In this document: positions 1 to 64,000 of the stretch, piece by piece | Layout: the number at the start of each line of letters is the position of its first letter | How positions within the stretch are numbered: the stretch's first letter is position 1 | IMG/VR virus record: IMGVR_UViG_3300037068_000078 | Coordinates: 1 to 64,000 of that record | Reading direction: 5' to 3' (one strand) | Source of the DNA: a virus | DNA length: 64,000 nucleotides | Position numbers and translations under genes: made by a program | The notes under the pieces: model-generated | The model's database searches: none | Told to the model about the DNA's origin: nothing | What the model saw: the letters and a program-made list of their open reading frames with translations, nothing else

Positions 1-62
1 GGGCTCGCGCCATCGCGTCTCTCAAGTATTTCTGGGATTTCTCGTTTGGGAGTAAAGCTCTT

Positions 63-335
63 TTGCTTCTCCTCATTGCCGTTTCATTCTCAGCATGCGC
101 GGCCCAACACCCGCAGCTTGAGAACACCGTTGTAAAAGCGCGGCCAACCTCCCCGCGCCCGCGTGCAATCGCCGTGCGTCCCCACGCGGTTGCAGCAAAG
201 CCGGGGCCGGTGGCTGTTGATCAGCCAGCTGCTACCGCCCCGGTGATTGCTAGGCCAGCCACGGTCAAGCGTCCCAACTGGTGGCAGCGGCTCCGCGCTA
301 AGTTTCACCGCAAGCCCAAGCCCGCCACCAACTGA
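63..335 (+). CDS. Putative lipoprotein/exported Pro-rich basic protein (true start may lie upstream of the window)
   Basis: Hydrophobic stretch ending in lipobox-like FSAC. The frame is open back to position 3. Stop overlaps the terS start (TGATG). Confidence 0.45.
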   Translation: MLLLIAVSFSACAAQHPQLENTVVKARPTSPRPRAIAVRPHAVAAKPGPVAVDQPAATAPVIARPATVKRPNWWQRLRAKFHRKPKPATN

Positions 336-883
336 TGGTGGGCGGAGTCAAGAAGAAGGCGACGAGGGACACAGCCGAGAGGCAGGTGGACGACCGCGCC
401 TTCAACCCCACGCAGGAGATCTCGTTCACGAGCCTAGCTGCAACGATGAACTGCAGCACCCGGACTCTGCAGATCATGATAGATGGTGGCTACATCATCA
501 AGAGCAAGAGCGGGGGCTATCAGTTGAACACTGCGGTCCAGGGTGCTATGCGCTACAAGAGCGACCACGGCACCAAGAAGGGCGCGACCAAGGAGGCTGC
601 AGCGAGTCGAGTGCAGGAAGCCCGCGCGATCCAGATCGAGCAGGAGACGGCGCTGGCGGCGAAGGAGCTCATCAGCATCAGTGAGCACGTGGCGATCGTG
701 GACATCGTCGTCGGCACGGTGCGAGACATGTACAACAGCCTGTCCGCTCGCTACACGCGAGACCGCGAGGAGCGGGCGAAGCTGACACGGCTCTGCGAGC
801 AGGACATGAAGGGCCTGTCCGATAAGTGGGCACGACTGGCTAAGTCTGCAGAGGACGAAGCCGCAAACGAGGACGAGGAATGA
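335..883 (+). CDS. Terminase small subunit (Nu1-like)
   Basis: N-terminal HTH-like segment (SLAATMNCSTRTLQ), then a coiled coil (ARAIQIEQETA...ELISI). Lies directly upstream of GpA-type TerL. Confidence 0.8.
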   Translation: MVGGVKKKATRDTAERQVDDRAFNPTQEISFTSLAATMNCSTRTLQIMIDGGYIIKSKSGGYQLNTAVQGAMRYKSDHGTKKGATKEAAASRVQEARAIQIEQETALAAKELISISEHVAIVDIVVGTVRDMYNSLSARYTRDREERAKLTRLCEQDMKGLSDKWARLAKSAEDEAANEDEE

Positions 884-987
884 CGAACATGCCAAATCCC
901 TACGCGCCGAGCCAGCCAGCGAATCCATACGGGCAGCAGCCGCCGAGCCCCCAGCCTCAGGATGATCCGCTGTTCATCGAATGTTAG
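880..987 (+). CDS. 35-aa P/Q-rich peptide coupled to terS and in frame with terL across a single TAG
   Basis: ATGA overlap with the terS stop. Translates as MTNMPNPYAPSQPANPYGQQPPSPQPQDDPLFIEC*, followed by TAG CCC TCA ATG(994). Confidence 0.5.
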   Translation: MTNMPNPYAPSQPANPYGQQPPSPQPQDDPLFIEC

Positions 988-993
988 CCCTCA

Positions 994-3069
994 ATGCCTG
1001 ACTTCTCATACATCGATCGCGGCAAGAGGGCTGCTGCTCTCTACCGCGCATCGCTCAACATCGTTCCGCGCCCCCGTCAGAAGCCTGACGAGTGGGGCGC
1101 GTTGAACCGCGTGTACCCTGCGCACACCGGCGTCCCTGGCCCGCGAGACCCCAACCTCACTCCGTATGCGATTGAGTGGGCACGCGTGCTCGGTGCCAAC
1201 GTGAGCGGTGGTCCTCTGTACATTCGTGGCGTGCTGGCGTGCGGAGCCCAGATGGGCAAGACGGATAGCATGCTCGACGTCATCGGCGAGCGCATGGACA
1301 ACCGGCCGAGCCCCATCATCTATGTGGGGCCGAACAAGGAGTTCAACGTCGACCAGTTTGAGCCGCGTCTCATGCAGCTATTCGACGAGTCCGAGAACCT
1401 CGGCGCGAAGCTGGCACGCGGCAAGCGTATGAAGAAGACACGCAAGCTTGTGTCCGGTGTTCCCGTGCGCTTGGCACATGCGGGCTCGTCCACCGCGCTT
1501 AAGAGCGACCCGGCTGCTCTGGCGTTGGTGGACGAGTACGATGAGATGATGGGGAACATCCGTGGACAGGGTGACCCTCTCGGTCTCGTCGAGGCGCGTG
1601 GCTTCACGTATGCAGACTTTGTAACCGGCATCTCAAGTACGCCTTCCTTGGGAGCCGTGGAGTGCGATGAGCCTGACCCTGCCAGTGGGCTCATCTTCTG
1701 GAAGCCGTCTCACCCAGATGACGTCAAGTCTCCCATATGGAGACTCTTCCAGGGGGGCACCATGCACCATTGGTGCTGGAGGTGCCCGCACTGTGATCAA
1801 TGGTTCGTGCCACGCATGAACCTCCTCAGCTGGACCCACGCGAAGCGCCAAGGGCGCGAGCAGGCCAGCCCCACCGAGGCACGCCGCACGGCGTATCTCG
1901 AGTGTCCGCGCTGCCACAAGCACATCGAGGACAAGTGGCGCACGGTGCTGAATGAGACGGGCCGCATGGTGGCTCCCGGGCAGTCGATCGACGAGGACGG
2001 CAACGTCTGTGGAGATCCCCCCGACTCACAGACCGCGAGCTTCTGGGTATCTGGCCTGTGCTCTCCGTTCCGCACCTTCGGCGAGCGAGCGCAGGACTTG
2101 GTCACTGCAGAGAACAGCGGTGACTCGCATGAGATACAGACCATTGTGAACTCGCGCTTCGGCGAGTGCTACATCAACCTCGCGGGCGACGCGCCGGAGT
2201 GGGCGCACGTCAAGGCGCACGCCAACATCTACGAGCGCGGCACCGTGCCGAGTGACGTCGTCAAGCTCGTGATGACAGTTGACGTGCAGAAGAACCGGAT
2301 CATGTGGTTGGTGCGCGGCTGGGGTGCGCGCGGCACCAGCTGGCTCGTGGACTACGGTGAGCTCTGGGGCGAGACGTTCGAGGCGGGGGTGTGGGATGAT
2401 CTCGCGGACCTGATCAAGCAGCCCTGGGACGGCATGGATCTCAACTTGGTGCTGGTGGACTCGGGCTTCCGCCCCGGCAAGAAGGACGAGATGCCCATCA
2501 ACCGGGTGTACGACTTCTGTCGCAGGTTCAGCTCGCTGGTGAAGCCCACCAAGGGCAGCAGCACGCCGATGCGCACGCCGATCAGCAAGGCGAAGGCCGA
2601 GGTGACGCGCAAGGCAAGTGCCGCGCGGTACGGGCTCGAGGTGGTACGGCTCGACACCGATCGCTGGAAGTCCTTCGTGCACGAGAAGGTGAAGTGGCCG
2701 GACGACAGCCCCGGTGCGTGGCACCTGTTCGCAGACGTCAGCGACGACTACTGCAGGCAGATCGTCTCGGAGTCGCGCGTCATCCATGAGTCTGGTCGCG
2801 TGGAGTGGGTACGCCGCAACAAGGAGAACCACTTCCTCGACTGCGAGGCGATGCAGGGTGCAGCCAGCTACATGCTGAACATGCAGCGCATGAAGGAGCG
2901 CCCACACGTACAGCGTGAGGAGGACCACAGTCCGCCGCCGGAGCAAGGTGCTCGCGTGCTGGTGCAGGGTCCTGATTACAGTGAGACGAAGCAGGAGCTA
3001 ACCACTCATGCTCAGCAAATAAGCGCCACGCGTAAGCGTACGAGCCTCGCAGACCGCCTGCCCAAGTGA
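994..3069 (+). CDS. terL: Terminase large subunit, lambda GpA family
   Basis: Walker A-like GAQMGKT, Walker B ALVDEYD, ISSTP motif, CPHC/CPRC Zn motif, nuclease TVDVQ, C-terminal ENHFLDC. Confidence 0.95.
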   Translation: MPDFSYIDRGKRAAALYRASLNIVPRPRQKPDEWGALNRVYPAHTGVPGPRDPNLTPYAIEWARVLGANVSGGPLYIRGVLACGAQMGKTDSMLDVIGERMDNRPSPIIYVGPNKEFNVDQFEPRLMQLFDESENLGAKLARGKRMKKTRKLVSGVPVRLAHAGSSTALKSDPAALALVDEYDEMMGNIRGQGDPLGLVEARGFTYADFVTGISSTPSLGAVECDEPDPASGLIFWKPSHPDDVKSPIWRLFQGGTMHHWCWRCPHCDQWFVPRMNLLSWTHAKRQGREQASPTEARRTAYLECPRCHKHIEDKWRTVLNETGRMVAPGQSIDEDGNVCGDPPDSQTASFWVSGLCSPFRTFGERAQDLVTAENSGDSHEIQTIVNSRFGECYINLAGDAPEWAHVKAHANIYERGTVPSDVVKLVMTVDVQKNRIMWLVRGWGARGTSWLVDYGELWGETFEAGVWDDLADLIKQPWDGMDLNLVLVDSGFRPGKKDEMPINRVYDFCRRFSSLVKPTKGSSTPMRTPISKAKAEVTRKASAARYGLEVVRLDTDRWKSFVHEKVKWPDDSPGAWHLFADVSDDYCRQIVSESRVIHESGRVEWVRRNKENHFLDCEAMQGAASYMLNMQRMKERPHVQREEDHSPPPEQGARVLVQGPDYSETKQELTTHAQQISATRKRTSLADRLPK

Positions 3070-3545
3070 ACCTCCGCATAGCAGAGGCGATGTTTGTTGT
3101 CGCTGGCCTGCTCATCGTCTACGCTCTTTTGGAGATAATTATGAACCAAGTAAGGCCGCGCGGTGAGTGGATCATCCGCTTGGTGGCCCTCGCAGGGCTG
3201 CTGCTCACTGCCTGGATCTCGATCGTGCCCTCGTTCGGTCGCGACGTTGATGGCCGCTACGCTGACTCGCCACTCAAGCCGTGGTTCGACAGCCTGCGCA
3301 GTGGCAAGGGGCCGTGCTGCAGCGACGCTGACGGCACCGCGCTGAGTGACACGGACTGGGACTTCAAGAACGGACACTACCTCGTGTTCATCGAGAACAA
3401 GTGGTGGGTGGTCCCCGATGAGGCCGTCATCAAGGAGCCCAACAAGGTGGGGCGAACCATGGTGTGGCCGACCTACTACCGCGCGAACGGCGTGCAGCTG
3501 GACCGCGTTGATATCCGTTGCTTCATGCCCGGGAGTATGACCTGA
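3066..3545 (+). CDS. Membrane-anchored Cys-containing hypothetical protein
   Basis: Two hydrophobic helices, then WFDSLRSGKGPCCSDADG...IRCFMPG. GTGA/TGATG coupling on both sides. Confidence 0.7.
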   Translation: MNLRIAEAMFVVAGLLIVYALLEIIMNQVRPRGEWIIRLVALAGLLLTAWISIVPSFGRDVDGRYADSPLKPWFDSLRSGKGPCCSDADGTALSDTDWDFKNGHYLVFIENKWWVVPDEAVIKEPNKVGRTMVWPTYYRANGVQLDRVDIRCFMPGSMT

Positions 3546-3847
3546 TGCCATTAGTGGGCGGGAACTTCGGCATTCCGATCGGTGGGGGCAGCACGTCAAC
3601 CGCGCAGATCAACAAGACCTCCTTCGCGGGCATGACGCTCGCGCAGGTGCAGTCCTACTACACGTTGCTCCAGACTGCATACCTGGACCTGACGCTGGGC
3701 AACAAGCCGATCACGGTGAGCTACGAGGGTAAGTCGGTCACGTACACCGTGGCTGATGCCAATCGACTTAAGGAACTCAGAGACGAGGCCGCCCAGCTGC
3801 TCGGCTACGGCAGGCAGCGTCGCGCACTTCGCCCCTACTTCAGATAG
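3545..3847 (+). CDS. Head completion protein, gpW family
   Basis: AYLDLTLGNKPITVSYEGKSVTYT motif with a basic C-terminus. Lies between TerL and portal. Confidence 0.85.
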   Translation: MPLVGGNFGIPIGGGSTSTAQINKTSFAGMTLAQVQSYYTLLQTAYLDLTLGNKPITVSYEGKSVTYTVADANRLKELRDEAAQLLGYGRQRRALRPYFR

Positions 3848-3858
3848 GAGAGACCACG

Positions 3859-3996
3859 ATGGAAGTTTGGACACGCGTTCACGGAGCCGACGCTCGCACG
3901 CAACCCACGCAGGCGAGCACTGTCTCGCTCGTCACGGGTGGCGGTGGCAAGTCCGTCGTGACCACGACACACAGCACCAGCGGCAAGGGCCGGTAG
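3859..3996 (+). CDS. 45-aa hypothetical protein
   Basis: SD AGGAG before ATG. Fills the gap between gpW and portal. Confidence 0.45.
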   Translation: MEVWTRVHGADARTQPTQASTVSLVTGGGGKSVVTTTHSTSGKGR

Positions 3997-4006
3997 AGTA
4001 TCAAGC

Positions 4007-5653
4007 ATGCCTGAAGGCAAGGGAGTTCAGTTCCTCGATCAGTACGGCGCACCCATGCAGCCGCAGCGCAGTCGCGTTGCGCTGAATGGCGGCGGCCCCG
4101 GTGGCAGAGGGAACATCCCCTATGACGCGGCTGACATCTATGGTCAGCACATGTCTGAGTGGAGGCCGTTCCTGTGGAGTCCGGACGGCGAGATCAACAT
4201 GTACCGCGACCGCATTGTGTCGCGGGTGCGGGATCTCGTTCGGAACGATGGCTGGGCCAGTGGTGCTGTAACCCGCATTCTGGACAACGCCGTGGGTGGC
4301 AACCTGCGGCCCATCCCCAAGCCGGACTATCGCTGGCTGGCGCAATACACTGGCAACAAGGCGTTCGATCACGCTTGGGCCAAGGAGTACGCACGGGCCA
4401 TTGACGCCTACTGGCGCACGTGGGCTCTCGACATGGGCCGGTGGTGTGACGCCACGCGCAACCAATCATTCGGTGAGCTCATGTTCACCGGCTTCCGCCA
4501 CAAGCTGATTGACGGTGATGCTCTCGCCGTCATGCAGTACATTCCCGAGCGCCTTGGCTATGGACGCGCGCACTACGCGACGGCTGTCCAGCTGGTAGAC
4601 CCGGACCGTCTCTCTAATCCCCAGTTGCGTTTCGACTCGATGACCATGCGAGGCGGGGTTGAGATCGACAGTTACGGCGCTGCGATCGCTTACCACATCC
4701 GCAAGGCTCACGCGGGCGACTGGTTCAGCGCTAGGGAGTCGCTCACCTGGGAGCGCGTCCCTCGCGAAACGGACTGGGGCCGCCCCGTCGTGGTTCACGA
4801 CTTCGATGGTGATCGAGCGTCGCAGAATCGCGGCGGGGCTGGGATCTTCGCACCTGTGCTGCAGCGGCTCAAGATGCTGGTGCGGTACGACGGTGCAGAG
4901 TTGGACAGCGCCTTGATCAACGCCATCTTCGCGGCGTACATCGAGTCCCCGTTCGATCAGCAGATGGTGCAAGAGGCGCTCGACGACGGTGAGCACCTGA
5001 ACTACTATCAGCAGGAGCGAGTCAACTTTCACGCTCAATCGAAGCTGGCGCTGGGCAACGCGCGTATCCCGATCATGTTCCCGGGCGAGAAGATCAACAC
5101 GGTCAACTCCTCGCGCCCGAGCGACAACTTCAAACCGTTCGAGAACGCCGTGCTGCGGAACGTGGCAGCTGGCGTGGGCCTCTCTGCGCAACAGATCAGC
5201 AATGACTGGAGCGACGTGAACTACAGCAGCGCACGCGGTGCGCTTCTCGAGGCATGGAAGACGATCGATCGGAGGAGGGATGACTTCACACTTCACTTCG
5301 CGTCTCCCATCCGTGGCTGCGTTCTTGAAGAAGTTCACGCCATGGAGGACGTCCCCCTCCCCAATGGTGCACCGGACTTCGCCGAGTGCCGCACCGCCTA
5401 CTGCCGCGCCAAGTGGCTCGGGCCTGCGCGTGGCTGGATCGATCCTACATCGGAAGCGCAGGCGGCCATTCTAAGGATGGACGGTGCGCTCAGTACGCTC
5501 GAGGACGAGTGCGCTCAGCAGGGCCTGGACTTCGAGGACGTGCTGGAGCAGCGTCGCTACGAGATCGGCTTGTTCACTGAGTACGGCATCCCGCTGCCCG
5601 AGTGGTCCGGGATACAGCCGATTCCCGCAAACGAGACCAAGAAGCCAAAGTGA
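4007..5653 (+). CDS. Portal protein, lambda family
   Basis: RVRDLVRND, RGGVEID.YG...AYHI, DWSDVNYSSAR, RGWIDP motifs. Confidence 0.95.
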   Translation: MPEGKGVQFLDQYGAPMQPQRSRVALNGGGPGGRGNIPYDAADIYGQHMSEWRPFLWSPDGEINMYRDRIVSRVRDLVRNDGWASGAVTRILDNAVGGNLRPIPKPDYRWLAQYTGNKAFDHAWAKEYARAIDAYWRTWALDMGRWCDATRNQSFGELMFTGFRHKLIDGDALAVMQYIPERLGYGRAHYATAVQLVDPDRLSNPQLRFDSMTMRGGVEIDSYGAAIAYHIRKAHAGDWFSARESLTWERVPRETDWGRPVVVHDFDGDRASQNRGGAGIFAPVLQRLKMLVRYDGAELDSALINAIFAAYIESPFDQQMVQEALDDGEHLNYYQQERVNFHAQSKLALGNARIPIMFPGEKINTVNSSRPSDNFKPFENAVLRNVAAGVGLSAQQISNDWSDVNYSSARGALLEAWKTIDRRRDDFTLHFASPIRGCVLEEVHAMEDVPLPNGAPDFAECRTAYCRAKWLGPARGWIDPTSEAQAAILRMDGALSTLEDECAQQGLDFEDVLEQRRYEIGLFTEYGIPLPEWSGIQPIPANETKKPK

Positions 5654-5660
5654 GGACACA

Positions 5661-5831
5661 ATGGAACTAGCAGCTATTGCACTTGCCGCCATTTTGTTGG
5701 TGGCGGGCATCGCCTACCTCGTGACCAGGAAGTCGACGGCCGTCGGCGGGGCAGCACCGGGACCCACCACACCAGCTGAGTCACCGCCGCAGGGAACCAA
5801 CACCAACCCGCCGAACGCACCTAGCTCGTAG
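5661..5831 (+). CDS. Small single-pass membrane protein
   Basis: SD GAGGA. N-terminal TM helix and Pro-rich tail. Confidence 0.6.
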   Translation: MELAAIALAAILLVAGIAYLVTRKSTAVGGAAPGPTTPAESPPQGTNTNPPNAPSS

Positions 5832-5838
5832 GTGCACG

Positions 5839-6186
5839 GTGACTAAGCTCTCAAGCGTACTGCGTAGTACACACGATGGGTACTCGCATTACTGCCCAGC
5901 GTGTGAGAGCCTGCACTACATTCGTACGAAGGGCGCGCATGCCTGGGAGTTCAACTATCGCGTTGAGTCTCCCTCGTTCAACCCCTCTGTCAAGGTGGAG
6001 TACAATGGTCAGGACGCGGATACGCGCCCTGCCTACCGTGACGGGCACCGCGCTCCCTCGCGCGTCTGCCATTACTTTCTCATCCATGGTGAGCTCCTCT
6101 TCTGCACCGACTGCACGCACGAGATGGCTGGCAAGCGGGTGAAGCTTCCAGACATTCCACACGACGGTTATGAGGACTTCGAATGA
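5839..6186 (+). CDS. DUF6527-like putative Zn-binding protein
   Basis: CPAC..H, W.FN...PSFNPSV, CHYF...G...FCTDCTH pattern. Confidence 0.7.
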   Translation: MTKLSSVLRSTHDGYSHYCPACESLHYIRTKGAHAWEFNYRVESPSFNPSVKVEYNGQDADTRPAYRDGHRAPSRVCHYFLIHGELLFCTDCTHEMAGKRVKLPDIPHDGYEDFE

Positions 6187-7070
6187 AGACCGTTCCACAG
6201 TTGCTTAGCGAGCCCATGCTGATACTGCCGCAGAAGGCATCCACGATGCTTGAGGCGTGGCAGCGCTTGGGTCTTGAGCGGCACAGCAACGAGCTCGTTC
6301 GGCTTCGACCGCTCGCTGAAGTACTCGGCGAACGCGCTCCCCCCGATCCCCTGGCTTTCTCCATCGAGGCGGCGGATCGGGGGGATCGAAAGCCCTACCA
6401 AGTGGTGCAGGGTGTTGCGGTGATCGACATCAAGGGCGTGCTCATGCACGAGGTCTCTTTCTGGGGCTGGCTGTTCGGCGATGAGATGGGCTACCCGACG
6501 ATCCGCGAGGCGCTCATGATTGCCAAGGCTGACCCGGAGGTGCGCGGCATTGCGCTGGATGTAAACTCGCCCGGTGGCATGGTCAGCGGGTGCTTCGATC
6601 TCGCGGACACCATGTACGAAATGCGCGACGAGAAGCCGGTGTGGGCGATCATCGATGAGTCCTGCTACAGCGCGGCGTATGCGCTGGCCTCGACCGCTGA
6701 TCGCATCATACTCCCGCGCACGGGCGGCATTGGTTCAGTCGGCGTGATCACCATGCACGTGGACATCACCAAGGCGCTGGATGAGATGGGCGTCAAGGTG
6801 ACCACCATACAATACGGAAAGCGCAAGTCGGACTCCTACCCGACTACACCGCTCTCCAAGGACGCACGGGAGCGCATGCAGGCGGAGATCGATGTACTCG
6901 GTCAGATGTTTGTGGACCTCGTGGCAAGAAATCGCGGCATCGATGCATCCACGGTCCGCGAAACGGAGGCTGGATGCTTTCTTGGTGAGGCCGGTGTCGA
7001 AGTCGGCTTTGCAGATGCAGTGATGCCCGTTGATCAAGCGATCAGCGAACTAATTGAAGAAGTCAACTAA
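6183..7070 (+). CDS. Prohead protease, S49 family
   Basis: LDVNSPGG, CYSAAYALAS, GSVGV motifs. Confidence 0.92.
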   Translation: MKTVPQLLSEPMLILPQKASTMLEAWQRLGLERHSNELVRLRPLAEVLGERAPPDPLAFSIEAADRGDRKPYQVVQGVAVIDIKGVLMHEVSFWGWLFGDEMGYPTIREALMIAKADPEVRGIALDVNSPGGMVSGCFDLADTMYEMRDEKPVWAIIDESCYSAAYALASTADRIILPRTGGIGSVGVITMHVDITKALDEMGVKVTTIQYGKRKSDSYPTTPLSKDARERMQAEIDVLGQMFVDLVARNRGIDASTVRETEAGCFLGEAGVEVGFADAVMPVDQAISELIEEVN

Positions 7071-7095
7071 CGTCCCCAAAAAGGAGAATAGACTA

Positions 7096-7704
7096 ATGAC
7101 TACAGTTTCAGGAGCTCCCACCAGTGGGCTTGCTCGCATTGCGGCCCTGGCCCGTGGCAACAAGGCTGCGAAGAAGGCCGAGGACGACAAGAAGGACGAG
7201 AAGGACGCCGACAAGGGCGGCGATGACGACGACGCCAAGGCCGAGGACAAAGAGGACGACGACGATAAGGCGTCCGACAAGAACCCGGACGAGGAAGAGA
7301 AGTGCGAAGAGGACGACGACTCGGCCGCCGAGGACGATGACGAGGAAGACGACGACAAGAAAAAGAAGGACTCCAAGAAGGCGGCCAAGGCTGCACGCTT
7401 GTCGGAGCGCGCACGCATCAAGAAGATTCTTGGATGCAAGGGTGCGCAGGCCAATCCTGATGGAGCCTTTGCTGCGGCGTTCGATACCAACATGTCGGCG
7501 AGTGAGGCCGTTGCGATCTTGAACATGATGGGTTCCTCGAATACTGCTGCTGAAGAGGCCAATGCTGGCACACGCGAGACCATGCGCCAGCGTCTGGAGC
7601 AGACGCCGTCCCCGACGGTTGGCTCCGGTGATGCCTCGACTCAGCAGCCGGACTTGGCGAACGCCATCATCGCAGCTGGCAAGAAGCGTCGCGGCGAGCC
7701 GTAA
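7096..7704 (+). CDS. Putative scaffolding protein
   Basis: SD AAGGAG. D/E/K low-complexity tract followed by ERARIKKIL. Lies between protease and decoration protein. Confidence 0.65.
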   Translation: MTTVSGAPTSGLARIAALARGNKAAKKAEDDKKDEKDADKGGDDDDAKAEDKEDDDDKASDKNPDEEEKCEEDDDSAAEDDDEEDDDKKKKDSKKAAKAARLSERARIKKILGCKGAQANPDGAFAAAFDTNMSASEAVAILNMMGSSNTAAEEANAGTRETMRQRLEQTPSPTVGSGDASTQQPDLANAIIAAGKKRRGEP

Positions 7705-7757
7705 GCCTCGCCCCTCACACTACTCACGTTCAACCCCTTAAGAAGGAAGCATAGACT

Positions 7758-8795
7758 ATGGCACTCACCGTGGGACTCTACGGAGACAATCCTCAGCAGC
7801 CGTTCATCGCTGCCGAAAGCTACATCCCGGATCAATTGATCGCGGGCAATCTCAAGCTCGTCAGCGAGCAGATCACTGTCTCGGGTAGCGCACAGCTGCC
7901 GCGCGGCACCGTGATGGGCATCTCCAAGTTCGCCGCGCTCACGAGCTCGGTGGGCAAGACGCCCGCCACTGGCACCGTGATCGTTGCGGCCCTGCCCACC
8001 GATGGCGACACCGTCACCATCTTCGGCACCGCCATCACGTTCAACCTGCAGTCGCAGGTGGGTCAGCTACCGCGCCCGCAGCAGGTGTTGTTCACGTCTT
8101 CCATGACCACCGCGCAGGTGGCTCAGGCGCTGCTCGCGGCGTTGAAGGCTTCGAGCGACGCCAACATTGTCAAGGGCACGTACTCGCTCTCGGCTTCGAC
8201 CGTTACGCTGACCTCGGTGGCGTTCGGCACGGGCGCGAATGCTCTTACCCTGGCGACCAGCAACGGTACGGCGTTCACCGTCTCGGGCGCGACGCTCACG
8301 GGCGGCACGGCCAACACGGGCACCGCGACCATCGGCACGATCTCGGGCGGCCCCGCCACCAAGCCGGGCAACTACCTGATCACGCTGACGGGTGCCACCA
8401 CCGGCAACGTGGAAGCGCCGACCGGCGAAGTGATCGGCACGATGACCATGGGCACCGCGTTCGTTGACCCGGAGATCAACTTCACCATCACCACGGGCGG
8501 CTCGCCTGCGGCTGGTGATATCTTCTCGATCAACGTGCCGGACTCCACTCAGGCCAACGTGTGGAAGCTCTGCACGGCTGGTGCAACGGATGGCAGCAAC
8601 GTTCCCGCTGGCATCCTCGCCGATTTCGTCGATCCGACGGGCGGCAACGTCGGTGCAGGTGCGTATGTGCAGGGCGAGTTCAACGCGAATGCCATCGTGT
8701 ATGACTCCTCGCTCAGTGTCTCCACCATCCGTAACGCGTTCCGCGGAAACGGTATCTTCATCAAGAACGCGGTGAGCGCAGCGGATCCCACCTGA
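7758..8795 (+). CDS. Head decoration protein (gpD/HDPD-like) with a large internal insertion
   Basis: N-terminal PDQLIAG...LPRGTVMG and C-terminal ATDGS.VPAGIL...GEFN...GIFIK flank ~210 aa of Thr/Gly-rich beta sequence. Confidence 0.8.
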   Translation: MALTVGLYGDNPQQPFIAAESYIPDQLIAGNLKLVSEQITVSGSAQLPRGTVMGISKFAALTSSVGKTPATGTVIVAALPTDGDTVTIFGTAITFNLQSQVGQLPRPQQVLFTSSMTTAQVAQALLAALKASSDANIVKGTYSLSASTVTLTSVAFGTGANALTLATSNGTAFTVSGATLTGGTANTGTATIGTISGGPATKPGNYLITLTGATTGNVEAPTGEVIGTMTMGTAFVDPEINFTITTGGSPAAGDIFSINVPDSTQANVWKLCTAGATDGSNVPAGILADFVDPTGGNVGAGAYVQGEFNANAIVYDSSLSVSTIRNAFRGNGIFIKNAVSAADPT

Positions 8796-8847
8796 TCCGC
8801 TGAACTTTCCTCGGTCAACGCAACCTCTTTAAGGAGAGAATAGAATT

Positions 8848-9954
8848 ATGGTTGGTACTGTCACTGTTCCGGTTGGTGGGAACCTCATCTACGACACCAA
8901 TACGCTCATCGCGGTGGTCCCGAACTTGAAGCGGGCTACCTCGTTCCTTCTGGACAAGTTCTTTCCGAACGTGCACACGGCGGACTCGGAATTTGTCTCG
9001 ATCGACGTTGACATCGGCAAGCGGCGCATGTCGCCGTTTGTTTCGCCGCTCGTTGAAGGCAAGCTCGTCGAGCAGCGGCGCATTCAGACGAACGTGTTCA
9101 AGCCCGCGTACATCAAGGACAAGCGAGCGCCGGATCTTCGCAAGCCGGTGCGCCGCATGATCGGCGAGCGACTGGGCGGAGACATGACTGGTGCCGAGCG
9201 CGAGATGGCAAATCTCGAGTTCGAAATGTCCGATCAGGTGGACATGCTCACCCGTCGTCTCGAGTGGATGGCCGCGCAGGTGCTCGTCAAGGGCACTGTG
9301 ACCATCAGCGGCGAGGGCTTCCCCACCGTGGTCGTTGACTTCGGTCGCGACTCCACGCTCACCGTTGCCAAGACTGGCACGGCGAAGTGGACACCGGCGA
9401 ACGTTGCAGCTGGCAATGCGCTCCCGGTGATGGACATCGAGGCTTGGCAGCGCCAGATTCTCAAGAAGTCCGGCGCGCAGGTGACGGACATCGTGTTCAC
9501 CACCACTGCATGGGAGGGCTTCATCGCCGACCCGTTGCTGCGCGGCGCGATCTACTATCCGAAGCTCGGTGAAGGTGGCAACGCCATCAACATCGGCGCG
9601 CAGATCACGCGCGGTGCCGTGTACAAAGGCAAGTGGGGCCAGTACGACCTCTGGATCTACAACGAGTGGTTCGTTGAGTCCGGCACGGATGGACAGACGA
9701 ATGTCGATCAGGAATACCCGATGATGCCAGATGGCTCGATCATCCTGGCGGGCGCGGACCTGATGGGCATGCGCGCGTTCGGCCAGATCCTGGACCCCGC
9801 GCACAACTACGCGGGTCTCCCCTTCGCGCCCAAGACTTGGGTCAGCGAAGATCCCGCTCAGCGCTACCTGCTCATGCAGTCGTCGCCGATCGTGATCCCG
9901 TCGCGGGTCAACGGCTCGTTCGCAGCGCAGGTCTGCGATCCGGTGCTCGGCTAA
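8848..9954 (+). CDS. Major capsid protein, lambda E family
   Basis: FLLDKFFP, MSPFVSP, FKPAYIK, RRLEWMAAQVL, LLMQSSP motifs. Confidence 0.95.
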   Translation: MVGTVTVPVGGNLIYDTNTLIAVVPNLKRATSFLLDKFFPNVHTADSEFVSIDVDIGKRRMSPFVSPLVEGKLVEQRRIQTNVFKPAYIKDKRAPDLRKPVRRMIGERLGGDMTGAEREMANLEFEMSDQVDMLTRRLEWMAAQVLVKGTVTISGEGFPTVVVDFGRDSTLTVAKTGTAKWTPANVAAGNALPVMDIEAWQRQILKKSGAQVTDIVFTTTAWEGFIADPLLRGAIYYPKLGEGGNAINIGAQITRGAVYKGKWGQYDLWIYNEWFVESGTDGQTNVDQEYPMMPDGSIILAGADLMGMRAFGQILDPAHNYAGLPFAPKTWVSEDPAQRYLLMQSSPIVIPSRVNGSFAAQVCDPVLG

Positions 9955-10000
9955 GTAGCCGGGCACTACACCTTTTAACTCTCAGCAACAGGAGGCCTAA

Positions 10001-10291
10001 ATGGCAGAGGAAAAAGAGAGCAAGAAAATGGGCCGCGCGCTGGTGGCGCGCGGTCGCACGGTCGAGGCAGCAGTGCCCGGCTCCAAGCGGGTGGTCGGTT
10101 ACGATCCCGACACTAAGCAGGCGCTTCACGGCCCCGTGATGAAGCAATACGGCGAGCACCAGGAGGTTACGCTGCCTCTCGATGAGATCCGCACGCTGCA
10201 GGACAGCGGGTTCCTCATTGACCCCAACAAGGGTCAAGAACCGAGGAACGCGTTGGCCGAGGGCTCTCACATGCAAGAGTTCTCTAACTGA
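10001..10291 (+). CDS. Small head-associated protein
   Basis: SD AGGAGG. Directly follows the major capsid gene. Confidence 0.65.
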   Translation: MAEEKESKKMGRALVARGRTVEAAVPGSKRVVGYDPDTKQALHGPVMKQYGEHQEVTLPLDEIRTLQDSGFLIDPNKGQEPRNALAEGSHMQEFSN

Positions 10292-10704
10292 TGTTCCCCG
10301 AGTGGGTCCTGCTCATACTGAAAGAGAACGGAGTCGCGGGGGCGATCGTCTTCGTTCTCTGCAGTGTGGTAGTGGCCCTCGCTTACGTTGTTCGCTCGAT
10401 GTACAATCAAGCGAACAAGGTCTACGGCTATCGCCTCACCGAGCGCGACACGCTCACCAAGGCGCTGAACGATGCCACAGCTGCGATCAACGCCATGAAG
10501 GTGTCAGCTGACGAGCGCAACGAAGTTACTGACGAGATGGCTATTTCCCTCAAGCTACTCGTGCAGCGAATAGAGTCCAACCACCTAGCGCTCAAGGATG
10601 AGATGATCCGCACGGGCGCTTCGGTCACTACTGCGGCAACAGTGTATGCGAAGACGGTCGACGACATTCGTGCCACTATCCTCGCGATTGGACACCGCAA
10701 GTGA
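10291..10704 (+). CDS. TM plus coiled-coil protein (holin-like topology)
   Basis: N-terminal TM helix and helical C-terminus; TGATG coupling. Confidence 0.6.
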   Translation: MFPEWVLLILKENGVAGAIVFVLCSVVVALAYVVRSMYNQANKVYGYRLTERDTLTKALNDATAAINAMKVSADERNEVTDEMAISLKLLVQRIESNHLALKDEMIRTGASVTTAATVYAKTVDDIRATILAIGHRK

Positions 10705-10982
10705 GCATCATAAGGTCTTTGTTGGGGGCGCTGCACATCTACCCCAGCGTATCGAGAGCAGAGTACGAAGAGGCGCTCGATGAGAATGTGCAGTACGACT
10801 TGGAAAGTCACTCTCGCGCAGTCGAGGGGCTCAAAGAGGCCACGGCACAGAATCGCGTGACCAATCGGAACCTCCGATCAACAGTCGCAGGGATCAAGCG
10901 CAGTGCGTTCATCGATCTCGAAGACATGATCAACCGCGACGTGGGCAAAAGGGCAAATGGAAATCATCAGCTTCCTCGCTAG
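10701..10982 (+). CDS. Hypothetical protein
   Basis: GTGA coupling; helical. Confidence 0.6.
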   Translation: MSIIRSLLGALHIYPSVSRAEYEEALDENVQYDLESHSRAVEGLKEATAQNRVTNRNLRSTVAGIKRSAFIDLEDMINRDVGKRANGNHQLPR

Positions 10983-11379
10983 AGAGTGCCTGAACGGGAT
11001 CATCTTCCCGCTGGGGATGTGCTTCCTGTACTGGACATTCTGGCATCTAACGCAGGCACGCCTATCGTACGGTCCCGCCAAGTGGTTACGCGCCCCCGGT
11101 GTGGCAATGGCGTGCGTACTGGCCTGGATCTTCTTTGCGGATACTCTTGAGTCCGGGTCGATGTTCATCTTTCTGCGCGCGTTCAACGCGCACCAGACGG
11201 TGTCGATGCTGAAGTTCAACTTGGTCCTCATCGTATCCGGCTGCGCAATGGTGTTCGGCATGCTGCGCGGCATCTATCTCTTCTCGCGCAGGGAGATGGG
11301 ACACAAGGGCTGGATCTTCAGCGCGTTGTTCGCCGTCGCATTCGTAGCTGCTAGCCAGTGGTGGTCTCATGCCTATTGA
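10957..11379 (+). CDS. 4-TM membrane protein
   Basis: Four hydrophobic segments. Confidence 0.65.
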   Translation: MEIISFLARECLNGIIFPLGMCFLYWTFWHLTQARLSYGPAKWLRAPGVAMACVLAWIFFADTLESGSMFIFLRAFNAHQTVSMLKFNLVLIVSGCAMVFGMLRGIYLFSRREMGHKGWIFSALFAVAFVAASQWWSHAY

Positions 11380-11749
11380 CTTCTCTGCGCTCGTGCTCGG
11401 CCCGTGCATGAACACGTTCGCGAAAGGCGTGAGTGTTACGCCGATCGCGTCCAATCCGATGGGTGCACCGTACACCGCACGCGGCATCTGGATTGTCGAG
11501 AACGTCACGGTCATGGCGGACTACGAGGCACCTGTCTCGTCGCGCAACATAAAGTTCGGCATCAAGCTGGATGACTTCCCGTTCCCGCCCGCGCAGGGGG
11601 ACTACGTGACGGTCGCGGTCAAGGATCTGCCCATGGGGTACAAGGCGGACAACCTGGACCCCAGTGCCAGCGTAGACTTCGTCATCGACAACGACCAGCC
11701 CGACGGGCAGGGCGGCAGCACGCTGTTCCTCAAAAGAAAGCCACAGTGA
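11369..11749 (+). CDS. Head-tail joining protein (FII-like)
   Basis: Position; ARGIW, PAQGD, DGQGGSTLFL pattern. Confidence 0.7.
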   Translation: MPIDFSALVLGPCMNTFAKGVSVTPIASNPMGAPYTARGIWIVENVTVMADYEAPVSSRNIKFGIKLDDFPFPPAQGDYVTVAVKDLPMGYKADNLDPSASVDFVIDNDQPDGQGGSTLFLKRKPQ

Positions 11750-12315
11750 GCACTATCGCCACGTACATACGCGATCAGGCGTACAAGCGGCTGACCGTTG
11801 GCCCCATCGCGGGCAACTGGGAGAAGACGCGCAAGCTGCCTATCCCCACGCTCAGCGACCAGGATCTGCCCTGCCTCAGCGTGTTCATGATCCGCGAGAA
11901 CATGGAGGCCGATGGGGATGAAACCGTTGGGCCGCCGCGCTTCGTGTGCAACATGGTACTCGGCATCTCCATCTTCGACAGCGCGCTGAAGCCGGACGTG
12001 CTCGACGGCAAGCTTGATACGCTGGTGGATCTCATCGAGGACACGCTGCTGCAGGATATCACGTTCGTCTCCATGAAATGGACGGATGGTCAGCAGTTGC
12101 TCGAAGGGTTCCCCAGCATACAGCGGACGAACCACTACCCGCAAAACGGCGAGTCGTATCTCATGGAGGCACGCATCGCCATGACTATCAAGTACCGCGT
12201 GTTCTTCGAGCCCATCGCACCGAATGCCTTCACAGAGGTGGACGTGCACGCGGCACCGTTCGACGGAACCATAGACTCCGGCGAGTTCACTACTTCGATT
12301 GACCTGCCACAATAA
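11746..12315 (+). CDS. Neck/tail terminator protein
   Basis: Position before the sheath; DLPCLSVF and LDTLVDLIE pattern. Confidence 0.65.
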   Translation: MSTIATYIRDQAYKRLTVGPIAGNWEKTRKLPIPTLSDQDLPCLSVFMIRENMEADGDETVGPPRFVCNMVLGISIFDSALKPDVLDGKLDTLVDLIEDTLLQDITFVSMKWTDGQQLLEGFPSIQRTNHYPQNGESYLMEARIAMTIKYRVFFEPIAPNAFTEVDVHAAPFDGTIDSGEFTTSIDLPQ

Positions 12316-12332
12316 TCATAAGGAGCCCGCAC

Positions 12333-12620
12333 GTGCCCATCATCACAGTGTACCCTACGCATGAGAACGCGCACGTTCTCGCCCATCCGCAGAGCGGCAA
12401 GATCAGTGACGAGGGCTCCAAGTGGGAGCACGACCCGTTCACGCAGCGGCTCATCGACACGAACGAGATCTCTACGGATCCCGCACGCGCGCACAAGTTC
12501 AGCGCCAACAAGAAAACCGATCACGGCAAGCCCCCCGCCCGCGCGACCACTGCAGGTCAAACGGGGGCGGCGGCAGCTGCGATGGTTGCTGACTCGCCCT
12601 CTTCCACGGATCAGAGCTAA
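12333..12620 (+). CDS. Mu gp38/DUF2635-like small tail protein
   Basis: HP..G.I..EG..W..D.FT.RLI pattern directly before the sheath. Confidence 0.6.
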   Translation: MPIITVYPTHENAHVLAHPQSGKISDEGSKWEHDPFTQRLIDTNEISTDPARAHKFSANKKTDHGKPPARATTAGQTGAAAAAMVADSPSSTDQS

Positions 12621-12633
12621 GGAGCCACGCTAG

Positions 12634-14400
12634 ATGACTATCAGCACGCAAATCCCCGAGAGTTGGAACCTTCCGCTCTTTTGGGCCACGGTCGACGGAA
12701 GTCAGGCCGGAAACACTTCGAGCGCACAGCGCGCTCTCCTCGTAGGCCAGATGTTCACGTCCGGTGGTTTCTCGGGGACCGCCGCGCTGAACGTTGCCAT
12801 CCCGGTGGGGTCCGCTGCGCAGGCGGCCAACTTCTTCGGGCTCGGCTCCATGCTTCATCGCATGTGCGTGGCGTTCTTCGCCAGTAACACGTCGCAGCAG
12901 TTGTGGTGCCTGCCCATCGCGGACCCTGCAGGGCAGGCGGCCACGGGCACGCTCGTGTTCAGTGTCAGCAACCTGCAGTCCGGTGTTCTCTCGCTCTACA
13001 TCGCGGGCCAGAACATGCAGATCACGGTGAACTCGACGGACACGGCGACCATCGTGGCGACAAACGTGGCTGCGGCCATCAACGCGCTTGACCCGCTGCC
13101 CATCACCGCCACTGCTGCGGCTGGTGTCGTCACCATGACTTGCCAGTGGGTTGGGCTCACCGGCAACGACATCATCGTCATGCCGAACTACTACGGCCCG
13201 CAGTCCGGCGAGGTGATGCCAGCTGGCTTGACCATGCTGATGTCGCAGATCACCATCCCGGCCTCGGCAGCCACCACGACCGCGTCGCCGACGCTGACGT
13301 TCACTGCAGGTGCAGACATCAACGTTGTGGCAGGTATGACCGCGTATGACCTGACGGTCGGAACACCGAGCGCGACGTCGATCCTGGGCACGGTGCTCTC
13401 GGTCGCCAACACCACGGTGACGCTGAATGCGAACGCCGCACATGCGGTTACGCTGAGCGACAACATTGGCTTCTTCTCCACTGCGTGGGGGCAGCTGCAG
13501 GGTGGAACGGGCAACCCCGGCTTCTCGTCGGCGATCGCCAACATCCAGCTTCTGCAGTTCCTCTACGTGGGCCTGCCGTACAACGACGCGGCGTCACTCT
13601 CCGCGTGGGCGGCGGAGTACGGCTTCGGCACGGGGGGCCGCTGGAACTTCCAGCGCCAGCAATATGGCATGGTGCTCAACTGCAGGCGGGATACGTACTC
13701 GAACCTGCTCACCTGGGGCATCACGCAGAACGCGCCCGTCATCTCGACGCTCGGCATCGAGCCCAAGGTCCCGACGCCGCTCTGGGAGGTCACGGCGTGC
13801 TATGCCGCTGACGCTGCCCTCGGCTTCACTGACGACCCTGCTCGTCCACTACAGACCCTTGAGCTCCTGGGCGTGTTGCCCGCGCTTCAGCAGGATCGCT
13901 TCCTGCAGACGCAGCGCAACAATCTCGCCAATAGCGGCCTTGCCGTGCAGGGCGTCAACTCAGCTGGCAACATGGAGATCCTCGTCGAGGAGTCGCAGTA
14001 CCAGTTCAACGCGTTCGGTCAGGCGGATACCGCGTTCGGCAAGCTCACCGTCCTGGCGACGCTGGCCGAGTTGCTCACGCGCATGAAGTCGGCGATCACG
14101 TCGAAGTACCCGCGCTCCAAGCTGGTGCCTGATGGCACCCGCATCGGTCCAGGCCAAGCGGCCGTCACGCCGACGGACATCAAGGCTGAGATCGTGTCGG
14201 AGTACCGTGCTGCAGAGTTCGACGGGCTAGTTGCCAGCACCACGGACTTCATCGCGAACCTGATCGTTCAGATCGACCCGAACAGCCCCAACAAGGTTCA
14301 GGTTCTCTGGCCGCCGCGTCTCGCTGGTCAGCTGCGTCAATTCGACGTGCTGGCACAGTTCCGTCTCATGTACCCCGACGACACGCAAGTCGCGTCGTAA
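12634..14400 (+). CDS. Tail sheath protein (Mu gpL-like)
   Basis: ALLVGQM, FGLGSML, DPARPLQTL, KYPRSKL, VTPTDIKAEI, LAGQLR motifs. Confidence 0.95.
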   Translation: MTISTQIPESWNLPLFWATVDGSQAGNTSSAQRALLVGQMFTSGGFSGTAALNVAIPVGSAAQAANFFGLGSMLHRMCVAFFASNTSQQLWCLPIADPAGQAATGTLVFSVSNLQSGVLSLYIAGQNMQITVNSTDTATIVATNVAAAINALDPLPITATAAAGVVTMTCQWVGLTGNDIIVMPNYYGPQSGEVMPAGLTMLMSQITIPASAATTTASPTLTFTAGADINVVAGMTAYDLTVGTPSATSILGTVLSVANTTVTLNANAAHAVTLSDNIGFFSTAWGQLQGGTGNPGFSSAIANIQLLQFLYVGLPYNDAASLSAWAAEYGFGTGGRWNFQRQQYGMVLNCRRDTYSNLLTWGITQNAPVISTLGIEPKVPTPLWEVTACYAADAALGFTDDPARPLQTLELLGVLPALQQDRFLQTQRNNLANSGLAVQGVNSAGNMEILVEESQYQFNAFGQADTAFGKLTVLATLAELLTRMKSAITSKYPRSKLVPDGTRIGPGQAAVTPTDIKAEIVSEYRAAEFDGLVASTTDFIANLIVQIDPNSPNKVQVLWPPRLAGQLRQFDVLAQFRLMYPDDTQVAS

Positions 14401-14429
14401 CCCCGCCATTTTGAGAGGACGAACAAACA

Positions 14430-14795
14430 ATGGCAAGCCCGAATAGAATTGGCGGTGTCCTCAGTCTGCGTGTCGATGGCACGCAGTATGAGGCTCGCGG
14501 CAACTTCCAAGTCACACCTAGCTCTGTCAAGCGTACGGGCGTGGCTGGTCAGGACAACGTGCACGGCTTCATCGAGGAGCCGATCGTACCGTCCATCAAG
14601 GGAGACCTCTCCATCGGCAATCAGTTGTCGGTGAAGCAGCTGGAGGCACTGGACAACGTCACAGTGCAGGTGATCCTCGCCAACGGGCGCACGTACGTTC
14701 TATCGAACGCGTGGACCACGTCGGCGTTCGTCATCGACGCGCACGACGGCAAGGTCGAGGTCACGTTTGAGGGGCTCACCTGCGACGAGATGTAG
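14430..14795 (+). CDS. Tail tube protein (Mu gpM-like)
   Basis: RIGGV..LRVDG, GQD.VHGF.E, LANGRTYVL, EVTFEG. Confidence 0.9.
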   Translation: MASPNRIGGVLSLRVDGTQYEARGNFQVTPSSVKRTGVAGQDNVHGFIEEPIVPSIKGDLSIGNQLSVKQLEALDNVTVQVILANGRTYVLSNAWTTSAFVIDAHDGKVEVTFEGLTCDEM

Positions 14796-14858
14796 TTGGA
14801 ATGAGGGCTGGCAACTTGCCCTAAAAGTTGCACCACAAACAAAAATCAGAGGACTACC

Positions 14859-15221
14859 ATGACGAAGCGCGTTGCAAAGGTTGAAAAGGAAGGGCTCACC
14901 GAAGAACAGCCTGAGGCTGTGCCTGCGGATGAGCTTTTCTCATATGTGCTGCAGAAACCGATCAAGTCGTACGGCAAGGAAGTGCGTGTCATCAAGATGC
15001 GTCGACCGACCGGTCATGATTTGATGGCAGTGGGCAACCCGGTGGTTTTCTATCCATATACTACGCCAATCAAAATCGAGCACGACTTGCCCAAGGTGCT
15101 CAACATGGTGGCGCGTATCTCCGAGCCGCCCATCCCGTCAGGCTCACTGGCGGACATGGACCCCAACGACATCCTCGGCATTGCTTGGGCCATCTCGCCG
15201 TTTTTTACTCCGGCGAGGTAG
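14859..15221 (+). CDS. Tail assembly chaperone
   Basis: L.KPI...G......MRRPTG.DL...D..D pattern, between tube and tape measure. Confidence 0.85.
   Translation: MTKRVAKVEKEGLTEEQPEAVPADELFSYVLQKPIKSYGKEVRVIKMRRPTGHDLMAVGNPVVFYPYTTPIKIEHDLPKVLNMVARISEPPIPSGSLADMDPNDILGIAWAISPFFTPAR
15200..15207 (+). other. Programmed -1 frameshift slippery site (G TTT TTT A) giving an extended chaperone ending at 15376
   Basis: The T6 run (15201-15206) lies a few codons before the chaperone stop. The -1 frame is open (VFYSGEVD...MQQD) right up to the tape measure start. Confidence 0.75.
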
Positions 15222-15376
15222 ACACGCCGTTGGTCTACGAGCTCGTAGACATCGCAATCGACCTCGCCTTGACTTTCAAGTGCAGCCCCTTCGAGTTCAT
15301 GGACGTACCACCGCGCTCGCTATACATGCTCAGGCAGCGCACGAACGTCGTGATCAAGAAAATGCAGCAGGATTAA

Positions 15377-17476
15377 ATGTCTGAACAAGAGACCCTTCGC
15401 CTCGTCGCTGAAGTAGTCGACAAGTACAGCGCACCGATGAAGCAGATGATGGACCAGCTGAACAAGCTGGGCCAAGCGGCGAAGGGTGTCCACGAGGATG
15501 GCAAGAAGCGCACTAACGAGCACACCAAGGCGTTTCGTGATCTTCACGACCAGCTGAACAAGGTCAAGGATACTACCACCGACGTTCTTCGTCCCGCGTT
15601 CAATGCGCTGGGTATTACGGTTCTCTCCGTTGCAGGCAGCATCGCAGCGGTGAGCGAGGCGGTCAAGAACTTCGGCGAGTACGGGCAGAAGCTGGAGTAC
15701 GCACACCGCGCCAGCGGCCTGCTCACATCCTCCGTGCGGGGCTTGTCCGAGGCGAACGAGCGCTTCGGCATGTCAGCCGAGGACACCATACGCTCGCTGG
15801 AGCAGTTCGGCGGGCACATGAACGAGCTCGCTCGCAAGAACCCGAACTACATAAACGAGTTCAAGAAGTACCCGCGCCTGTGGAACGAGCTAGGCAGCGC
15901 GCTGATGAACGGGCATCTCACCCGTCAGCAGCAGCTGGACAAGGCGATGAACTACGTCTCTACCATCCGAGACGTCGACCAGAAGAAGCGCGTGCTGGCG
16001 CTGCTCGGCCTACCCGAGAACTGGGCTTATCTCTCCGAGAAAGAGATGGCCGAGATGCGCAAGCGGGCGGAGGACTTCAACAACCGCTTCCCGTTCAGCG
16101 CCAAGGCCGCCGAGGATGCCAAGAAGGCGTGGGACGACTTGATCACCACGTTCCACGGCCTGCGCGATGAGATGGGTGGCGAGTTCGCGCCCGGCTTCTC
16201 TAAGGGCCTGAAGGAGTTCAACGAGCTCATTAACTCCGAGTCCTTCAAGGAGTTCAAGGGCTACGTTGACGCCGTGGGCAAGTCGCTGAGCGGCTGGAAC
16301 ATCGGCTCATTCAAGTCTGACGCGCAGGATCTAAAGGCAATCATGGACGCCATCAGCGCGACCGTGCACGGCGTCGAGGGTATGTGGGCGAAGATCGCCG
16401 AGATCTGGAAGCGAGGCTTCGGCAGCGGCACGGGCACAGGTGCGCCCGGTAGCCAAAGCGACCAAAAGCAGCAGGACAACGTGAAGGAGGGCACTCGCAA
16501 GGGTCTCGAGGAGTTCTACAACACGCTCAAGCAACAAAACAACGACGGCGGCTACACTCCCATGGCGTACCATCCCCCCGGCTCATCCGGCGGCGGAGGC
16601 GGGGGGACGCCGAGGTTTGGAAGCGCGGAGTACCCGAACCTTGGTGCGGGCGCACCGGGTGGCGGCGGTGGTCTCAGCGGTGGCAGTGTTCCGAAGTCCT
16701 CGCAAGGAACAGGGAACGGTGCTCTGGGTCCCGATGCGATGTACTCAATGAACCCTGGTCCGCAGAATGATTCGGCGCTTGCCTCTGATCGTGAGAAGCG
16801 GTTTAGGGATGAGGTCACTAGAAATCCCGGGCTTCTTGACCGCATGGCGCAAATATCGCTCGGCGAGAACAAGGGCAAGAAGGCCAATCAAGAGGTCATC
16901 GAGACGATATTCAACCGCGCTTCAGCGCGCGGCACCTCGCTTGCGCAGGCAATGAAGGAATACACGGGGCGAGGTTCCGATGGTTACTATCCGGGGACCA
17001 CGTTCTCGGGCGGTGCGCGGGCGATGGGCAACGCAAAGCTTCGCGCCATGGCAGAGGAGCACATTCGCAAAGCGTGGGGCGGCAGCAACGTCAGCGGATA
17101 TGCCACGGACAATTCATCGAGTTGGTTGGCTGAGAAAGAAAAGCGGTCTGGTGCATTCACGTGGCACAACGACGACAGCGCTGAGTCGTTCTTCTCACCG
17201 GGAAAGTCTGGGGGTGGGCGAGCCTCTCGAGGCAGCTATCTCAAGTGGCTGCACGGGCTCGATGGTCAGAGGAAAGACAGCGACGCCGAGCTTCTCTCCA
17301 AGGGCATGAAGACCATGGACAACCGCGACTTCAAGGGCAACGCCAACGTGACAGTTGACTTCCGCAACATGCCGAAGGGCGTTGCCGTTGCTGGCAAGGC
17401 TGATGGCATGTTCAAGCAGGTGACGCTCAACCGTGGGCGGCAGATGTTCGACAGCGACAAGATGGGTCTCGGCTGA
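15377..17476 (+). CDS. Tape measure protein with a C-terminal putative cell-wall hydrolase (SleB-like) domain
   Basis: VVDKYSAPM start, long helical region, Gly-rich linker, then GE....NQEVIETIFNR. Confidence 0.85.
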   Translation: MSEQETLRLVAEVVDKYSAPMKQMMDQLNKLGQAAKGVHEDGKKRTNEHTKAFRDLHDQLNKVKDTTTDVLRPAFNALGITVLSVAGSIAAVSEAVKNFGEYGQKLEYAHRASGLLTSSVRGLSEANERFGMSAEDTIRSLEQFGGHMNELARKNPNYINEFKKYPRLWNELGSALMNGHLTRQQQLDKAMNYVSTIRDVDQKKRVLALLGLPENWAYLSEKEMAEMRKRAEDFNNRFPFSAKAAEDAKKAWDDLITTFHGLRDEMGGEFAPGFSKGLKEFNELINSESFKEFKGYVDAVGKSLSGWNIGSFKSDAQDLKAIMDAISATVHGVEGMWAKIAEIWKRGFGSGTGTGAPGSQSDQKQQDNVKEGTRKGLEEFYNTLKQQNNDGGYTPMAYHPPGSSGGGGGGTPRFGSAEYPNLGAGAPGGGGGLSGGSVPKSSQGTGNGALGPDAMYSMNPGPQNDSALASDREKRFRDEVTRNPGLLDRMAQISLGENKGKKANQEVIETIFNRASARGTSLAQAMKEYTGRGSDGYYPGTTFSGGARAMGNAKLRAMAEEHIRKAWGGSNVSGYATDNSSSWLAEKEKRSGAFTWHNDDSAESFFSPGKSGGGRASRGSYLKWLHGLDGQRKDSDAELLSKGMKTMDNRDFKGNANVTVDFRNMPKGVAVAGKADGMFKQVTLNRGRQMFDSDKMGLG

Positions 17477-17997
17477 TGGTGCTCTCATTCTGGCGGCTCA
17501 ACCTGCAGCCCGCCTCCTTCAATGGTGCAGTCTTTCACATCGCGGTCAGCTCTCGTCAAGGAGGCAGGCGGCAGGTGGAACATGAGTTTCCCAAGAAGGA
17601 GGATCCCTTCGCGGAGGACATGGGCCGCAGGGCGCGTGGCTTCAACATCCTGGGGTACGTCATCGGTGCAGACTTCGAGCAACAGCGCGATGCGCTGATC
17701 GAGCAACTGGAGCTCGAGGGCAATGGTACGCTCGTGTTACCCACTTACTCCGAGGACCAGATCGTGGTCTGCGACGTGTACAGCGTAGTGGAGCGGCGCG
17801 AGCACGGTGGGTACGCGGAGATAGAGATGCGCTTCCTCGAGGCTGGGCAGGATCCATCCACGGTGGCCTCAGTGGACACGCAGGGGGCGGCGAACGCAGC
17901 TGCAGACCAAGCGGGCGGGCTTGCCTCGTCCTCGCTGCAGGGCAATGACTTCAACGGCGCATTCATGAACTCATCGGACATTACACAACTCACATGA
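17476..17997 (+). CDS. DNA circularization protein, N-terminal domain (Mu gpN-like)
   Basis: LQPASFNG, GRR...HEFP....FAEDMGR, GTLVLP, F.EAG. Confidence 0.9.
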   Translation: MVLSFWRLNLQPASFNGAVFHIAVSSRQGGRRQVEHEFPKKEDPFAEDMGRRARGFNILGYVIGADFEQQRDALIEQLELEGNGTLVLPTYSEDQIVVCDVYSVVERREHGGYAEIEMRFLEAGQDPSTVASVDTQGAANAAADQAGGLASSSLQGNDFNGAFMNSSDITQLT

Positions 17998-18680
17998 ACA
18001 GCTTAGACGCAAACGAGGCGATGCAGGTATTGAACGGCACGGTATTCCCGTCGCTGCTCTCCTTGGTCTCGGGCTCGACACTTGCCAGCGCGCAACTGAT
18101 CAGCTTGATCGGCATCCTCGCGGTCAATGGCCCGAACGAGTTGCAGGCCGTGCCAGATGGCGACAAGACATTCTGGCAGGACATCACCGTAATCTTCGAT
18201 CAGGCGCAGGTCATGGGGGCTACGTTCCAGCAGCTGGAGAACGTGCGCACGACCATCGACGCGCTGACGCTCGTCGGTCTACCGGCCATCGCCGTGCGGA
18301 ACTACTGCGTGCGCATGTGTCTCGTGGAGCAGGTGCGCATACTCGCTGACACTGTCTTCACGAGTAGGCAGCAGATAGACGCCTACTTCGACGCTATCAA
18401 CACCTCGTTTGGTGACGCCGAGGAGGTCGCGGCGAATAACAAGGATAACGTTGCGTATATCGCTCTGCTCAAGTTGCATGGAGCAGCATCCAATGATCTT
18501 GCCACGCGCTCGCGCCCGTTACCGCTCATGACTACGTACAGTTACCCCAACGCGCGGCCCGCGCTGTGGATCGCGCAGAACCTGTACCAGGACCCCTCGC
18601 GATACAATGAGCTCATCTCGGAAAACAACCCGATCCGCCCGCTGTTCATGCCGACTAGCGGCAAGGCGTTGGCCTCGTAA
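17994..18680 (+). CDS. Mu gpN C-terminal-like protein
   Basis: PALWIAQNLYQDPSRYNELI.EN..I.PLFMP C-terminus. Confidence 0.75.
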   Translation: MNSLDANEAMQVLNGTVFPSLLSLVSGSTLASAQLISLIGILAVNGPNELQAVPDGDKTFWQDITVIFDQAQVMGATFQQLENVRTTIDALTLVGLPAIAVRNYCVRMCLVEQVRILADTVFTSRQQIDAYFDAINTSFGDAEEVAANNKDNVAYIALLKLHGAASNDLATRSRPLPLMTTYSYPNARPALWIAQNLYQDPSRYNELISENNPIRPLFMPTSGKALAS

Positions 18681-19732
18681 TGCCCAATCCAAAGGAGTTG
18701 GCGGCAGTGGTCGCCAATGGTCAGCGCTACGAGATCTGGACTGAGATCGAGGTGACACGAGACGTCTCTGACATCATCGATCACACGCTACTCACCGTAG
18801 CGGAGATCAGCCCAGAGACCAGCGGTGCCATCAGTGCATTGAAGCTGCAGCCGGGTGACAAGTGCACGGTCTTTCTAGCTGGGCAGAAGGTCATCACTGG
18901 TATGGTCTACATGCGACAGGCCGTGCTCGACCCAAACAATCATCAGGTGCAGATCGGCATCTCGTCGCAGGCACAGGCTGTGATGGTCTCCACCGTGGAT
19001 GGCAATCCTGGTCAGTACACCAACCAGACGCTTCAGCAGATGGGCAGCGCGGTGTTCGGCCCCGTGGGCGTTAACTTCACGGTGAAGGCCAGCGGCGATG
19101 AGCAGTTCACGCGCGTAAGCGAGCACATCGGTGAGACACGTTTCGCATTTATCGAGCGCCTCGCGCGCATGGTCAACATGCATCTCTTCGACGACGGCAA
19201 CGGTGGCATCCAGGCGTTTCGCGGGGCTTCCGGTGGCGGGCTCACGCTGAAGGAGGGCACCAACTTCAAGCGCGGGCGCATCCTGCTTAAGAACAGCGAC
19301 CACGTGGACGACATCACCATCAAGGGCCACGACTTCGGCAACGACAGCGCCGACATGAACCGCTCGCCCGAGGGGAAAACCACGGCGGACCCGGCCATTG
19401 GAAGGTCGTTCAAGATGATCGCCGAGGAGATGGGTAGCTCTAGCAAGATGCAGAAGCGCGCCAATCATCAAGGAGACTGGACCAAGTACATGCAGGTGGA
19501 TGGTGACATCACGACGCAGGGTTGGTTCGCCCCCGACGGTACACTCTGGTGGACGCATGTTGGAGAGAAGATCATGGTGAACTCGCCTTCGCTGCTGCCC
19601 GAGAACACTTTTAAGTTCATGATCAAGGGCGTGGTGCACCGTCAGTCCACCGCCAACGGAACGACGACTGACGTGCTGCTGTGCCGCGAGGACGGTTTCG
19701 GCAGTGGTCAGCAAGAACCGATACAGCACTGA
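18680..19732 (+). CDS. Baseplate hub (Mu gp44/gpP-like)
   Basis: ANGQRYE.W, GDKCTV...G..VITG, GET.F.FIERLAR. Confidence 0.88.
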   Translation: MPNPKELAAVVANGQRYEIWTEIEVTRDVSDIIDHTLLTVAEISPETSGAISALKLQPGDKCTVFLAGQKVITGMVYMRQAVLDPNNHQVQIGISSQAQAVMVSTVDGNPGQYTNQTLQQMGSAVFGPVGVNFTVKASGDEQFTRVSEHIGETRFAFIERLARMVNMHLFDDGNGGIQAFRGASGGGLTLKEGTNFKRGRILLKNSDHVDDITIKGHDFGNDSADMNRSPEGKTTADPAIGRSFKMIAEEMGSSSKMQKRANHQGDWTKYMQVDGDITTQGWFAPDGTLWWTHVGEKIMVNSPSLLPENTFKFMIKGVVHRQSTANGTTTDVLLCREDGFGSGQQEPIQH

Positions 19733-20499
19733 TGAGATTCGTATCACCACGCGGCTCGGCCGAGCGGGTTGGCAACTCGCTTTCACGCACCATCGTCGAG
19801 AAGGTCGACGACACCAAGCTCATGCAATATCACAATCTGTCGCTCTACTCGGACGAGCAGCAGAACGGAGTTGAGCACGCGCACCAGTACGGGTTCGTCA
19901 ACGTGCCGCAGGAGCCCACCGGCGAGGGTAAGCAGCGCACAGGTGCCGAAGCATTCATGGGCTTCATGGGCGGCGGTCGCAGCCACGGCGTCGCGTTCAT
20001 GGCGGGCGACAGGCGATATCGCCTGTACAAGCTGGCAAATGGCGAGGTCGCCATGCATGACGACCAGGGTCAGCAGATCCACATGAAGCGCGACGGGCTT
20101 TGGGCATCCGTGCCCAATAGCAAGAAGGTCATGATGCAGATCATGGACGACGACAAGCTGCCGCAGGCGGACGACGCGCCCACCAGCGGCAAGCAAAAGA
20201 TGGGGCAGGTGCAGCAAGCGGGCCGGTCGGCGGCGATCAACGTCGTGCTCGACAAGAGCCAGTTCACCATCAACCATCCTAGTGGGCACGTGCAGGTCAA
20301 CTGCGCGAGCTTCGGTGTAAACGCCAGCGGCGACGTCGGCGTGAAGGGTGGTGGCAACGTAGAGCTACAGGCGGGCAACAAGCTGGGCTTCGACGCGAGC
20401 GGCCCCGTGGTCACCAAGGGTGGTGGCAGCGTGGGTAGCAACGGTGCTGTCAGCAGTCCCGGCGACCAGCCTCCGATCCCAGCTTGGGAGGTGCCGTAA
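19732..20499 (+). CDS. Baseplate spike (Mu gp45-like)
   Basis: EH.HQYGF..VP, GG.RSHGV...DRRYR...GEVAMHDDQGQ. Confidence 0.88.
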   Translation: MRFVSPRGSAERVGNSLSRTIVEKVDDTKLMQYHNLSLYSDEQQNGVEHAHQYGFVNVPQEPTGEGKQRTGAEAFMGFMGGGRSHGVAFMAGDRRYRLYKLANGEVAMHDDQGQQIHMKRDGLWASVPNSKKVMMQIMDDDKLPQADDAPTSGKQKMGQVQQAGRSAAINVVLDKSQFTINHPSGHVQVNCASFGVNASGDVGVKGGGNVELQAGNKLGFDASGPVVTKGGGSVGSNGAVSSPGDQPPIPAWEVP

Positions 20500-21393
20500 G
20501 TGGGCTTCTCAGATCTCCGCTTCATGTTCGACGCCACGCAGAACCGCGTGTTCGTGCAAGACATACCAGCCAGTGTCACACTCTCGCTTGCTACCAACAT
20601 CAATCAGATCTGGTACAAGGAGGGCGTCGGGCTCATCTACTTCAACGACAGGCAGCACATCGGCGAGCCGTTCACCGACCCCTCCGTCTACCAGACGCAG
20701 ATCAACGCGTGGATAACGGCGATGGCTACTGCAACTCCAGCGCTCACGCTTGCGCAAGCCAAGGTCATCAAGAACAAGTTCGTTGGAGCTATCTACGACG
20801 TCAAGCGGCAGGCACCAGTCACGGTCGGCACTTCTCTCGGTACGCTGCAGTTCGAGGCGACTGACTCTGCGATGCTCGCGTATACATTGCAGACAGGCTA
20901 TCAGTTCGTGGCGAACCTGAACGCGATCATCGCGCAGCTAAACCAGTGCATCGCAGAGGGCAACGCAGTTCTTGGTGCAGCGAACGGCAACCTGATACCG
21001 ATCGTCAATGCGCTCATCGGCAACAGTGGCGGCAGTGGTTTGGGCAAGTACGAGGTCCTGATGGATCAGTACAACCTAGAGACATTCGGTCTTTCTGGTG
21101 GTCAAGTCCAGCCGAATCCGCCCATTCGCGCGAACCTGCCCGGTGACGCGAGTGCGTGGGGCGGAAGTTTCGGCAGTGGCGTGGGCGGCATATCATCTGC
21201 ATCTCCTGCCCTCGTCTCTCTTGGTTCTACAGCGGCACAATCATTCACCGAGAATGATCTCATAGCTATTATTGCGGCGGTCTCAACACAGGTCGTCGTC
21301 AAGCAGGCTGTGAACAACGCAAAGCAGGCAGCGGTGAACGCCTGCGGAACAATCGCAGCAGTTGTCGCGCTCGACGTGACGACGGGATGGTGA
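20500..21393 (+). CDS. Hypothetical virion protein inserted in the baseplate operon
   Basis: Abuts both neighbours; C-terminus DVTTGW resembles tail-associated DUF4376-type endings. Confidence 0.6.
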   Translation: MGFSDLRFMFDATQNRVFVQDIPASVTLSLATNINQIWYKEGVGLIYFNDRQHIGEPFTDPSVYQTQINAWITAMATATPALTLAQAKVIKNKFVGAIYDVKRQAPVTVGTSLGTLQFEATDSAMLAYTLQTGYQFVANLNAIIAQLNQCIAEGNAVLGAANGNLIPIVNALIGNSGGSGLGKYEVLMDQYNLETFGLSGGQVQPNPPIRANLPGDASAWGGSFGSGVGGISSASPALVSLGSTAAQSFTENDLIAIIAAVSTQVVVKQAVNNAKQAAVNACGTIAAVVALDVTTGW

Positions 21394-21394
21394 G

Positions 21395-21904
21395 ATGGCA
21401 GACTTCAGGTTACAGGCACAGGACAGGGACCACATCAATCTGAACTTCGATTGGTTGCAGCTGGCAAGTGGGCTCATCGATGAGTCCATGGAGCTTGCTA
21501 GCGCTGTGCTCATTGCTTTGAACACCGACGCCACCGCCAGCGAGACGGACGTGCTGCCGGATCCACGCTCGACCGACAGGCGTGGATGGTGGGGAGATCT
21601 CAATGCAGGCACGTTGTGGGGTGGGTGGCCCATCGGTAGCAAGCTCTGGCTCCTCAAGCGTGCCAAGATCGTGGACAACAATGCGCGCGAGGGTGCGACC
21701 ACTGCACGCGTGCGCTCGTACATAACCGCGTGCATCAGGCCCTTCGTCGACAACGGCATTTGCTCAAAGTTCACCATCGACAGCGTCGTCGTGGACAAGT
21801 CGAACAAGAAGATCTCTGCAGCCTTCACAATATATCGCGGACCTAAGTCGGCGATCAAACTTTCATACCAGCCACTCTGGTCTCAGCTGTTCCCGGGAGC
21901 ATGA
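21395..21904 (+). CDS. Baseplate protein (Mu gp46-like)
   Basis: AVLIAL.TD, RRGWWGD, GSKLWLL.RAK. Confidence 0.9.
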   Translation: MADFRLQAQDRDHINLNFDWLQLASGLIDESMELASAVLIALNTDATASETDVLPDPRSTDRRGWWGDLNAGTLWGGWPIGSKLWLLKRAKIVDNNAREGATTARVRSYITACIRPFVDNGICSKFTIDSVVVDKSNKKISAAFTIYRGPKSAIKLSYQPLWSQLFPGA

Positions 21905-21909
21905 CCTAA

Positions 21910-23019
21910 ATGCCTTGGACTACACCAACGCTCGATGACGCGCGCACCATAGTTCGCGACGCCATTCAATCGCAGCTGCGCTCGGGGCCAATGATCCCGA
22001 ACAGCGGCCTGCGCGTCATGTCCGACGCCAACGCCGCGCTCGCCCAGCTGACGATGCTCTACATCGACTGGCTCGCGCGCCAGTTGCTCCCAGACACCGC
22101 CGAGAAGGACTTCCTCGATAGGCATGCGGCCATCTGGCTGCCGAACAACGGGCGCAAGTCAGCGACGCTGGCGAACGGCGGTGCCACCATCACCGGCATC
22201 ACCGGCAAGGTGCTCCCAGCTGGCTCGCAGTTCCAGGCGACCAGCGTCGATGGGACGACGACCTACCTGTTCCAGTCTGGCAACGCGGTGACTCTCAGTG
22301 GCGTCCCCACGCCGTTCACGTTCACGGCCATCACGGCTGGTCACACTGGACTTGCTGCAGGCGACACGCTGGCGCTCAACGTGGGCATCTCCGGCATCAA
22401 CGGCACGGCCACTATCACTTCTATCGCTGATGGTATCAACGGTGAGACTGACGATGAACTCCGCGTCCGCGTCCTCGCTCGCATTCAGCAACCCCCGGTA
22501 GGCGGAGATGCGAACGATTTCGTGCAGTGGGTACTCGCGACACCGGGGGTGGCCGTGACGCGCGCGTGGTGCAGCCCGAACGAGATCGGCGCTGGCACCG
22601 TTACACTGCGCTTCATGGTGGATGACCTTCTCAACGAGATCAACGTGTTCCCTACTGCGCAGCAAGCGACGCTAGTCACTGCGTATGTAGACACGGTGCG
22701 CCCGGTCTGCCTGAAGGACAGGTTCGTGTTCGCTCCTACGCCAGAGCCGATCAACTTCGCCATCTCTGGCCTCTCGCCAGACACCGTTGCGAACCGCAAC
22801 GCAATCCAGGCTTCGGTGAACAAGATGCTTTTCGAGCGGGCCGCACCTGCGCATGCCATCAACGGCGTGACGCAGGGCGCACAGACGATATATGCAGAGT
22901 GGGTCAGCGATGCCATCTCGCAGATCGCGTCCATCGATCACTTTACCTTGCTCATGAGTGATCACCCCATGCCGTTCAAGTCGTCTCTCGCGATTCTTGG
23001 AACCATCACCTACGGATGA
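21910..23019 (+). CDS. Baseplate J-like wedge protein (Mu gp47)
   Basis: QLLPDTAE, ETDDELR.R, PP.GG...DF..W, GAGTV. Confidence 0.92.
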   Translation: MPWTTPTLDDARTIVRDAIQSQLRSGPMIPNSGLRVMSDANAALAQLTMLYIDWLARQLLPDTAEKDFLDRHAAIWLPNNGRKSATLANGGATITGITGKVLPAGSQFQATSVDGTTTYLFQSGNAVTLSGVPTPFTFTAITAGHTGLAAGDTLALNVGISGINGTATITSIADGINGETDDELRVRVLARIQQPPVGGDANDFVQWVLATPGVAVTRAWCSPNEIGAGTVTLRFMVDDLLNEINVFPTAQQATLVTAYVDTVRPVCLKDRFVFAPTPEPINFAISGLSPDTVANRNAIQASVNKMLFERAAPAHAINGVTQGAQTIYAEWVSDAISQIASIDHFTLLMSDHPMPFKSSLAILGTITYG

Positions 23020-23025
23020 TTTTAG

Positions 23026-23697
23026 ATGTCTTGGACGCAGCTATCCACTGTTGATTATCAGCAGGCGCTGAACAACCTTCTGCCCACGGGCGATGCTTGG
23101 CCCCGCGAGTTCAACTCCAGCATAGCTCTGCAGGAGGTGATCGCCGGTCTCGTGACGATCTACGGTGATCCAACTACCTCGGTGGAGCAACTAGCGGCGC
23201 TGTTGCTGCAGACTGAGAGTGATCCGCGCAAGGCCAACGTTCTACTCCCCGACTGGGAGACTGCGTTTGGTTTGCCAGATATTTGCTTACCGAGGTCTTC
23301 TGGGCTCACGATCGCACAACGTCAGCAGAGCCTTGTCAATAAGATAACTTTTCTAGGTGCGCAGTCTCGCGCCTTCTTCATCGCACAGGCCGCACTCAAT
23401 GGTCAGACTGTCAGTCTCACGGAGTATGCACCCTACCAGTGCGGCATCTCTGGCGTGGGCAACACGACCAATCTTACCGATGACGGAACGTATCGCTGGG
23501 GACTTGGTCGCGAGGAAATACGCTTCGTGTGGGTTGTCGCACCGACCGCTCTCACTGCGAGCTTCAACGGTGCGGACTTGTTCTGCTTCATGAACCGCTG
23601 GAAGCCAGCGCACACCGAGGTGACGTTCGACTACAGTGCTCTCGCAGAATTTCGCTTCTCGCGACCCTGGAACTCCGGGTTGCTTGCCACTCTCTGA
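23026..23697 (+). CDS. Baseplate wedge protein (Mu gp48/DUF2313)
   Basis: LLPTGDAW, LLPDWE..FGLPD, KPAHT. Confidence 0.9.
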   Translation: MSWTQLSTVDYQQALNNLLPTGDAWPREFNSSIALQEVIAGLVTIYGDPTTSVEQLAALLLQTESDPRKANVLLPDWETAFGLPDICLPRSSGLTIAQRQQSLVNKITFLGAQSRAFFIAQAALNGQTVSLTEYAPYQCGISGVGNTTNLTDDGTYRWGLGREEIRFVWVVAPTALTASFNGADLFCFMNRWKPAHTEVTFDYSALAEFRFSRPWNSGLLATL

Positions 23698-23712
23698 TAG
23701 GGGATCTACGCA

Positions 23713-24414
23713 ATGCCTTCTGCAAATGATAACATCAGCCTCAAGGACGGCGGCGACAATCCGTTCAAGATGCGCGCGATCGACGTCTCGCTTCTCGGAG
23801 ACGGAACGGTTCAGCTCATTCGGCACTACTCGACGCTGTACCCTGCTGACTATGGTGTGGGCGGTAGCTATCACACGACCGTCAAGAGTGGGGCAATGGC
23901 CGTGGGATTGGGTGCAACTGCTCCGATACTTGCATTCCGAAATCCATCCGCGAATTTGCTTGCTGTCCTGCGGCGCATCAAGTTTGAGGCGTGGTCCACG
24001 GGCACAGGTTTTGCGGCTGGTCTGGCGTCCATCGACATGTCCATCGCTCGTAGTTTCTCGGTGCAAGACACGGGTGGCGCGGCTGTCTCGCTGACATCAC
24101 CTCAGGCCAAGTTGCGCGCGGCAATGTCTGCTTCATCATCACTCATTCAGGTGGCGACTACCGGGGCGCTCACAGCTGGTACGCGCACCAAGGACACCAA
24201 CCCTATCGAGGCATTACGCATCGCGGTGGGGACGGCCACGAACACGCCGTTCATTCCATTCGGTACGGAGCTCTACAAGAAACAGGGCAGTGATCATCCA
24301 GTGGTACTGGCACTGAACGAGGGCTTCGTTCTCGAGGCGACAGTTCCCGGAACGGGAACGTGGGCATGGGCCTCGACTCTCGAGTGGGATGAGCTCCCGA
24401 TCAGCAGCTTCTAA
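23713..24414 (+). CDS. Hypothetical beta-rich virion protein
   Basis: Long ORF within the tail operon. Confidence 0.65.
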   Translation: MPSANDNISLKDGGDNPFKMRAIDVSLLGDGTVQLIRHYSTLYPADYGVGGSYHTTVKSGAMAVGLGATAPILAFRNPSANLLAVLRRIKFEAWSTGTGFAAGLASIDMSIARSFSVQDTGGAAVSLTSPQAKLRAAMSASSSLIQVATTGALTAGTRTKDTNPIEALRIAVGTATNTPFIPFGTELYKKQGSDHPVVLALNEGFVLEATVPGTGTWAWASTLEWDELPISSF

Positions 24415-24429
24415 GGGGGAGCCATTTAA

Positions 24430-25296
24430 ATGGACTACGCAGTACCATACGCCAACCCCGCACCGAACGGGACTTCGTACGTTGACGGCGATCCGATACA
24501 CGGCATCGCGCCGAGCATTATCCCTGCTGCAGCCGTCGAGTACCCTCAGCGCGAGATCGTCAACACCATTCTTAAGAACCAGATCTCGCCGAGCAACGGC
24601 GACCTCACGCAGCTGGCTCGTGCTCTGCAGGCAGATATCGTCAACTGGGCGGTTGACAGTGGCACCGCAAACCATATTATCATCAATCTAGATCCTGCTC
24701 CGCCCACACTATTCGCGGGGCTCAAGGCGTGGATCCTCGTCAAGGTCACCAACACTGGTACGACTGACGTCACGTGTAACGGCATCGTCAAGCCACTGCT
24801 GACGCAGGGTCTCGCAAACCTTGCCTCTGGCGTCATCGTCACGAATGGCATCGCCATTATCGTCTACGATGGCACGCAGTGGCAGCTGATGCTCGGTACT
24901 GCGGCCACAAGCGGCCCCGCTGGTCCAACGGGCGCGACTGGTGCGGCAGGTGCACCGGGTGCGCAGGGTGCTACGGGTCCGGCTGGTTCGACGGGTGCGC
25001 AGGGTCCTGCCGGTCCACAGGGACCTCCAGGCTCACCAGCGAGCTTGATCCCTGGTCCATATAACGTCGGCGCGTACAGCTTCGCGTTCAACGCGCACTC
25101 CAACGACGTGTTCGTGGCAGCTGGCTCCGGTGGTACGGGCGTCGCGGGTCCAGTCACCATTGCACGGCAAGACTTCGTCCTTCAACCTTATATCGGCGGG
25201 ACGTGGCGCAACTACGGTGTCGCGTTCATGAGCGGTGGTATCGGTTGGTCAGAGAGTGGAACACAGGACATCTCGATCGTGCAGAGGATTGGGTGA
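24430..25296 (+). CDS. Tail fibre protein with collagen-like repeats
   Basis: PQREIVN.I and DLTQLARA N-terminus; (GXX)n run at ~24913-25032. Confidence 0.85.
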
Positions 25297-25694
25297 TGGG
25301 GGACTTCAAGCGAACTATCGTCGGGGCAATGTGTCCGCACAGATACGAGGACAGCTTCACCGAGATATGGCTCAAGGTCTGGTTTGAAGAATTAGACTTT
25401 GCGGTGCCGTTCTTGGCGACCGTCTTCGACTGCGAGGGACACGGGCGCGAGCTCTGGTTCCGGGCCATGAAGGGTGAGTATGGTGAGATCGAGGTCATCG
25501 GTCCCACGTGCCCACTCCCCAAGCCAGTGCCGAGACAATACATCACGATGGCAGTTGCCGACTCACCCGTGATCATCTCGGATGGACCTCGTCCTCTTCC
25601 CGCGCCGAGGGCACGGCTCGCCATAACAATGCAGGTCATCGACTCGCCCATGATAATCTCAGATGAACCAAAACTGCTGGAGTATCATCCGTGA
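25296..25694 (+). CDS. Tail fibre assembly chaperone
   Basis: VPF.AT..D.E.HGREL...A..GEYGEI motif. C-terminal duplicated ITM.V.DSP.IISD.P. Confidence 0.75.
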   Translation: MGDFKRTIVGAMCPHRYEDSFTEIWLKVWFEELDFAVPFLATVFDCEGHGRELWFRAMKGEYGEIEVIGPTCPLPKPVPRQYITMAVADSPVIISDGPRPLPAPRARLAITMQVIDSPMIISDEPKLLEYHP

Positions 25695-26047
25695 GCGTCG
25701 AGGTTGATATCACCACGTACAGCGACGCGGACTTCAATCTCGCGCAGACGCTGCTCACTGCGATGCCAACTGACACCACGTCCAAGTTGCACATGCAGTC
25801 GAGACAGTCCGCCACCGACGCCAATGTCTATCTCAACCTGACGTCGGACGCCGGTCAACTTACCATCGTGGATACTACACACGTCACCATCTCGGTGCCG
25901 CAGTCTATGCTCCAGTTCCTGCCGCCTGGAGTCTACACCTACTCGCTGATATGCACGAGTAACGGTGGGGCGGTGCGCACCGAGGTGTTCAGGGGCGTAC
26001 ACACGCACAACGCCGGTCCCACGCAGTTCAACGCGAACACGGCGTAA
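25691..26047 (+). CDS. BppU-N-like adaptor domain protein
   Basis: HMQ.R......L.LT...G.LTI....LPPGVYTY.L pattern. Confidence 0.6.
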   Translation: MSVEVDITTYSDADFNLAQTLLTAMPTDTTSKLHMQSRQSATDANVYLNLTSDAGQLTIVDTTHVTISVPQSMLQFLPPGVYTYSLICTSNGGAVRTEVFRGVHTHNAGPTQFNANTA

Positions 26048-26077
26048 GTACCCAAAACAAAACAGAGGAGAATAGTC

Positions 26078-26248
26078 ATGGGTCTACAAGTAAAGGGCAA
26101 CGTGAAGAGCGCGACTCTTGAGATGACCATCATTCGCAGGGGTGGGACACGTGAGCCGCTTGGAGTCGTGGGGTATCAGAGCTCCAACAAGTTCAAGCAC
26201 TACATCGTCAACAAGTGGATCAAGTTCAAAGAAAGAAGGAGAATCTAA
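26078..26248 (+). CDS. 56-aa basic protein
   Basis: SD GAGGAG. MGLQVKGNVKSATLEMTIIRRGG... Below the ORF-track cutoff; in frame with the next gene. Confidence 0.6.
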   Translation: MGLQVKGNVKSATLEMTIIRRGGTREPLGVVGYQSSNKFKHYIVNKWIKFKERRRI

Positions 26249-26251
26249 AAC

Positions 26252-26629
26252 ATGGTTGCGCAAACTCAAAACGGCGGCTTGGCCCGCGTCACCGCCGCAC
26301 TTGCTGCTCTCTCGTGGTGGTTCCAGTGGGGCACTGGCTCTGCCGCCGCAAAGACGGCGAACGCCGTAACGACCACGTCCACGACCGAGGCACGCGTGGC
26401 GTGTACCGCCGCTCAGGCCACGGTCTCGGTCACCAGCGACACGCTTCAGCTGACGGGCACAGTCACCGCAGCTGGTGCACGCACGATCACAGAAGTCGGC
26501 GCGTTCGATGCCGTGGGCTCAGGCAGCCCCCCGACCGGGGGGAACATGGACTATTACTGCGACTTTAGCTCTGTCTCCTTGGCGAGCGGCGACAGCATCG
26601 CCTTCACGCTCAAGGTGCAGTACACCTAA
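26252..26629 (+). CDS. Small beta-sandwich fibre/structural subunit
   Basis: SD AAGGAG. WGTG...ITEVGAF...GGNM...F..V.L.SGDSIAFT pattern. Confidence 0.7.
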   Translation: MVAQTQNGGLARVTAALAALSWWFQWGTGSAAAKTANAVTTTSTTEARVACTAAQATVSVTSDTLQLTGTVTAAGARTITEVGAFDAVGSGSPPTGGNMDYYCDFSSVSLASGDSIAFTLKVQYT

Positions 26630-26638
26630 GAGGAATGG

Positions 26639-26860
26639 ATGGCAAACATTCAGATGACAATCAAAGCGCTCGGTGTTGCATACACCGGGCGCAGCTGGGA
26701 CGACGTCGCTGATGAGGTCGGCGATAAGATATTGACAGCGGGCCACGTGTACCGCTGGTTGGAGCCGGGCACTGACGTTCATCTCGGAGAATTTCGGCAC
26801 GATCGCATCAGCGTTCTAGTCGACAAGGACCACATCATCACCGGCTACTCGGTAGGATAA
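26639..26860 (+). CDS. Peptidase inhibitor I78 / potato-inhibitor-I-like protein
   Basis: RWLEPG...GEFRHDRISVLVDKDHIIT...G resembles the R..PG..T.D.R..R..V.VD....I....G pattern. Confidence 0.55.
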   Translation: MANIQMTIKALGVAYTGRSWDDVADEVGDKILTAGHVYRWLEPGTDVHLGEFRHDRISVLVDKDHIITGYSVG

Positions 26861-26866
26861 TACTCA

Positions 26867-29788
26867 GTGACGACATTCGTAGACAGCGCGAAGGGCTCAA
26901 CGACGATCACAGCGCCGACGCACGCCGTCGGTGACTTGATCCTCGTCTGTGCGACCCGCAATGCCAGTGCTACTGCACCGGGTCTCGCGACTGGTTATAC
27001 GAATATTGGAACGACGACTGGCAACACGAACGCGATGCGTGTTGCCTACAGGATCGCGACGACGACGAGCGACTCTGGTGGTACGTGGTCCAACGCCACT
27101 GAACTCGTTCTACAGATCTACCGACCGACAAGTGGCAATCAGGCGGCCATCGGCGCGAATGCTGGTCTCTCTGGTTCCTCGACGACGCTGACGTACAGTG
27201 CACTCACGCTGCAGGATACTTCAGGCGCTTCCTGGGTCGCCGCTTTCGGTCAGTCAAAGACATCCGGTGTTGGTCTCTCCTCGATGCCCTCTGGTCTCAC
27301 GCAGAGACAGGATGAGGTGGGCACTGGCGAGCTAGTTGGTGGTGATACCAATGGTGGCGTGAGCAGCTGGTCTGCACACACGGACACGATCACGACTTCC
27401 GTGTGGAAGGCGTTTGCCATTGAGATCAAGGATGTTACTCCACCGGGGGGTGATGCGTGGAGCAACGTGCCGTGCTTCGGCGGGTTCACGTTCACGAACA
27501 GCTTCAAGACCGCGACCGGTCTCAATAACAACGACGCTTGCGTCTCGGTCACTAACCATACCTCGGGAAAGCAATACTTCGAGACCACGGCGATTGGTGG
27601 CGTGCACGACGGTGGTGACCACTTCGGCCTGCGAGACGACATCGGCGCTTCAGCTAACCACTGCAACTGGACGTCGGACGGCACAGTCGATGACAGCTTC
27701 GGAGGCGTGCTTGGCACCATCCAAGTGTGGAACAGCGGCGATACGCTCGGCTTCGCCATTGACATCGACCATAGTCTTATCTGGTTCAAGAACATCACCC
27801 AGTCCAGCAACTGGAACAACTCAGGCACGGCCAATCCAGCGACGGGCGTCGGTGGGTTCACGTTCTCGATTAACGTGAGCGCGGGTGGCTGGATCGTCTT
27901 CTGGTCCACGAACGATAACGGAGCAACGCTCAACACTGGCACCAGCACGTTCGCTGGTTCCGTTCCCAGCGGCTTCTCTGCATGGTTCAGTGGTAGCGGT
28001 CCCGTCACCAATCCAGTGAGTCTCTCCATCACTGCATCTGCTACTGTATCAGCAATCAAGAGCGCGGCGCGGAAGCTCGCCGTTACTTCGGCCTCCACAA
28101 TATCAAACTTGAAAAGCGTGGGGAAACCACTAGCCTTCTCGTCTGCGAGTGCGGTCAGCTCCACCTTGATGAAGCTGAAGAACGTGCTCGTCTCGTTCAC
28201 CAGTGGATCGACACTGACGCTGGTCAATCAAACTGGCAAGAATATCATCGTGCCAGCTGGGTCTATCCTTAGCCAACAGAAAGTAGTGGGCAAGGTCTTG
28301 GCCGTGTCTGCTAGCAGCGTACTCACACTGCTGAAGCAGATGAGCAGAGCATTCAGCTTTGTCTCCACGAGCGCGATCTCGGTGTTGAAGCTATGGCCCA
28401 AGACGCTATCGTTTTCCTCTTCTTCGCTCGTCACCAGGGCGAACAGCGTCAGCAAGCTGCTGCAGGTGGCCGCACCCGGTGCTGTCTCACTAGTGAAGCA
28501 GATCAGCAAGCCGCTTGCGATCACTTCTGCCAGCATCGCGTCTATCATTGCCATCAAGGCAAGGAGTGTTCTGCTCGCCATCACTAGTTCCTCGACTGTC
28601 ACAGTCTCAAAGAACGTGGTGAAGCAGCTATCCATCGCATCTGCGGGTATTGTTGCAGTCGTGCGCGCGGTGACGAAGACGCTCTCTTTCAATGCGACGT
28701 CTGCTGTCTCAGTGCTGCGGCAGTTGGGCAAGATACTGCCGATCCTCTCAGCCAGCATTGTCTCAGTGCTCGCCATCAAGGCTCGGTCAGTTGTGCTCGC
28801 CATCACTGCCGCCTCGACTGTCAGTGTTACGAAGAGTGTGGCGAAACCGCTCGCCATTGTATCTGCGAGCGTCGTCGCAGTCGTGCGAAGCTTCGGCAAG
28901 GTGCTCCTCGCCACGTCTTCAGCTATTAGCCTAGTGCTGCTGAAGCAGGTCAGCAAGTCGTTCTCGGTCACGGGAGCTAGCACGGTCTCGATCATAGCGA
29001 TCAAGGCCAAGACAGTTTTCCTGGCGATCACCAGTGCATCATCCATCACCTTGTCGAAGGCCATAACCAAGCCGCTCCTCATCGGTGTGCTCAGTGCTAC
29101 GACTCTGTTGAAGCAAGTCAATAAGCCACTGTCTTTCACCTCTGCCAGCGTGGTCAGCGCCACGGCGGGGCGGCTATTCATTCGCGTGCTCAACGTGGTG
29201 AGCGCATCGGCTGTCAGCGTGAAGCGTGGGTACACAAAGACACTGCAGGTTGTTTCTGGCTCAAGTCTGAGCATGTCGAGGGCCATCAGCAAGATCCTGC
29301 AGATAGAGTCTATCAGCAGACTCATAATCAGCATAGCGTCCTCGGTCAGGTCGTCGGCTGGCGCACCTCGCCGCGTACTGGGCAGGATCACTCGCTACTT
29401 CGTGACGGGCAGTCTGGAAATCCAACGCATAACTGGAAGCATCAACATGGACCAACACGAACCGCTGGACTTCCTCTGCAACACGGACTGGCAGCTGGGC
29501 GGGCCACTTACCGATGGGCTCGGCAACGTGCTGAGCCTTGCCGGTGCCACGCTCACGTGGAAGCTGGACAGTCTCGATGGGGGTACCAACTTCATCACGC
29601 TCACGGGTAGCCCGGCCATAGCTATCACCGACAATGCAACGTCGACCGTGCTGGTGGACGTGCCGACAGCTGAGACTGGGCCACTGCCTCCCGGTACATA
29701 TCGCGACTATCTCTATGTCACCACGTCCGGCGGAGCCTTCCTGCCACTGTGGTCAGGGCTCATTCGAGCGAAAGCAGCACCAGCGTAA
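26867..29788 (+). CDS. Large fibre protein: lectin/SPRY-like N-terminal domains, 18-aa repeat shaft, BppU-like C-terminus
   Basis: SGKQYFE and GDTLGFAID.D...IWF (SPRY-like); periodic shaft; C-terminal LPPGTY domain. Confidence 0.75.
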   Translation: MTTFVDSAKGSTTITAPTHAVGDLILVCATRNASATAPGLATGYTNIGTTTGNTNAMRVAYRIATTTSDSGGTWSNATELVLQIYRPTSGNQAAIGANAGLSGSSTTLTYSALTLQDTSGASWVAAFGQSKTSGVGLSSMPSGLTQRQDEVGTGELVGGDTNGGVSSWSAHTDTITTSVWKAFAIEIKDVTPPGGDAWSNVPCFGGFTFTNSFKTATGLNNNDACVSVTNHTSGKQYFETTAIGGVHDGGDHFGLRDDIGASANHCNWTSDGTVDDSFGGVLGTIQVWNSGDTLGFAIDIDHSLIWFKNITQSSNWNNSGTANPATGVGGFTFSINVSAGGWIVFWSTNDNGATLNTGTSTFAGSVPSGFSAWFSGSGPVTNPVSLSITASATVSAIKSAARKLAVTSASTISNLKSVGKPLAFSSASAVSSTLMKLKNVLVSFTSGSTLTLVNQTGKNIIVPAGSILSQQKVVGKVLAVSASSVLTLLKQMSRAFSFVSTSAISVLKLWPKTLSFSSSSLVTRANSVSKLLQVAAPGAVSLVKQISKPLAITSASIASIIAIKARSVLLAITSSSTVTVSKNVVKQLSIASAGIVAVVRAVTKTLSFNATSAVSVLRQLGKILPILSASIVSVLAIKARSVVLAITAASTVSVTKSVAKPLAIVSASVVAVVRSFGKVLLATSSAISLVLLKQVSKSFSVTGASTVSIIAIKAKTVFLAITSASSITLSKAITKPLLIGVLSATTLLKQVNKPLSFTSASVVSATAGRLFIRVLNVVSASAVSVKRGYTKTLQVVSGSSLSMSRAISKILQIESISRLIISIASSVRSSAGAPRRVLGRITRYFVTGSLEIQRITGSINMDQHEPLDFLCNTDWQLGGPLTDGLGNVLSLAGATLTWKLDSLDGGTNFITLTGSPAIAITDNATSTVLVDVPTAETGPLPPGTYRDYLYVTTSGGAFLPLWSGLIRAKAAPA
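28001..29340 (+). repeat. About 24 degenerate 18-20 aa protein repeats
   Basis: Units such as KPLAITSASIASIIAIKARS / VLLAITSSSTVTVSKNVV / KQLSIASAGIVAVVRAVT / KTLSFNATSAVSVLRQLG. Confidence 0.8.
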
Positions 29789-29852
29789 TTTGTCCCCTCC
29801 GGGCAGATGGCGACTCGGGCTGCTTTTCCTCTCAGTCCGTGCGTCCAAACTT

Positions 29853-29882
29853 GGTGGGGGCTTCGGCCCCCATCCTTTCTTT
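29853..29882 (+). terminator. Intrinsic terminator with a UUCG loop
   Basis: GGTGGGGGC-TTCG-GCCCCCATC followed by CTTTCTTT. Confidence 0.65.
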
Positions 29883-29896
29883 AACAGGAGAAGCAA

Positions 29897-30772
29897 ATGC
29901 GGAGTTCACAGGAGGCGGTTGACTACTGCGTCCGACAGGAGGTCACTTCTCCTGCGTACTACACCAAGCACTATCAAAATCCAGAGTGGCCGGGCGCGAG
30001 CAGCGGCATCACCGTGGCGTGTGGCTACGACCTTGGCTACGCCTCGCCGGAGAAGATCCGCCGCGACTGGTCAGGTCTTGTCAGCGCCGAGATGCTCGAC
30101 GTCATGCTGCACTGCTCGGGCGTCAAGGGGCAGGAGGCGAAGGCGCTGCTGCCGCAGGTGCGCAGCAAGATCTCCATTCCGTGGGCAGCTGCCGTGCAGG
30201 TGTTCATGGACAGCGACTGGCCCCAGTGGGAGTCCACGGTGGCGCACGCGATACCCAACACCGAGCGGCTCACTCCCACGTGCTACGGCGTGCTGACAGC
30301 GACCGCATACAATCGCGGCGCGGCTGGCTTCAACTCCAATGCTGCGCGCTTCACCGAGATGCACAACATTCGCAACGAGGTGGACCAGGGCGATCTTCCA
30401 CCCGTGGCGGGGCAGTTCCTCAGCATGCGTCGGCTGTGGCCCACGCTCAAGGGCCTGCAGGACAGGTACACCGAGGCGGCCTCGCTCTGGAACAAGGGGC
30501 TAACGCAGCCCACTCCGATCGTGGTGGCTCCCCCCGTTCCTCACGACGGTGAGCACCCGCTCAATGCAGGACCTGCGCGTACCAAGCCACCTGCAACTAC
30601 CAACGCGCAGAACGGCGCAACGACGGCCGTCGTCGTGGCAACCGGGGGGATGGCGAAGAAGGCTGCAGAGAGCGGAATGCCGCTGTGGCAGGTAGCGTTG
30701 ATGGTCGTGGCAGGGCTCGTGGTGGCCGGGACCATCTGGTATGCGTGGTACAGAAACCGTAACCCGAAATAG
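29897..30772 (+). CDS. Endolysin (T4-lysozyme/pesticin-like muramidase) with a C-terminal TM helix
   Basis: E...YY......WPGASSGIT...GYDLG, YNRG, GL..R..EA.L; C-terminal hydrophobic helix plus RNR. Confidence 0.8.
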   Translation: MRSSQEAVDYCVRQEVTSPAYYTKHYQNPEWPGASSGITVACGYDLGYASPEKIRRDWSGLVSAEMLDVMLHCSGVKGQEAKALLPQVRSKISIPWAAAVQVFMDSDWPQWESTVAHAIPNTERLTPTCYGVLTATAYNRGAAGFNSNAARFTEMHNIRNEVDQGDLPPVAGQFLSMRRLWPTLKGLQDRYTEAASLWNKGLTQPTPIVVAPPVPHDGEHPLNAGPARTKPPATTNAQNGATTAVVVATGGMAKKAAESGMPLWQVALMVVAGLVVAGTIWYAWYRNRNPK

Positions 30773-30787
30773 AGGACTCAGCATCAC

Positions 30788-31159
30788 ATGATGGTCTTAT
30801 TCTTTTGGCTGCTCAATGCAGCCACCGTTATCGTTGTCTATCTCTACTGGATCCGCCCACTGTTGTTGAAGAACGCCAAGTTCTCGGCGCTGGTCAACAG
30901 CTGGGAGGGCTCTTACTTCTCGGCATTCAGCGCCAAGTTCGCTGGCATCAAGCAGAAGCTCACCGCTGCGCTCGTGTATTTAGCGGGCATGGTTGTCATG
31001 ATGCACGACTGGATCGCGCCGTACGTCACCGGCGTCGACGTGACACCGATCATCGGTGAGATCCAGGCGAAGATGCCCTCGTGGGGTTGGCCGGTGCTTC
31101 TTGTGGCGATCACCGCGCTGCTCGACTACTTCCGCAGTCTAGCGGACAAGCGAGCGTAA
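30788..31159 (+). CDS. Membrane protein (holin-like)
   Basis: Three hydrophobic segments, after the lysin. Confidence 0.6.
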   Translation: MMVLFFWLLNAATVIVVYLYWIRPLLLKNAKFSALVNSWEGSYFSAFSAKFAGIKQKLTAALVYLAGMVVMMHDWIAPYVTGVDVTPIIGEIQAKMPSWGWPVLLVAITALLDYFRSLADKRA

Positions 31160-31160
31160 T

Positions 31161-31550
31161 ATGTGGGAAGCGATCATCGGCTTTCTGGGAGGCCCTGTCG
31201 TCAAGGGTCTCCTCGCTGCGTACAACGCCAAGTTGAAGGCGGCGACCGACGACAAGACGATTGCCAGCGGCCTAGCCGCTGATCAGATCGCGGCAGAGAC
31301 TGCCTCGGGCGAGATGGCGATGAAGCTCAAGGTGGCACAGATCGGCCATCCATTCGAGCCCGAGAAGCTGGCGTTCTACGTCGTGCTGATCTACTTCGCC
31401 AAGTGTCTTTTGTGGGACAAGGTGCTGGGGCTTGGCAGCACGGACCCGGTTACGGGAGCCGTCGGCGTGTGGGCAAATCTGGTCATGTCCTTCTACTTCG
31501 GCAAGCGCACGATTGAGAACGTAACCACCATCGTCAAAGCGTTCAGGTAG
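31161..31550 (+). CDS. Holin-like membrane protein
   Basis: TM segments and C-terminal FYFG.R..E motif. Confidence 0.6.
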   Translation: MWEAIIGFLGGPVVKGLLAAYNAKLKAATDDKTIASGLAADQIAAETASGEMAMKLKVAQIGHPFEPEKLAFYVVLIYFAKCLLWDKVLGLGSTDPVTGAVGVWANLVMSFYFGKRTIENVTTIVKAFR

Positions 31551-31573
31551 ATTTTTCCGGGGCCTCACTCACG

Positions 31574-31582
31574 TGGTACAAT
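31574..31582 (+). promoter_or_regulatory. Extended -10 element (TGGTACAAT) upstream of the ParA-like gene
   Basis: TGn plus TACAAT in the intergenic gap. Confidence 0.45.
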
Positions 31583-31608
31583 TGAACAAACACACAGGGG
31601 AATGAAAG

Positions 31609-32277
31609 ATGAAGCCAAGAGTTATCGTCGTCGGCGCTGATAAGGGTGGCGTTGGCAAGACTACCGTCTCGCGCGTCATGCTCGACTACTTCACGAACGC
31701 GCACCTGCAGCCGCGCGCCTTCGACACGGAGAAGAAGGAAACGGGCGTGCTCAAGCGCTTTCATCCAAGCATCACGGAGATCGTTGACTTCTCCAAGGTC
31801 GATGGGCAGATGCGCGTGTTGGACTCGCTCAAGACGTCACCGCTCACGCTCATCGACTGTAGGGCCAACTTGCTGTTGGACTCGTTGGATACGCTCGCCA
31901 ACATCGGCTTCCTCGACAAGGTGAAGAATGGTGAGATCACCATCCAGACATTCCACGTGCTGGATGGATCCGTGGCCGCGCTCGACGAGGTGGCGGACGC
32001 CGCAAAGATCCTCAATAACGAGGGCTACTACGTTGTGCGCAACCACATCAATGACCGTGCCTTCTTCAGCTGGAGCGAGACGCGCTCCAAGATTGCTGGC
32101 ACCGTGGTTGACGTGCCCAAGCTCGATGAGCGCGCCAGCGAGGCGGTGGACGACATGGGCGTCTCGTTCGAGGAGTTCATTTCCAAGACGGATAGCGACG
32201 TGCTGCGCGGCTACGTGAAGCACTGGAAGCAGAAGGTCTACGCCGTGTTCGACGGCATCGGTCTCAGTAAACAGTAG
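31609..32277 (+). CDS. ParA/MinD-superfamily ATPase
   Basis: Deviant Walker A GADKGGVGKTT, FDTE, TLIDC.A. Confidence 0.8.
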   Translation: MKPRVIVVGADKGGVGKTTVSRVMLDYFTNAHLQPRAFDTEKKETGVLKRFHPSITEIVDFSKVDGQMRVLDSLKTSPLTLIDCRANLLLDSLDTLANIGFLDKVKNGEITIQTFHVLDGSVAALDEVADAAKILNNEGYYVVRNHINDRAFFSWSETRSKIAGTVVDVPKLDERASEAVDDMGVSFEEFISKTDSDVLRGYVKHWKQKVYAVFDGIGLSKQ

Positions 32278-32287
32278 GGAGGAACGC

Positions 32288-32836
32288 ATGCCACCACTCA
32301 TTCGGGATATGGCTCGAGAGCTCGACGTGGAGGCCCAAGAGATCATGGTGCTATTCAGCACCATGGTGAGAGAGTTCCAGGGTGTGAAACACCTGTTGGA
32401 ACGTGTAGAGGCCAATCAGGCCGCAATGATGGAGAAGATTAACATGGTTGATGCGAACGTTCAGAAAGTCGTCGACGACGCAAATGCAATCAAGGCACAG
32501 ATGGATACGGTCGTGGCGAAGCTTGGTGCCAATGCTGCCACCATCGCTGACTTGCAAGCGAAGCTCGACGCTGCCAACGCGACGATCGCGGCTGGTGGCA
32601 CCATCTCGGCGGACGACGTTGCTGCCCTGCAGGGCGTAGCGGCGACGCTGGAGGCGGGTACGTCCGAGGCGCAAGCTGCTGCGGCACCCGCTGCGGCGGC
32701 GGCCCCTGGGGTCGCTGCGGCTGCTGCGGTCGGCGCTGCTGCCGATCCCACTGCCACGGCTGCGGCTGCGGCGGCGGCTACGACCGACGCGTCGGCTGGC
32801 GCGGCTGGTGGCGCTGCACCCACCAGCGGCAGCTGA
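32288..32836 (+). CDS. Coiled-coil, Ala-rich protein
   Basis: SD GGAGGA; heptad pattern and poly-Ala tail. Confidence 0.65.
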   Translation: MPPLIRDMARELDVEAQEIMVLFSTMVREFQGVKHLLERVEANQAAMMEKINMVDANVQKVVDDANAIKAQMDTVVAKLGANAATIADLQAKLDAANATIAAGGTISADDVAALQGVAATLEAGTSEAQAAAAPAAAAAPGVAAAAAVGAAADPTATAAAAAAATTDASAGAAGGAAPTSGS

Positions 32837-32893
32837 CCTCCTGGGGTCGCGCTGCGATCCCTAGGGCGAAGGTTGTGGGGGTAAGATAGTATG

Positions 32894-32918
32894 GCCGGGG
32901 CGAGAGCCCCGGCTTTTT
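32894..32918. terminator. Intrinsic terminator at the convergence of the late operon and the minus-strand operon
   Basis: GCCGGGGC-GAGA-GCCCCGGC-TTTTT. Confidence 0.8.
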
Positions 32919-33099
32919 ATTGCCTGGAGGCGAAGCGCCGTACGCAGCTGGGGCAGCTGTGCAGCCACTCTCCTTTTATCTGGTGCGTGCGCCAGCCCTT
33001 GCGCTTGGCAACGGCGAGCGCCGTGCGAAAGTCCTCCTCGTCAGTGTCGAGGTAGTCGGGACACTCGTCGCACTGAAACATGCCGCGATCGAAGCTCAT
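32917..33099 (-). CDS. Small Zn-finger protein
   Basis: CDEC...A..KGW...CPSC. Confidence 0.7.
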   Translation of the reverse strand: MSFDRGMFQCDECPDYLDTDEEDFRTALAVAKRKGWRTHQIKGEWLHSCPSCVRRFASRQ

Positions 33100-33263
33100 C
33101 GTCTGAATGTCCTTAGCTGCACGTCAATGAGTGTCTTAAACGCATCGCGCCGTATTTCATCTAGTTCTTTGTTTGGTCCGTACTTGCTGGTGGCGTCATC
33201 CATCTCACGGATAACGCGACCAAGCCGGGTCACTGCCTCCATGAACACACCGTGGGAAATCAT
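33096..33263 (-). CDS. 55-aa hypothetical protein
   Basis: ATGA overlaps with both neighbours; MISHGVFMEAVTRLG... Confidence 0.55.
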   Translation of the reverse strand: MISHGVFMEAVTRLGRVIREMDDATSKYGPNKELDEIRRDAFKTLIDVQLRTFRR

Positions 33264-34813
33264 ATTAGCCACTTTCTAAACTCCTCTTGGTTCATTAACG
33301 TCGCTAGGTCAAGCTTCTTGCGCAGGCTGCGCACCACATCCCAATCAATAGTGTTCTCTGTCAAAAGATCGACGTAGGTCACGGGCCGGTGCTGGCCCTT
33401 GCGCCACGTGCGGCGCTCGCTTTGGTCGCGCTGCTCAAGGTCGTAGTTGTTAGCATAGTAGATCACCAGCGCGGGCTTCACCCACGTGTTGCCGCGCATG
33501 CCCGCGCCCTGCGTCGCGCACATGTACAGGCAGTCTGGATCGTTGATGAAGCGACGCTCCTCGGCGCTGCGCGTGTTGACGTTGCCACCGTGCCACTGTG
33601 CCACGGCCTGCGGGCCAAACTGCTTCTTCAATCGGTCGATGATCTTGAACAGCGGCGGCTTCCACGGGCACCATATCACCGCCTTCTCGCTGGGGTTGTC
33701 CTGCAGCACTTCGAGCAGAACGTCCGTGCGCTTCTCAGGTATCTCCCGGAACTTTCCCTCGTCGTCCACCACGTAGCCGCAGTTCACCTGAATGCGCCGC
33801 GTGATCATCTTGATGACCATGTCCACGGTGACGAAGCCGTCGCCCACCTGCGCATGGCCGAAGGACTTCAGATCACTCAGCACGCGCTTCTGCTCGGGCA
33901 GCAGCGGCACGTCGCGCGGCACGTACACCTTCTCTGGCAGGTCCAGGCAGTCCTCGGCGCGCACGCGGTAGCTGTACTGCGCGACCTTGGCCTGTAGCTC
34001 ATCGAGGTTCTTGAACGCGACGATCTGCTTTATGGTGCGCGAGTTTTGCTTTCCCGCTGCGTCCTTGCCGGGCAGGTAGATCTTCTGCGGCTTGATGACT
34101 GCGTATCTGTATTTGAAGGCCCACTCGTTAGACGCGCGCAAAATGCGCTCGTCCAGGAACAAGCACTGCGAGTAGACGTCCATCGGTGAGTTGGGAGACC
34201 ACAGCCCTGAGAGTATGCGCTTGGCGTGAGACTGCGCGCCCAAGTTGACGAGGAAGCGCGTGCGGTCTGCACTACCGTTCTTGATGACGGTGCTCTCGTC
34301 GATGGCAACCATCGCCCCGCGCTGCTGCACGAACTCCCACGCTAGATCCTGCGCGGCCTTCACGGATGAGAGCGCCTCTACGTTGATTGTGATGACGCGC
34401 TGGCGCTTGGGGTCCTTGCACCCTAGCAGCGCCTCGGTGCGCCGCTTCAGCGGGCCGGTCGTGGACTTGCCACTTATCCACGGCACCTGCAGCATCCGCT
34501 TGTACAAGCCGGGGTCCAGGTGCTTGCGGTACTCGCACCAGTTCTCCTCGTCGTCGCCCTTGTCCAGCCACCAGTTGCGATACGAGCCTGCAGGCGCAAC
34601 GATCAGCAGATCTGGCGTCCCCCCGTTCATCGACTGGCTCGCCCAGTCCGCCAGCAACGCAGCTGACTTGCCAGTGCCCATGTCCATGAGATACGCGAAG
34701 ACGTCCTCTGGCACAGGAACGGGGGGAGCGTTACGGCTGGCGGTGATGGCGGCTAGCTGGTGGGACATCAAGGGCAGGCGCGGCTTGTAACCGTCCAGAA
34801 CGTCGGTGGGCAT
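33260..34813 (-). CDS. SNF2-family helicase
   Basis: DMGTGKS, IDES..IKN, LSG..SPN, QSERR.WRKGQ. SD AGGAGG supports a start at 34813. Confidence 0.9.
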   Translation of the reverse strand: MPTDVLDGYKPRLPLMSHQLAAITASRNAPPVPVPEDVFAYLMDMGTGKSAALLADWASQSMNGGTPDLLIVAPAGSYRNWWLDKGDDEENWCEYRKHLDPGLYKRMLQVPWISGKSTTGPLKRRTEALLGCKDPKRQRVITINVEALSSVKAAQDLAWEFVQQRGAMVAIDESTVIKNGSADRTRFLVNLGAQSHAKRILSGLWSPNSPMDVYSQCLFLDERILRASNEWAFKYRYAVIKPQKIYLPGKDAAGKQNSRTIKQIVAFKNLDELQAKVAQYSYRVRAEDCLDLPEKVYVPRDVPLLPEQKRVLSDLKSFGHAQVGDGFVTVDMVIKMITRRIQVNCGYVVDDEGKFREIPEKRTDVLLEVLQDNPSEKAVIWCPWKPPLFKIIDRLKKQFGPQAVAQWHGGNVNTRSAEERRFINDPDCLYMCATQGAGMRGNTWVKPALVIYYANNYDLEQRDQSERRTWRKGQHRPVTYVDLLTENTIDWDVVRSLRKKLDLATLMNQEEFRKWLI

Positions 34814-34850
34814 TTTAGAGAGAACCTCCTGTGTGCATATAAAGTCTACC

Positions 34851-35003
34851 ATGTATTGAAGGCGGATTTTCCAATACGAAATCAATACGTCGATTCGCTA
34901 GGGGGGCCAGTACCTTAGCGCGTGCGTATTGGAATATTGATTATTTCTCCGTGCGGGCGCGCGCACGTACGCACTGGTGCGCCTGCGTAGAAATCCAATA
35001 CAT
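34851..35003. repeat. Cluster of CAATAC/GTATTG hexamers (candidate origin or operator array)
   Basis: Exact copies at 34853(-), 34872(+), 34883(+), 34926(-) and 34996(+), plus a variant at 34934. Confidence 0.6.
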
Positions 35004-35035
35004 TCGGGTTCCGTTAGGGCCGCGCCTGCCCCCCG

Positions 35036-35044
35036 TGCTATGAT
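35036..35044 (+). promoter_or_regulatory. Extended -10 (TGCTATGAT) for the replication operon
   Basis: TGn plus TATGAT in the divergent intergenic region. Confidence 0.45.
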
Positions 35045-35155
35045 TGCCCCCGGCGAGTTCCCTAGCAGCAGCAAAGCACTCTCCAGCGGCCCACGTCACA
35101 CAGCCCCGGTGGCGTGGGCCGTCTACACACCGGGGCAGCACACGGGGCCTACCAC

Positions 35156-35803
35156 ATGAACAAACGAGCGACGCCGGTCCCCAAGCCGGTTAGCGCTGCC
35201 ACGCGAGCGATGCTCGACGAGATGGCAGTGGATAGCAGCAAGCCAGCCAGCGAGGATAAGCTGGAGGCGTGTCGCACCAAGCTGGTCACCCTGCGCGACA
35301 AGCAACGTGAGAAGCAGGATCTCGAGGAGCGCATCAAGGTACTCAACACCGCCATCCTGGAGATCACGCAGCGCGAGCTCGTGGACCTGATGCAGGACGC
35401 GAAGATCGACAAGCTGGGCCTGCCCGCCACGGGCAATTGGCCCGCGTTCGACGTCGAGTTGGACGACTACTACCACGCCGTCATCCCCAAGGAGAACGAG
35501 CAGCTTGCGTACAAGCATCTCGAGAAGGTGGGGATGGAGGATCTCATCAAGACTACGTTCACCATCAGCTTCGGGCTGGGCGAGGGCAAGCGCTGCCAAG
35601 CGTTCCTGAAGAAACTGGAGAAGTTGAAGGAGCCCTTCGACGTGAAGCAGGGCGTGCCGTGGAACTCCTTGACCGCCTACATCAAGGGTGAGTACAAGGC
35701 TGGAAGACCGCTCACCGAGAAGGTGAAGGGACTACTCGGTGCGACGGTCGGTCGCATCGTGAAGGTGAAACCGCAGAAGAAGGACCAGCGGAATGGCAAG
35801 TAA
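35156..35803 (+). CDS. Replication-module hypothetical protein
   Basis: Coiled coil then DLIKT and V.WNSL.AYIK patterns; precedes the SSB-like gene. Confidence 0.7.
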   Translation: MNKRATPVPKPVSAATRAMLDEMAVDSSKPASEDKLEACRTKLVTLRDKQREKQDLEERIKVLNTAILEITQRELVDLMQDAKIDKLGLPATGNWPAFDVELDDYYHAVIPKENEQLAYKHLEKVGMEDLIKTTFTISFGLGEGKRCQAFLKKLEKLKEPFDVKQGVPWNSLTAYIKGEYKAGRPLTEKVKGLLGATVGRIVKVKPQKKDQRNGK

Positions 35804-36728
35804 GACACAGCAGCAGACGAAGAAGCCCGCGCCCGCGCCCGTCAAGGGCAAGACGCAGGCTGCACCGCCGCCGAAGGCCAGTGTGCCAGCGGTGCGTAAG
35901 CAACAGGAGATGGTCGCGCAGGGTGAGTCCTACGAGACCGACATGATGAACGAGATGTCAGGCGACGCGGGTCGCGGCGTCAGCACGGCGGCCAACGACA
36001 ACATCGTACCGCTCATCTATGTGCTGCAGTCGCAGTCGCCGCAGGCATTGCGCCAGAAGACGGAGTTCATTCCGGGCGCGCAGGCTGGCATGTTCTGGAT
36101 GCGCGGGACCAAGGAGGTCGTGGACGGCGAGGAGGGCCTGCCCGTCGTCATCGTTCATCTCAACGTGGTGTGGGTCGAATGGCGGCCGAACCGGGGTGGC
36201 TTGGTTGGCCGCCATGCAAGCAAGCCTGCGAACGCGGTGCAGAAGGCGCTCGACGCGCAGAAGCCCGACCGTCTCTCGTGGGTGCTGCCCAACGGTAACG
36301 TGGTCGTGGAGACGCGCGAGCACGCCATTATCCGCGTGGACACCGGCGACGCCTACGTCATCCCGCTCTCTGGCAGCAACCACGGCGCGGCCCGTCAGCT
36401 GATGACCAGCATCAATCGCAAGAAGATCCCGGGCACGGACCTCAAGGCGGCGGTGTACGGCTATCAGTGGCGCATGAAGACGATCGCCAAGACCAACGAC
36501 GACGGCGATTGGTTCGGTATCATGTTCGAGGAGGAGATGGATGAGGCAGGTGAGAACCAGCTGCTCACCTGGAACATCGACGGCGGCAAGACCTACAAGT
36601 TCGCGCGCCAGCTTAATGAGGACTTCGAGTCCGGTCGCAAGGTCTCTGACCAGGGCGACGAGAGCGAGCTCGGCGGAGGCGAAGATAGCGACGATGGAGA
36701 CGGTGAAGGCACCGGCAAATCCTTCTAG
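35793..36728 (+). CDS. Putative ssDNA-binding protein
   Basis: VP.I.VLQ..SPQ, VEW.P..GG, acidic C-terminal tail ending in F. Confidence 0.65.
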   Translation: MASKTQQQTKKPAPAPVKGKTQAAPPPKASVPAVRKQQEMVAQGESYETDMMNEMSGDAGRGVSTAANDNIVPLIYVLQSQSPQALRQKTEFIPGAQAGMFWMRGTKEVVDGEEGLPVVIVHLNVVWVEWRPNRGGLVGRHASKPANAVQKALDAQKPDRLSWVLPNGNVVVETREHAIIRVDTGDAYVIPLSGSNHGAARQLMTSINRKKIPGTDLKAAVYGYQWRMKTIAKTNDDGDWFGIMFEEEMDEAGENQLLTWNIDGGKTYKFARQLNEDFESGRKVSDQGDESELGGGEDSDDGDGEGTGKSF

Positions 36729-36796
36729 CACTTCTTCGCAGCGGCGCGGCTACCCGGTCCCCAGCGCGGGGCCGGGTAGTTCCTTAAACGGGGTAG

Positions 36797-38476
36797 GTGA
36801 TGGCGAGGAAGCCGAGCAAGAAACCAGAGGAAGCGGTAGCAGCGCGTATGATGGCGTTGTTCGATGGCTATAAGTCTGCGAGCGGCACGCACGGTGAGCC
36901 GAACAGAGACGCCAACGGCATCAAGTGGTCTATCAAGAAAACGGCAAAGACTGTGAGCATGCCCGTCACCGCTGAGTTATGGATGAAGCACCTTAGCGGC
37001 GAGCGCCCGCTGGGCGTGGTCCCCATCCGATCTGACGACAGCTGCATTTGGGGCAGCGTGGACGTTGACAAATACAACATCGACCTTCTCGAGGTCGTCA
37101 AGCGGGTGAAGGCAATGAAGCTGCCGCTGGTGCCGTGTCGCTCCAAGTCAGGTGGGCTCCACCTGTTCATGTTCACCAAGGAGCCGGTGACGGCCTCGGC
37201 GATGCAGCTGACCTTGCGCAACTTGGCGGCCACGCTGGGCTTCGCGGACAGTGAGATCTTCCCTAAGCAGACGAAGATCCTGGACGAGCAGGGTGACAGC
37301 GGCAGCTGGATGGTGATGCCGTACTACGGCGACACGTTTGGCGGTAAGCTCAAGTTTCAGCGCGGGTTGAAGGAGACTGGCGCGGAGATGACGGTGGAGG
37401 AGTTCCTGAACTTCGCCGAGCGGCACCGCGTCACCGAGGAGGACATGGCACAGCTGCGCAGCCGCAGCGTGCCGGAGGAGCAGGGCGGGCCGCCACGCAA
37501 GAAGCGCGCGAACGGCAAGTCCGTGGCATACGGCGATGGTCCGCCGTGCCTGCAGTTCATGGCGGAGTCCGGCTTCCCGGAGGGGGGCCGCAATAACGCG
37601 CTGTTCCACATAGGCGTGTATCTCAAGAAGGCGGAGCCCACGAAGTGGAAGGAGCTACTGGAGTCCGATAATCAGAAGTACATGCGCCCGCCGCTGCCCA
37701 GCGAGGAAGTCGAGCAGGTGAAGAAGTCGCTCGAGAAGAAGGACTACGAGTACAAGTGCAAGGACCAGCCCATGGCGTCCCACTGCGACAGCATCATGTG
37801 TCGCAGCCGCAAGTACGGCGTGGGCAACGACGTGTTCCCGCAGATCACCAGCGTGCGCAAGGTGGAGAGCGAGCCGCCCGTGTGGTTCGTGGACATCGAT
37901 ACGCCGGAGGGGACCAAGACCCTGCGGCTCAAGACCGAGGAGTTCCAATACTACCACCACTTCCAGCGCCACTGCATGGAGGTGGCGACCGTCATCTTCA
38001 AGCACCTGCCGCAGAACATATGGAACATCATCATGATGGACGCCATGGCTAACACCGAAATCCATCTGCCTCCCCCCGACCTGCGAGCGGGGGGTAGGTT
38101 TAGGGAACTCATGGAGACGTTCCTTACTAACAGGACGCGCGGCCTCACGAAGGAGGACCTACTACGTGGTGCTTCGTGGGAGGACGAGGACGGTGGCCGG
38201 TTCTACTTCAGGCTGGCAGACCTCAACAAGTTCATGGAGCGCGAGGGCATCAAGCTTTCGCGCAGTGAGCTCACGTCGCTCATCAAGCGCATGCACAACA
38301 CCTTCGACGACGAGGGCGAGCTCGTTGGCGAGAACATGGCGAACAAGGTGGACTTCAACCCGCACGTGGGCATGCGCATCAAGACCAACTACGTCAACAC
38401 GTGGTGGGTGCCATCATCCGTCGTGCAGCGCGCACCCGAGTTGGACGCGCCCGAACTACCCAAGGAGAACCTATGA
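36797..38476 (+). CDS. Primase (AEP-like) with PriCT domain
   Basis: VDVD, RSKSGGLHLF, EIFPKQ, PPCL, EGGRNNALF. Confidence 0.85.
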   Translation: MMARKPSKKPEEAVAARMMALFDGYKSASGTHGEPNRDANGIKWSIKKTAKTVSMPVTAELWMKHLSGERPLGVVPIRSDDSCIWGSVDVDKYNIDLLEVVKRVKAMKLPLVPCRSKSGGLHLFMFTKEPVTASAMQLTLRNLAATLGFADSEIFPKQTKILDEQGDSGSWMVMPYYGDTFGGKLKFQRGLKETGAEMTVEEFLNFAERHRVTEEDMAQLRSRSVPEEQGGPPRKKRANGKSVAYGDGPPCLQFMAESGFPEGGRNNALFHIGVYLKKAEPTKWKELLESDNQKYMRPPLPSEEVEQVKKSLEKKDYEYKCKDQPMASHCDSIMCRSRKYGVGNDVFPQITSVRKVESEPPVWFVDIDTPEGTKTLRLKTEEFQYYHHFQRHCMEVATVIFKHLPQNIWNIIMMDAMANTEIHLPPPDLRAGGRFRELMETFLTNRTRGLTKEDLLRGASWEDEDGGRFYFRLADLNKFMEREGIKLSRSELTSLIKRMHNTFDDEGELVGENMANKVDFNPHVGMRIKTNYVNTWWVPSSVVQRAPELDAPELPKENL

Positions 38477-38850
38477 AGACGTGGGAGATAATGATCCCGG
38501 GACTGCGTTTCAGCGTGCTGCTGTACAGGGGCGACGACTCGCAGCCATCCATCGATGAATGCTGGGAGGCGATGCAGCGCACCGGCTTGATTAGTGGCAC
38601 GAAGGAGAGTTGGACGTACATGCTCGCGGAGCTAGGGCCACGGCGCTGCGACTATGGGTTCGGTAAGTTACCACAGGGGCGAGGCTCTGCCGTTGAGCGA
38701 GCCAGAGAGGAACTGAGACGTGAAGCGCAAGCCATCATCGACCGCCAAGCCAAGGAGCAAGAGCAAGTCCGAGAAGTCCAAGACGGACAGAAGCGAGCCT
38801 ATCGTCACAGGCGAAGAACTACGCTTCCGGATAGTGATCACCTACTATGA
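38473..38850 (+). CDS. Hypothetical protein
   Basis: SD AAGGAG; ATGA coupling. Confidence 0.55.
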   Translation: MKTWEIMIPGLRFSVLLYRGDDSQPSIDECWEAMQRTGLISGTKESWTYMLAELGPRRCDYGFGKLPQGRGSAVERAREELRREAQAIIDRQAKEQEQVREVQDGQKRAYRHRRRTTLPDSDHLL

Positions 38851-38956
38851 CGGACGCAGGTACCGCACTCGCATCGAGGCGCTGCGCGCACTCAAGACTT
38901 TCAAGTTGAAGCCAGGACAGCTGGCGACGGTCATAGATGGAGGTACAGGTGAGTAG
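38720..38956 (+). CDS. Small basic protein overlapping the preceding ORF by 131 nt
   Basis: SD GAGGA before GTG; its stop overlaps the NUDIX start region. Confidence 0.5.
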   Translation: MKRKPSSTAKPRSKSKSEKSKTDRSEPIVTGEELRFRIVITYYDGRRYRTRIEALRALKTFKLKPGQLATVIDGGTGE

Positions 38957-39407
38957 ACTGATTATGGTGGCAGCGTTCGCGCTGTGCAACGAGGAGGTTC
39001 TTCTCGTGCGAAAGGAGAAGCCGAAGTGGCAGAGCGGCTTGCTGAACGGCGTGGGCGGCAAGGCAGAAGTACACGAGACGCCTCTTGATGCAATGTGCAG
39101 GGAGTTCTTGGAGGAGACCAACATCGAAGTCTCAGCCGATAGGTGGAACCACTTCGCGTCGGAGTTCGGGCGCGGCTACGTGGTGCACTTCTTCCGGTGT
39201 CGTCTCTCGACGCTGGTGCGTGACGTCACTCCCACGCAGAACGACGCGGGCGAGAAACTGTACTGGTACAACGCGCGCATGCTGGACAGGCAGTCGATCA
39301 TCGGCAACCTGCAGTGGCTCATCCCGCTGGCGGTGGACCCGCGCGGCTTCAACCGTCCAGTGATCGTGGACGCGATCGAGGACATCAAGGAGAACCCCAC
39401 GTGGTGA
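38949..39407 (+). CDS. NUDIX hydrolase
   Basis: Nudix box GGKAEVHETPLDAMCREFLEET. Confidence 0.9.
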   Translation: MSRLIMVAAFALCNEEVLLVRKEKPKWQSGLLNGVGGKAEVHETPLDAMCREFLEETNIEVSADRWNHFASEFGRGYVVHFFRCRLSTLVRDVTPTQNDAGEKLYWYNARMLDRQSIIGNLQWLIPLAVDPRGFNRPVIVDAIEDIKENPTW

Positions 39408-39877
39408 TAGACGAACGGTTGGTGCGCTTGGGCGCGCAGGGTGGCTGGATCGCGGTGGACCTCGACGGTACCGCGCTGGTCTACGACAAGTGGGTGGCGT
39501 GGAACGCGTTCGGCGAGCCAATCTGGCCCATGATCGAGCGCATCAAGGCATGGCGCGCAGCTGGCATCGAGGTGCGCTGGATGACGGCCCGCGTGTTCCC
39601 GTTCATCCCCAAGGTCAACGAGGGCGCGTGGTCCATTCAGCAAAAGTGCCGCATGACCGACCGCATGTGGACCATCGGCGAGATGATCACGGCCATACAG
39701 GCGCACACCGAGCCGTTCGTCGGCGAGCGACTGCCGTGCACGTGCGCCAAGGACGTGGACATGATCGAGCAGTGGGACGACCGCGCCGTGCAGGTAGTGG
39801 CGAACACTGGGCAGACGCTGGCGCAAGGTTGGGAGGCAGAGCGCGAGGCGCTGCACGGGAAGGTGTTCAAGTCATGA
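39401..39877 (+). CDS. HAD-family phosphatase
   Basis: AVDLDGT (motif I), TAR, K, WDDR. Confidence 0.8.
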   Translation: MVIDERLVRLGAQGGWIAVDLDGTALVYDKWVAWNAFGEPIWPMIERIKAWRAAGIEVRWMTARVFPFIPKVNEGAWSIQQKCRMTDRMWTIGEMITAIQAHTEPFVGERLPCTCAKDVDMIEQWDDRAVQVVANTGQTLAQGWEAEREALHGKVFKS

Positions 39878-41394
39878 AGCCCACCATCATCCTCGGCCCG
39901 CCCGGTACGGGCAAGACTACATCGATCCTCAACCTCGTCGAGGAGTCGATGGCGCGTGGCACCGCGCCGGATCAGATCGCACTCGTCACGTTCACCAAGC
40001 GCGGGGCGGACGAGGGCAAGACGCGTGCAAAGAAGAAGTTCAACCTGGAGGATCGCCAGCTGCCGTTCTTCAGCACGCTCCATGCCATGTGCTATCGCCA
40101 GTTGGGGCTCAAGCGGAGCGACCTGCTCGCAGGGCAGGCGTTCAATGAGTTCGCCCAGTACGCAGGCGTGCGCGTCACCGGCCGAGCGTGGTCCGACGAC
40201 GGCATTCTCACAGGCTTCGAGGCGGGCGACCGCATACTGTTCATGGAGAACCTGTCACGCATACGGCAGGTGTCGCTCCGCGAGCAGTACGAGTGCGGCA
40301 ACGACGACCTCGACTGGAACGAGGTGCAGCGCGTGAGCAAGGCGCTGGCTGCGTTCAAGCATCGCAAGGGCCTGCTCGACTTCACGGACATGCTCATCGA
40401 GTTCGTGCGCATGGGTAATGGCCTGCCGATAGAGGAGCTATACGTCGATGAGTCGCAAGATCTATCTAGTCTCCAGTGGGCCGTCGTCGATCTCCTCGCT
40501 GCCAACTGCAAGCGGGTCACGGTGGCTGGCGATGATGACCAAGCTATCTACAGATGGGCGGGTGCCGACGTCGAGCACCTCATCAACATGGACGGAGACG
40601 TGCGAGTGCTCGGGCAGAGCTACCGAGTGCCTACGGCTGTGCAGGCATTGGCGAACGAAGTGATCGGCGGTGTCGCGCACAGGCGATCCAAGGAGTGGGC
40701 CGCGCGCAAGGCCAAGGGGCGCGTGGACTACGCCATGGCGTTCTCTGACGTCGGCGTGGATAGCTCTGACGTGCTGGTGCTGGCGCGCAATACCTACGTG
40801 CTGAAGGAGCAGGTGATGCCAGCGCTGAAACAGGAGGGCATCATCTACGAGGTAGGTGGCAAGTCCTCGGTGGACGTAAAGATCATGCGGGCAGTCACCT
40901 CGTGGGAGATGCTGCGCGCGGGCGACGCCGTCTCGCTGGAGGAGGCCCGCGTGATGTACGGGTACATAAGCAGCAGCACCGGCGTCAAGCGTGGCTTCAA
41001 GGAGCTGAAGAACTACGGCGACGACGGCGACGCGCCCATCACCATGCGCGACTTAGTCAACACGGGCGGCCTGCTCGTGGACCCGGTGACCATCTGGCAC
41101 GAGGCGTTGGACCGCCTGCCGAAGGAAGAGATGAGCTACATGCTGGCGGCCCGCCGCAGGGGCGAAAAGCTGAAGGGTACGCGCCCGCGCGTGCGGCTCT
41201 CCACCATCCACTCTGCCAAGGGAGCAGAGGCGGAACACGTGGTCTTGATGAAGGAGATTGCCGCACGCACTCACTACGAGATGCAGCAGCAGCCGGACGA
41301 CGAGCGTCGCGTGTGGTACGTGGGGGCCACGCGCGCGAAGGAGAGACTGACCATCGTAAACTCAGAGACACCGAGGGAGTGCCCCTGGCTATGA
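39874..41394 (+). CDS. UvrD/SF1 helicase
   Basis: GPPGTGKT, VTFT, STLH, VDESQD, GDDDQAIY, QSYR, STIH.AKG.E, YVGATRA. Confidence 0.93.
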   Translation: MKPTIILGPPGTGKTTSILNLVEESMARGTAPDQIALVTFTKRGADEGKTRAKKKFNLEDRQLPFFSTLHAMCYRQLGLKRSDLLAGQAFNEFAQYAGVRVTGRAWSDDGILTGFEAGDRILFMENLSRIRQVSLREQYECGNDDLDWNEVQRVSKALAAFKHRKGLLDFTDMLIEFVRMGNGLPIEELYVDESQDLSSLQWAVVDLLAANCKRVTVAGDDDQAIYRWAGADVEHLINMDGDVRVLGQSYRVPTAVQALANEVIGGVAHRRSKEWAARKAKGRVDYAMAFSDVGVDSSDVLVLARNTYVLKEQVMPALKQEGIIYEVGGKSSVDVKIMRAVTSWEMLRAGDAVSLEEARVMYGYISSSTGVKRGFKELKNYGDDGDAPITMRDLVNTGGLLVDPVTIWHEALDRLPKEEMSYMLAARRRGEKLKGTRPRVRLSTIHSAKGAEAEHVVLMKEIAARTHYEMQQQPDDERRVWYVGATRAKERLTIVNSETPRECPWL

Positions 41395-41609
41395 GCGAGC
41401 TAACACCAGAGCAGAAGGCGGCGATCATTGTGGCGCGTGCGGCAGTCCTCAACACGCGGGTCGCTGCCCTGCAGGCAGAGGCGGAGACACAAAGGTTTGA
41501 GGGCCGGTTCGTAACGGTCAGCAGTGCAGACTTCATTCGATTGATCAACGAGAGCGGCTGCATGGACGCAGACGTTCGCGCGTTGTTAATGACAGGGAGG
41601 TGGGTGTGA
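41391..41609 (+). CDS. Hypothetical protein
   Basis: ATGA coupling. Confidence 0.55.
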   Translation: MSELTPEQKAAIIVARAAVLNTRVAALQAEAETQRFEGRFVTVSSADFIRLINESGCMDADVRALLMTGRWV

Positions 41610-41875
41610 GCAGAACACCAGAGAGCGTGATTATCGTACAATGGCACGACGTCGAGACGGATGCGCCGCCGGAGAAGAAGCTGCTGATGGTGACCGGCGA
41701 CAGCGGCTACGTCAACAACAAGGATTTCCTGTGCCTCGCGTACTACGACGAGCAGTATCGTCCACGACTGGGCGGCGAGATTCGTTGGCAGTCTGTTACC
41801 AATGACTCGCTCTCTGACTGCGGTTGGTATCCGAAGCGATGGGCTCATCCCATCAATCTGGAGAACGTGCCATGA
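41606..41875 (+). CDS. Hypothetical protein
   Basis: GTGA coupling; SD GGAGG. Confidence 0.55.
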   Translation: MSRTPESVIIVQWHDVETDAPPEKKLLMVTGDSGYVNNKDFLCLAYYDEQYRPRLGGEIRWQSVTNDSLSDCGWYPKRWAHPINLENVP

Positions 41876-42126
41876 ACAATGACCACTTCTGGCGCGTCTG
41901 CCGCGAGATTGCAGACATGCGACACGACGAGGTGTACGACCTGCCTGCTCAAGCGCTCAACGACATGAACGTGCCGCACGACGACCCGTTCGGCATTCCA
42001 ACGGTGGAGGACAAGCTGCGACTCATAAAGCAGTACGCATGTATCTATGCGCACGGCGACATGTTCGACTGCCGCGTTTCACACGACCCACACAAGTACA
42101 CCTTTGAGAGGAAGAGACCATCATGA
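41872..42126 (+). CDS. Hypothetical protein
   Basis: ATGA coupling; SD GGAG. Confidence 0.55.
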   Translation: MNNDHFWRVCREIADMRHDEVYDLPAQALNDMNVPHDDPFGIPTVEDKLRLIKQYACIYAHGDMFDCRVSHDPHKYTFERKRPS

Positions 42127-42659
42127 TGAACGTAATGCTAGACCTCGAGACGTGGGGCACAAAGCCGGGCAGCGCCATTCGCAGCATCGGTGCTGTCACG
42201 TTCGACCCATTCGGCGACGGGACGGTCGACGAGTTCTACGCCAACATCAGCGACGAGTCGTGCGCTGCGGCCAATCTCACGAAGGACCCGAGCACCATCG
42301 CATGGTGGGCGAGGCAGTCCGAAGCAGCACAGAAGTCTCTGCTCAAGGACCAGCAACCGATCGAGAAGGTCGTGCGCGACTTTCGCCAGTGGTTCATCGC
42401 GAACAAAGGTTTGTGGGTGTGGTCGCAGGGCAGCAACTTCGACGTCGTGTTGTGGGAGGCTGCACACGAGCGGGTCAACGTCGTCGTCCCGTGGAAGTTC
42501 TGGGATGCTCGCGACACCCGTACGGCGTACGAGATCGGCAGGCTGAACACCCGCACGATCAAGCGCGCTGGCACCTACCACAACGCGCTGGACGACGCCA
42601 AGCATCAGGCGAAGTGCGTGCAGCTGGCGTACAAGCGTATCTCTGTGTCGATGGTTTAG
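42123..42659 (+). CDS. DEDDh 3'-5' exonuclease (Rv2179c-like)
   Basis: MLDLET, SIGAV, G.NFD, DTRT, HNALDDA. Confidence 0.9.
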   Translation: MMNVMLDLETWGTKPGSAIRSIGAVTFDPFGDGTVDEFYANISDESCAAANLTKDPSTIAWWARQSEAAQKSLLKDQQPIEKVVRDFRQWFIANKGLWVWSQGSNFDVVLWEAAHERVNVVVPWKFWDARDTRTAYEIGRLNTRTIKRAGTYHNALDDAKHQAKCVQLAYKRISVSMV

Positions 42660-42709
42660 ATAACGAGTTTCAACCAAGGGTAGCCCCCAAAAAGAGGAGA
42701 ATAAGGGAA

Positions 42710-43189
42710 ATGTTTACGGAAGAGCTGAAACAACTGCTTGAGAAAGCCATCAAGCACGGAAACCGTGAAGCCAGAACTAGGATTGTGGTTCTGTCTGAGC
42801 ATGCTGGTGTCAGTGTGGTTTCGTATATCGAGCAAGAAGCTCAGCTAGAAGAAAAACAACAGCGATCTCCCGTGCAACACGCACCGCGTGAAAAGCTAGC
42901 AAAATTTCTGCAAGAGATCGAAGACACTGACTGGGATGGGGCCGGAGCTGAGACTCCGCCTGAGGAAGTGTTAGGCTCATTACAGCGGATGCGAGACAAT
43001 CATGACACATACGAAGAACTTTCAGATGGACAAAAGAGATTTGTCTCGCTGTTGGAGAACTTGTTTGACGCGCGTATGGCGTTTGAAGATGTTGACCGCG
43101 ACATGCTGTTCCCTTCAGGATTCCCAAGATATCGGAACAGCGCACGCAAAATGAAAGCGCTGGCAAAAGCAAACGGATGGAAGAAATGA
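42710..43189 (+). CDS. Hypothetical protein with low GC3
   Basis: Purine-rich RBS; many A/T-ending codons; ATGA overlap with the next gene. Confidence 0.6.
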   Translation: MFTEELKQLLEKAIKHGNREARTRIVVLSEHAGVSVVSYIEQEAQLEEKQQRSPVQHAPREKLAKFLQEIEDTDWDGAGAETPPEEVLGSLQRMRDNHDTYEELSDGQKRFVSLLENLFDARMAFEDVDRDMLFPSGFPRYRNSARKMKALAKANGWKK

Positions 43190-44136
43190 AGTCCGGCATC
43201 CAGCGCTTCTTCGCCTACGCACGCGCCCGCCACGAGATCACCCTGCGGCGGGCGCTGGGGCTACCGCGTCCGTGGACCAAGGACAGCATCCTTGACACGT
43301 ACCGCTTCACGTGCGTGTTCCGCGAGCAGGACAAGACAACCAAGTGGTTCCGGCAGAACGTGCGTGACCCCATGCGCAATGCACAGTCAGTGCTGCTAGC
43401 AACGGTGGTGTTCCGCATGCTCAATCGCATCGAGGTGGGCGAGGCCATCTTTCATGCCGAGTACAAGAACGGCGGCACGGCGTGGGATGCCTTCCTCGAG
43501 AGCCGCGACGTGCGCCACCTGCAGCGCGCCATCAAGCGAGCCATCCCGGACGGTCCCTACGTCACGGGCGGGTACATCATCACGTCTCCCCCCGGCTGCC
43601 CGAAGTTGGAGGGCATGATGAAGGTGATCAAGTCCTTTGAGCGGGGGGAGGAAGAGTGGGAGGGGCTTGGCGCTGGCATAATCGGCACGATGAATTGGGA
43701 CGGCGAGGAGGGGGCAGCAGAGTACATGCTGCACAATCGCGGCGATGTCACGCTCGAGAGTTGCTGGCGCTGGCTGCGTCGCTTCAAGTGGTTCGGTGAC
43801 TTCCACTCGTACGAGATCGTGACGGACCTGCGTCACACGCGACTGCTCGACATGGCACCTGACATCAACACTTGGGCCAATCCCGGCCCCGGTGCAAATC
43901 GCGGGGCGAACCGCGTGTACGGCCGTGACAAGGACACGCGCAATAGCAAGGAGAAGCTGAACGCGGAGATGCATGAACTTCTTGGTCATTCACTTGATAG
44001 CAAGTTGTGGCCGCAACGACCAGTCAATGAATGGCCAAGATGGGAGATGCGAGACGTAGAGCACACGCTCTGCGAGTTCGACAAGTACGAGCGCGTGCGG
44101 CTGGGCGAGGGGCGTCCTCGCGGAGTCTACAGGTGA
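43186..44136 (+). CDS. aGPT-PPlase1 family (alpha-glutamyl/putrescinyl-thymine pyrophosphorylase clade 1) DNA hypermodification enzyme
   Basis: PWT.D.IL..YRF..VFRE.DKTT, FR..NR, TG.YII, F.SYEIVTDL, NPGPGA.RG, RDVEHTLCEFDKY. Confidence 0.85.
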   Translation: MKSGIQRFFAYARARHEITLRRALGLPRPWTKDSILDTYRFTCVFREQDKTTKWFRQNVRDPMRNAQSVLLATVVFRMLNRIEVGEAIFHAEYKNGGTAWDAFLESRDVRHLQRAIKRAIPDGPYVTGGYIITSPPGCPKLEGMMKVIKSFERGEEEWEGLGAGIIGTMNWDGEEGAAEYMLHNRGDVTLESCWRWLRRFKWFGDFHSYEIVTDLRHTRLLDMAPDINTWANPGPGANRGANRVYGRDKDTRNSKEKLNAEMHELLGHSLDSKLWPQRPVNEWPRWEMRDVEHTLCEFDKYERVRLGEGRPRGVYR

Positions 44137-44137
44137 C

Positions 44138-44683
44138 ATGGCACTGACTGATGAAGAGAAAGAGAAGTTCCGGGCAGCGGTGACCAGCGGCGAATACTCC
44201 ATGTCGCAGATCGCCAGGATGTTCAACATGGTCTCAGTCAACGCGGCGATAGGGAGGGCGCACCGCATGGGTATCTCAAACGGCAGGGCACCGCTGAACA
44301 ATAACAAGCGCCGTTTACCCGAGGGCTCGGGTCTCGAGCTCATAAAGAAGATCGGGGCTGGCATACCGCGCAGGCCGCGCGGTCGTCCACCGGGCAGCAT
44401 GAGACTGACGTTCACGCCACCGCTCGGTGATGTCACGCCACCCAAGCTGAAGTTGATAGCAGAGTGGGACAAGAAGAAGTTTCCGCAGCCGAACGCCGCG
44501 TGCTTCGACTGCATCAACCTGTTCACGCAGTGCAAGTGGCCCATTCGTGATGAGCCAGTTCAGTTCTGCGGTGAGTTAAAGCGTGAAGCGAAACCGGGTG
44601 AGAAGTTGAACGATGTGCCGTATTGTGATAGGCACTCCAAGATGGCTAAACAGGAACCGTACAAGAAGGGAGAGCAGTGGTGA
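44138..44683 (+). CDS. gcrA: GcrA-like transcription regulator
   Basis: N-terminal S.SQIA....VS.NAAIGRAHRMG and C-terminal CKWPI...FCG...PYC..H. Confidence 0.8.
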   Translation: MALTDEEKEKFRAAVTSGEYSMSQIARMFNMVSVNAAIGRAHRMGISNGRAPLNNNKRRLPEGSGLELIKKIGAGIPRRPRGRPPGSMRLTFTPPLGDVTPPKLKLIAEWDKKKFPQPNAACFDCINLFTQCKWPIRDEPVQFCGELKREAKPGEKLNDVPYCDRHSKMAKQEPYKKGEQW

Positions 44684-45465
44684 GAGTTTATATCCCAAGC
44701 ATGGGCCGGGCGGGTGACATCGGCGCGAAGGTGATGACGTGCAACTACATTGACCGTGCGACCTACGTGGTGCCCTCGGCGGAGGTCAAGCGATATCAGA
44801 ACTCGCTCGGCATGCGCAAGGGCACGTACGAAGTACTTGCCTGCGACGAGGTCGGCATCGCGCAGACGCGGCGCTGGATCGGTGAGCAGGCCGCGTCGCG
44901 CAAGGAGGCCTCCTTCTGCATGATGGACGACGACCTGCGCTTTGCCGTGCGCGAGGGCAAGGATGGCATCAAGCTGCGCAATGCCGAGCGCCCGGACGTG
45001 GCAGCGATGCTGGAGTGGATTGCGGGCAGCTTAGGCAAGTACGCGCACGTCAGCGTATCGGCGCGTGACAAGAACCACACGAACACAGACGCGCATGACG
45101 TCAACTGTCGCACCCTGCGCGTGCTGGCCTACCAGACCAAGAAGTTCTTGGCGATGGAGCACGGGCGGGTGGCCGTGATGGAGGACTTCGACGTCAACCT
45201 GCAGCTGTTGCGCAGCGGCGAACAGAACATCTGCTCGTTCGTGTTCGCCAGCGACCAGCGCGAGACGGGATCCAAGGGTGGGTGCAGCAGCTACCGCACG
45301 TTGGAACTGCACAACGCAGCTGCGCATCGCATCGTGGAGCTTCACGCGCCCTTCGCCAAGCTGCGTGAGAAGGAGACCAAGGCCAAGGGCGTGTTGAGCA
45401 AGCGCATGGAGGTCACTATCTTTTGGAAGAAAGCGTTCGCATCGAGCCAGAGGAGAGCCGCATGA
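44677..45465 (+). CDS. GT-A glycosyltransferase (TET-associated/GREB1/JGT-like family)
   Basis: VYIPS.GRA, VVP..E...Y, GI..TR.WI, MMDDDL.F, EDFD..LQLL..G, GGCS.YR. Confidence 0.75.
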   Translation: MVRVYIPSMGRAGDIGAKVMTCNYIDRATYVVPSAEVKRYQNSLGMRKGTYEVLACDEVGIAQTRRWIGEQAASRKEASFCMMDDDLRFAVREGKDGIKLRNAERPDVAAMLEWIAGSLGKYAHVSVSARDKNHTNTDAHDVNCRTLRVLAYQTKKFLAMEHGRVAVMEDFDVNLQLLRSGEQNICSFVFASDQRETGSKGGCSSYRTLELHNAAAHRIVELHAPFAKLREKETKAKGVLSKRMEVTIFWKKAFASSQRRAA

Positions 45466-45710
45466 ATAACCCGTACGTTTGGGCCGCGCTCGCTGTTGCC
45501 GTTACACTGTGTGCACTTGGTGCAGCGTGGCGGATGGCGCACCGCGCGGAGCGTCACAGCCGCGATGAGTACGACCGGTTGATGCGCCGCGTGGGCACGG
45601 ACGGCGCGTACTACTACGGCGAAAGCGACACGGTCTATGACGAGTCCGGCATGTCGGCGGGCTTCGGCGTGGGACCACTGATCAAGAAGGATGGGAAAGA
45701 TGGCGTATAA
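45462..45710 (+). CDS. Small membrane-anchored protein
   Basis: SD GAGGAG; N-terminal TM helix. Confidence 0.55.
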   Translation: MNNPYVWAALAVAVTLCALGAAWRMAHRAERHSRDEYDRLMRRVGTDGAYYYGESDTVYDESGMSAGFGVGPLIKKDGKDGV

Positions 45711-46674
45711 GCAGGAGCCGCCGTTCGCGGTGCAGATCGAGCTCGCAGAGGGGTGCAACCTGCGCTGCTCCTTCTGCGGGCTGAATGGCATACGCGGCAA
45801 GGAGAACGACTTCAAGGTGATGACGGACAAGGTGCTGCAGTCCGCCATCAAGCAAATGCTGGCGTTGAACTGGAACCCGCGCATTGAGTTCGCAATGCAC
45901 GGCGAGCCCACCATGCATCCAGGCTTCGTGGACATGGTGAAGATCGTGCGCTGGCTCGCGCCCAAGTTCCACATCATGATGACCAGCAACGGCGGCGGAC
46001 TGCTGAAGAAGCCGGGGCCGGTGCAGCTGATTAAGGACCTGTTCGACGGTGGGCTCAACTGCCTAGCGCTGGACGACTACCAGGACGCGAAGCTGGTGCC
46101 GAAGATCCGCGCGGCACTGGGGAACAACCTGGGCGAGCACGTGGACGCGCAGGTGTACGAATATCCGGAGGACAAACGTGGCAACCCGCACGCAAGACAT
46201 CATCGACGCTCACTCGTCTTCATTCAAGCGATTGATGCAGCAACGACAGGAACTCACTCGCATCTCAACAATCATGCTGGAGCGGGAGCTCCTCCTAATG
46301 ATGACGGCGCTGGGAAGAGATGCGCTAAGCCATTTCGCGAACTTTCAATACGATGGGACGGTAACGTGGCGGTCTGCTGCAATGACTGGCGAGGTGTTTA
46401 CAAATGCGGAAATGTTGTTTCGGACGGTCTTGACACCGTCTGGAATGGTGATCCAATGCGCGCTGCCAGAGTTAAGCTCTACCACGGAGAGCGAGACTTT
46501 GGTCCATGCAACGGCTGCGATGCTAAGTCGGATCGCGTCGGACTTCTTCCAGATAAATTCGGCCGTGAGGATCTACCGAGAGTTTCAGCCGCCGTCAAGC
46601 GAGCAATCGGAGCCGCGCTTGAAGGTGATAGTTATACAAAAGCTGTACTGAGACCATGGGAGGTGGGGAAGTGA
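45691..46674 (+). CDS. Radical SAM enzyme with a twitch/SPASM domain
   Basis: CNLRCSFC, HGEP, TSNG, CAKPF...WDG.V.VCCND, CNGC. Confidence 0.9.
   Translation: MGKMAYKQEPPFAVQIELAEGCNLRCSFCGLNGIRGKENDFKVMTDKVLQSAIKQMLALNWNPRIEFAMHGEPTMHPGFVDMVKIVRWLAPKFHIMMTSNGGGLLKKPGPVQLIKDLFDGGLNCLALDDYQDAKLVPKIRAALGNNLGEHVDAQVYEYPEDKRGNPHARHHRRSLVFIQAIDAATTGTHSHLNNHAGAGAPPNDDGAGKRCAKPFRELSIRWDGNVAVCCNDWRGVYKCGNVVSDGLDTVWNGDPMRAARVKLYHGERDFGPCNGCDAKSDRVGLLPDKFGREDLPRVSAAVKRAIGAALEGDSYTKAVLRPWEVGK
46178..46651 (+). CDS. Overprinted 157-aa gene nested in the +1 frame of the radical SAM gene
   Basis: GGAGGA 5 nt before GTG. Host-frame GC3 falls abruptly over this interval. Confidence 0.7.
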   Translation: MATRTQDIIDAHSSSFKRLMQQRQELTRISTIMLERELLLMMTALGRDALSHFANFQYDGTVTWRSAAMTGEVFTNAEMLFRTVLTPSGMVIQCALPELSSTTESETLVHATAAMLSRIASDFFQINSAVRIYREFQPPSSEQSEPRLKVIVIQKLY

Positions 46675-46883
46675 ATACAGAAGAGAACACAGTTAAGCTG
46701 GTGGGACAGATAGAGAGGCGCACCGACTACATCGCCACCATCAACGGCGTGCTTCATCAGCTGTGGTGCCTCACGGACATGGCCCAGTATCACCAGCGAT
46801 GGGAGTGGCGCAAGGTGCCGTTCTACTCCAACGAGGAGGCATTGAAGATCGGTACGATCGTGGGAGGAGACAAGGCGCTGTGA
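46671..46883 (+). CDS. Hypothetical protein
   Basis: GTGA coupling; SD GGAGG. Confidence 0.55.
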   Translation: MNTEENTVKLVGQIERRTDYIATINGVLHQLWCLTDMAQYHQRWEWRKVPFYSNEEALKIGTIVGGDKAL

Positions 46884-47356
46884 GGAAGCCCATCATCATC
46901 GGCATGAACAACCCCATCAGCCTTGCGCCCGGTCACGAGCTCTATCCGCTGCCCGATGGCTGCACCGGCAACCGGCTGTGGAAGATGTTGGACGCCAGCA
47001 TGCAGACGCGCGGCAAGGGGCGCGTGAAGATGAAAGCGTACCTCGACGCGTTCGAGCGGCGCAACTTGGTGATCGACAAGGCGTGGAACAAGGTGGCGGC
47101 CCGCGCACGCGCCCACGAGATATCCATCGAGCTCTTCGGTAGCAAGCGCACGGTGGTCCTACTAGGCACGGAGGTAGCAAACGCCTTCGGCCTCCCCCCG
47201 CTCAAGCTTGTTCCGACGATGGTCGGGGGGATTGTATTCCGGCAGGTGCCGCACCCGTCGGGAAGGAACCTCTGGTACAACACGCCGGAGAACATGGTCA
47301 GCGTGGGGAACCTGCTCGCTGACCTATATGAGGAGAGCATTCGTGAAGATGCCTGA
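46880..47356 (+). CDS. Uracil-DNA glycosylase superfamily protein
   Basis: IIIGMNNP, TG.RL, RRNL, VVLLG..VA.AF, VPHPSGRN.WY. Confidence 0.65.
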   Translation: MRKPIIIGMNNPISLAPGHELYPLPDGCTGNRLWKMLDASMQTRGKGRVKMKAYLDAFERRNLVIDKAWNKVAARARAHEISIELFGSKRTVVLLGTEVANAFGLPPLKLVPTMVGGIVFRQVPHPSGRNLWYNTPENMVSVGNLLADLYEESIREDA

Positions 47357-47663
47357 GTGTAGTTGCTACGCGGCTGACGCCGTGGCTGCAGAGAACTTGA
47401 ACTACGACGTGGCGTGGGCAGCTGCTCACTCCGCTGAGTTAGCGGCGACGTTGAACGGAATATGTAAGGAGGCGTACCCGTACTACGTCAACACCGTAGT
47501 CGTCATGCTGCTGCGGAGCGTAGCAATACACACCAAGGGCAAGAGGAAGGAGGACGAGCGCTTTTTGGAGATACTGGAGACGCTCGTGGGTGATGTTAAA
47601 ATGCGCGACGACGTATTGAACGCGCTGCTGGAGCGCAACAGAGAGGGAAGAACCAATCAATGA
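47343..47663 (+). CDS. Hypothetical protein
   Basis: SD GAGGAG; ATGA coupling to the TS gene. Confidence 0.55.
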   Translation: MKMPECSCYAADAVAAENLNYDVAWAAAHSAELAATLNGICKEAYPYYVNTVVVMLLRSVAIHTKGKRKEDERFLEILETLVGDVKMRDDVLNALLERNREGRTNQ

Positions 47664-48739
47664 AAGTCATCAAGGGCCGGAACGTGAATGGGCTTTATGC
47701 CGTGGGCCACGACTACTTGACGTCGTATGGCGAGGAGGGGACGTCGCGCGCGGGGTCGGTGCTGGTATCACCCAAGCCCGTCACCTCGGTGTACCTGCAG
47801 CCGCGCGAGCGCGTGCTGTTCGACGCCGTGCGCAACGCCAACCCGTTCTTCCACATGATGGAGGGGCTGTGGATGCTGGCAGGACGCAGCGACGCCAAGT
47901 TTCTGAACCACTACGTGCGCGACTTCGGCAAGAATTTTGCGGAGGATGGTCTGTACATTCACGGCGCGTATGGTGACAGGTGGCGGAGCGCATTCGGCTT
48001 CGACCAGCTGACTGAGATTGTGGACAAGCTGCGCAAGAACCCGGACGACCGCCAGTGCGTATTGCAGATGTGGGACTCGCGCCCTGGCGCGCAGCACGAC
48101 GCGGGATGCGACGACCTGATGGGCGAGTGGAAGGACCGGCCCTGCAACACGCAGGCGTTCTTCCGCGTGCGCAAGGAGCACACGTTTCGGTTTCGCGGCG
48201 GCGAGTCGACCTACGACGACAAGCTCGACATGACCATCTGCTGCCGCAGCAACGACATCGTGTGGGGTGCCTACGGCGCGAACGCCGTGCACTTCAGCAT
48301 GCTGCAGGAGTACATGGCCGGGCGCATCGGCGTGGATGTCGGCACGCTCTATCAGGTGTCGAACAACTACCACGGTTATACGGCGGTGCTCGACGCGCTG
48401 GGCGACCCCATGCTGCAGGAGAGCGATCTGTACACCAGCGGCGAGGTCCACGCGCTGGACATGGGCACCGACTGGGGCAGGTGGGACGAGGACCTGAAGC
48501 ACTTCATGAAGTGGCACGACGACATTTTGTGGGCTGAGGGCCACGTGTCGTTCGGGACGAGCTTCTTCAACGAGTGGTTCACGCAGGTACCGATGCGCGC
48601 GGCTATTTCCAATTGGTGTCACCGCCGAGGCGACAAGGAGAAAGCGCTCGACTTCGCAAGTCGCATCGCCGCAAGCGACTGGCGCACCGCCTGCACGCAG
48701 TGGCTTCAGCGCAGGTACGACGGGAGCAACGGCAAGTGA
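47660..48739 (+). CDS. Thymidylate synthase homolog, probable dUMP hydroxymethylase
   Basis: NPFFH.ME..WMLAG, GAYG.RW, catalytic PCN, RSNDIVWG..GAN..HF (Asn indicates dUMP specificity), NNYH.Y. Confidence 0.85.
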   Translation: MKVIKGRNVNGLYAVGHDYLTSYGEEGTSRAGSVLVSPKPVTSVYLQPRERVLFDAVRNANPFFHMMEGLWMLAGRSDAKFLNHYVRDFGKNFAEDGLYIHGAYGDRWRSAFGFDQLTEIVDKLRKNPDDRQCVLQMWDSRPGAQHDAGCDDLMGEWKDRPCNTQAFFRVRKEHTFRFRGGESTYDDKLDMTICCRSNDIVWGAYGANAVHFSMLQEYMAGRIGVDVGTLYQVSNNYHGYTAVLDALGDPMLQESDLYTSGEVHALDMGTDWGRWDEDLKHFMKWHDDILWAEGHVSFGTSFFNEWFTQVPMRAAISNWCHRRGDKEKALDFASRIAASDWRTACTQWLQRRYDGSNGK

Positions 48740-49350
48740 TCGACGAGATCGAGAGCGACCCGCGCATTGCGGGGCAGATCACGCGATACCACACGTGGCC
48801 GCGCCTGCGCGACCAATCCGTGGGCGAGCACAGCTGGCAGATCACTCGCATCCTGCTGACCGTGTGGCCCGCCTGCCCGCGTCGCATGTTGGTGCACGCC
48901 ACGCTGCACGACGTGGGCGAGATGGCCGGGGACATACCGTACCCTGGCAAGCGCAACGACCCGGTGCTGAAGGACAGAATGGACGCGGCCGAGCGGGCGG
49001 TGCATTACAGAATGACGGAGCGGTGGCGCTTGCCCTCGCCCGCCATCCTGTCTCACTACGAGGAGAAGGTGTTCAAGTGCATCGAGTACATCGAGATGTG
49101 GGAGTACGGCCTGCAGGAGCAGAACCTCGGCAACAAGTACGGCGCGGTCGTCTCACTGCGCATGATCGTGGCGGCCAACGCGTTGATCGACGCGCTGGTG
49201 CCAACGCGCGGTGACCCGGACATTCGTCCGTCGATCCGCAAGTACGTGGACGAGCGCAAGCGGCAGGAGTGGGGAGCAGAGGGCGTGCCCCCGCGCCTGA
49301 GAGCCGAGCAGGCAATCGAGAAGCAACAGGAGGAGCAGAGCAATGGCTAA
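48736..49350 (+). CDS. HD-domain deoxynucleotidase (YfbR-like)
   Basis: RYH...QSVGEHS, LHD..E..GDIP.P.K. Confidence 0.8.
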   Translation: MIDEIESDPRIAGQITRYHTWPRLRDQSVGEHSWQITRILLTVWPACPRRMLVHATLHDVGEMAGDIPYPGKRNDPVLKDRMDAAERAVHYRMTERWRLPSPAILSHYEEKVFKCIEYIEMWEYGLQEQNLGNKYGAVVSLRMIVAANALIDALVPTRGDPDIRPSIRKYVDERKRQEWGAEGVPPRLRAEQAIEKQQEEQSNG

Positions 49351-50233
49351 CACGGGAATGGAACACATGAAGCACCTGCAGGCGGTCGTGGATAGCGACG
49401 TCCGCGTGCTGCAGAAGAAGGAGGCGACCTACCAGGGCAGCTGGAAGCGCGCTGGCGGGCGCTCGGCTTGGTTCATGATGCGCCGGAACATGGACCGGCT
49501 CATCGAGATGATGAAGAAGCCCGACGCCGGACACGGCTTCAGCGTCGAGGACCTCGACGATGCCATCCGTCACGCCACAGTGCGCGAGCCCACGAACCAA
49601 GATGTCACGCTTGACGCGTCGATAGTTAAGTACCTGCGCGACAGCTACTTGGCCGAGAACGTGTTCGCCAAGATCCGCGAGAACCCGGATGGCCGCGATG
49701 GCACCGTGCTCGCCTGCCTGCGCGACCTGCGTCGCTACCTCACGCTCATCGAGGCCGAGATGATCTCGCGCGGCGTCGTGAAGAACGAGATGCCAGCAAC
49801 GCTCGATGAGCTGTTGACCAAGCCACTCGTTGTAATGGAGACAGTTGTCACGACTGATCCAGTGCGCGCCCCATGGCAGATCTGCCACGCGCCCATGTCG
49901 CTCGACAGTCCACAGGAGACCGAGTTACTGCAGCACTTCTACTCGCAGCGCACGGAGACCATGTGGCAGCTGGAGCCGTTCGTCGTGAGCGATAACCTAC
50001 CGCGCTCACTAGTGAGCTACTACAATCTATCGGCACACGACAATCGAACGTGGGTGCTGCGCGTGCAGAATGCGCCCGCAGAACTGCGCGACCAGTGGCC
50101 GCGTCTGCAGCCAGAGCTCAACGCCAAGGAGCACGAGGACCACCCGAACCGTTTCATGTACGAGTGGCTAGACGGCCCGCAGAAGTACAGGCTGCGCGAC
50201 AGGTACGTCACGTTCTGGGGGAGGGAGGCGTGA
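49343..50233 (+). CDS. Nmad1/MazG-like all-alpha nucleotide-modification-associated protein with a C-terminal extension
   Basis: KK..TY.GSWKR.GG...M.R..DRL and DLRRYL.LIEAE. Confidence 0.55.
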   Translation: MANTGMEHMKHLQAVVDSDVRVLQKKEATYQGSWKRAGGRSAWFMMRRNMDRLIEMMKKPDAGHGFSVEDLDDAIRHATVREPTNQDVTLDASIVKYLRDSYLAENVFAKIRENPDGRDGTVLACLRDLRRYLTLIEAEMISRGVVKNEMPATLDELLTKPLVVMETVVTTDPVRAPWQICHAPMSLDSPQETELLQHFYSQRTETMWQLEPFVVSDNLPRSLVSYYNLSAHDNRTWVLRVQNAPAELRDQWPRLQPELNAKEHEDHPNRFMYEWLDGPQKYRLRDRYVTFWGREA

Positions 50234-50505
50234 GCATCACGTACAACCCGGCCACGCTTAGGTTCGGCTGCGACGCGTGCGACGAGGCATTGGTTATAGA
50301 GGAGAGCGCTGGGGGCGGGGCTGACAGGCTGCCTCCCGCGTGGGGCAGAGTATCACTGTCCACTGGAGCAGACCCCAACACGGGATGGTACGAGGCAACA
50401 AGCTCGATCCTGTGCCCCGCATGCGTGATCAAATACAAGAAAAAGGTGATAGGTGAAGGCGACGACAAAAAGCATACGGCCCCGTCGGCAGGTTCTCAAT
50501 CCTAA
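50230..50505 (+). CDS. Small Zn-finger protein
   Basis: CDAC...P.AW...LCPAC. Confidence 0.6.
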   Translation: MSITYNPATLRFGCDACDEALVIEESAGGGADRLPPAWGRVSLSTGADPNTGWYEATSSILCPACVIKYKKKVIGEGDDKKHTAPSAGSQS

Positions 50506-52549
50506 CCAGATGCCGTTGATCACGCCGAACTCCACGTGGGTTCGGCCGTCGGAACTCCCGGACCTGCGAGGGCTCCGGGAGTTCGCCATTGACACAGAGG
50601 AGAAGGACGATGGACTTGCCAACGATCGCGGCCCCGGTTGGGTGTACGGCGCTGGTCACGTTGCTGGTGTTAGCTGCGCTTGGCGCGAGGGCGACGGCAC
50701 GCTGCGGTCGATCTACGCACCCGTACGCCACCCGGACAGCGACTGCTTCGATCACGACGCTGTACGCAGGTGGCTCAAGGACCACTTCAACTGTGGTGCG
50801 CGGGTCATATTCCAGAACGGGCCGTACGACCTAGGTTGGATCGAGCAGGACTTCGGCGTTAAGGCTCCGGAGCACATCGACGACATCGGCTGCATGGCGG
50901 TGATGATCGACGAGACACATCGCGAGTACAGCCTGGACGCCATCTCGCGGCGACTGGGGCGGCAGGGCAAGAACATGCGCGAGCTCATCGAGGCCGCGCA
51001 CGCCTACGGCTATCCAGCTGCCAAGGTCAAGGAGGCGATCGGCAGGATGCCCGCGCGCTACGTGGGGCCGTATGCAGAACAAGACGCAGTCGAGACGCTG
51101 CTCGGGGCCGAGGACATGCGGCCGGAGTTGGCGGAGCAGGGCTTGCTCAACGCCTACCAGCTGGAGATGGATCTCATCCCGCTGATCCACGCCATGCGCA
51201 AGCGCGGCATTCGCATGGACATGGACCGGCTGTACGCAAACCGCGACAAGCTCTACGAGATGCGCGACGAGACGCTGAAGGAGATACAGCGCAGGTGCGG
51301 TGGCCGCCAGCTGGTGATGGAGGACATCCGCTCGGAGGACTGGCTGCACCGCACGTTCGGCGCGCAGGGTGTCGAGTACCGGGGTGACGATGGCTCCTAT
51401 AACTTCCAAAAGGACTGGATGCGTCAAGGCTACCTGGGACGCTACCAGGACGGCAAGGAGGGCCACTGGCTGCCGCTACTGGTGGCGCGTGCCAAGCAAT
51501 GTCACGATAGCGCCGACAAGTTCATCGATGGCTTCCTCATCAACTTCGCGCACAACGGGCGCATCCATGCCAGCATCAATCAGTTCCTGAACGAGGACGG
51601 TGGCACCCGCACGCACCGCTTCTCCTACTCTGATCCCCCGCTCCAACAGATGCCGAGCCGGGGGGAGATGCTGATAAAGACGTGGCTGTTGACGAAGCAG
51701 ATCGTGGAGATGATCCGCGTGTGCTTCCTGCCGGAGCGTGGTGAGAAATGGTTCAGCCCGGACTACTCGCAGCAGGAGTACCGGCTGATGGTGCACTACG
51801 CTGCGATGGAGGAGTTGACGAAGGCGGACTGGGCCGCGCAGAAATACATCGACGACGTCAACACCGACTTCCACAACATGGTGGTGGAGATGACGGGCTT
51901 GCCGCGCCAGCGCGCCAAGGACGTGAACTTCGCCAAGTCGTACGGCGCTGGCCTGAAGAAGTTCGCGGCCATGACGGGCATGACGCTGGAGGAGTCTGAG
52001 AAGACAATCACGCAGTACGACACCGAGATGCCGTTCATTAAGCAGTTGAACGAGCGCTGCGACAAGGCCGCGCAGCAGCGCGGGTACATCGTGATGCTCG
52101 ACGGCGCACGCATGCACTTCAACACCTGGGAGTGCGCCAAGTGGATCGACTACGACGTCAAGCGCGCGGCGGAGTTCGCGGGCTATAAGCAGAACGACTG
52201 CCACAAGGATGAGGCGCTTGAGCGCACGCGCACACCGGGGCATCCGTGGTTCGGCAAGCCGTTGCGCCGCGCCAACACGCGCAAGGCCATGAACGGCTTG
52301 ATCCAGGGTGGGTCGGCGCGCATGGGCAAGCGCGCGATGCGCGACATGTGGCGCGAGGGCTACGTGCCGCTCGTGCAGATGCATGACGAATTCCCCAACT
52401 CCGTCGCGAAGGAGAAGGATGGCAAGCGCATTGCTGAGATCATGCGGTCTGCCTTCAAGGGGCGCGTGCCGTTCAAGGTGGATGAGGAGTACGGACCCAA
52501 TTGGGGAGAGGCGAAATACAAATGGAAGGAAGTCAAGGCAGCAGCATGA
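50453..52549 (+). CDS. polA: DNA polymerase, family A, with 3'-5' exonuclease
   Basis: ExoI AIDTE; motif A DYSQQEYR; motif B RAKDVNFAKSYG; motif C MHDE. Confidence 0.95.
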   Translation: MKATTKSIRPRRQVLNPNQMPLITPNSTWVRPSELPDLRGLREFAIDTEEKDDGLANDRGPGWVYGAGHVAGVSCAWREGDGTLRSIYAPVRHPDSDCFDHDAVRRWLKDHFNCGARVIFQNGPYDLGWIEQDFGVKAPEHIDDIGCMAVMIDETHREYSLDAISRRLGRQGKNMRELIEAAHAYGYPAAKVKEAIGRMPARYVGPYAEQDAVETLLGAEDMRPELAEQGLLNAYQLEMDLIPLIHAMRKRGIRMDMDRLYANRDKLYEMRDETLKEIQRRCGGRQLVMEDIRSEDWLHRTFGAQGVEYRGDDGSYNFQKDWMRQGYLGRYQDGKEGHWLPLLVARAKQCHDSADKFIDGFLINFAHNGRIHASINQFLNEDGGTRTHRFSYSDPPLQQMPSRGEMLIKTWLLTKQIVEMIRVCFLPERGEKWFSPDYSQQEYRLMVHYAAMEELTKADWAAQKYIDDVNTDFHNMVVEMTGLPRQRAKDVNFAKSYGAGLKKFAAMTGMTLEESEKTITQYDTEMPFIKQLNERCDKAAQQRGYIVMLDGARMHFNTWECAKWIDYDVKRAAEFAGYKQNDCHKDEALERTRTPGHPWFGKPLRRANTRKAMNGLIQGGSARMGKRAMRDMWREGYVPLVQMHDEFPNSVAKEKDGKRIAEIMRSAFKGRVPFKVDEEYGPNWGEAKYKWKEVKAAA

Positions 52550-53016
52550 GAAAACTACCGAGCCAAACTGTTCTCTGCACGCTGTTCCGATATGCGCCCA
52601 AGTCCGGTGTGCTCACGCGGTGGGATGGCCGCACCTGCGGCAAGAAGGTGTCGATCAAGAATGCCGACTACTGGGCCACGCGCGTGGTGTGGAAGATGCA
52701 GACAGGCAGCGACCCGCGCGTGGTGGTGCCGCGCGATGGCGACCCGAGCAACCTGCGCTGGTCCAACCTGATGGAAACCAGCCACAGCGGGCACCGGGTG
52801 CGGGGCGCGGCACACAGTACCAGCAAGACCGGCCTGCGGGGCGTGTATAAGGTGGGTGCCCGGACCTACCGGGCTCAGGTGTGGTGGCGGGGCCGCAAGC
52901 TACACTTGGGCACCTTTCCGTCCGGGGTGGCAGCTGTGGCGGCCCGCAAGACGGCCCTGGCGCGACTTATGGCGGGCAAACCGGCTCTCACAGCTGCCAA
53001 GATAAGGTCGCGTTAA
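52546..53016 (+). CDS. Degenerate HNH plus AP2-domain protein
   Basis: LFRY.P.SG; HNH scaffold without the DH motif; AP2 SKTGLRGVY...YRAQ...LHLGTF...A..AR. Confidence 0.75.
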   Translation: MRKLPSQTVLCTLFRYAPKSGVLTRWDGRTCGKKVSIKNADYWATRVVWKMQTGSDPRVVVPRDGDPSNLRWSNLMETSHSGHRVRGAAHSTSKTGLRGVYKVGARTYRAQVWWRGRKLHLGTFPSGVAAVAARKTALARLMAGKPALTAAKIRSR

Positions 53017-53044
53017 CCAGCTGGGGCCAGTCTCAAAATAGTCC

Positions 53045-53074
53045 TTGCGCCCCGGCAAGAACCGCCACTATAGT
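53045..53074 (+). promoter_or_regulatory. Sigma70-like promoter (TTGCGC-N18-TATAGT)
   Basis: Resembles the alphaproteobacterial CTTG...CTATA pattern; lies at the head of the early region. Confidence 0.6.
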
Positions 53075-53079
53075 ATGAG

Positions 53080-53490
53080 CGTGATTTGGTAGTGCTTAAG
53101 GCAACGGTCTCATTAGCCGCGAAGCCCCACTCCAGATCATCCGACGCGGTACACGTACTAGCGCCCGGTGCTGGCAACAGCACCCGCCCCGTACTTACAC
53201 TGCGCCACGCGCCAGCCAAAAGGGCAGCGGGTTCTCCATACCCCAAGGCAGCGCACGGTGCGGTACAGTCTCTCCTCCGGCATACGCCTAACGGCAGCCG
53301 CACATCCGGAGAGGCGCAGGGGCTAAGGCACAGCTAGGCACGGGGTGGATTCCGGCGGGCTGCGGTGCAAACGCGGCGGGTTACAAATTTTAAACAGGCA
53401 AAAGTTTATGCGCCGCGCGGCACCAGCTGCGCGGCGCATTGCCGTTTGCCTAGCAAGCGTAACGCGGGCCGCATGGTGCGGCCTGCACAA
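53080..53490 (+). ncRNA. Candidate large structured ncRNA or leader
   Basis: Nested stems, a GCAA-tetraloop hairpin at 53167-53184 and an 11-bp hairpin at 53408-53439. No credible ORF. Confidence 0.45.
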
Positions 53491-53508
53491 CAGCAAGTGG
53501 AGAACGAC

Positions 53509-53742
53509 ATGATGTACGACCAGAAGAAGGCGCTGCGGTTGCTGGCGCGCTGCACGATGCGTGATTTCACCAAGACCGACTGGTACGGGTTCGCCGGTTG
53601 CGAGACCAAGGACCCCATGATCGGAGAAGTTGACGAGCACACACTGATACTCGACGGCGACGTGCTGCTGGTGCTGGACAAGCAAGACCTGGAGGGCGGC
53701 ACCGAGGGCGTCACCTTCAAGCTGAAGATCAACAGCTACTGA
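53509..53742 (+). CDS. Hypothetical early protein
   Basis: SD GGAG; typical codon usage. Confidence 0.65.
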   Translation: MMYDQKKALRLLARCTMRDFTKTDWYGFAGCETKDPMIGEVDEHTLILDGDVLLVLDKQDLEGGTEGVTFKLKINSY

Positions 53743-53852
53743 GATGCGCATCCTCCGCACAACGAAAGCGCTGCGAGCCCTCGCAGCGTTCACCGCGTGG
53801 AAGCTCACGCTCCTCACCATTGTACCAGCACTGGCAAACTAGGAGATCGCAA

Positions 53853-54053
53853 ATGAAGTTTCGCAAGGTTGGGCGCGCACCGCGTGCCACACGCAAGCAA
53901 ATGGGTCTAGCACCTGTAGCCACGGTTCAGCATGTGAAGCAGGAGCTGAGCAAACTTCGCCGCCTGCGCACACTTGGTTACGCTACGCAGTACGGTCGCA
54001 TCGAGGAGCTCGAGAGCTTCATCGAGACCAATGGCGCTTCACACGGGTACTGA
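53853..54053 (+). CDS. Hypothetical early protein
   Basis: SD AGGAG. Confidence 0.6.
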   Translation: MKFRKVGRAPRATRKQMGLAPVATVQHVKQELSKLRRLRTLGYATQYGRIEELESFIETNGASHGY

Positions 54054-54063
54054 GGAGATCGCA

Positions 54064-54246
54064 ATGTCCGACAAGTTCATGCAGGCATACGTCAACGGCA
54101 AGCGGCTCGCAGCACTGCGCGCCCATCCTAAGTTCGAGGCGCTGCGGCAGGACACCTTGCGCCTGCAGCGCGAGGCGCTCGACAAGGCGCGCAGCGCCAT
54201 CACCAAGGTTGAACCCAAGCAACGTGACCTGAGGAGGGAACCATGA
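54064..54246 (+). CDS. Hypothetical early protein
   Basis: SD GAGGAG. Confidence 0.6.
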   Translation: MSDKFMQAYVNGKRLAALRAHPKFEALRQDTLRLQREALDKARSAITKVEPKQRDLRREP

Positions 54247-54512
54247 GGCAGCTAGGCAAGGCAGTCGGCATCCTATTGGCGTTTGACCGGTTGAGCGATG
54301 CACAGTTCGAAGACTTGCACGCGTTCCACGCGCCGAGTGAATGCTACGGCGACGTTGAGCACGGTTTGCGCCGTCGCTTCCGCACTGTGCGGCGACACGC
54401 CTGCCACGTGGCGGGCTGCAAGAACCTCGCGCAGCTGCGCAGGGCAGTCATCAAGGTGTGTCCCACGTGGGACCGCTACAATCACCACCGTCTCGGCATC
54501 AGCGTTATCTAA
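54243..54512 (+). CDS. Hypothetical early protein
   Basis: ATGA coupling; SD GGAGG. Confidence 0.6.
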   Translation: MRQLGKAVGILLAFDRLSDAQFEDLHAFHAPSECYGDVEHGLRRRFRTVRRHACHVAGCKNLAQLRRAVIKVCPTWDRYNHHRLGISVI

Positions 54513-54513
54513 G

Positions 54514-54566
54514 AGTTCATCGACGAGCGCCGTTGCGTGCGGCGCTCCACGATGCACTTACGCATC
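54514..54566 (+). repeat. 53-bp intergenic hairpin repeat, copy 1
   Basis: Identical to 55253-55305. Confidence 0.9.
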
Positions 54567-54591
54567 TCAACCGCAAACTGGAGTTCACAAC

Positions 54592-55254
54592 ATGGCTCGC
54601 AAGCGCTTCGCATTCGACGTCAAGGCCGCGATCAAGGCAGCGTGGGACTACTGCTGGGCAAACAACATCAAGACCCGCGCCAACGGGGACCACTACCGCC
54701 CGTCGACGACCTACTACCTCACCTCCTCAGACATCGAGGCGCAGGTGCGGCGCTTCGCCGAGGAGACCGCAGCTGGTAAGCAGTGGGGCAGCACGGGCCG
54801 CGCCTACGGCAAGGGATACTCGACCGTGCGGCTCTCGGGCAACCTGCTCGGTGCGGTGCGCGACTGGCTGCATGAGGAGTGCTACAGGGGGCGCATCGTT
54901 GCCCACAACTTCGGCAAGGGGCACATCTCCGGGCAGCGCTACCGCCCAGCTGGCGAGCCGGTGAGCGAAGTCGAGCAGCGCACGTTCGACGCCAAGGCCA
55001 AGCGGGCGGCCACGCCGCGCCCGGTGCACCTCTACTGCGGGCACGAGCAGCGCAAGCGCTTCCTGTGCGCGCAGGTGAAGAAGCCCTCGTTCCGCGTGCC
55101 GCGCTCGCAGGCACGCTGCACCAGCGATGCTGCGAAGGTCACCTGCCCGCGCTGCATCAAGCTAATGCGCGACAAGGACGGCAAGCCAGCGGCGGGCACA
55201 CCCGGCCCGCAGCTGCTCACCGACATCTTCAACAATAGCTTTGGCAGAGGCTAG
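54592..55254 (+). CDS. Hypothetical protein with a C-terminal Cys/His cluster
   Basis: SD GGAG; H..C...C...VTCPRC. Confidence 0.7.
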   Translation: MARKRFAFDVKAAIKAAWDYCWANNIKTRANGDHYRPSTTYYLTSSDIEAQVRRFAEETAAGKQWGSTGRAYGKGYSTVRLSGNLLGAVRDWLHEECYRGRIVAHNFGKGHISGQRYRPAGEPVSEVEQRTFDAKAKRAATPRPVHLYCGHEQRKRFLCAQVKKPSFRVPRSQARCTSDAAKVTCPRCIKLMRDKDGKPAAGTPGPQLLTDIFNNSFGRG

Positions 55255-55305
55255 TTCATCGACGAGCGCCGTTGCGTGCGGCGCTCCACGATGCACTTAC
55301 GCATC
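55253..55305 (+). repeat. 53-bp intergenic hairpin repeat, copy 2
   Basis: Identical to 54514-54566. Confidence 0.9.
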
Positions 55306-55325
55306 AACTGCAAATGGAGGACTAC

Positions 55326-55700
55326 ATGCGTGACAAGATCAAGGTCAATGTCTACACCAATCGCGACGCCATCGAGGTTGCCTTCTCCGCGCGTTGGGTC
55401 ATCTGCTCGGCATGCGAGGGATGCGCCACCGATCGCGGCCGCAGCGTCGAGTGCGACGGCGGTGGGTTCACGTCCAGCGAGTGGGCCGAGCAAGACGACG
55501 AGTTCAAGCAGGACTACTTGGCGGGCCGCTACGACCGGCCATGCACGTACTGCAACGGCTTGGGGCGCGTGCAGGAGATCGACGAGGAGCAGGTGCAGGG
55601 CTGGCGCGAGAAGATCCTGTACAAGGAGTACTGCAGGCAGCTGCAGGACAACTACGACATCGACGCGATGCAGGCCGCAGAGCGGAGGATGGGAGCATGA
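55326..55700 (+). CDS. Zn-finger protein (DnaJ-type CxxCxG)
   Basis: CSACEG...CTYCNGLG; SD GGAGG. Confidence 0.7.
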   Translation: MRDKIKVNVYTNRDAIEVAFSARWVICSACEGCATDRGRSVECDGGGFTSSEWAEQDDEFKQDYLAGRYDRPCTYCNGLGRVQEIDEEQVQGWREKILYKEYCRQLQDNYDIDAMQAAERRMGA

Positions 55701-55909
55701 ACGCGTACCAACGGTTCCTCGCCGAGATCGCTCGGTCGCACGACGGTGACATCGAGATCACCGGGATGCTGCGCTACGCCTGCGGCACGCTCGTACTGTT
55801 CAAGCGCGAGTACCGCAGCGCCAGCTTCGGCGACCAGCTGGAGCACCGCGTTGCCTTCTTCCGCGTGGAGAACAACGTGGCCCACAAGGTGTGGGACCAC
55901 ATCGCCTGA
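55697..55909 (+). CDS. Hypothetical protein
   Basis: ATGA coupling. Confidence 0.6.
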   Translation: MNAYQRFLAEIARSHDGDIEITGMLRYACGTLVLFKREYRSASFGDQLEHRVAFFRVENNVAHKVWDHIA

Positions 55910-55935
55910 TCAACAGCAACACGGAGTTACAAGTC

Positions 55936-56562
55936 ATGATCGAGAAACTTACCAAGGCACAGGAGCGCGTCAAGACGGCGCTGGCCTGCCTCATCAAGGA
56001 GAAGCATCCGGTGGCCCGCGCGGTGGAACCGCTGCGCGAGGCCGCAGTCGAGCGCGCTGCGGAATATGCACGTGAGCAGGTGGCGGCGGTGCGCAAGGAA
56101 CTGAAGGCTGCGGGCAACGACCTCAACGTGTGCGCGCCATACCCGCGCAGCGGCTCGCTGAGCAGAAACGATTGGCTCCACGCGCATCGCAAGTACACGC
56201 TCTTCGGCGCGCTGTGCAAGTGGCGCAAGTCCACGATCTCTATGAACGAGCCGCGTCTCGCGGACGTCGACCCCGAGCTAGTGAAGCGCTTCATCGACGA
56301 GGCCAAGAAGGACGCGGCCTGGGAGTACGATGCCTTCATCGTCAAGCTGTGTCGCAAGGTCAACGAATACGGCCCGTGCAAGCGGGCGAAGGTTGCTGAC
56401 GACAACACCAACGTGTGGGGTCGCAGCTACCTCTACGTCACGCTGGCAACCGGCGAGGAGCAGGCATGGCTCACGCAGCAGATCATCAACGTCTCCAAGC
56501 TGGGACGTCCCTTTAACCAGTGGCCCACGCGGCTCATGAAGAACCACTATGTGCCAGCTTAG
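55936..56562 (+). CDS. Hypothetical protein
   Basis: SD GGAG; C-terminal INVSKLGRPFNQWPTR. Confidence 0.7.
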   Translation: MIEKLTKAQERVKTALACLIKEKHPVARAVEPLREAAVERAAEYAREQVAAVRKELKAAGNDLNVCAPYPRSGSLSRNDWLHAHRKYTLFGALCKWRKSTISMNEPRLADVDPELVKRFIDEAKKDAAWEYDAFIVKLCRKVNEYGPCKRAKVADDNTNVWGRSYLYVTLATGEEQAWLTQQIINVSKLGRPFNQWPTRLMKNHYVPA

Positions 56563-56649
56563 CATCCTACTACTTCGCGTCCCCCCGCTCATGGCGGGGG
56601 GCTTCATCATCGCCCTCGCAATCGGGGGATGGATCGCAGGAGGACTACA

Positions 56650-57027
56650 ATGAAGGCTCGAAAGCAATTGGCTGCGGTGCTCGACGCCGCGCAGTACACG
56701 TCCCTGAAGGGACAGGAGGTTCGCTTCGGTCGCTACGTGGTGAAGGTGGACACCTATACCCGCAGCGGTCAGTCGGGCAGCTGGGGCACTGGCTTCAAGT
56801 TCAGCACGATGACGTACGGCGTGCTGACCCGCAGGCACCCGGACAAGTTGGGTTGGCGCTTGTACAGCGCGAACCACGGCGCGACGTGGCACGAGCAACT
56901 CAAGATGGCCCTGCGCGCCAAGGGCAAGGTCATACTGAAGCGCGAGCGCCGCAAGGAGTTCGCGTTCGACAGCATCCAGAAAATCAACCGGGACTATTAC
57001 GGTTCCAGCTACCAGTGGAGGCGGTGA
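56650..57027 (+). CDS. Hypothetical basic protein
   Basis: SD AGGAGG. Confidence 0.65.
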   Translation: MKARKQLAAVLDAAQYTSLKGQEVRFGRYVVKVDTYTRSGQSGSWGTGFKFSTMTYGVLTRRHPDKLGWRLYSANHGATWHEQLKMALRAKGKVILKRERRKEFAFDSIQKINRDYYGSSYQWRR

Positions 57028-57365
57028 TGGTTGAGGTCTACGTTGTAAGCACGATGGGCACGCTGTTCCTGGTGTCGATCGCGGTAGTCTACCTCGCTCG
57101 ACGCGCGTTGTTAGAGAAGGGCTACGTGCTGGAAGAGCAAGTCAACGAGAACTGGCGCGTGCACCGCGCCCAAGTGGGAGGGATCATGAAGCAGGTATCG
57201 CAGGACAAGTGGCGCGATGGCGTCAAGTTCCTGGCGGGGCTGGGCGTTGGCCCCACGCTCACGCTTGAGGAGCAGATCGCACTGAAGAAGCGCATGCTCG
57301 ATCGTGGCATGTCGGATCAGGAAGCAGCAGTGACGCTACACAGCATGGGATGGATACGCAGATGA
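57027..57365 (+). CDS. Membrane-anchored hypothetical protein
   Basis: TGATG coupling; N-terminal TM helix. Confidence 0.6.
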   Translation: MVEVYVVSTMGTLFLVSIAVVYLARRALLEKGYVLEEQVNENWRVHRAQVGGIMKQVSQDKWRDGVKFLAGLGVGPTLTLEEQIALKKRMLDRGMSDQEAAVTLHSMGWIRR

Positions 57366-57553
57366 GCAGGATCAACACCGTGCGACCCTGCCCGTGCGGC
57401 AGCGGCCTTCCCAGCGTGTGGCGCAACGACGCGCGGGGCATCCCGCTGTGCCGCACCTGCACCAAGTGCCACGTGGAGCGCATGCGCGGTTACCGCGCCG
57501 ACGTGCTGACGAACCCGGATTACGAGGCCACAGAGGCCATCGACGAGGATTAG
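57362..57553 (+). CDS. SEC-C-like Zn-binding small protein
   Basis: RPCPCGSG...DARGI...C.KC. Confidence 0.7.
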   Translation: MSRINTVRPCPCGSGLPSVWRNDARGIPLCRTCTKCHVERMRGYRADVLTNPDYEATEAIDED

Positions 57554-57839
57554 GAGCGGAGCACTCCCAAGGCGAAGCCGCTGTAACAACGGTCGCAGGT
57601 GGTTAGAAACATTTGCCCACCACACAGGACATCGTTCCCGGCTCTGCTCCTAGTCGCCATCACGTCAAGGGTGGCGACACCATGACCAAACGGGTGAAAC
57701 GGTGTAAGTTACACTGCTGCTGCGGCCCCGCGTGGCCGCTGTAGTGTGAGAGTTAGTCCTCCCACTCTGCGCTTCGTGTGTGTATTTTCACGAAGCGCAG
57801 CAGGGAGCACTTCCGCTCCTTTTAGAAAAGAGGAATACC
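57551..57839 (+). ncRNA. Candidate structured leader or ncRNA
   Basis: Five consecutive stems, including 12-bp helices 57551-62/57641-52 and 57767-78/57789-800. Confidence 0.5.
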
Positions 57840-58079
57840 ATGGCTACCAAGAAGACTGCAGCGTCTCGCCGGGTCAGCAACGATGTCAAGATCACCGTCG
57901 TGAAGAAGGAGAACCCCTTCGTCGACGGCACGCACCGCGCCAAGATGGCGAAGTACGTGCTGACGCACAACGGCAAGACCTACGGCGAGTTGAAGGACGC
58001 GTCGAAGGGGCTGGTCGACAGCTGGATCATCCGCCAGCTGGCTGACCGCAAGCTCATCAAGGTAAGGACCGCAGCCTAA
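57840..58079 (+). CDS. Small basic protein (paralog of the C-terminal domain of 60431-61054)
   Basis: SD GAGGA; shared NPF..GT.RAK...YVL...G.T.G.LK..S.GLVD.W.IRQ. Confidence 0.75.
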   Translation: MATKKTAASRRVSNDVKITVVKKENPFVDGTHRAKMAKYVLTHNGKTYGELKDASKGLVDSWIIRQLADRKLIKVRTAA

Positions 58080-58236
58080 CGTCCCGCATTCCCAATCCAT
58101 CACCTGATTGTGTAATGCGTAGGCGCTAGACTGGGGGCGGGACGGCGCGGCAATTTCGTGCGGCGTTGTGGACACGCTGGATCGCGCGGAGTTCGCGTCG
58201 TCCCTGCTTACCCTTTACCCACTGGAGAATGAACCA

Positions 58237-59244
58237 ATGACCGCAGATGTTGATCCGAAATTGATAAGCCGCGTGCGCAAGCTGCTCGCCATGGCGAACG
58301 GCGCTGGTGCCTCGCAGGCCGAGGCGGAGTTCGCCGCTGAGCGTGCACGCGAGATGATGGCCGAGCACGGCATGACCATTGCCACCCTGGAGGCGGGCGG
58401 CGGGCAGGGCGAGGGCCGCGCCAAGAGGAAGACCACCGGGCTCTCGGTGAAGGAGTGGCAGCGCGGTATCATGTATGCGCTGGCCCAGCAGAGCTTCGTG
58501 ACCGCGTTCTACGAGGACCGCAGGGACCGCACGGGCGGCCACTGGGATCTCATCGGCCGCGAGAGCGCGGTGGTGACGTGCCAGCTGATGCACGTGTACC
58601 TAGTGAAGACCGTGCTGCGCACCACCCGCGAGACCTACGGTGGCAAGTACGACGAAGTCTTCATGAAGGCCATGGGCGAGCGCATTGCCGAGCGCATCGA
58701 GGAGCGGCACGATGCCGCCATGTATGCGCAGAAGCAGGAGGCCGCAGCGCGACAGGCGCACGCTAACTCACACCCTGGCACCAATGCACTGGTGGTCGTG
58801 CTGGAGGACTTCGCGGCGAAGGAGGCGGACCTCAACAATGACCTAGCGAACGGCTGGGCACCGGGCACCACGGCGCGCAGGCGCGAGGAGGAGCTACGCG
58901 AGCAGGAGGCACAGGCCGCCAAGAAACAGAAGCGCCGCGAGGAGCTACGTGCGGCGGGTCTCGAGCACGACGTCGTCGAGCTCATGCTGTACGGCTACAG
59001 CGAGCAGCAAGCGCTCAAGATACTGCGAGCGTCGGAGGAGCCCAAGGAGACGGAGGAGGAACGTGCCAAGCGCAAGGCACGTGCGGAGCGCGAGCGCCGC
59101 ATATACGAGGAGCGCGAGGACAGGAGACGCGAGCGTGCGGCACGTTTGTATAACTCGTCCAGCTTCAGGGCTGGGCGGGCTGCGGGCGATAACGTGGGGC
59201 TGGATACCCAAGTGAACCAGCGCGAAGTGAAGAAGTTGACCTGA
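58237..59244 (+). CDS. DUF2786-domain protein
   Basis: RVRKLLAMA....S.AEAE.A..RA..MM..HG; SD GGAG. Confidence 0.8.
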   Translation: MTADVDPKLISRVRKLLAMANGAGASQAEAEFAAERAREMMAEHGMTIATLEAGGGQGEGRAKRKTTGLSVKEWQRGIMYALAQQSFVTAFYEDRRDRTGGHWDLIGRESAVVTCQLMHVYLVKTVLRTTRETYGGKYDEVFMKAMGERIAERIEERHDAAMYAQKQEAAARQAHANSHPGTNALVVVLEDFAAKEADLNNDLANGWAPGTTARRREEELREQEAQAAKKQKRREELRAAGLEHDVVELMLYGYSEQQALKILRASEEPKETEEERAKRKARAERERRIYEEREDRRRERAARLYNSSSFRAGRAAGDNVGLDTQVNQREVKKLT

Positions 59245-59298
59245 GTTGCGTGCGTAACTGAACCATCCAACAGCAAACAAAACTGGGAGCATATCGAA

Positions 59299-59592
59299 AT
59301 GTGCTATCAATACGACGTCACCATAGCAGGCACCAAGAACTCCGAACCCGAGCGCATGGTCATCATCGTGCACGCCATGACCAAGGACGGTGCGCGCGAC
59401 GAGGCACTGGACGAGGCCGCCAAGTACGGCGTCACCAGCTGCAACATCCACAAGATCGTGAACCGTGGCATCAGCAACGGGTTCCAGTGGCTACCTGCCA
59501 AGCAACACAGCTACGAGGACAAGAAGCTGCGCGCCAAGCAACCGCGCACGACGGGCAAGAAGGCGCGCAAGGCCGCGCTGACGGTGTCGTGA
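59299..59592 (+). CDS. Hypothetical protein
   Basis: SD GGGAG. Confidence 0.6.
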   Translation: MCYQYDVTIAGTKNSEPERMVIIVHAMTKDGARDEALDEAAKYGVTSCNIHKIVNRGISNGFQWLPAKQHSYEDKKLRAKQPRTTGKKARKAALTVS

Positions 59593-59762
59593 TGCACACG
59601 TGGTTCAGCATGGTCCTGCCGCCCAAGCGCCGCAAGCGCAGGCGCGGCAGGCACATGGCGCACAAGGAGACGCGGCGGGCAGAGGCCCGTCGCAGTGCGC
59701 GCTACTACAATCGCCGCGTGAAGATGCACTGGCTGCTCAGCGAGGGCGACCAATGTGGGTAA
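59592..59762 (+). CDS. Small Arg-rich protein
   Basis: TGATG coupling. Confidence 0.45.
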   Translation: MHTWFSMVLPPKRRKRRRGRHMAHKETRRAEARRSARYYNRRVKMHWLLSEGDQCG

Positions 59763-60004
59763 AGATCACAGGTAGTCCAAGCGTGGGCCTGGAGGCTCAG
59801 CACTTGCTGCGCTGGCACGGCAGGCCAGTGGCGACGATCAAGCGCCGCGCCCACGCTTGGGAGTGCTCCCTTTTGGAGCTATCATGTCTAGGTGCCCGAC
59901 CAGTCGAGCACCCGCTTTCACACTCGTTGAGCGAAGTGCAGCAATTGTGCGAACACGCGCTAACGGCAATGGGCTGGAGCCCGGTGGAGTTACGCCATGG
60001 ATGA
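59753..60004 (+). CDS. Hypothetical protein
   Basis: SD GAGGG; overlaps its neighbours. Confidence 0.5.
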   Translation: MWVKITGSPSVGLEAQHLLRWHGRPVATIKRRAHAWECSLLELSCLGARPVEHPLSHSLSEVQQLCEHALTAMGWSPVELRHG

Positions 60005-60434
60005 GAAGGCTTTCAAGGCACGCGAGGAGCACTATCGCGAGCGCATGCGTAAGGCAGGCTACAAGGTGACGGATGAGGACATGACCTACATCCGAGAGCT
60101 CGAGGAGCGCATCGGCCCCGACCCGTTCATGCGCGTGCAGACTAGCTTGGTGATGGGCATGATGTCCATCGCTCTCGCCAAGAAGCGCGCGATGGTGAGC
60201 GACGATGTGCTGTTGGACATCGCGGGCAAGCTGGCGGCGGATGCCATGCTGCGCATACTCATGGACGCAGTGGTGGGTGTGCTCAAGGTCGTGAAAGAGC
60301 ACAAAGACGATGGTGCCACGATAGAGAACGTGCTCGCGGCCAACTATCTGCAGTGGCACCGCGAGCAGCAAGCAGAGAACGTGCACCTGCAGAACATGCT
60401 CATCCTCATCTGCCCGGAGGAGATCAAGGAATGA
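59997..60434 (+). CDS. Hypothetical protein
   Basis: SD GGAG. Confidence 0.65.
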   Translation: MDEKAFKAREEHYRERMRKAGYKVTDEDMTYIRELEERIGPDPFMRVQTSLVMGMMSIALAKKRAMVSDDVLLDIAGKLAADAMLRILMDAVVGVLKVVKEHKDDGATIENVLAANYLQWHREQQAENVHLQNMLILICPEEIKE

Positions 60435-61054
60435 GCGAGAAGATCAATTGGGTGAACGTGCGCGCCCTGCAGATCGAGGGCATGCACGGCGGCCACATGC
60501 TGCGCATCAAGCAATCGGTGGGCGCACCCAACGGCCCCGGTGCGTTCTGGTACTGCTACCGCAACGGGCAGTATCTCGGCATCGAGCACACGCTGGAGCT
60601 CGCAAAGGAGCGGTCCATGTCGGGCCGCATGCGGATGCCAGCCAGTGAGCTTGAGGAATGCCTGCAGCGCTACGGCAAGGATCTTCCCCCCGGCCTCCTG
60701 GCCTCGGAGAAGGCGCGCTTGGCCGAGTGGAAGAAGAACCCCGCCAGCAAGGCTCCCAAGAAGGTGCCCGAGGTGAGCGGGGGGAAGGAGAAGGTACAGG
60801 CTGCGAAGCCAGCTGCACCAGCGCCACAGGCCAAGCCGGGTGTGGTGAAGACGCGGTCGATCGACGGGCAAACCGTGGTCGTGAAGTCCCGGACCAACCC
60901 CTTCACCAAGGGGACGGACCGGGCGAAGAAGATAGGCTACGTGCTGGACCGCGACGGTCACACGGTGGGCCAGCTTAAGAAGGAGAGCGAGGGGCTCGTC
61001 GATGGCTGGACCATACGCCAGTGCATCGAGCGCGGGCTCGTCGAGCTCAAGTGA
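60431..61054 (+). CDS. Two-domain protein; C-terminal domain paralogous to 57840-58079
   Basis: ATGA coupling; K/P/A-rich linker. Confidence 0.7.
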   Translation: MSEKINWVNVRALQIEGMHGGHMLRIKQSVGAPNGPGAFWYCYRNGQYLGIEHTLELAKERSMSGRMRMPASELEECLQRYGKDLPPGLLASEKARLAEWKKNPASKAPKKVPEVSGGKEKVQAAKPAAPAPQAKPGVVKTRSIDGQTVVVKSRTNPFTKGTDRAKKIGYVLDRDGHTVGQLKKESEGLVDGWTIRQCIERGLVELK

Positions 61055-61269
61055 TCGCCGTAGTAGCCTACGACGATGAGGCAAGGTCGGTGACCGTCGG
61101 AGTTGACGGCCGCCGTTATGAGTACGGGTTGGGAGACGCGTACCACGTGGCTCGGGCCGAGCTACACAAGCTGAGGCGTGCCCCTGGGCGACAGCTGAAC
61201 TGGCTGAAGCGCAGGGGCAGGCTCATGGGGAAGTGGGGAACAAATGGAGAAGCGAACGTCTTGGGTTGA
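61051..61269 (+). CDS. KTSC-like small protein
   Basis: I..VAYD.....VTV...G.RYEY...PG..LN pattern. Confidence 0.45.
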   Translation: MIAVVAYDDEARSVTVGVDGRRYEYGLGDAYHVARAELHKLRRAPGRQLNWLKRRGRLMGKWGTNGEANVLG

Positions 61270-61390
61270 TCTTACGTTCTGGTTGATTATCATACTGGTG
61301 CTGGCGAACGCAGTGTCCGTCAGCACCGTCATTTCACTTAGCCTGTTCATGGACAGGCAGCAAACAATGGAGGAAGTTAGTAATGAGTGA
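61244..61390 (+). CDS. 48-aa membrane peptide
   Basis: Single TM helix; overlaps its neighbours. Confidence 0.45.
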   Translation: MEKRTSWVDLTFWLIIILVLANAVSVSTVISLSLFMDRQQTMEEVSNE

Positions 61391-62069
61391 TGGAGCAATC
61401 ATCTTGCTTGCGCTGTTCGCCCTGCCCACGGCGATAGCTGTTATGCGTGGGCACCAAAGCGTGCTGGCTATCGCGTTCATCAACGCGTTCGGCTTCGTGC
61501 TCTCGCTTTACTTCACGCCGCTGGCGGGGCTGGCGGGCTGGCTGATTGCTATGGTGTGGGCGCTCGCAGCCGTGCGGCGTCGGCGCAGGCTGAGCGCCCT
61601 GCAGCGGTGGGAGGGCAAGCGCGTGGTGATCTGGTTCGCGTTGATGATGGTGCTGACCGGGGCCTCTCAAGCGTGGGCGGCAGCACCTGGATATGAACTC
61701 GACTGTGACGCCCCTAGCGTCATGATTGGTGACGATACCCGTGACGACCCGGTAATTGGTGTGCGCATATTCTACACGCCAGATGAACACGCGTGGCGCG
61801 TTCTGCACGTGATGTCCACCGGGCTCATCGTCTCGCGTGGTGCGCAGTACGGCATCATGGACGCCACCAACGACCATCGCGTGCAGTGGCAGGGCGCGTT
61901 GATACGCAAGCCGAGCATCTACATGATCGGCGAGCTACAGCGCGGCAAGGACGGCGGTGTCTCGTACATGGAGTGGATCTATGACCGCGCTAAGAACAAC
62001 GCGCTCGTCATGCAGTCCATCGCCAAGTGCTTCAAGCCGACCCCGCCGCTGCCACGACCTACGATGTGA
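61383..62069 (+). CDS. Superinfection-immunity (Imm-like) domain fused to an exported beta domain
   Basis: LPTAIA..RGH....I..IN......GWL.A.VWAL, then a second signal-like helix ending AWA. Confidence 0.6.
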   Translation: MSDGAIILLALFALPTAIAVMRGHQSVLAIAFINAFGFVLSLYFTPLAGLAGWLIAMVWALAAVRRRRRLSALQRWEGKRVVIWFALMMVLTGASQAWAAAPGYELDCDAPSVMIGDDTRDDPVIGVRIFYTPDEHAWRVLHVMSTGLIVSRGAQYGIMDATNDHRVQWQGALIRKPSIYMIGELQRGKDGGVSYMEWIYDRAKNNALVMQSIAKCFKPTPPLPRPTM

Positions 62070-62079
62070 GGAACCAGTG

Positions 62080-62292
62080 ATGAGAGAAATGCGGGAGCCG
62101 ACAGTCACCATCAATGGCAAGGAGTTAACCAGCGCGCAGGCACTAACACTGCGCGTTGGCCTCAACATCTTTCTCATGGGCCTCAAGGAGCTTCAGCTCG
62201 GTGGCACGCTCGAGAACGGGTATCGTCAACGTGGCATCGAGGTGCTCACGATGATGCTCGAGACACCGCAGGAGTTGGGCAGCCATGGATGA
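62080..62292 (+). CDS. Hypothetical protein
   Basis: SD GAGGA. Confidence 0.6.
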   Translation: MREMREPTVTINGKELTSAQALTLRVGLNIFLMGLKELQLGGTLENGYRQRGIEVLTMMLETPQELGSHG

Positions 62293-62389
62293 AGTATTCC
62301 AGTGGGTCATCTTCGCGTTGCTGGTGCTGTTCGTCGTGAGCGCGGTAGGCGTGCACGTTGCACAGCGGATCAAGCGCAGGCAGCCCTGA
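62285..62389 (+). CDS. 34-aa membrane peptide
   Basis: TM helix; TGATG coupling to the next gene. Confidence 0.45.
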   Translation: MDEVFQWVIFALLVLFVVSAVGVHVAQRIKRRQP

Positions 62390-62760
62390 TGCCCAAGTTC
62401 CACGTGGGGCAGGAGGTCGTCTGCATCAACGACGACTTCTCTAAGATGCTCAAGATGTACAGCCTGCTCAACCTGCCCGGCTTCAACCTGCCGCGCAGGG
62501 GCAACCTGTACGTGGTGCGCGACTACGTGATACACGGCAAGTTCCCGGCGATCGTGGTCATGGAGTTGCACAACCCCATCATCCCGTACATGGATGACAT
62601 CTGGCGTGAGGCTGGCTTCTGGGATGAGCGCTTCGAGCCGCGCACCAAGCGCACAGTAAACGAGATGCTAACCAAGGCGCTGAGCGCGCCGTGGCAAGAT
62701 CCATACTTCGACGAAGCCGATCCAATGGTGGATCCGGTGCATCAAGGAGAAGATGCGTGA
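62389..62760 (+). CDS. Hypothetical protein
   Basis: FHVGQEVVCIND...G..Y.V...RF.P pattern. Confidence 0.65.
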   Translation: MPKFHVGQEVVCINDDFSKMLKMYSLLNLPGFNLPRRGNLYVVRDYVIHGKFPAIVVMELHNPIIPYMDDIWREAGFWDERFEPRTKRTVNEMLTKALSAPWQDPYFDEADPMVDPVHQGEDA

Positions 62761-63218
62761 CAAAAATGTACAAGGTAGTATTCATCGGCAACGAGCGGCA
62801 GCGCGATGATTTCGTGGAGCTATTCGGTGATGAGATCAAGCGCTACACAATTGAGCGCGTGGACGACGGCCCCATCGACAGTAGCAAGCCCATCAAGATC
62901 GTGAACGGTCACGCGACTGCAATGCCCCCGGCCAAGCGGCGCAAGAAGCGCAGGATCTCGTCGTCGCAGAACGGCCCGGCCCGCGACCAGTTGCTCCGCT
63001 ACATGCAGAACAACAGCGGCAGCATCACCAGTGCGGCAGCTGGCAAGTTCATGTCCAGGATCAACCTGAAGCCGAACGGCGGTAGCGCGCGGCTGGCTGA
63101 TCTCTGCCTCCTGGGGATGGTGGAATACAACGAGCAGTCCGAGGTCTATACTCTGACGGAGCTCGGCAAGACCACGGAGAAGACCCCGAACCCGGTGTAC
63201 AAGAGGGCAGGGCAATGA
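62757..63218 (+). CDS. Winged-helix domain protein
   Basis: C-terminal SARLADL...G.VE......YTLTELG. Confidence 0.6.
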   Translation: MTKMYKVVFIGNERQRDDFVELFGDEIKRYTIERVDDGPIDSSKPIKIVNGHATAMPPAKRRKKRRISSSQNGPARDQLLRYMQNNSGSITSAAAGKFMSRINLKPNGGSARLADLCLLGMVEYNEQSEVYTLTELGKTTEKTPNPVYKRAGQ

Positions 63219-63406
63219 CCAAGCAACTCCCCAACCCGTTCGACCCCACAGACGAAGGCCGCTTCGAGTTTGACGCGGTGGCGTTCGTCCAGGCGCTTGA
63301 GGAGGCGCTCGTCATCGAGACGGAGCTCATGGCACTGCGCGGCCTGCGCACTAGCAAGTCCGCACAGCTGGACGCCATCGAGGACCTCCGGAGGCTGGCC
63401 TCGTGA
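63215..63406 (+). CDS. Hypothetical protein
   Basis: ATGA coupling. Confidence 0.55.
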   Translation: MTKQLPNPFDPTDEGRFEFDAVAFVQALEEALVIETELMALRGLRTSKSAQLDAIEDLRRLAS

Positions 63407-63732
63407 CCAGCACCACACAGTGGAGGAAACTTGCCGTGGTGGTGGAGATACCAGTGCGCGGCAAGGCCAGCGAGAACGACTTGGTGTACGCCGTGCGAGC
63501 GGCCATTAGCGATGCCAAGCTGCACCAGACGCTCAAGCTGCGTCGCGTGGTGCAGACTGGCACGACGCAGGTGAAGGCCCTGGGGCGCGTGCTCCAGGGC
63601 CGCAACAAGGCCGAGCCCAACGGCGACATCAAGGCCATACGGCTCGCACTCAAGGAGATCAGTGTGCGCGTCTCGCGGCTGGAAACAGCAACCAACCCAC
63701 ACAGAGGGAGCCCAGCTGGTGACTTCGACTAA
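63403..63732 (+). CDS. Hypothetical protein
   Basis: GTGA coupling; SD GGAGG. Confidence 0.55.
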   Translation: MTSTTQWRKLAVVVEIPVRGKASENDLVYAVRAAISDAKLHQTLKLRRVVQTGTTQVKALGRVLQGRNKAEPNGDIKAIRLALKEISVRVSRLETATNPHRGSPAGDFD

Positions 63733-63946
63733 CAAGAAGAAACGCAGGCCGCAGCGGCACGAGCCACCCGTCAACCAAGTGCCACCGTACAACGGCCTGT
63801 GCTGCGGCGGCCCGTACGACGGACAGCCGATGGCATCCTTACGCCTGCGCAAGCCGATGACGCTTGCGGTGCTGGGGCGCATAGTGGGGTCCGGCGAGTA
63901 CGTGCTCACCTGGGGCGTCGTGTGGCTGTGGAAGAAGACGCCATGA
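63719..63946 (+). CDS. Hypothetical protein
   Basis: GGPYDGQ motif; ATGA coupling to a truncated ORF starting at 63943. Confidence 0.5.
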   Translation: MTSTNKKKRRPQRHEPPVNQVPPYNGLCCGGPYDGQPMASLRLRKPMTLAVLGRIVGSGEYVLTWGVVWLWKKTP

Positions 63947-64000
63947 CCACGCGCACAACCATCTTCACCATATTAGCCGTCGCCGCACTGTTGTTCGTGC

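Follow-up and report, generated by a model that had tools for sequence, protein, structure and literature searches.

Among the closest described systems are those of Pseudomonas phages M6 and PaMx11 and Bordetella phage MW2, in which modification takes place after replication, on 5-hydroxymethyldeoxyuridine (5-hmdU) made beforehand (Lee et al., 2018, 2021); for M6 and PaMx11, DNA synthesis by way of 5-hmdU has been demonstrated (PMC8989533). The same division of labor is predicted for the uncultured soil phage analyzed here, which has the same backbone in the same order, namely a clade-1 aGPT-PPlase, a thymidylate synthase homolog, an HD-domain protein, and a family A DNA polymerase (PolA), with identities of 46, 43, 30, and 29% to PaMx11 gp50, gp51, gp52, and gp55, respectively. 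However, the 5-hmdU DNA kinase, amino-acid:DNA transferase (AADT), PLP, FAD, acetyltransferase, and SPL-like radical SAM (rSAM) genes of these phages are absent genome-wide, and a glycosyltransferase and a BtrN-like rSAM enzyme replace them. A second relative is the cultured Alphaproteobacteria phage PhiJL001 (AY576273, gp19–gp28). It encodes homologs of the PPlase (42% identity), the TAGT-family glycosyltransferase (gp22, 34%), and the hydroxymethylase (gp24, 41%) together with PolA, but lacks the rSAM and carries an Nmad5 protein between its glycosyltransferase and thymidylate synthase homolog. No published analysis of the PhiJL001 DNA base was found in the literature searched, outside of which lies the 2005 genome paper.

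An association of GT-A glycosyltransferases with ThyS has been reported from metagenomes, where about half of the GT-A enzymes lie in 5mYOX and about half in ThyS neighborhoods and rSAM enzymes are not mentioned (bioRxiv 10.1101/2023.12.21.572611). The phage 5mYOX/TET systems use the same GT-A family (TAGT) on a 5-hydroxymethylpyrimidine in DNA, in that case 5-hydroxymethylcytosine (Burke, 2021; Pyle, 2024), whereas here the hydroxymethyl group would be introduced before replication by a uracil-specific thymidylate synthase homolog, without a dioxygenase or methyltransferase. Base J of kinetoplastids, which is formed by JBP1/2 and JGT, represents the product class predicted here, i.e., 5-hydroxymethyluracil (hmU) in DNA that is O-glycosylated by a GT-A enzyme. 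In contrast to base J, the phage lacks a JBP/TET dioxygenase, the replacement of T by hmU would be global and not limited to about 1% of sites, a radical tailoring step would be added, and TAGT is related to JGT only distantly, at the level of structure.

Organization of the phage locus

The window comprises 64,000 nucleotides (positions 1 to 64,000) of IMG/VR record IMGVR_UViG_3300037068_000078, which is 77,728 bp (77.7 kb) long and has a CheckV completeness of 100%. The phage is best explained as a virulent siphophage resembling M6 and PhiJL001. The cluster genes (Table 1) are all encoded on the same strand and closely packed, with overlapping start and stop codons; for instance, the GTG start of the HD gene overlaps the thymidylate synthase stop (GTGA; sequence 48730–48740).

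Table 1. Coordinates (in the window) and identification of the genes discussed.
Feature	Position	Strand	Identification
NUDIX hydrolase	38937..39407	+	PF00293, E 8e-11, 42.5 bits vs cut-off 21.1; upstream of the cluster
Clade-1 aGPT-PPlase (Pfam HMUDK_hel)	43177..44136	+	PF18723, E 1.9e-42; phrog_2396, E 4e-62
GcrA-like protein	44138..44683	+	PF07750, 50.6 bits vs 26.9; between PPlase and glycosyltransferase
TAGT-family GT-A glycosyltransferase	44677..45465	+	PF20691, E 1.1e-12, 48.7 bits vs cut-off 27.5; phrog_842, E 9e-36
Small membrane-protein ORF	45462..45710	+	ORF list/translation; 82 aa from ATG, one hydrophobic helix
BtrN-like twitch radical SAM enzyme	45691..46674	+	PF04055 and PF13186 (SPASM/twitch); start of gene caller 45700
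MUG/TDG-fold (UDG family 2-like) protein	46883..47356	+	phrog_12275, E 7e-19; start uncertain, ORF opens at 46763
Thymidylate synthase homolog	47660..48739	+	PF00303, 66 bits (only core covered); phrog_5131, E 1.6e-99
HD-domain phosphohydrolase	48736..49350	+	phrog_6047, E 9e-23; YfbR-like and HD_3 below Pfam cut-off
Conserved 296-aa protein	49343..50233	+	no family match
Family A DNA polymerase (PolA)	50453..52549	+	PF00476, E 2e-36

Profile and fold evidence confirmed the core gene set of a preliminary description (thymidylate synthase homolog, HD, aGPT-PPlase1, GT-A, rSAM, and UDG-like genes beside PolA) and the NUDIX gene upstream. The HAD gene also placed upstream was not recovered, as searches of the genome with PF13419 and PF00702 gave no match. 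Nor could the naming of the 296-aa protein as Nmad1/MazG-like be upheld, since it has no match in Pfam, PHROG, or NCBIfam, PF07659 finds nothing in the genome, and an ESM Atlas lead (0.83) stands alone; homologs of this protein occupy the same position in many related loci. The absence of a kinase, a TET/JBP dioxygenase, and a PLP enzyme, also noted before, extends to the whole 77,728-bp record, within the limits that a metagenomic assembly without terminal repeats sets to gene absences despite its CheckV value: profile searches did not find the 5-hmdU kinase (PF18748), AADT (PF18724), or TET/JBP (PF12851), and tblastn gave no match to the M6-type kinase, AADT, PLP enzyme, or SPL-like rSAM. 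The sole Walker A motif inside a long ORF of the genome belongs to a UvrD helicase.

Two genes had been overlooked in the preliminary description. The GcrA-like gene, which has no homolog in the related loci and an NCBIfam score far under the cut-off, is a window-specific insertion outside the conserved module. The small membrane-protein ORF shares bases with both neighbors, at the stop of the TAGT gene (ATGA) and at the start of the rSAM gene; it had no match in the PHROG search or in tblastn across related loci and is not conserved in relatives.

Enzymes of the shared backbone

The thymidylate synthase homolog retains the catalytic Cys162, and in an alignment with the CMP hydroxymethylase MilA its U/C specificity site is occupied by Asn208, opposite an Asp of MilA; the uracil-type residue is found in all 104 thymidylate synthase homologs of the fetched loci (104/104). 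It clusters with dUMP hydroxymethylases from M6-like phages (M6/PaMx11). We infer that it is of the dUMP hydroxymethylase type and supplies 5-hmdUMP, the choice between methylase and hydroxymethylase being made by homology. The HD protein is likely a dTMP/dNTP-pool enzyme, and the NUDIX hydrolase likely sanitizes the nucleotide pool. PolA, 29–30% identical to the PaMx11 and MW2 polymerases, is presumably the replicative polymerase and would have to accept hmdUTP. The MUG/TDG-fold protein has no match among the Pfam UDG families, but its AF2 model (pLDDT 91) is matched by Foldseek to human TDG and E. coli MUG (E 2e-6 to 1e-4, TM 0.6–0.7) and it contains GMNNP and HPSGRN motifs. It shows 31% identity to MW2 gp08, and its gene belongs to the backbone of the M6-like phages.

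Glycosyltransferase and radical SAM enzyme

The TAGT, whose D84-D85-D86 (DDD/DXD) motif is invariant, is predicted to be an hmU-DNA glycosyltransferase. Among 80 IMG/VR loci with relatives of this enzyme, 72 contain a thymidylate synthase homolog, 64 the PPlase, and 37 the rSAM, but only two a kinase. The base as its target is made less certain by the T6 member of the family, which glycosylates a sugar rather than the base (PMC13390438).

The AF2 model of the rSAM resembles BtrN, the 2-deoxy-scyllo-inosamine dehydrogenase, over nearly the full BtrN length (PDB 4m7t; Foldseek E 2.7e-12; VIA Z 21.7, rmsd 2.4 Å, 227 of 246 residues), with the second-best solved structure far behind (Z 13.8). Both proteins share the CX3CX2C motif and a single C-terminal set of auxiliary-cluster cysteines (twitch); CX3CX2C and C211, C229, C230, C273, and C276 are invariant. 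The phage enzyme differs from BtrN by an identity of only about 21%, an insert (184–208), a fifth invariant Cys (CC pair), a conserved C-terminal extension of ~40 residues, and its location in a phage beside DNA-modification genes without an aminoglycoside pathway. The next structural matches include the sugar-acting DesII, SpeY, BlsE, and AbmM, but anSME, PqqE, and the peptide maturases ChlB, SuiB, and CteB score equally well or higher. Judged by its model, the rSAM is specifically BtrN-like and a predicted sugar-tailoring enzyme.

Of 30 IMG/VR loci carrying this type of rSAM, 29 also encode a glycosyltransferase, which is a TAGT in 26 and a non-homologous GT-B in three, the latter placed by the ESM Atlas with T4 beta-glucosyltransferase (0.97–0.98, TM about 0.7). 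In 80 loci picked by the PPlase gene alone, 10 of the 28 that have a glycosyltransferase also have the rSAM, against none of the 52 that lack one (Fisher p = 8e-6; counts and p-value ignore the shared ancestry of contigs). In close relatives, GT4-like paralogs and an FkbM methyltransferase adjoin the rSAM. Thus, the rSAM is essentially confined to glycosyltransferase-bearing loci, even where the glycosyltransferase is non-homologous. The PPlase1 gene, on the other hand, is not confined to this pathway.

Predicted pathway and alternatives

We propose, considering it somewhat more probable than all other readings together, that the cluster is a kinase-independent, sugar-type thymidine hypermodification module. 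By homology, the thymidylate synthase homolog would hydroxymethylate dUMP, the HD and NUDIX enzymes would clean the nucleotide pool, and the phage PolA would build DNA in which 5-hmdU replaces T. Family and context suggest that the TAGT would then glycosylate the 5-CH2OH group of hmU in DNA with a hexose taken from a host NDP-sugar, giving a base-J-like O-glycoside without a dioxygenase. Finally, as fold and co-occurrence indicate, the rSAM would abstract a hydrogen from a sugar carbon and remodel the sugar, most likely by a BtrN-type oxidation in which a secondary alcohol becomes a ketone, with epimerization or deoxygenation as alternatives. A ketone product is less certain because it normally calls for an aminotransferase or reductase, neither of which is encoded. 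The most likely substrate would be the DNA-linked sugar, although the donor before transfer is possible; BtrN acts on a free small molecule and not on a polymer, which makes the DNA-linked substrate less sure. The assignments of the sugar, its linkage, and the radical chemistry are guesses. The sequence of hmU formation before replication, its direct glycosylation, and radical tailoring of the sugar without TET or kinase had been suggested before and is now better supported by the uracil-type thymidylate synthase homolog, the BtrN-like rSAM, and the rSAM–glycosyltransferase co-occurrence.

The rSAM might instead work on the free NDP-sugar donor, and the glycosyltransferase would then transfer an unusual sugar to hmU-DNA, so that the same tailored glycosyl-hmU would arise without radical chemistry on DNA. 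We regard this as possible but rather unlikely. The nearest solved structures, BtrN, DesII, SpeY, and BlsE, all act on small molecules, and the pairing of the rSAM with three glycosyltransferase types (TAGT, T4-beta-GT-like, GT4-like) fits donor supply and a post-transfer role equally well. However, besides the cluster, no sugar-nucleotide pathway genes (dehydratase, aminotransferase, nucleotidyltransferase) were found in the whole genome, the rSAM family has the conserved extension beyond the BtrN core, and in thymidine hypermodification the polymer is the substrate of the other characterized tailoring enzymes (PMC8989533).

It is improbable that the rSAM acts on the side chain of the base, with the glycosyltransferase performing an independent second modification. 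Possible reactions would be the conversion of 5-hmU to 5-formylU, as anSME-type dehydrogenases oxidize CH2OH, or a rearrangement of the C5 substituent as by M6 gp53, an rSAM with precedent for acting on this substituent in DNA (PMC8989533). Although anSME is among the structural matches (Z 13.8), BtrN is far closer, no similarity to the SPL-like rSAM enzymes gp53 and MW2 gp13 exists, and the confinement to glycosyltransferase-bearing loci in both samples described above also speaks against this function.

Somewhat less probable still is that the PPlase is a real transferase whose Cys/Glu site exchanges the activated C5 substituent for a different nucleophile, in this case a sugar or water and not phosphate, so that the final base would not be a glycoside. 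The PPlase lacks a P-loop in its sequence and, by alignment, keeps the Cys/Glu catalytic motif of AADTs: E295, H296, C299, and E300 of its VEHxLCE motif do not vary among 11 homologs, and this motif lines up with the one Cys that is conserved in AADTs, whose Cys/Glu (metal-binding Glu) motif is essential (PMC8989533; PMC13458397). The AADT profile match is weak, however (hhalign E 0.054), an O-glycoside is a poor leaving group, and in-vitro reconstitution of the M6 base did not require the homolog M6 gp55 (PMC8989533). No gene accompanies the hydroxymethylase more often than the PPlase; 38 of the 80 PPlase-picked loci hold only these two among the queried genes, and at least 573 IMG/VR loci contain both, in most cases with no glycosyltransferase, kinase, or AADT. 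Therefore, its role is probably general to hmU DNA and not the handling of the adduct considered earlier; in the proposed pathway it is a general companion of the hydroxymethylase.

That the DNA is not hypermodified, with an ordinary thymidylate synthase and with glycosyltransferase and rSAM acting on a host surface glycan or metabolite, is very improbable: methylase and hydroxymethylase are inseparable from sequence here and the Pfam match spans only the core, but more than 100 phage loci show tight synteny with the PPlase, the MUG/TDG-like gene, and PolA, the TAGT family is known from DNA glycosylation only, and the rSAM family is nearly absent from cellular genomes, being represented in 185,579 species genomes by a single MAG contig, itself of phage size.

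The preliminary description had not recognized the gene set as a characterized pathway. This holds for the rSAM layer and its kinase-free context, which are undescribed, but not for the core of glycosyltransferase and hydroxymethylase, already known from PhiJL001 and metagenome co-occurrence surveys; the rSAM layer is what is new. The combination of hmU, a sugar, and its reworking by an rSAM would constitute a route to modified DNA that has no experimental description so far, and its benefit would likely be that the phage DNA is shielded from host nucleases.

Genome context and gene content of the putative modification cluster

The complete virus record (CheckV completeness 100%) comprises 77,728 bp with a GC content of approximately 61%, and by DNA and protein similarity the phage groups with the M6/PaMx11/MW2/PhiJL001 siphophages within the Mesyanzhinovviridae. 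Its structural genes occupy the region from 0 to 23 kb and its replication genes that from 35 to 53 kb. Among public runs, the sole full DNA match was a rhizosphere metagenome, which is possibly the source sample, and no RNA data containing the window were listed. Past the window end, a transposase-like gene (phrog_4285, E = 5e-29) is located at positions 65245–66105 of the genome (2245–3105 of locus L035).

Every gene of the cluster at 43.2–50.2 kb is encoded on the plus strand, and most are linked by overlapping start and stop codons. This agrees with the coupled operon beside PolA proposed in the preliminary description, which had also correctly placed a NUDIX gene upstream. Two of its annotations were not confirmed: no HAD gene was recovered, as PF13419 and PF00702 match nothing in the genome, and the same is true of PF07659 for the 296-aa protein once called Nmad1/MazG-like, for which an ESM Atlas lead (0.83) is the only indication. 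A scan for promoters and terminators yielded no more sites than were obtained with shuffled sequence.

Genes of the putative modification cluster and its flanks
Feature	Position	Strand	Remark
NUDIX	38937–39407		upstream of cluster
PF18723 HMUDK_hel (PPlase)	43177–44136	+	
GcrA-like	44138–44683	+	
TAGT GT-A glycosyltransferase	44677–45465	+	
Small hydrophobic ORF	45462–45710	+	
Radical_SAM + SPASM/twitch	45691–46674	+	
phrog_12275, MUG/TDG-fold	46883–47356	+	
Thymidylate synthase homolog	47660–48739	+	
HD protein	48736–49350	+	
296-aa protein	49343–50233	+	no family match
PolA	50453–52549	+	
HNH endonuclease	52501–53016		directly after PolA

Some members of the cluster appear to be peculiar to this phage. 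The gene between the PPlase and the glycosyltransferase has no homolog in about 190 related loci and is thus regarded as a recent insertion and not as part of the module. Judged by its scores (50.6 bits vs. 26.9 for the Pfam model, 40 bits vs. 280 for the NCBIfam equivalog), its product is GcrA-like, but not a GcrA equivalog; together with the rhizosphere source, this gene hints at an alphaproteobacterial host. The small ORF between the glycosyltransferase and the radical SAM enzyme encodes 82 aa with a single hydrophobic helix, is joined to its neighbors by ATGA and 20-nt overlaps, and lacks relatives among the related loci.

Candidate hydroxymethylase and glycosyltransferase

The thymidylate synthase (TS) homolog (PF00303, 66.3 bits vs. 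a cut-off of 24.3) had been described as a dUMP-type enzyme, and its residues bear this out. The catalytic Cys162, situated within a PCN motif, is conserved in all 104 homologs from the fetched loci. Asn208 corresponds to Asn in the alignment with bacterial thymidylate synthase and to Asp in that with the CMP hydroxymethylase MilA, and Asn occupies this pyrimidine-specificity position, indicative of uracil and not cytosine, in 104/104 homologs. The protein belongs to phrog_5131, the family of the M6-like enzymes (E = 1.6e-99), and shares 43% identity with PaMx11 gp51. M6-like phages build their DNA with 5-hmdU (PMC8989533). Because of the resemblance to the enzymes of these 5-hmdU-making phages, we infer from sequence that the product would be 5-hmdUMP and not dTMP. 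A second TS match in tblastn, at 69.2–69.9 kb, is weak (E = 0.26).

The M6-like clusters have the same backbone, but where M6 carries a cassette of kinase and amino-acid:DNA transferase (AADT), the phage described here has a glycosyltransferase and a radical SAM enzyme. Six-frame family searches of the whole 77.7-kb genome detected neither a 5-hmdU kinase (PF18748 or PF18747-type), nor an AADT (PF18724), nor a TET/JBP dioxygenase (PF12851). Likewise, the kinase, AADT, PLP enzyme, FAD enzyme, and SPL-like radical SAM enzyme of PaMx11/MW2 gave no tblastn match anywhere in the genome, and the sole Walker A motif within a long ORF belongs to the UvrD helicase. The initial impression that kinase, TET/JBP, and PLP enzymes are missing therefore holds for the entire record. 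Consequently, the phage lacks both enzymes required by the established pathway of 5-hmdU DNA kinase (5-HMUDK) and clade-2 AADT (Lee et al., 2021), and it differs from the base J system, which requires a JBP-type thymine dioxygenase in addition to the glucosyltransferase JGT.

The glycosyltransferase TAGT (PF20691, 48.7 bits vs. a cut-off of 27.5) is the only one found in the genome. Its DXD motif (D84-D85-D86) is invariant in nine sequences, and no solved structure matching it by sequence was found. The family owes its name to an association with TET/JBP dioxygenases. In the 80 loci found with TAGT, however, the gene adjoins a TS homolog and not TET/JBP in 72 cases; the PPlase is present in 64, the radical SAM enzyme in 37, and a kinase in two. 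The core of glycosyltransferase, hydroxymethylase, and PPlase is shared by the cultured phage PhiJL001 and by a genome from the Manatee Spring virome.

Downstream of the radical SAM gene, the protein of the unannotated phage family phrog_12275 had been noted as UDG-like. This designation stands at the level of the fold, since the AF2 model (pLDDT 91) matches human TDG (3ufj, E = 2e-6) and E. coli MUG (1mug, E = 2e-5) with TM scores of 0.66–0.70; it lacks support from Pfam, as PF03167 gave no sequence match. Members of UDG family 2 (MUG/TDG) combine the UDG fold with a motif A that contains Asn and a motif B of the HPS/NPS type; in the phage family, the motifs GMNNP and HPSGRN are invariant. 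Bordetella phage MW2 (gp08), PhiJL001, and many contigs of hmU phages also encode homologs. The protein could keep the modified genome under surveillance for U, T, or hmU.

The radical SAM enzyme and its genomic partners

The radical SAM enzyme (PF13186, E = 4.5e-12) contains the CX3CX2C motif (C22, C26, C29) and five further cysteines (C211, C229, C230, C273, C276), all of which are invariant in 14 sequences. The C-terminal cysteines correspond to a twitch-type single auxiliary cluster, not to the 7-Cys SPASM set. When compared with BtrN, the AF2 model (pLDDT 77.8) yielded a Foldseek E-value of 2.7e-12 and a VIA-align Z-score of 21.7 (rmsd 2.4 Å, 227 of 246 BtrN residues), while the next entries, anSME, ChlB, PqqE, SuiB, DesII, SpeY, and BlsE, reached Z-scores of 12–14 (best 13.8). 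The enzyme is thus predicted to be a dehydrogenase of a sugar-like secondary alcohol. It scores far under the cut-offs of the NCBIfam twitch and other equivalog models, and none of its 1,377 metagenomic relatives (E ≤ 1e-5) bears a specific name. The closest of them share 72–77% identity. GenBank phages contain no close homolog, and among 185,579 species genomes the single match is a phage-sized MAG contig with the same module.

The gene itself has an unusual composition. GC3 drops from 0.88 in the N-terminal to 0.45 in the C-terminal half (46177–46674), and a run of 194 codons without a stop exists in the +1 frame; codon position 3 of the gene is position 2 of this alternative frame (46178–46651). 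In 11 homologs, GC3 is equal in both halves and no comparable +1 frame exists. The low C-terminal GC3 and the open frame would fit an overprinted gene or a mosaic derived from a low-GC donor; under either reading, all residues of the enzyme are intact.

Co-occurrence, which the preliminary description had named as a check, ties the enzyme to glycosyltransferases, one of which is present in 29 of the 30 IMG/VR loci found with the radical SAM gene. TAGT lies directly upstream in 26 of them. In three others (L009, L020, L034), TAGT is replaced by a non-homologous 331-aa protein that ESM Atlas groups with T4 beta-glucosyltransferase and GT-B enzymes (0.97–0.98; TM approximately 0.7); a P-loop kinase lies beside it in L020 and L034, and none was detected in L009, an incomplete locus. 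The remaining locus (L007) has no recognizable glycosyltransferase, and its upstream 266-aa ORF no Pfam match. In the sample chosen only by PPlase (best 80 of at least 573 relatives), the radical SAM enzyme occurs in 10/28 loci with a glycosyltransferase and in 0/52 without (Fisher p = 8e-6, kinship of contigs being ignored).

The T4 beta-glucosyltransferase-like GT-B genes (L020 6991–7986, L034 6991–7989, L036 6078–7004) match neither Pfam nor PHROG families. In the PPlase-chosen sample, a P-loop kinase related to 5-HMUDK accompanies GT-B in seven of seven loci (Fisher p = 5e-5), which suggests that kinase and GT-B form a sub-module separate from the TAGT route. In the closest relatives, further sugar genes are present: GT4-like paralogs between TAGT and the radical SAM gene (two in L005, one in L006), a GT4-like gene accompanied by an FkbM methyltransferase in L010, and kinase, GT-B, TAGT, and radical SAM enzyme side by side in L036. 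With one glycosyltransferase and one radical SAM enzyme, the phage described here represents the minimal version of the module, which recurs in dozens of IMG/VR contigs (locus GC 38% to 65%) and is almost absent from cellular genomes. A separate observation concerns L047 (IMGVR_UViG_3300020576_001247), a single contig that encodes TAGT and hydroxymethylase along with AADT, a kinase, an FAD enzyme, and two copies of PPlase, and that may be a hybrid combining the amino-acid route with that of sugars.

The PPlase family and a possible route to glycosylated hmU

The clade-1 PPlase matches PF18723 with 146 bits (cut-off 25), its residues 8–310 spanning profile positions 4–277 of 281. This family, formerly aGPT-PPlase1, also includes M6 gp55, PaMx11 gp50, and the C-terminal half of SP10 gp186. 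The phage protein has no Walker A motif, and no solved structure matching it by sequence was found. In M6, gp55 is dispensable for rebuilding the modified base in vitro (PMC8989533). A VEHxLCE motif is invariant among the PPlase homologs and aligns with EVETxLC of the AADTs, which carries their only conserved Cys; in AADTs, this Cys and the neighboring Glu are essential, and Glu/Thr bind metal (PMC8989533; PMC13458397). Compared at the profile level, PPlase and one AADT match weakly (E = 0.054). The common motif is to be taken as a lead and not as proof.

At least 573 relatives of the PPlase exist in IMG/VR, and neighborhoods were counted in the best 80 (L117–L196). A kinase is present in 22 of these 80 loci and a glycosyltransferase in 28, whereas in 38 the hydroxymethylase-type TS homolog is the only companion, with no kinase, AADT, or glycosyltransferase among the queried genes. 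Based on these counts, the PPlase is a general companion of the hydroxymethylase and is probably an enzyme. Pfam calls the family "5-hmdU DNA kinase, helical domain", which accordingly suits a minority of the members, and the family may constitute a stand-alone enzyme of hmU DNA.

In the proposed mechanism, hmdU would take the place of T during replication, TAGT would glycosylate the hydroxymethyl group of hmU in DNA, and the BtrN-like enzyme would remodel the sugar, by default through a BtrN-type oxidation. An epimerase that, like NeoN, takes a Cys as hydrogen donor would also be compatible with the additional invariant cysteine in the CC pair of the phage enzyme. The evidence for this mechanism is purely genomic. 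We tentatively consider it possible that the radical SAM enzyme oxidizes, epimerizes, or deoxygenates the sugar of glycosyl-hmU on the DNA polymer, and that the PPlase acts as a kinase-independent C5-methylene enzyme in hundreds of hmU phages. That the radical SAM enzyme acts instead on the NDP-sugar donor appears less likely; the pI of its family (6.6–9.3) fits DNA and small-molecule substrates alike.

The gene set had not been recognized as a characterized pathway. This judgment applies to DNA glycosylation and radical SAM enzymes in combination, which was not reported in the limited literature collection searched; nor did this collection contain a report of glycosylated hmU from a phage. 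It does not extend to the core, which is known from PhiJL001 and from a survey of phage DNA glycosyltransferases by NEB that reported GT-A genes next to ThyS genes (bioRxiv 10.1101/2023.12.21.572611). An hmdU-PCR product combined with the glycosyltransferase and the radical SAM enzyme would provide a cheap test system, cultured PhiJL001 is available for the core, and TAGT and the radical SAM enzyme could serve as tools for site-selective DNA glycosylation.

To our knowledge, every characterized thymidine hypermodification derived from 5-hmdU attaches amino acids or polyamines via kinase and AADT, and phage DNA glycosylation has so far been shown on cytosine derivatives only. The module predicts a third route, in which sugars would be placed on hmU without kinase or dioxygenase and then be tailored by radical chemistry. 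If the radical SAM enzyme acts on DNA, this would be the first radical SAM sugar tailoring on DNA, and its product a thymine derivative not yet described.

Follow-up and report, generated by a model that had tools for sequence, protein, structure and literature searches.

Does the radical SAM gene of this virus carry a second gene, overprinted in the +1 frame of its 3′ half, or is the long open frame found there a by-product of the way in which the host gene is spelled at its synonymous sites? The stretch analyzed here (the window) comes from an IMG/VR virus record of 77.7 kb, of which it forms the first 64 kb; the GC content is 0.61. Judged by the predicted functions of its neighbors, the gene that hosts the open frame sits in a cluster of the thymidine-hypermodification type; phage clusters of this type with a radical SAM enzyme (M6 gp53, which is of a different type) are described in PMC8989533. 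The genes concerned are the following.

43177-44136: 5-hmdU DNA kinase-like gene, cluster member
44138-44683: GcrA-like gene, cluster member
44677-45465: TAGT-like glycosyltransferase gene, cluster member
45703..46674, plus strand: host gene of the open frame, a radical SAM enzyme with a C-terminal SPASM domain, 324 aa (Pfam PF04055 and PF13186)
46671..46883, plus strand: downstream small gene, whose GTG at 46671 (probably the start) overlaps the host stop (GTGA) and is preceded by GGGAGG
47660-48739: thymidylate-synthase homolog, cluster member

The host protein scores 36.5 bits against PF04055 Radical_SAM (cutoff, 29.5) and 46.5 bits against PF13186 SPASM (cutoff, 21.5), with the SPASM domain spanning host residues 211 to 277, and a CX3CX2C motif (CNLRCSFC) lies near its N terminus, at residues 22 to 29 in the 327-aa form. 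An alternative ATG is present at 45691. When used as a query, the protein returned 1295 homologs at an E value of ≤1e-60, the called protein, P0001, beginning with MAYKQ. It aligns with these homologs from end to end, and the cysteines of both CNLRCSFC and CCNDW...C...C..C are conserved, so that the host Cys motifs are indeed retained, as an earlier first-pass annotation of this DNA had stated. The host frame is thus coding along its whole length, and the protein belongs to the radical SAM/SPASM class; a frameshifted or broken host gene was rejected since the host frame aligns with the homologs throughout. The small gene directly downstream matched no Pfam or PHROGs family. Within the cluster, the GcrA-like gene hints at a GC-rich alphaproteobacterium as the host of the phage.

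An open frame on shifted third positions

The first-pass annotation had proposed a hidden gene in the 3′ half of the radical SAM gene, and the motif, spacer, start, stop, and length on which it relied are all present exactly where it had placed them.

46159..46650, plus strand: block of low host GC3 (0.45, against 0.90 upstream), with a maximum-likelihood change point at 46159
46167..46172, plus strand: Shine-Dalgarno-like GGAGGA, formed by the host Pro-Glu-Asp codons (CCG GAG GAC)
46178..46651, plus strand: ORF2, a 157-codon open frame, +1 relative to the host gene and a candidate overprinted gene, running from GTG to TGA (46649-46651)

The GGAGGA motif is separated from the GTG at 46178 by a spacer of 5 nt (CAAAC). 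Measured from stop to stop, the +1 frame comprises 194 open codons, being open from 46067 after a TAG at 46064, and the +2 frame over the same stretch contains 16 stops. Since no more than 23 nt separate the ORF2 stop from the host stop, the end of the low-GC3 block at this point is uninformative. At the other end, the change point precedes the ORF2 start by less than about 20 nt, which bears out the switch in host third positions reported near the start codon. The manual counts behind that report were exact (A/T-ending host codons, 7/52 before and 25/40 after 46177), and A/T-ending codons do stay high to the stop (89/158 across the whole overlap).

Third positions in the block consist of A (0.24), C (0.29), G (0.15), and T (0.32), and positions 1 and 2 are unchanged in character. 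The shift takes the form of a replacement of G-ending codons (GTG, CTG, GCG, and GGG) by T-, C-, and A-ending ones in the C half. Val is encoded by GTG at 10 of 10 positions in the N half and at 1 to 2 of 13 in the C half, where GTC/GTT and CTT/CTC are used; CTG, which accounts for 12 of the 17 Leu codons in the N half, is absent from the C half until the single one (46648) that forms the ORF2 stop, again as claimed. NTG codons in the window (2/22) are scarcer than other G-ending codons (18/84), in a ratio among the lowest in the family. A rough scan of the high-GC3 ORFs found no comparable intragenic GC3 dip elsewhere in the 64 kb, the other apparent dips inside genes of the window being discarded as shadow-frame extensions of stop-to-stop ORFs. 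A variable region of the DGR type was rejected because the 77.7-kb genome holds no second copy of the segment, and an assembly chimera was rejected because L032, an independent soil metagenome contig and the closest relative compared at the DNA level (74% amino acid identity), dips at the same place. The GC3 shift is real, confined to synonymous sites, and lineage-specific, and it is the best argument for overprinting.

How improbable the open frame appears, given this shift, depends on the null that is chosen, namely, the C half's own codon usage or that of low-GC homologs. A stop in the +1 frame needs NTA before A or G, or NTG before A, and almost all such stops in this GC-rich gene are of the latter kind (TGA). 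The N half contains 10 +1 stops, and the C half, with 16 at-risk dipeptides, contains none. With the window's own C-half usage, the expectation is 2.0 stops, and the probability of finding none is 0.075 to 0.11; the corresponding values for L032 with its own usage are 1.5 to 1.7 stops and 0.08 to 0.18. Under low-GC homolog usage, 4.9 stops are expected in the window (P = 0.0008 for none), and the probability for L032 is 0.004. With the local codon usage taken into account, the avoidance of stops at individual sites falls short of significance (P = 0.08 to 0.18), and it is the codon-usage shift that leaves the +1 frame open. Since it was the open frame that led to the choice of this window, L032 is the only independent replicate (P about 0.1 to 0.18). 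Alternative frames that stay open for about 160 codons occur commonly among GC-rich members of the family: L002, L039, and L055, as well as the partial loci L062 and L065, have no +2 stop in the C half.

We consider it most likely, with a probability of about one-half, that ORF2 is an unselected open frame riding on a synonymous-site anomaly, a figure that covers both the translation-pause mechanism discussed below and unknown causes. According to this explanation, a lineage-specific third-position shift in the 3′ half of the radical SAM/SPASM gene would leave an open shadow frame: with the G-ending codons replaced, the 16 at-risk dipeptides give about two expected stops, and the frame is then open by chance in roughly 1 case in 10. 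The shift would act on the host's own synonymous sites, be it through codon choice, through mRNA properties, or as a recoded tract, and such a tract might be neutral and have spread among close relatives by homologous recombination. It would not act through the amino acid sequence of ORF2, because its carriers keep A/T-rich third positions with different bases and because the +1 protein drifts as if unconstrained.

The product of ORF2 was also examined on its own. It has no match in Pfam or PHROGs, and a word-index search found no homolog among 5.8 billion proteins. Against 1.84 billion representatives, the only true match was L032's own +1 ORF; two repeat proteins that matched ORF2 over 52 and 29 residues in the same search were taken as spurious, given that only short stretches were involved. 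The L032 ORF is present in the public catalogue solely as a call from a read-level assembly, and this entry is no evidence of a gene. A single-sequence AlphaFold2 model of ORF2 has a mean pLDDT of 55 and no confident fold, with the N-terminal ~45 residues modeled as one long helix (pLDDT about 60 to 70). The protein-like composition by which the product had been set apart from shadow frames is real as far as its normal look is concerned, but its combined R, S, P, G, C, and W count is 39 against 39.0 in synonymous shuffles, because low host GC3 by itself yields such a composition. With third-position composition held fixed, the hydrophobicity autocorrelations, the helical moment, and the R/S/P/G/C/W count that depend on the arrangement of these positions were all within the range of the shuffles. 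On the opposite strand, an antisense gene was rejected, as there is no minus-strand ORF of at least 60 aa between 46058 and 46823. As to the possibility that a +1 frameshift fuses ORF2 to the radical SAM core, inspection of the window and L032 by eye brought up no slippery motif shared by the two.

Relatives and selection on the +1 product

For comparison at the DNA level, we collected 30 viral and 35 metagenome homolog loci of 43 to 73% identity, to which a second viral scan added more. Except for L032, all of these homologs show a uniform GC3 along the gene, whatever their GC content, and about 40 more distant ones carry 1 to 13 +1-frame stops each in the homologous half. L032 has a GC3 of 0.90 in its N half and of 0.65 in its C half, and its +1 frame contains no stop: a 158-codon ORF starts with ATG at the homologous codon (GAT-GGC, versus CGT-GGC in the window), is preceded by GGAG 7 nt upstream of the ATG, and ends at the same CTG-AGR as in the window. 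From the ATG onward, GC3 in L032 dips for about 43 codons (0.45), then rises to ~0.85, and settles near 0.65 to 0.75. This dip corresponds to the linker, host residues ~163 to 206, and ends at the start of SPASM. Past residue ~46, where host GC3 is 0.68 to 0.76, the L032 ORF2 is rich in S, T, A, P, and R, and overall its +1 frame has seven Cys/Trp codons, as in other shadow frames. Stops in the +1 frame of close, equally low-GC3 homologs had been named as the observation that would speak against a hidden gene, and here the outcome is divided: the close relative L032 is open with a start at the same place, but low-GC3 homologs (L006, L041, L056, L059, and L060), which are distant, with 50 to 65% amino acid identity, have 2 to 8 stops.

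Closer relatives are known as proteins (P0002 to P0010, 71 to 77% identical). Protein alignment indicates that ATG, GTG, or TTG is impossible at the homologous codon in P0003 and P0004 (Lys-Gly) and in P0008 (Ala-Gly), and P0003 and P0004 have Pro-Ala at the motif site, without the Pro-Glu that gives GGAG, so that the motif cannot be conserved there. As far as these alignments go, the three start-impossible codons count toward the unselected reading. A rescan of viral contigs with the clade alignment and of GTDB genomes yielded no relative closer than 64%, and the phage collection yielded no DNA match to the segment. Sequencing runs of relatives gave scattered 151-nt contigs, none of which bridges the 46160 boundary; inside the block, those of X2 and X3 do not differ from the window. 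A contig of X5, which covers 46295-46445, has nine differences from the window; of the five listed (46344-46410), four are host-synonymous, and together they alter ORF2 at four codons (F>Y, V>E, N>S, and E>G). Such host-synonymous, ORF2-changing differences likewise count toward the unselected reading.

To judge conservation between the window and L032, we used a null in which synonymous host codons were permuted within the region in both genomes. Identity between the products of ORF2 is 0.344, against 0.312±0.031 in the shuffles, and the +2 control frame also reaches 0.344; BLASTP aligned them at 38% over 146 aligned positions, and the +1 BLOSUM similarity of the whole of ORF2 was not significant (P = 0.14). 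Between these two sequences, then, the +1 protein shows no conservation above that imposed by the host frame. At conserved host residues, codon identity in the N half is 0.676 versus a null of 0.651, synonymous sites being saturated. For the same two sequences, it is 0.431 versus 0.419 in the SPASM part, which is no excess, and 0.286 versus 0.223 in the tail, which is at the null. One patch behaves differently.

46180..46326, plus strand: patch of host codons 163-212 (the radical SAM-SPASM linker), corresponding to ORF2 residues 1-50

This is the only part with low GC3 in both genomes (0.41 in the window and 0.45 in L032). Its codon identity is 0.512 versus a null of 0.361 (P = 0.012), a weak excess drawn from two sequences, and its +1 BLOSUM similarity is likewise weakly elevated (P = 0.019), versus a nonsignificant value in the +2 frame (P = 0.19). 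The RNA of the patch is less folded than that of the shuffles, in both genomes, with z scores of +1.5 and +1.1. Reduced host synonymous change is thus not seen across the overlap between the window and L032; the weak excess is limited to the first 50 codons. The synonymous-constraint analysis that had been proposed as a check on the hidden gene, in the form of this pairwise comparison, shows a weak constraint over the first 50 codons and leaves two-thirds of ORF2 unconstrained. To speak of "strong evidence for a real hidden gene," as the first-pass annotation had done, is too much: the +1 product is conserved no better than the shuffled null or the +2 frame, the L032 product is shadow-like after ~46 residues, and stop avoidance at individual sites is nonsignificant.

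Alternative origins of the shift

Several observations nevertheless count against the unselected reading. The GC3 collapse lies near the ORF2 start and is the sole such case found in the 64 kb; it is explained neither by import from a mid-GC relative nor as a family-wide codon feature of the linker. L032 is open, with a shared start and Shine-Dalgarno-like motif, and the distant homologs are all closed. The first 50 codons show their weak similarity excess (P about 0.01 to 0.02), and NTG is rare. It is quite possible, though less likely than the unselected reading, that ORF2 represents a genuine gene or proto-gene recently born by overprinting, perhaps one in which only the N-terminal ~45 residues are shared. 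In the common ancestor of the window and L032, the +1 frame would already have been open, starting at the Gly of GNPH behind a Shine-Dalgarno-like motif; the N-terminal ~45 residues would be the older, shared part, and the window lineage would have recoded the rest into a 157-aa product. By host-synonymous changes only, L032 would have been recoded over the first ~45 codons and the window over all 157. Because of its location in a thymidine-hypermodification cluster, the product might assist that pathway as an accessory protein or regulate it.

This proposal draws on the restriction of the GC3 collapse to third positions and its match to the ORF limits, as well as on the make-up of these positions (T,.32; C,.29; A,.24; G,.15), which resembles the composition typical of second codon positions. 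It would also accommodate the open frame of L032, with its start in the same place and a dip that begins at its ATG; the patch, with its excess in codon identity and a +1 similarity not matched in the +2 frame; the depletion of NTG in the window, and hence of Cys, Trp, and stop in ORF2; and the lack of an open +1 frame in any homolog other than L032 among the loci compared. What counts against a young gene is that two-thirds of ORF2 are without constraint, that the L032 tail looks noncoding, that stop avoidance at individual sites does not reach significance, and that a start at the homologous codon is impossible in P0003, P0004, and P0008. A wholesale shift in composition is unlike selection for particular residues, and the arrangement tests were null; the product lacks both a homolog and a confidently predicted fold; and it was the open frame itself that drew attention to the window, leaving L032 as the sole independent replicate.

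Alternatively, the shift could stem from selection on translation or on the mRNA, with rare A/T-ending codons and weak RNA structure slowing elongation at the domain boundary and the open frame arising by chance. Such a pause could aid cotranslational folding or the loading of the Fe-S cluster before SPASM is made. It is one possible mechanism within the explanation that we prefer, and we regard it, as this specific mechanism, as unlikely. It agrees well with the dip in L032, which covers exactly the linker and ends where SPASM begins, with the finding that both lineages are A/T-rich at third positions but often with different bases, with the low structure of the patch RNA in both, and with the internal Shine-Dalgarno-like GGAGGA at the patch start. 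However, no linker dip is seen on average in 13 further GC-rich homologs whose domains are arranged in the same way, so that among homologs of this architecture the dip is confined to the window and L032. The block in the window extends over 165 codons, to the end of the gene, whereas rare-codon clusters are usually far shorter, and changes from G-ending to C-ending codons (GTG to GTC) do not lead toward rare codons.

The first-pass annotation had itself named an AT-richer domain acquired by recombination as the alternative to a hidden gene. In such an intragenic mosaic, the linker and SPASM half would have come from a lower-GC relative by homologous recombination, and the open frame would again be due to chance. 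The third-position make-up of the block (T>C>A>G) does equal that of mid-GC homologs (L006, L041, L059, and L060), and the small ORFs that flank the radical SAM gene on either side differ between the window and L032, which has no recognizable counterpart of the 46671..46883 gene directly 3′ of its radical SAM gene. The codon-identity excess of the patch could reflect a more recently shared tract, and the 151-nt contigs of X4, possibly not from one strain, show a breakpoint-like pattern, with 4 differences from the window over 46201-46351 versus 20 over 46040-46190. Even so, the alternative fits poorly, as only third positions are shifted. Across the family, GC at positions 1 and 2 of the C half tracks GC3 (r = 0.86); the C half of the window has 0.583 at these positions versus 0.516 predicted from its GC3 (0.44), a deviation of +3.5 residual SD, and a GC3 of 0.9 predicts 0.586, near the value found. 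The amino acid changes specific to the window have no AT bias and number 14 in each half, and its C half shows no acceleration and still has its nearest relatives in the same clade (P0002, 0.87 to 0.88). In sampling that is thin, no DNA-level donor appears among 84 loci, all matches being at ≤75%. Finally, synonymous sites between the window and L032 are saturated, and an old import should have drifted toward the GC3 of the genome. We therefore consider a mosaic improbable.

Least probable of all is a nucleic acid element (a protein-binding site, a processing site, or similar) that lies within the ~150-nt patch at 46180-46326 and limits synonymous change there: the codon-identity excess of the patch, two 14-nt runs identical in the window and L032 (one containing the palindrome GGAGCTCC), and the peak in identity of the relatives' reads at the patch would suit it, but there is no Rfam match and no promoter-like or terminator-like site in the ORF2 region and no stable or covarying structure, and the low GC3 downstream to 46650 is left unexplained.

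Known systems and significance

Nested genes of phages, such as Rz1 inside Rz of lambda and the overprinted genes of phiX174, have demonstrated products and are conserved among relatives. Like them, ORF2 is contained entirely in a longer gene, occupies the +1 frame, and has a Shine-Dalgarno-like motif and a start of its own, and the third positions of the host are the second positions of the nested frame. Unlike them, it is conserved no better than chance between its only two carriers. If it were nevertheless translated and functional, it would represent a rare, datable birth of a gene by overprinting in a phage, with the two lineages recording two stages of recoding, and it would add to the thymidine-hypermodification cluster an unannotated component of a kind that gene callers miss by design.

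A second point of reference is given by the shadow ORFs of GC-rich genomes, which are long but have no function. ORF2 shares with these a long open alternative frame, of which the window has many (for example, the 160-aa frame at 48055-48537 inside the thymidylate-synthase homolog). Shadow ORFs, however, normally lie on DNA of high GC3 and abound in R, S, P, G, and A, whereas ORF2 is on the one low-GC3 stretch and looks protein-like for that reason. If ORF2 is not a gene, it serves as a caution that a third-position shift alone can make a shadow frame protein-like and remove its stops, and the real puzzle is then a synonymous-only collapse of GC3 inside a conserved enzyme gene.

With respect to the host enzyme, the nearest described system is M6 gp53, a radical SAM isomerase of Pseudomonas phage M6 that acts on 5-hmdU-derived bases in DNA, resembles spore photoproduct lyase, and has its cluster motif at residue 125 (PMC8989533); the excerpted text of that paper mentions no gene nested in gp53. 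The enzyme in the window is likewise a radical SAM protein in a phage cluster with 5-hmdU kinase-like, thymidylate-synthase, and TAGT-like genes, but it differs in having its CX3CX2C motif at residues 22 to 29 and in carrying a SPASM domain. In a tblastn search of the phage collection, the only proteins recovered with it were of the Campylobacter phage "BtrN" type, at about 21% identity.

Identical stretches within the nested-frame region

Comparison of the window with L032, the soil metagenome contig that carries the closest radical SAM relative with available DNA, revealed two 14-nt stretches that are fully identical, although synonymous sites elsewhere are saturated:

46276-46289 (L032 3574-3587): first identical run, CATCTCAACAATCA
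46297-46310 (L032 3595-3608): second identical run, GCGGGAGCTCCTCC, which contains the 8-bp palindrome GGAGCTCC

The +1 ORF of L032 (3476-3952) is itself found among the predicted proteins of a public catalogue, as a single entry from one sequencing run. Gene calling on short contigs thus does pick up nested frames for which nothing points to a function.

The radical SAM family and the 3' boundary of the gene

The family to which the window's radical SAM/SPASM gene (45703-46674) belongs is large, comprising 1295 proteins at E<=1e-60, and members are found on viral contigs with GC contents from 0.38 to 0.65, from samples that range from marine to soil. The radical SAM protein of phage M6 is SPL-like, and the window's family appears to be distinct from this type. 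In both phages a small gene lies immediately 3' of the radical SAM gene:

46671-46883 in the window, 3957-4130 in L032: the next small gene in each phage

In the window, the start of this gene is probably a GTG that overlaps the radical SAM stop codon (GTGA). Since no similarity was found between the downstream small genes of the window and L032, a mosaic junction is present where the radical SAM gene ends.

Further genes of the modification cluster and a possible host

Three other reading frames were considered in and around the cluster:

42710-43189, +: 159-aa gene at the cluster edge
44138-44683, +: GcrA-like gene (Pfam PF07750) inside the cluster
45462-45710, +: 82-aa ORF between the TAGT-like and radical SAM genes

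Neither the 159-aa gene nor the 82-aa ORF matched a PHROGs family. GC3 of the former is low (A.31, C.18, G.30 and T.21 at third codon positions), and its odd composition spans the whole gene, whereas in the radical SAM gene it is confined to a half-gene block. The 82-aa ORF, which contains a hydrophobic N-terminal stretch (MNNPYVWAALAVAVTLCALGAAW...), is absent from L032; there, 25 nt separate the TAGT-like gene from the radical SAM gene. The presence of the GcrA-like gene hints at an alphaproteobacterial host, and the sequence occurs in metagenomes from rhizosphere, root, and soil.
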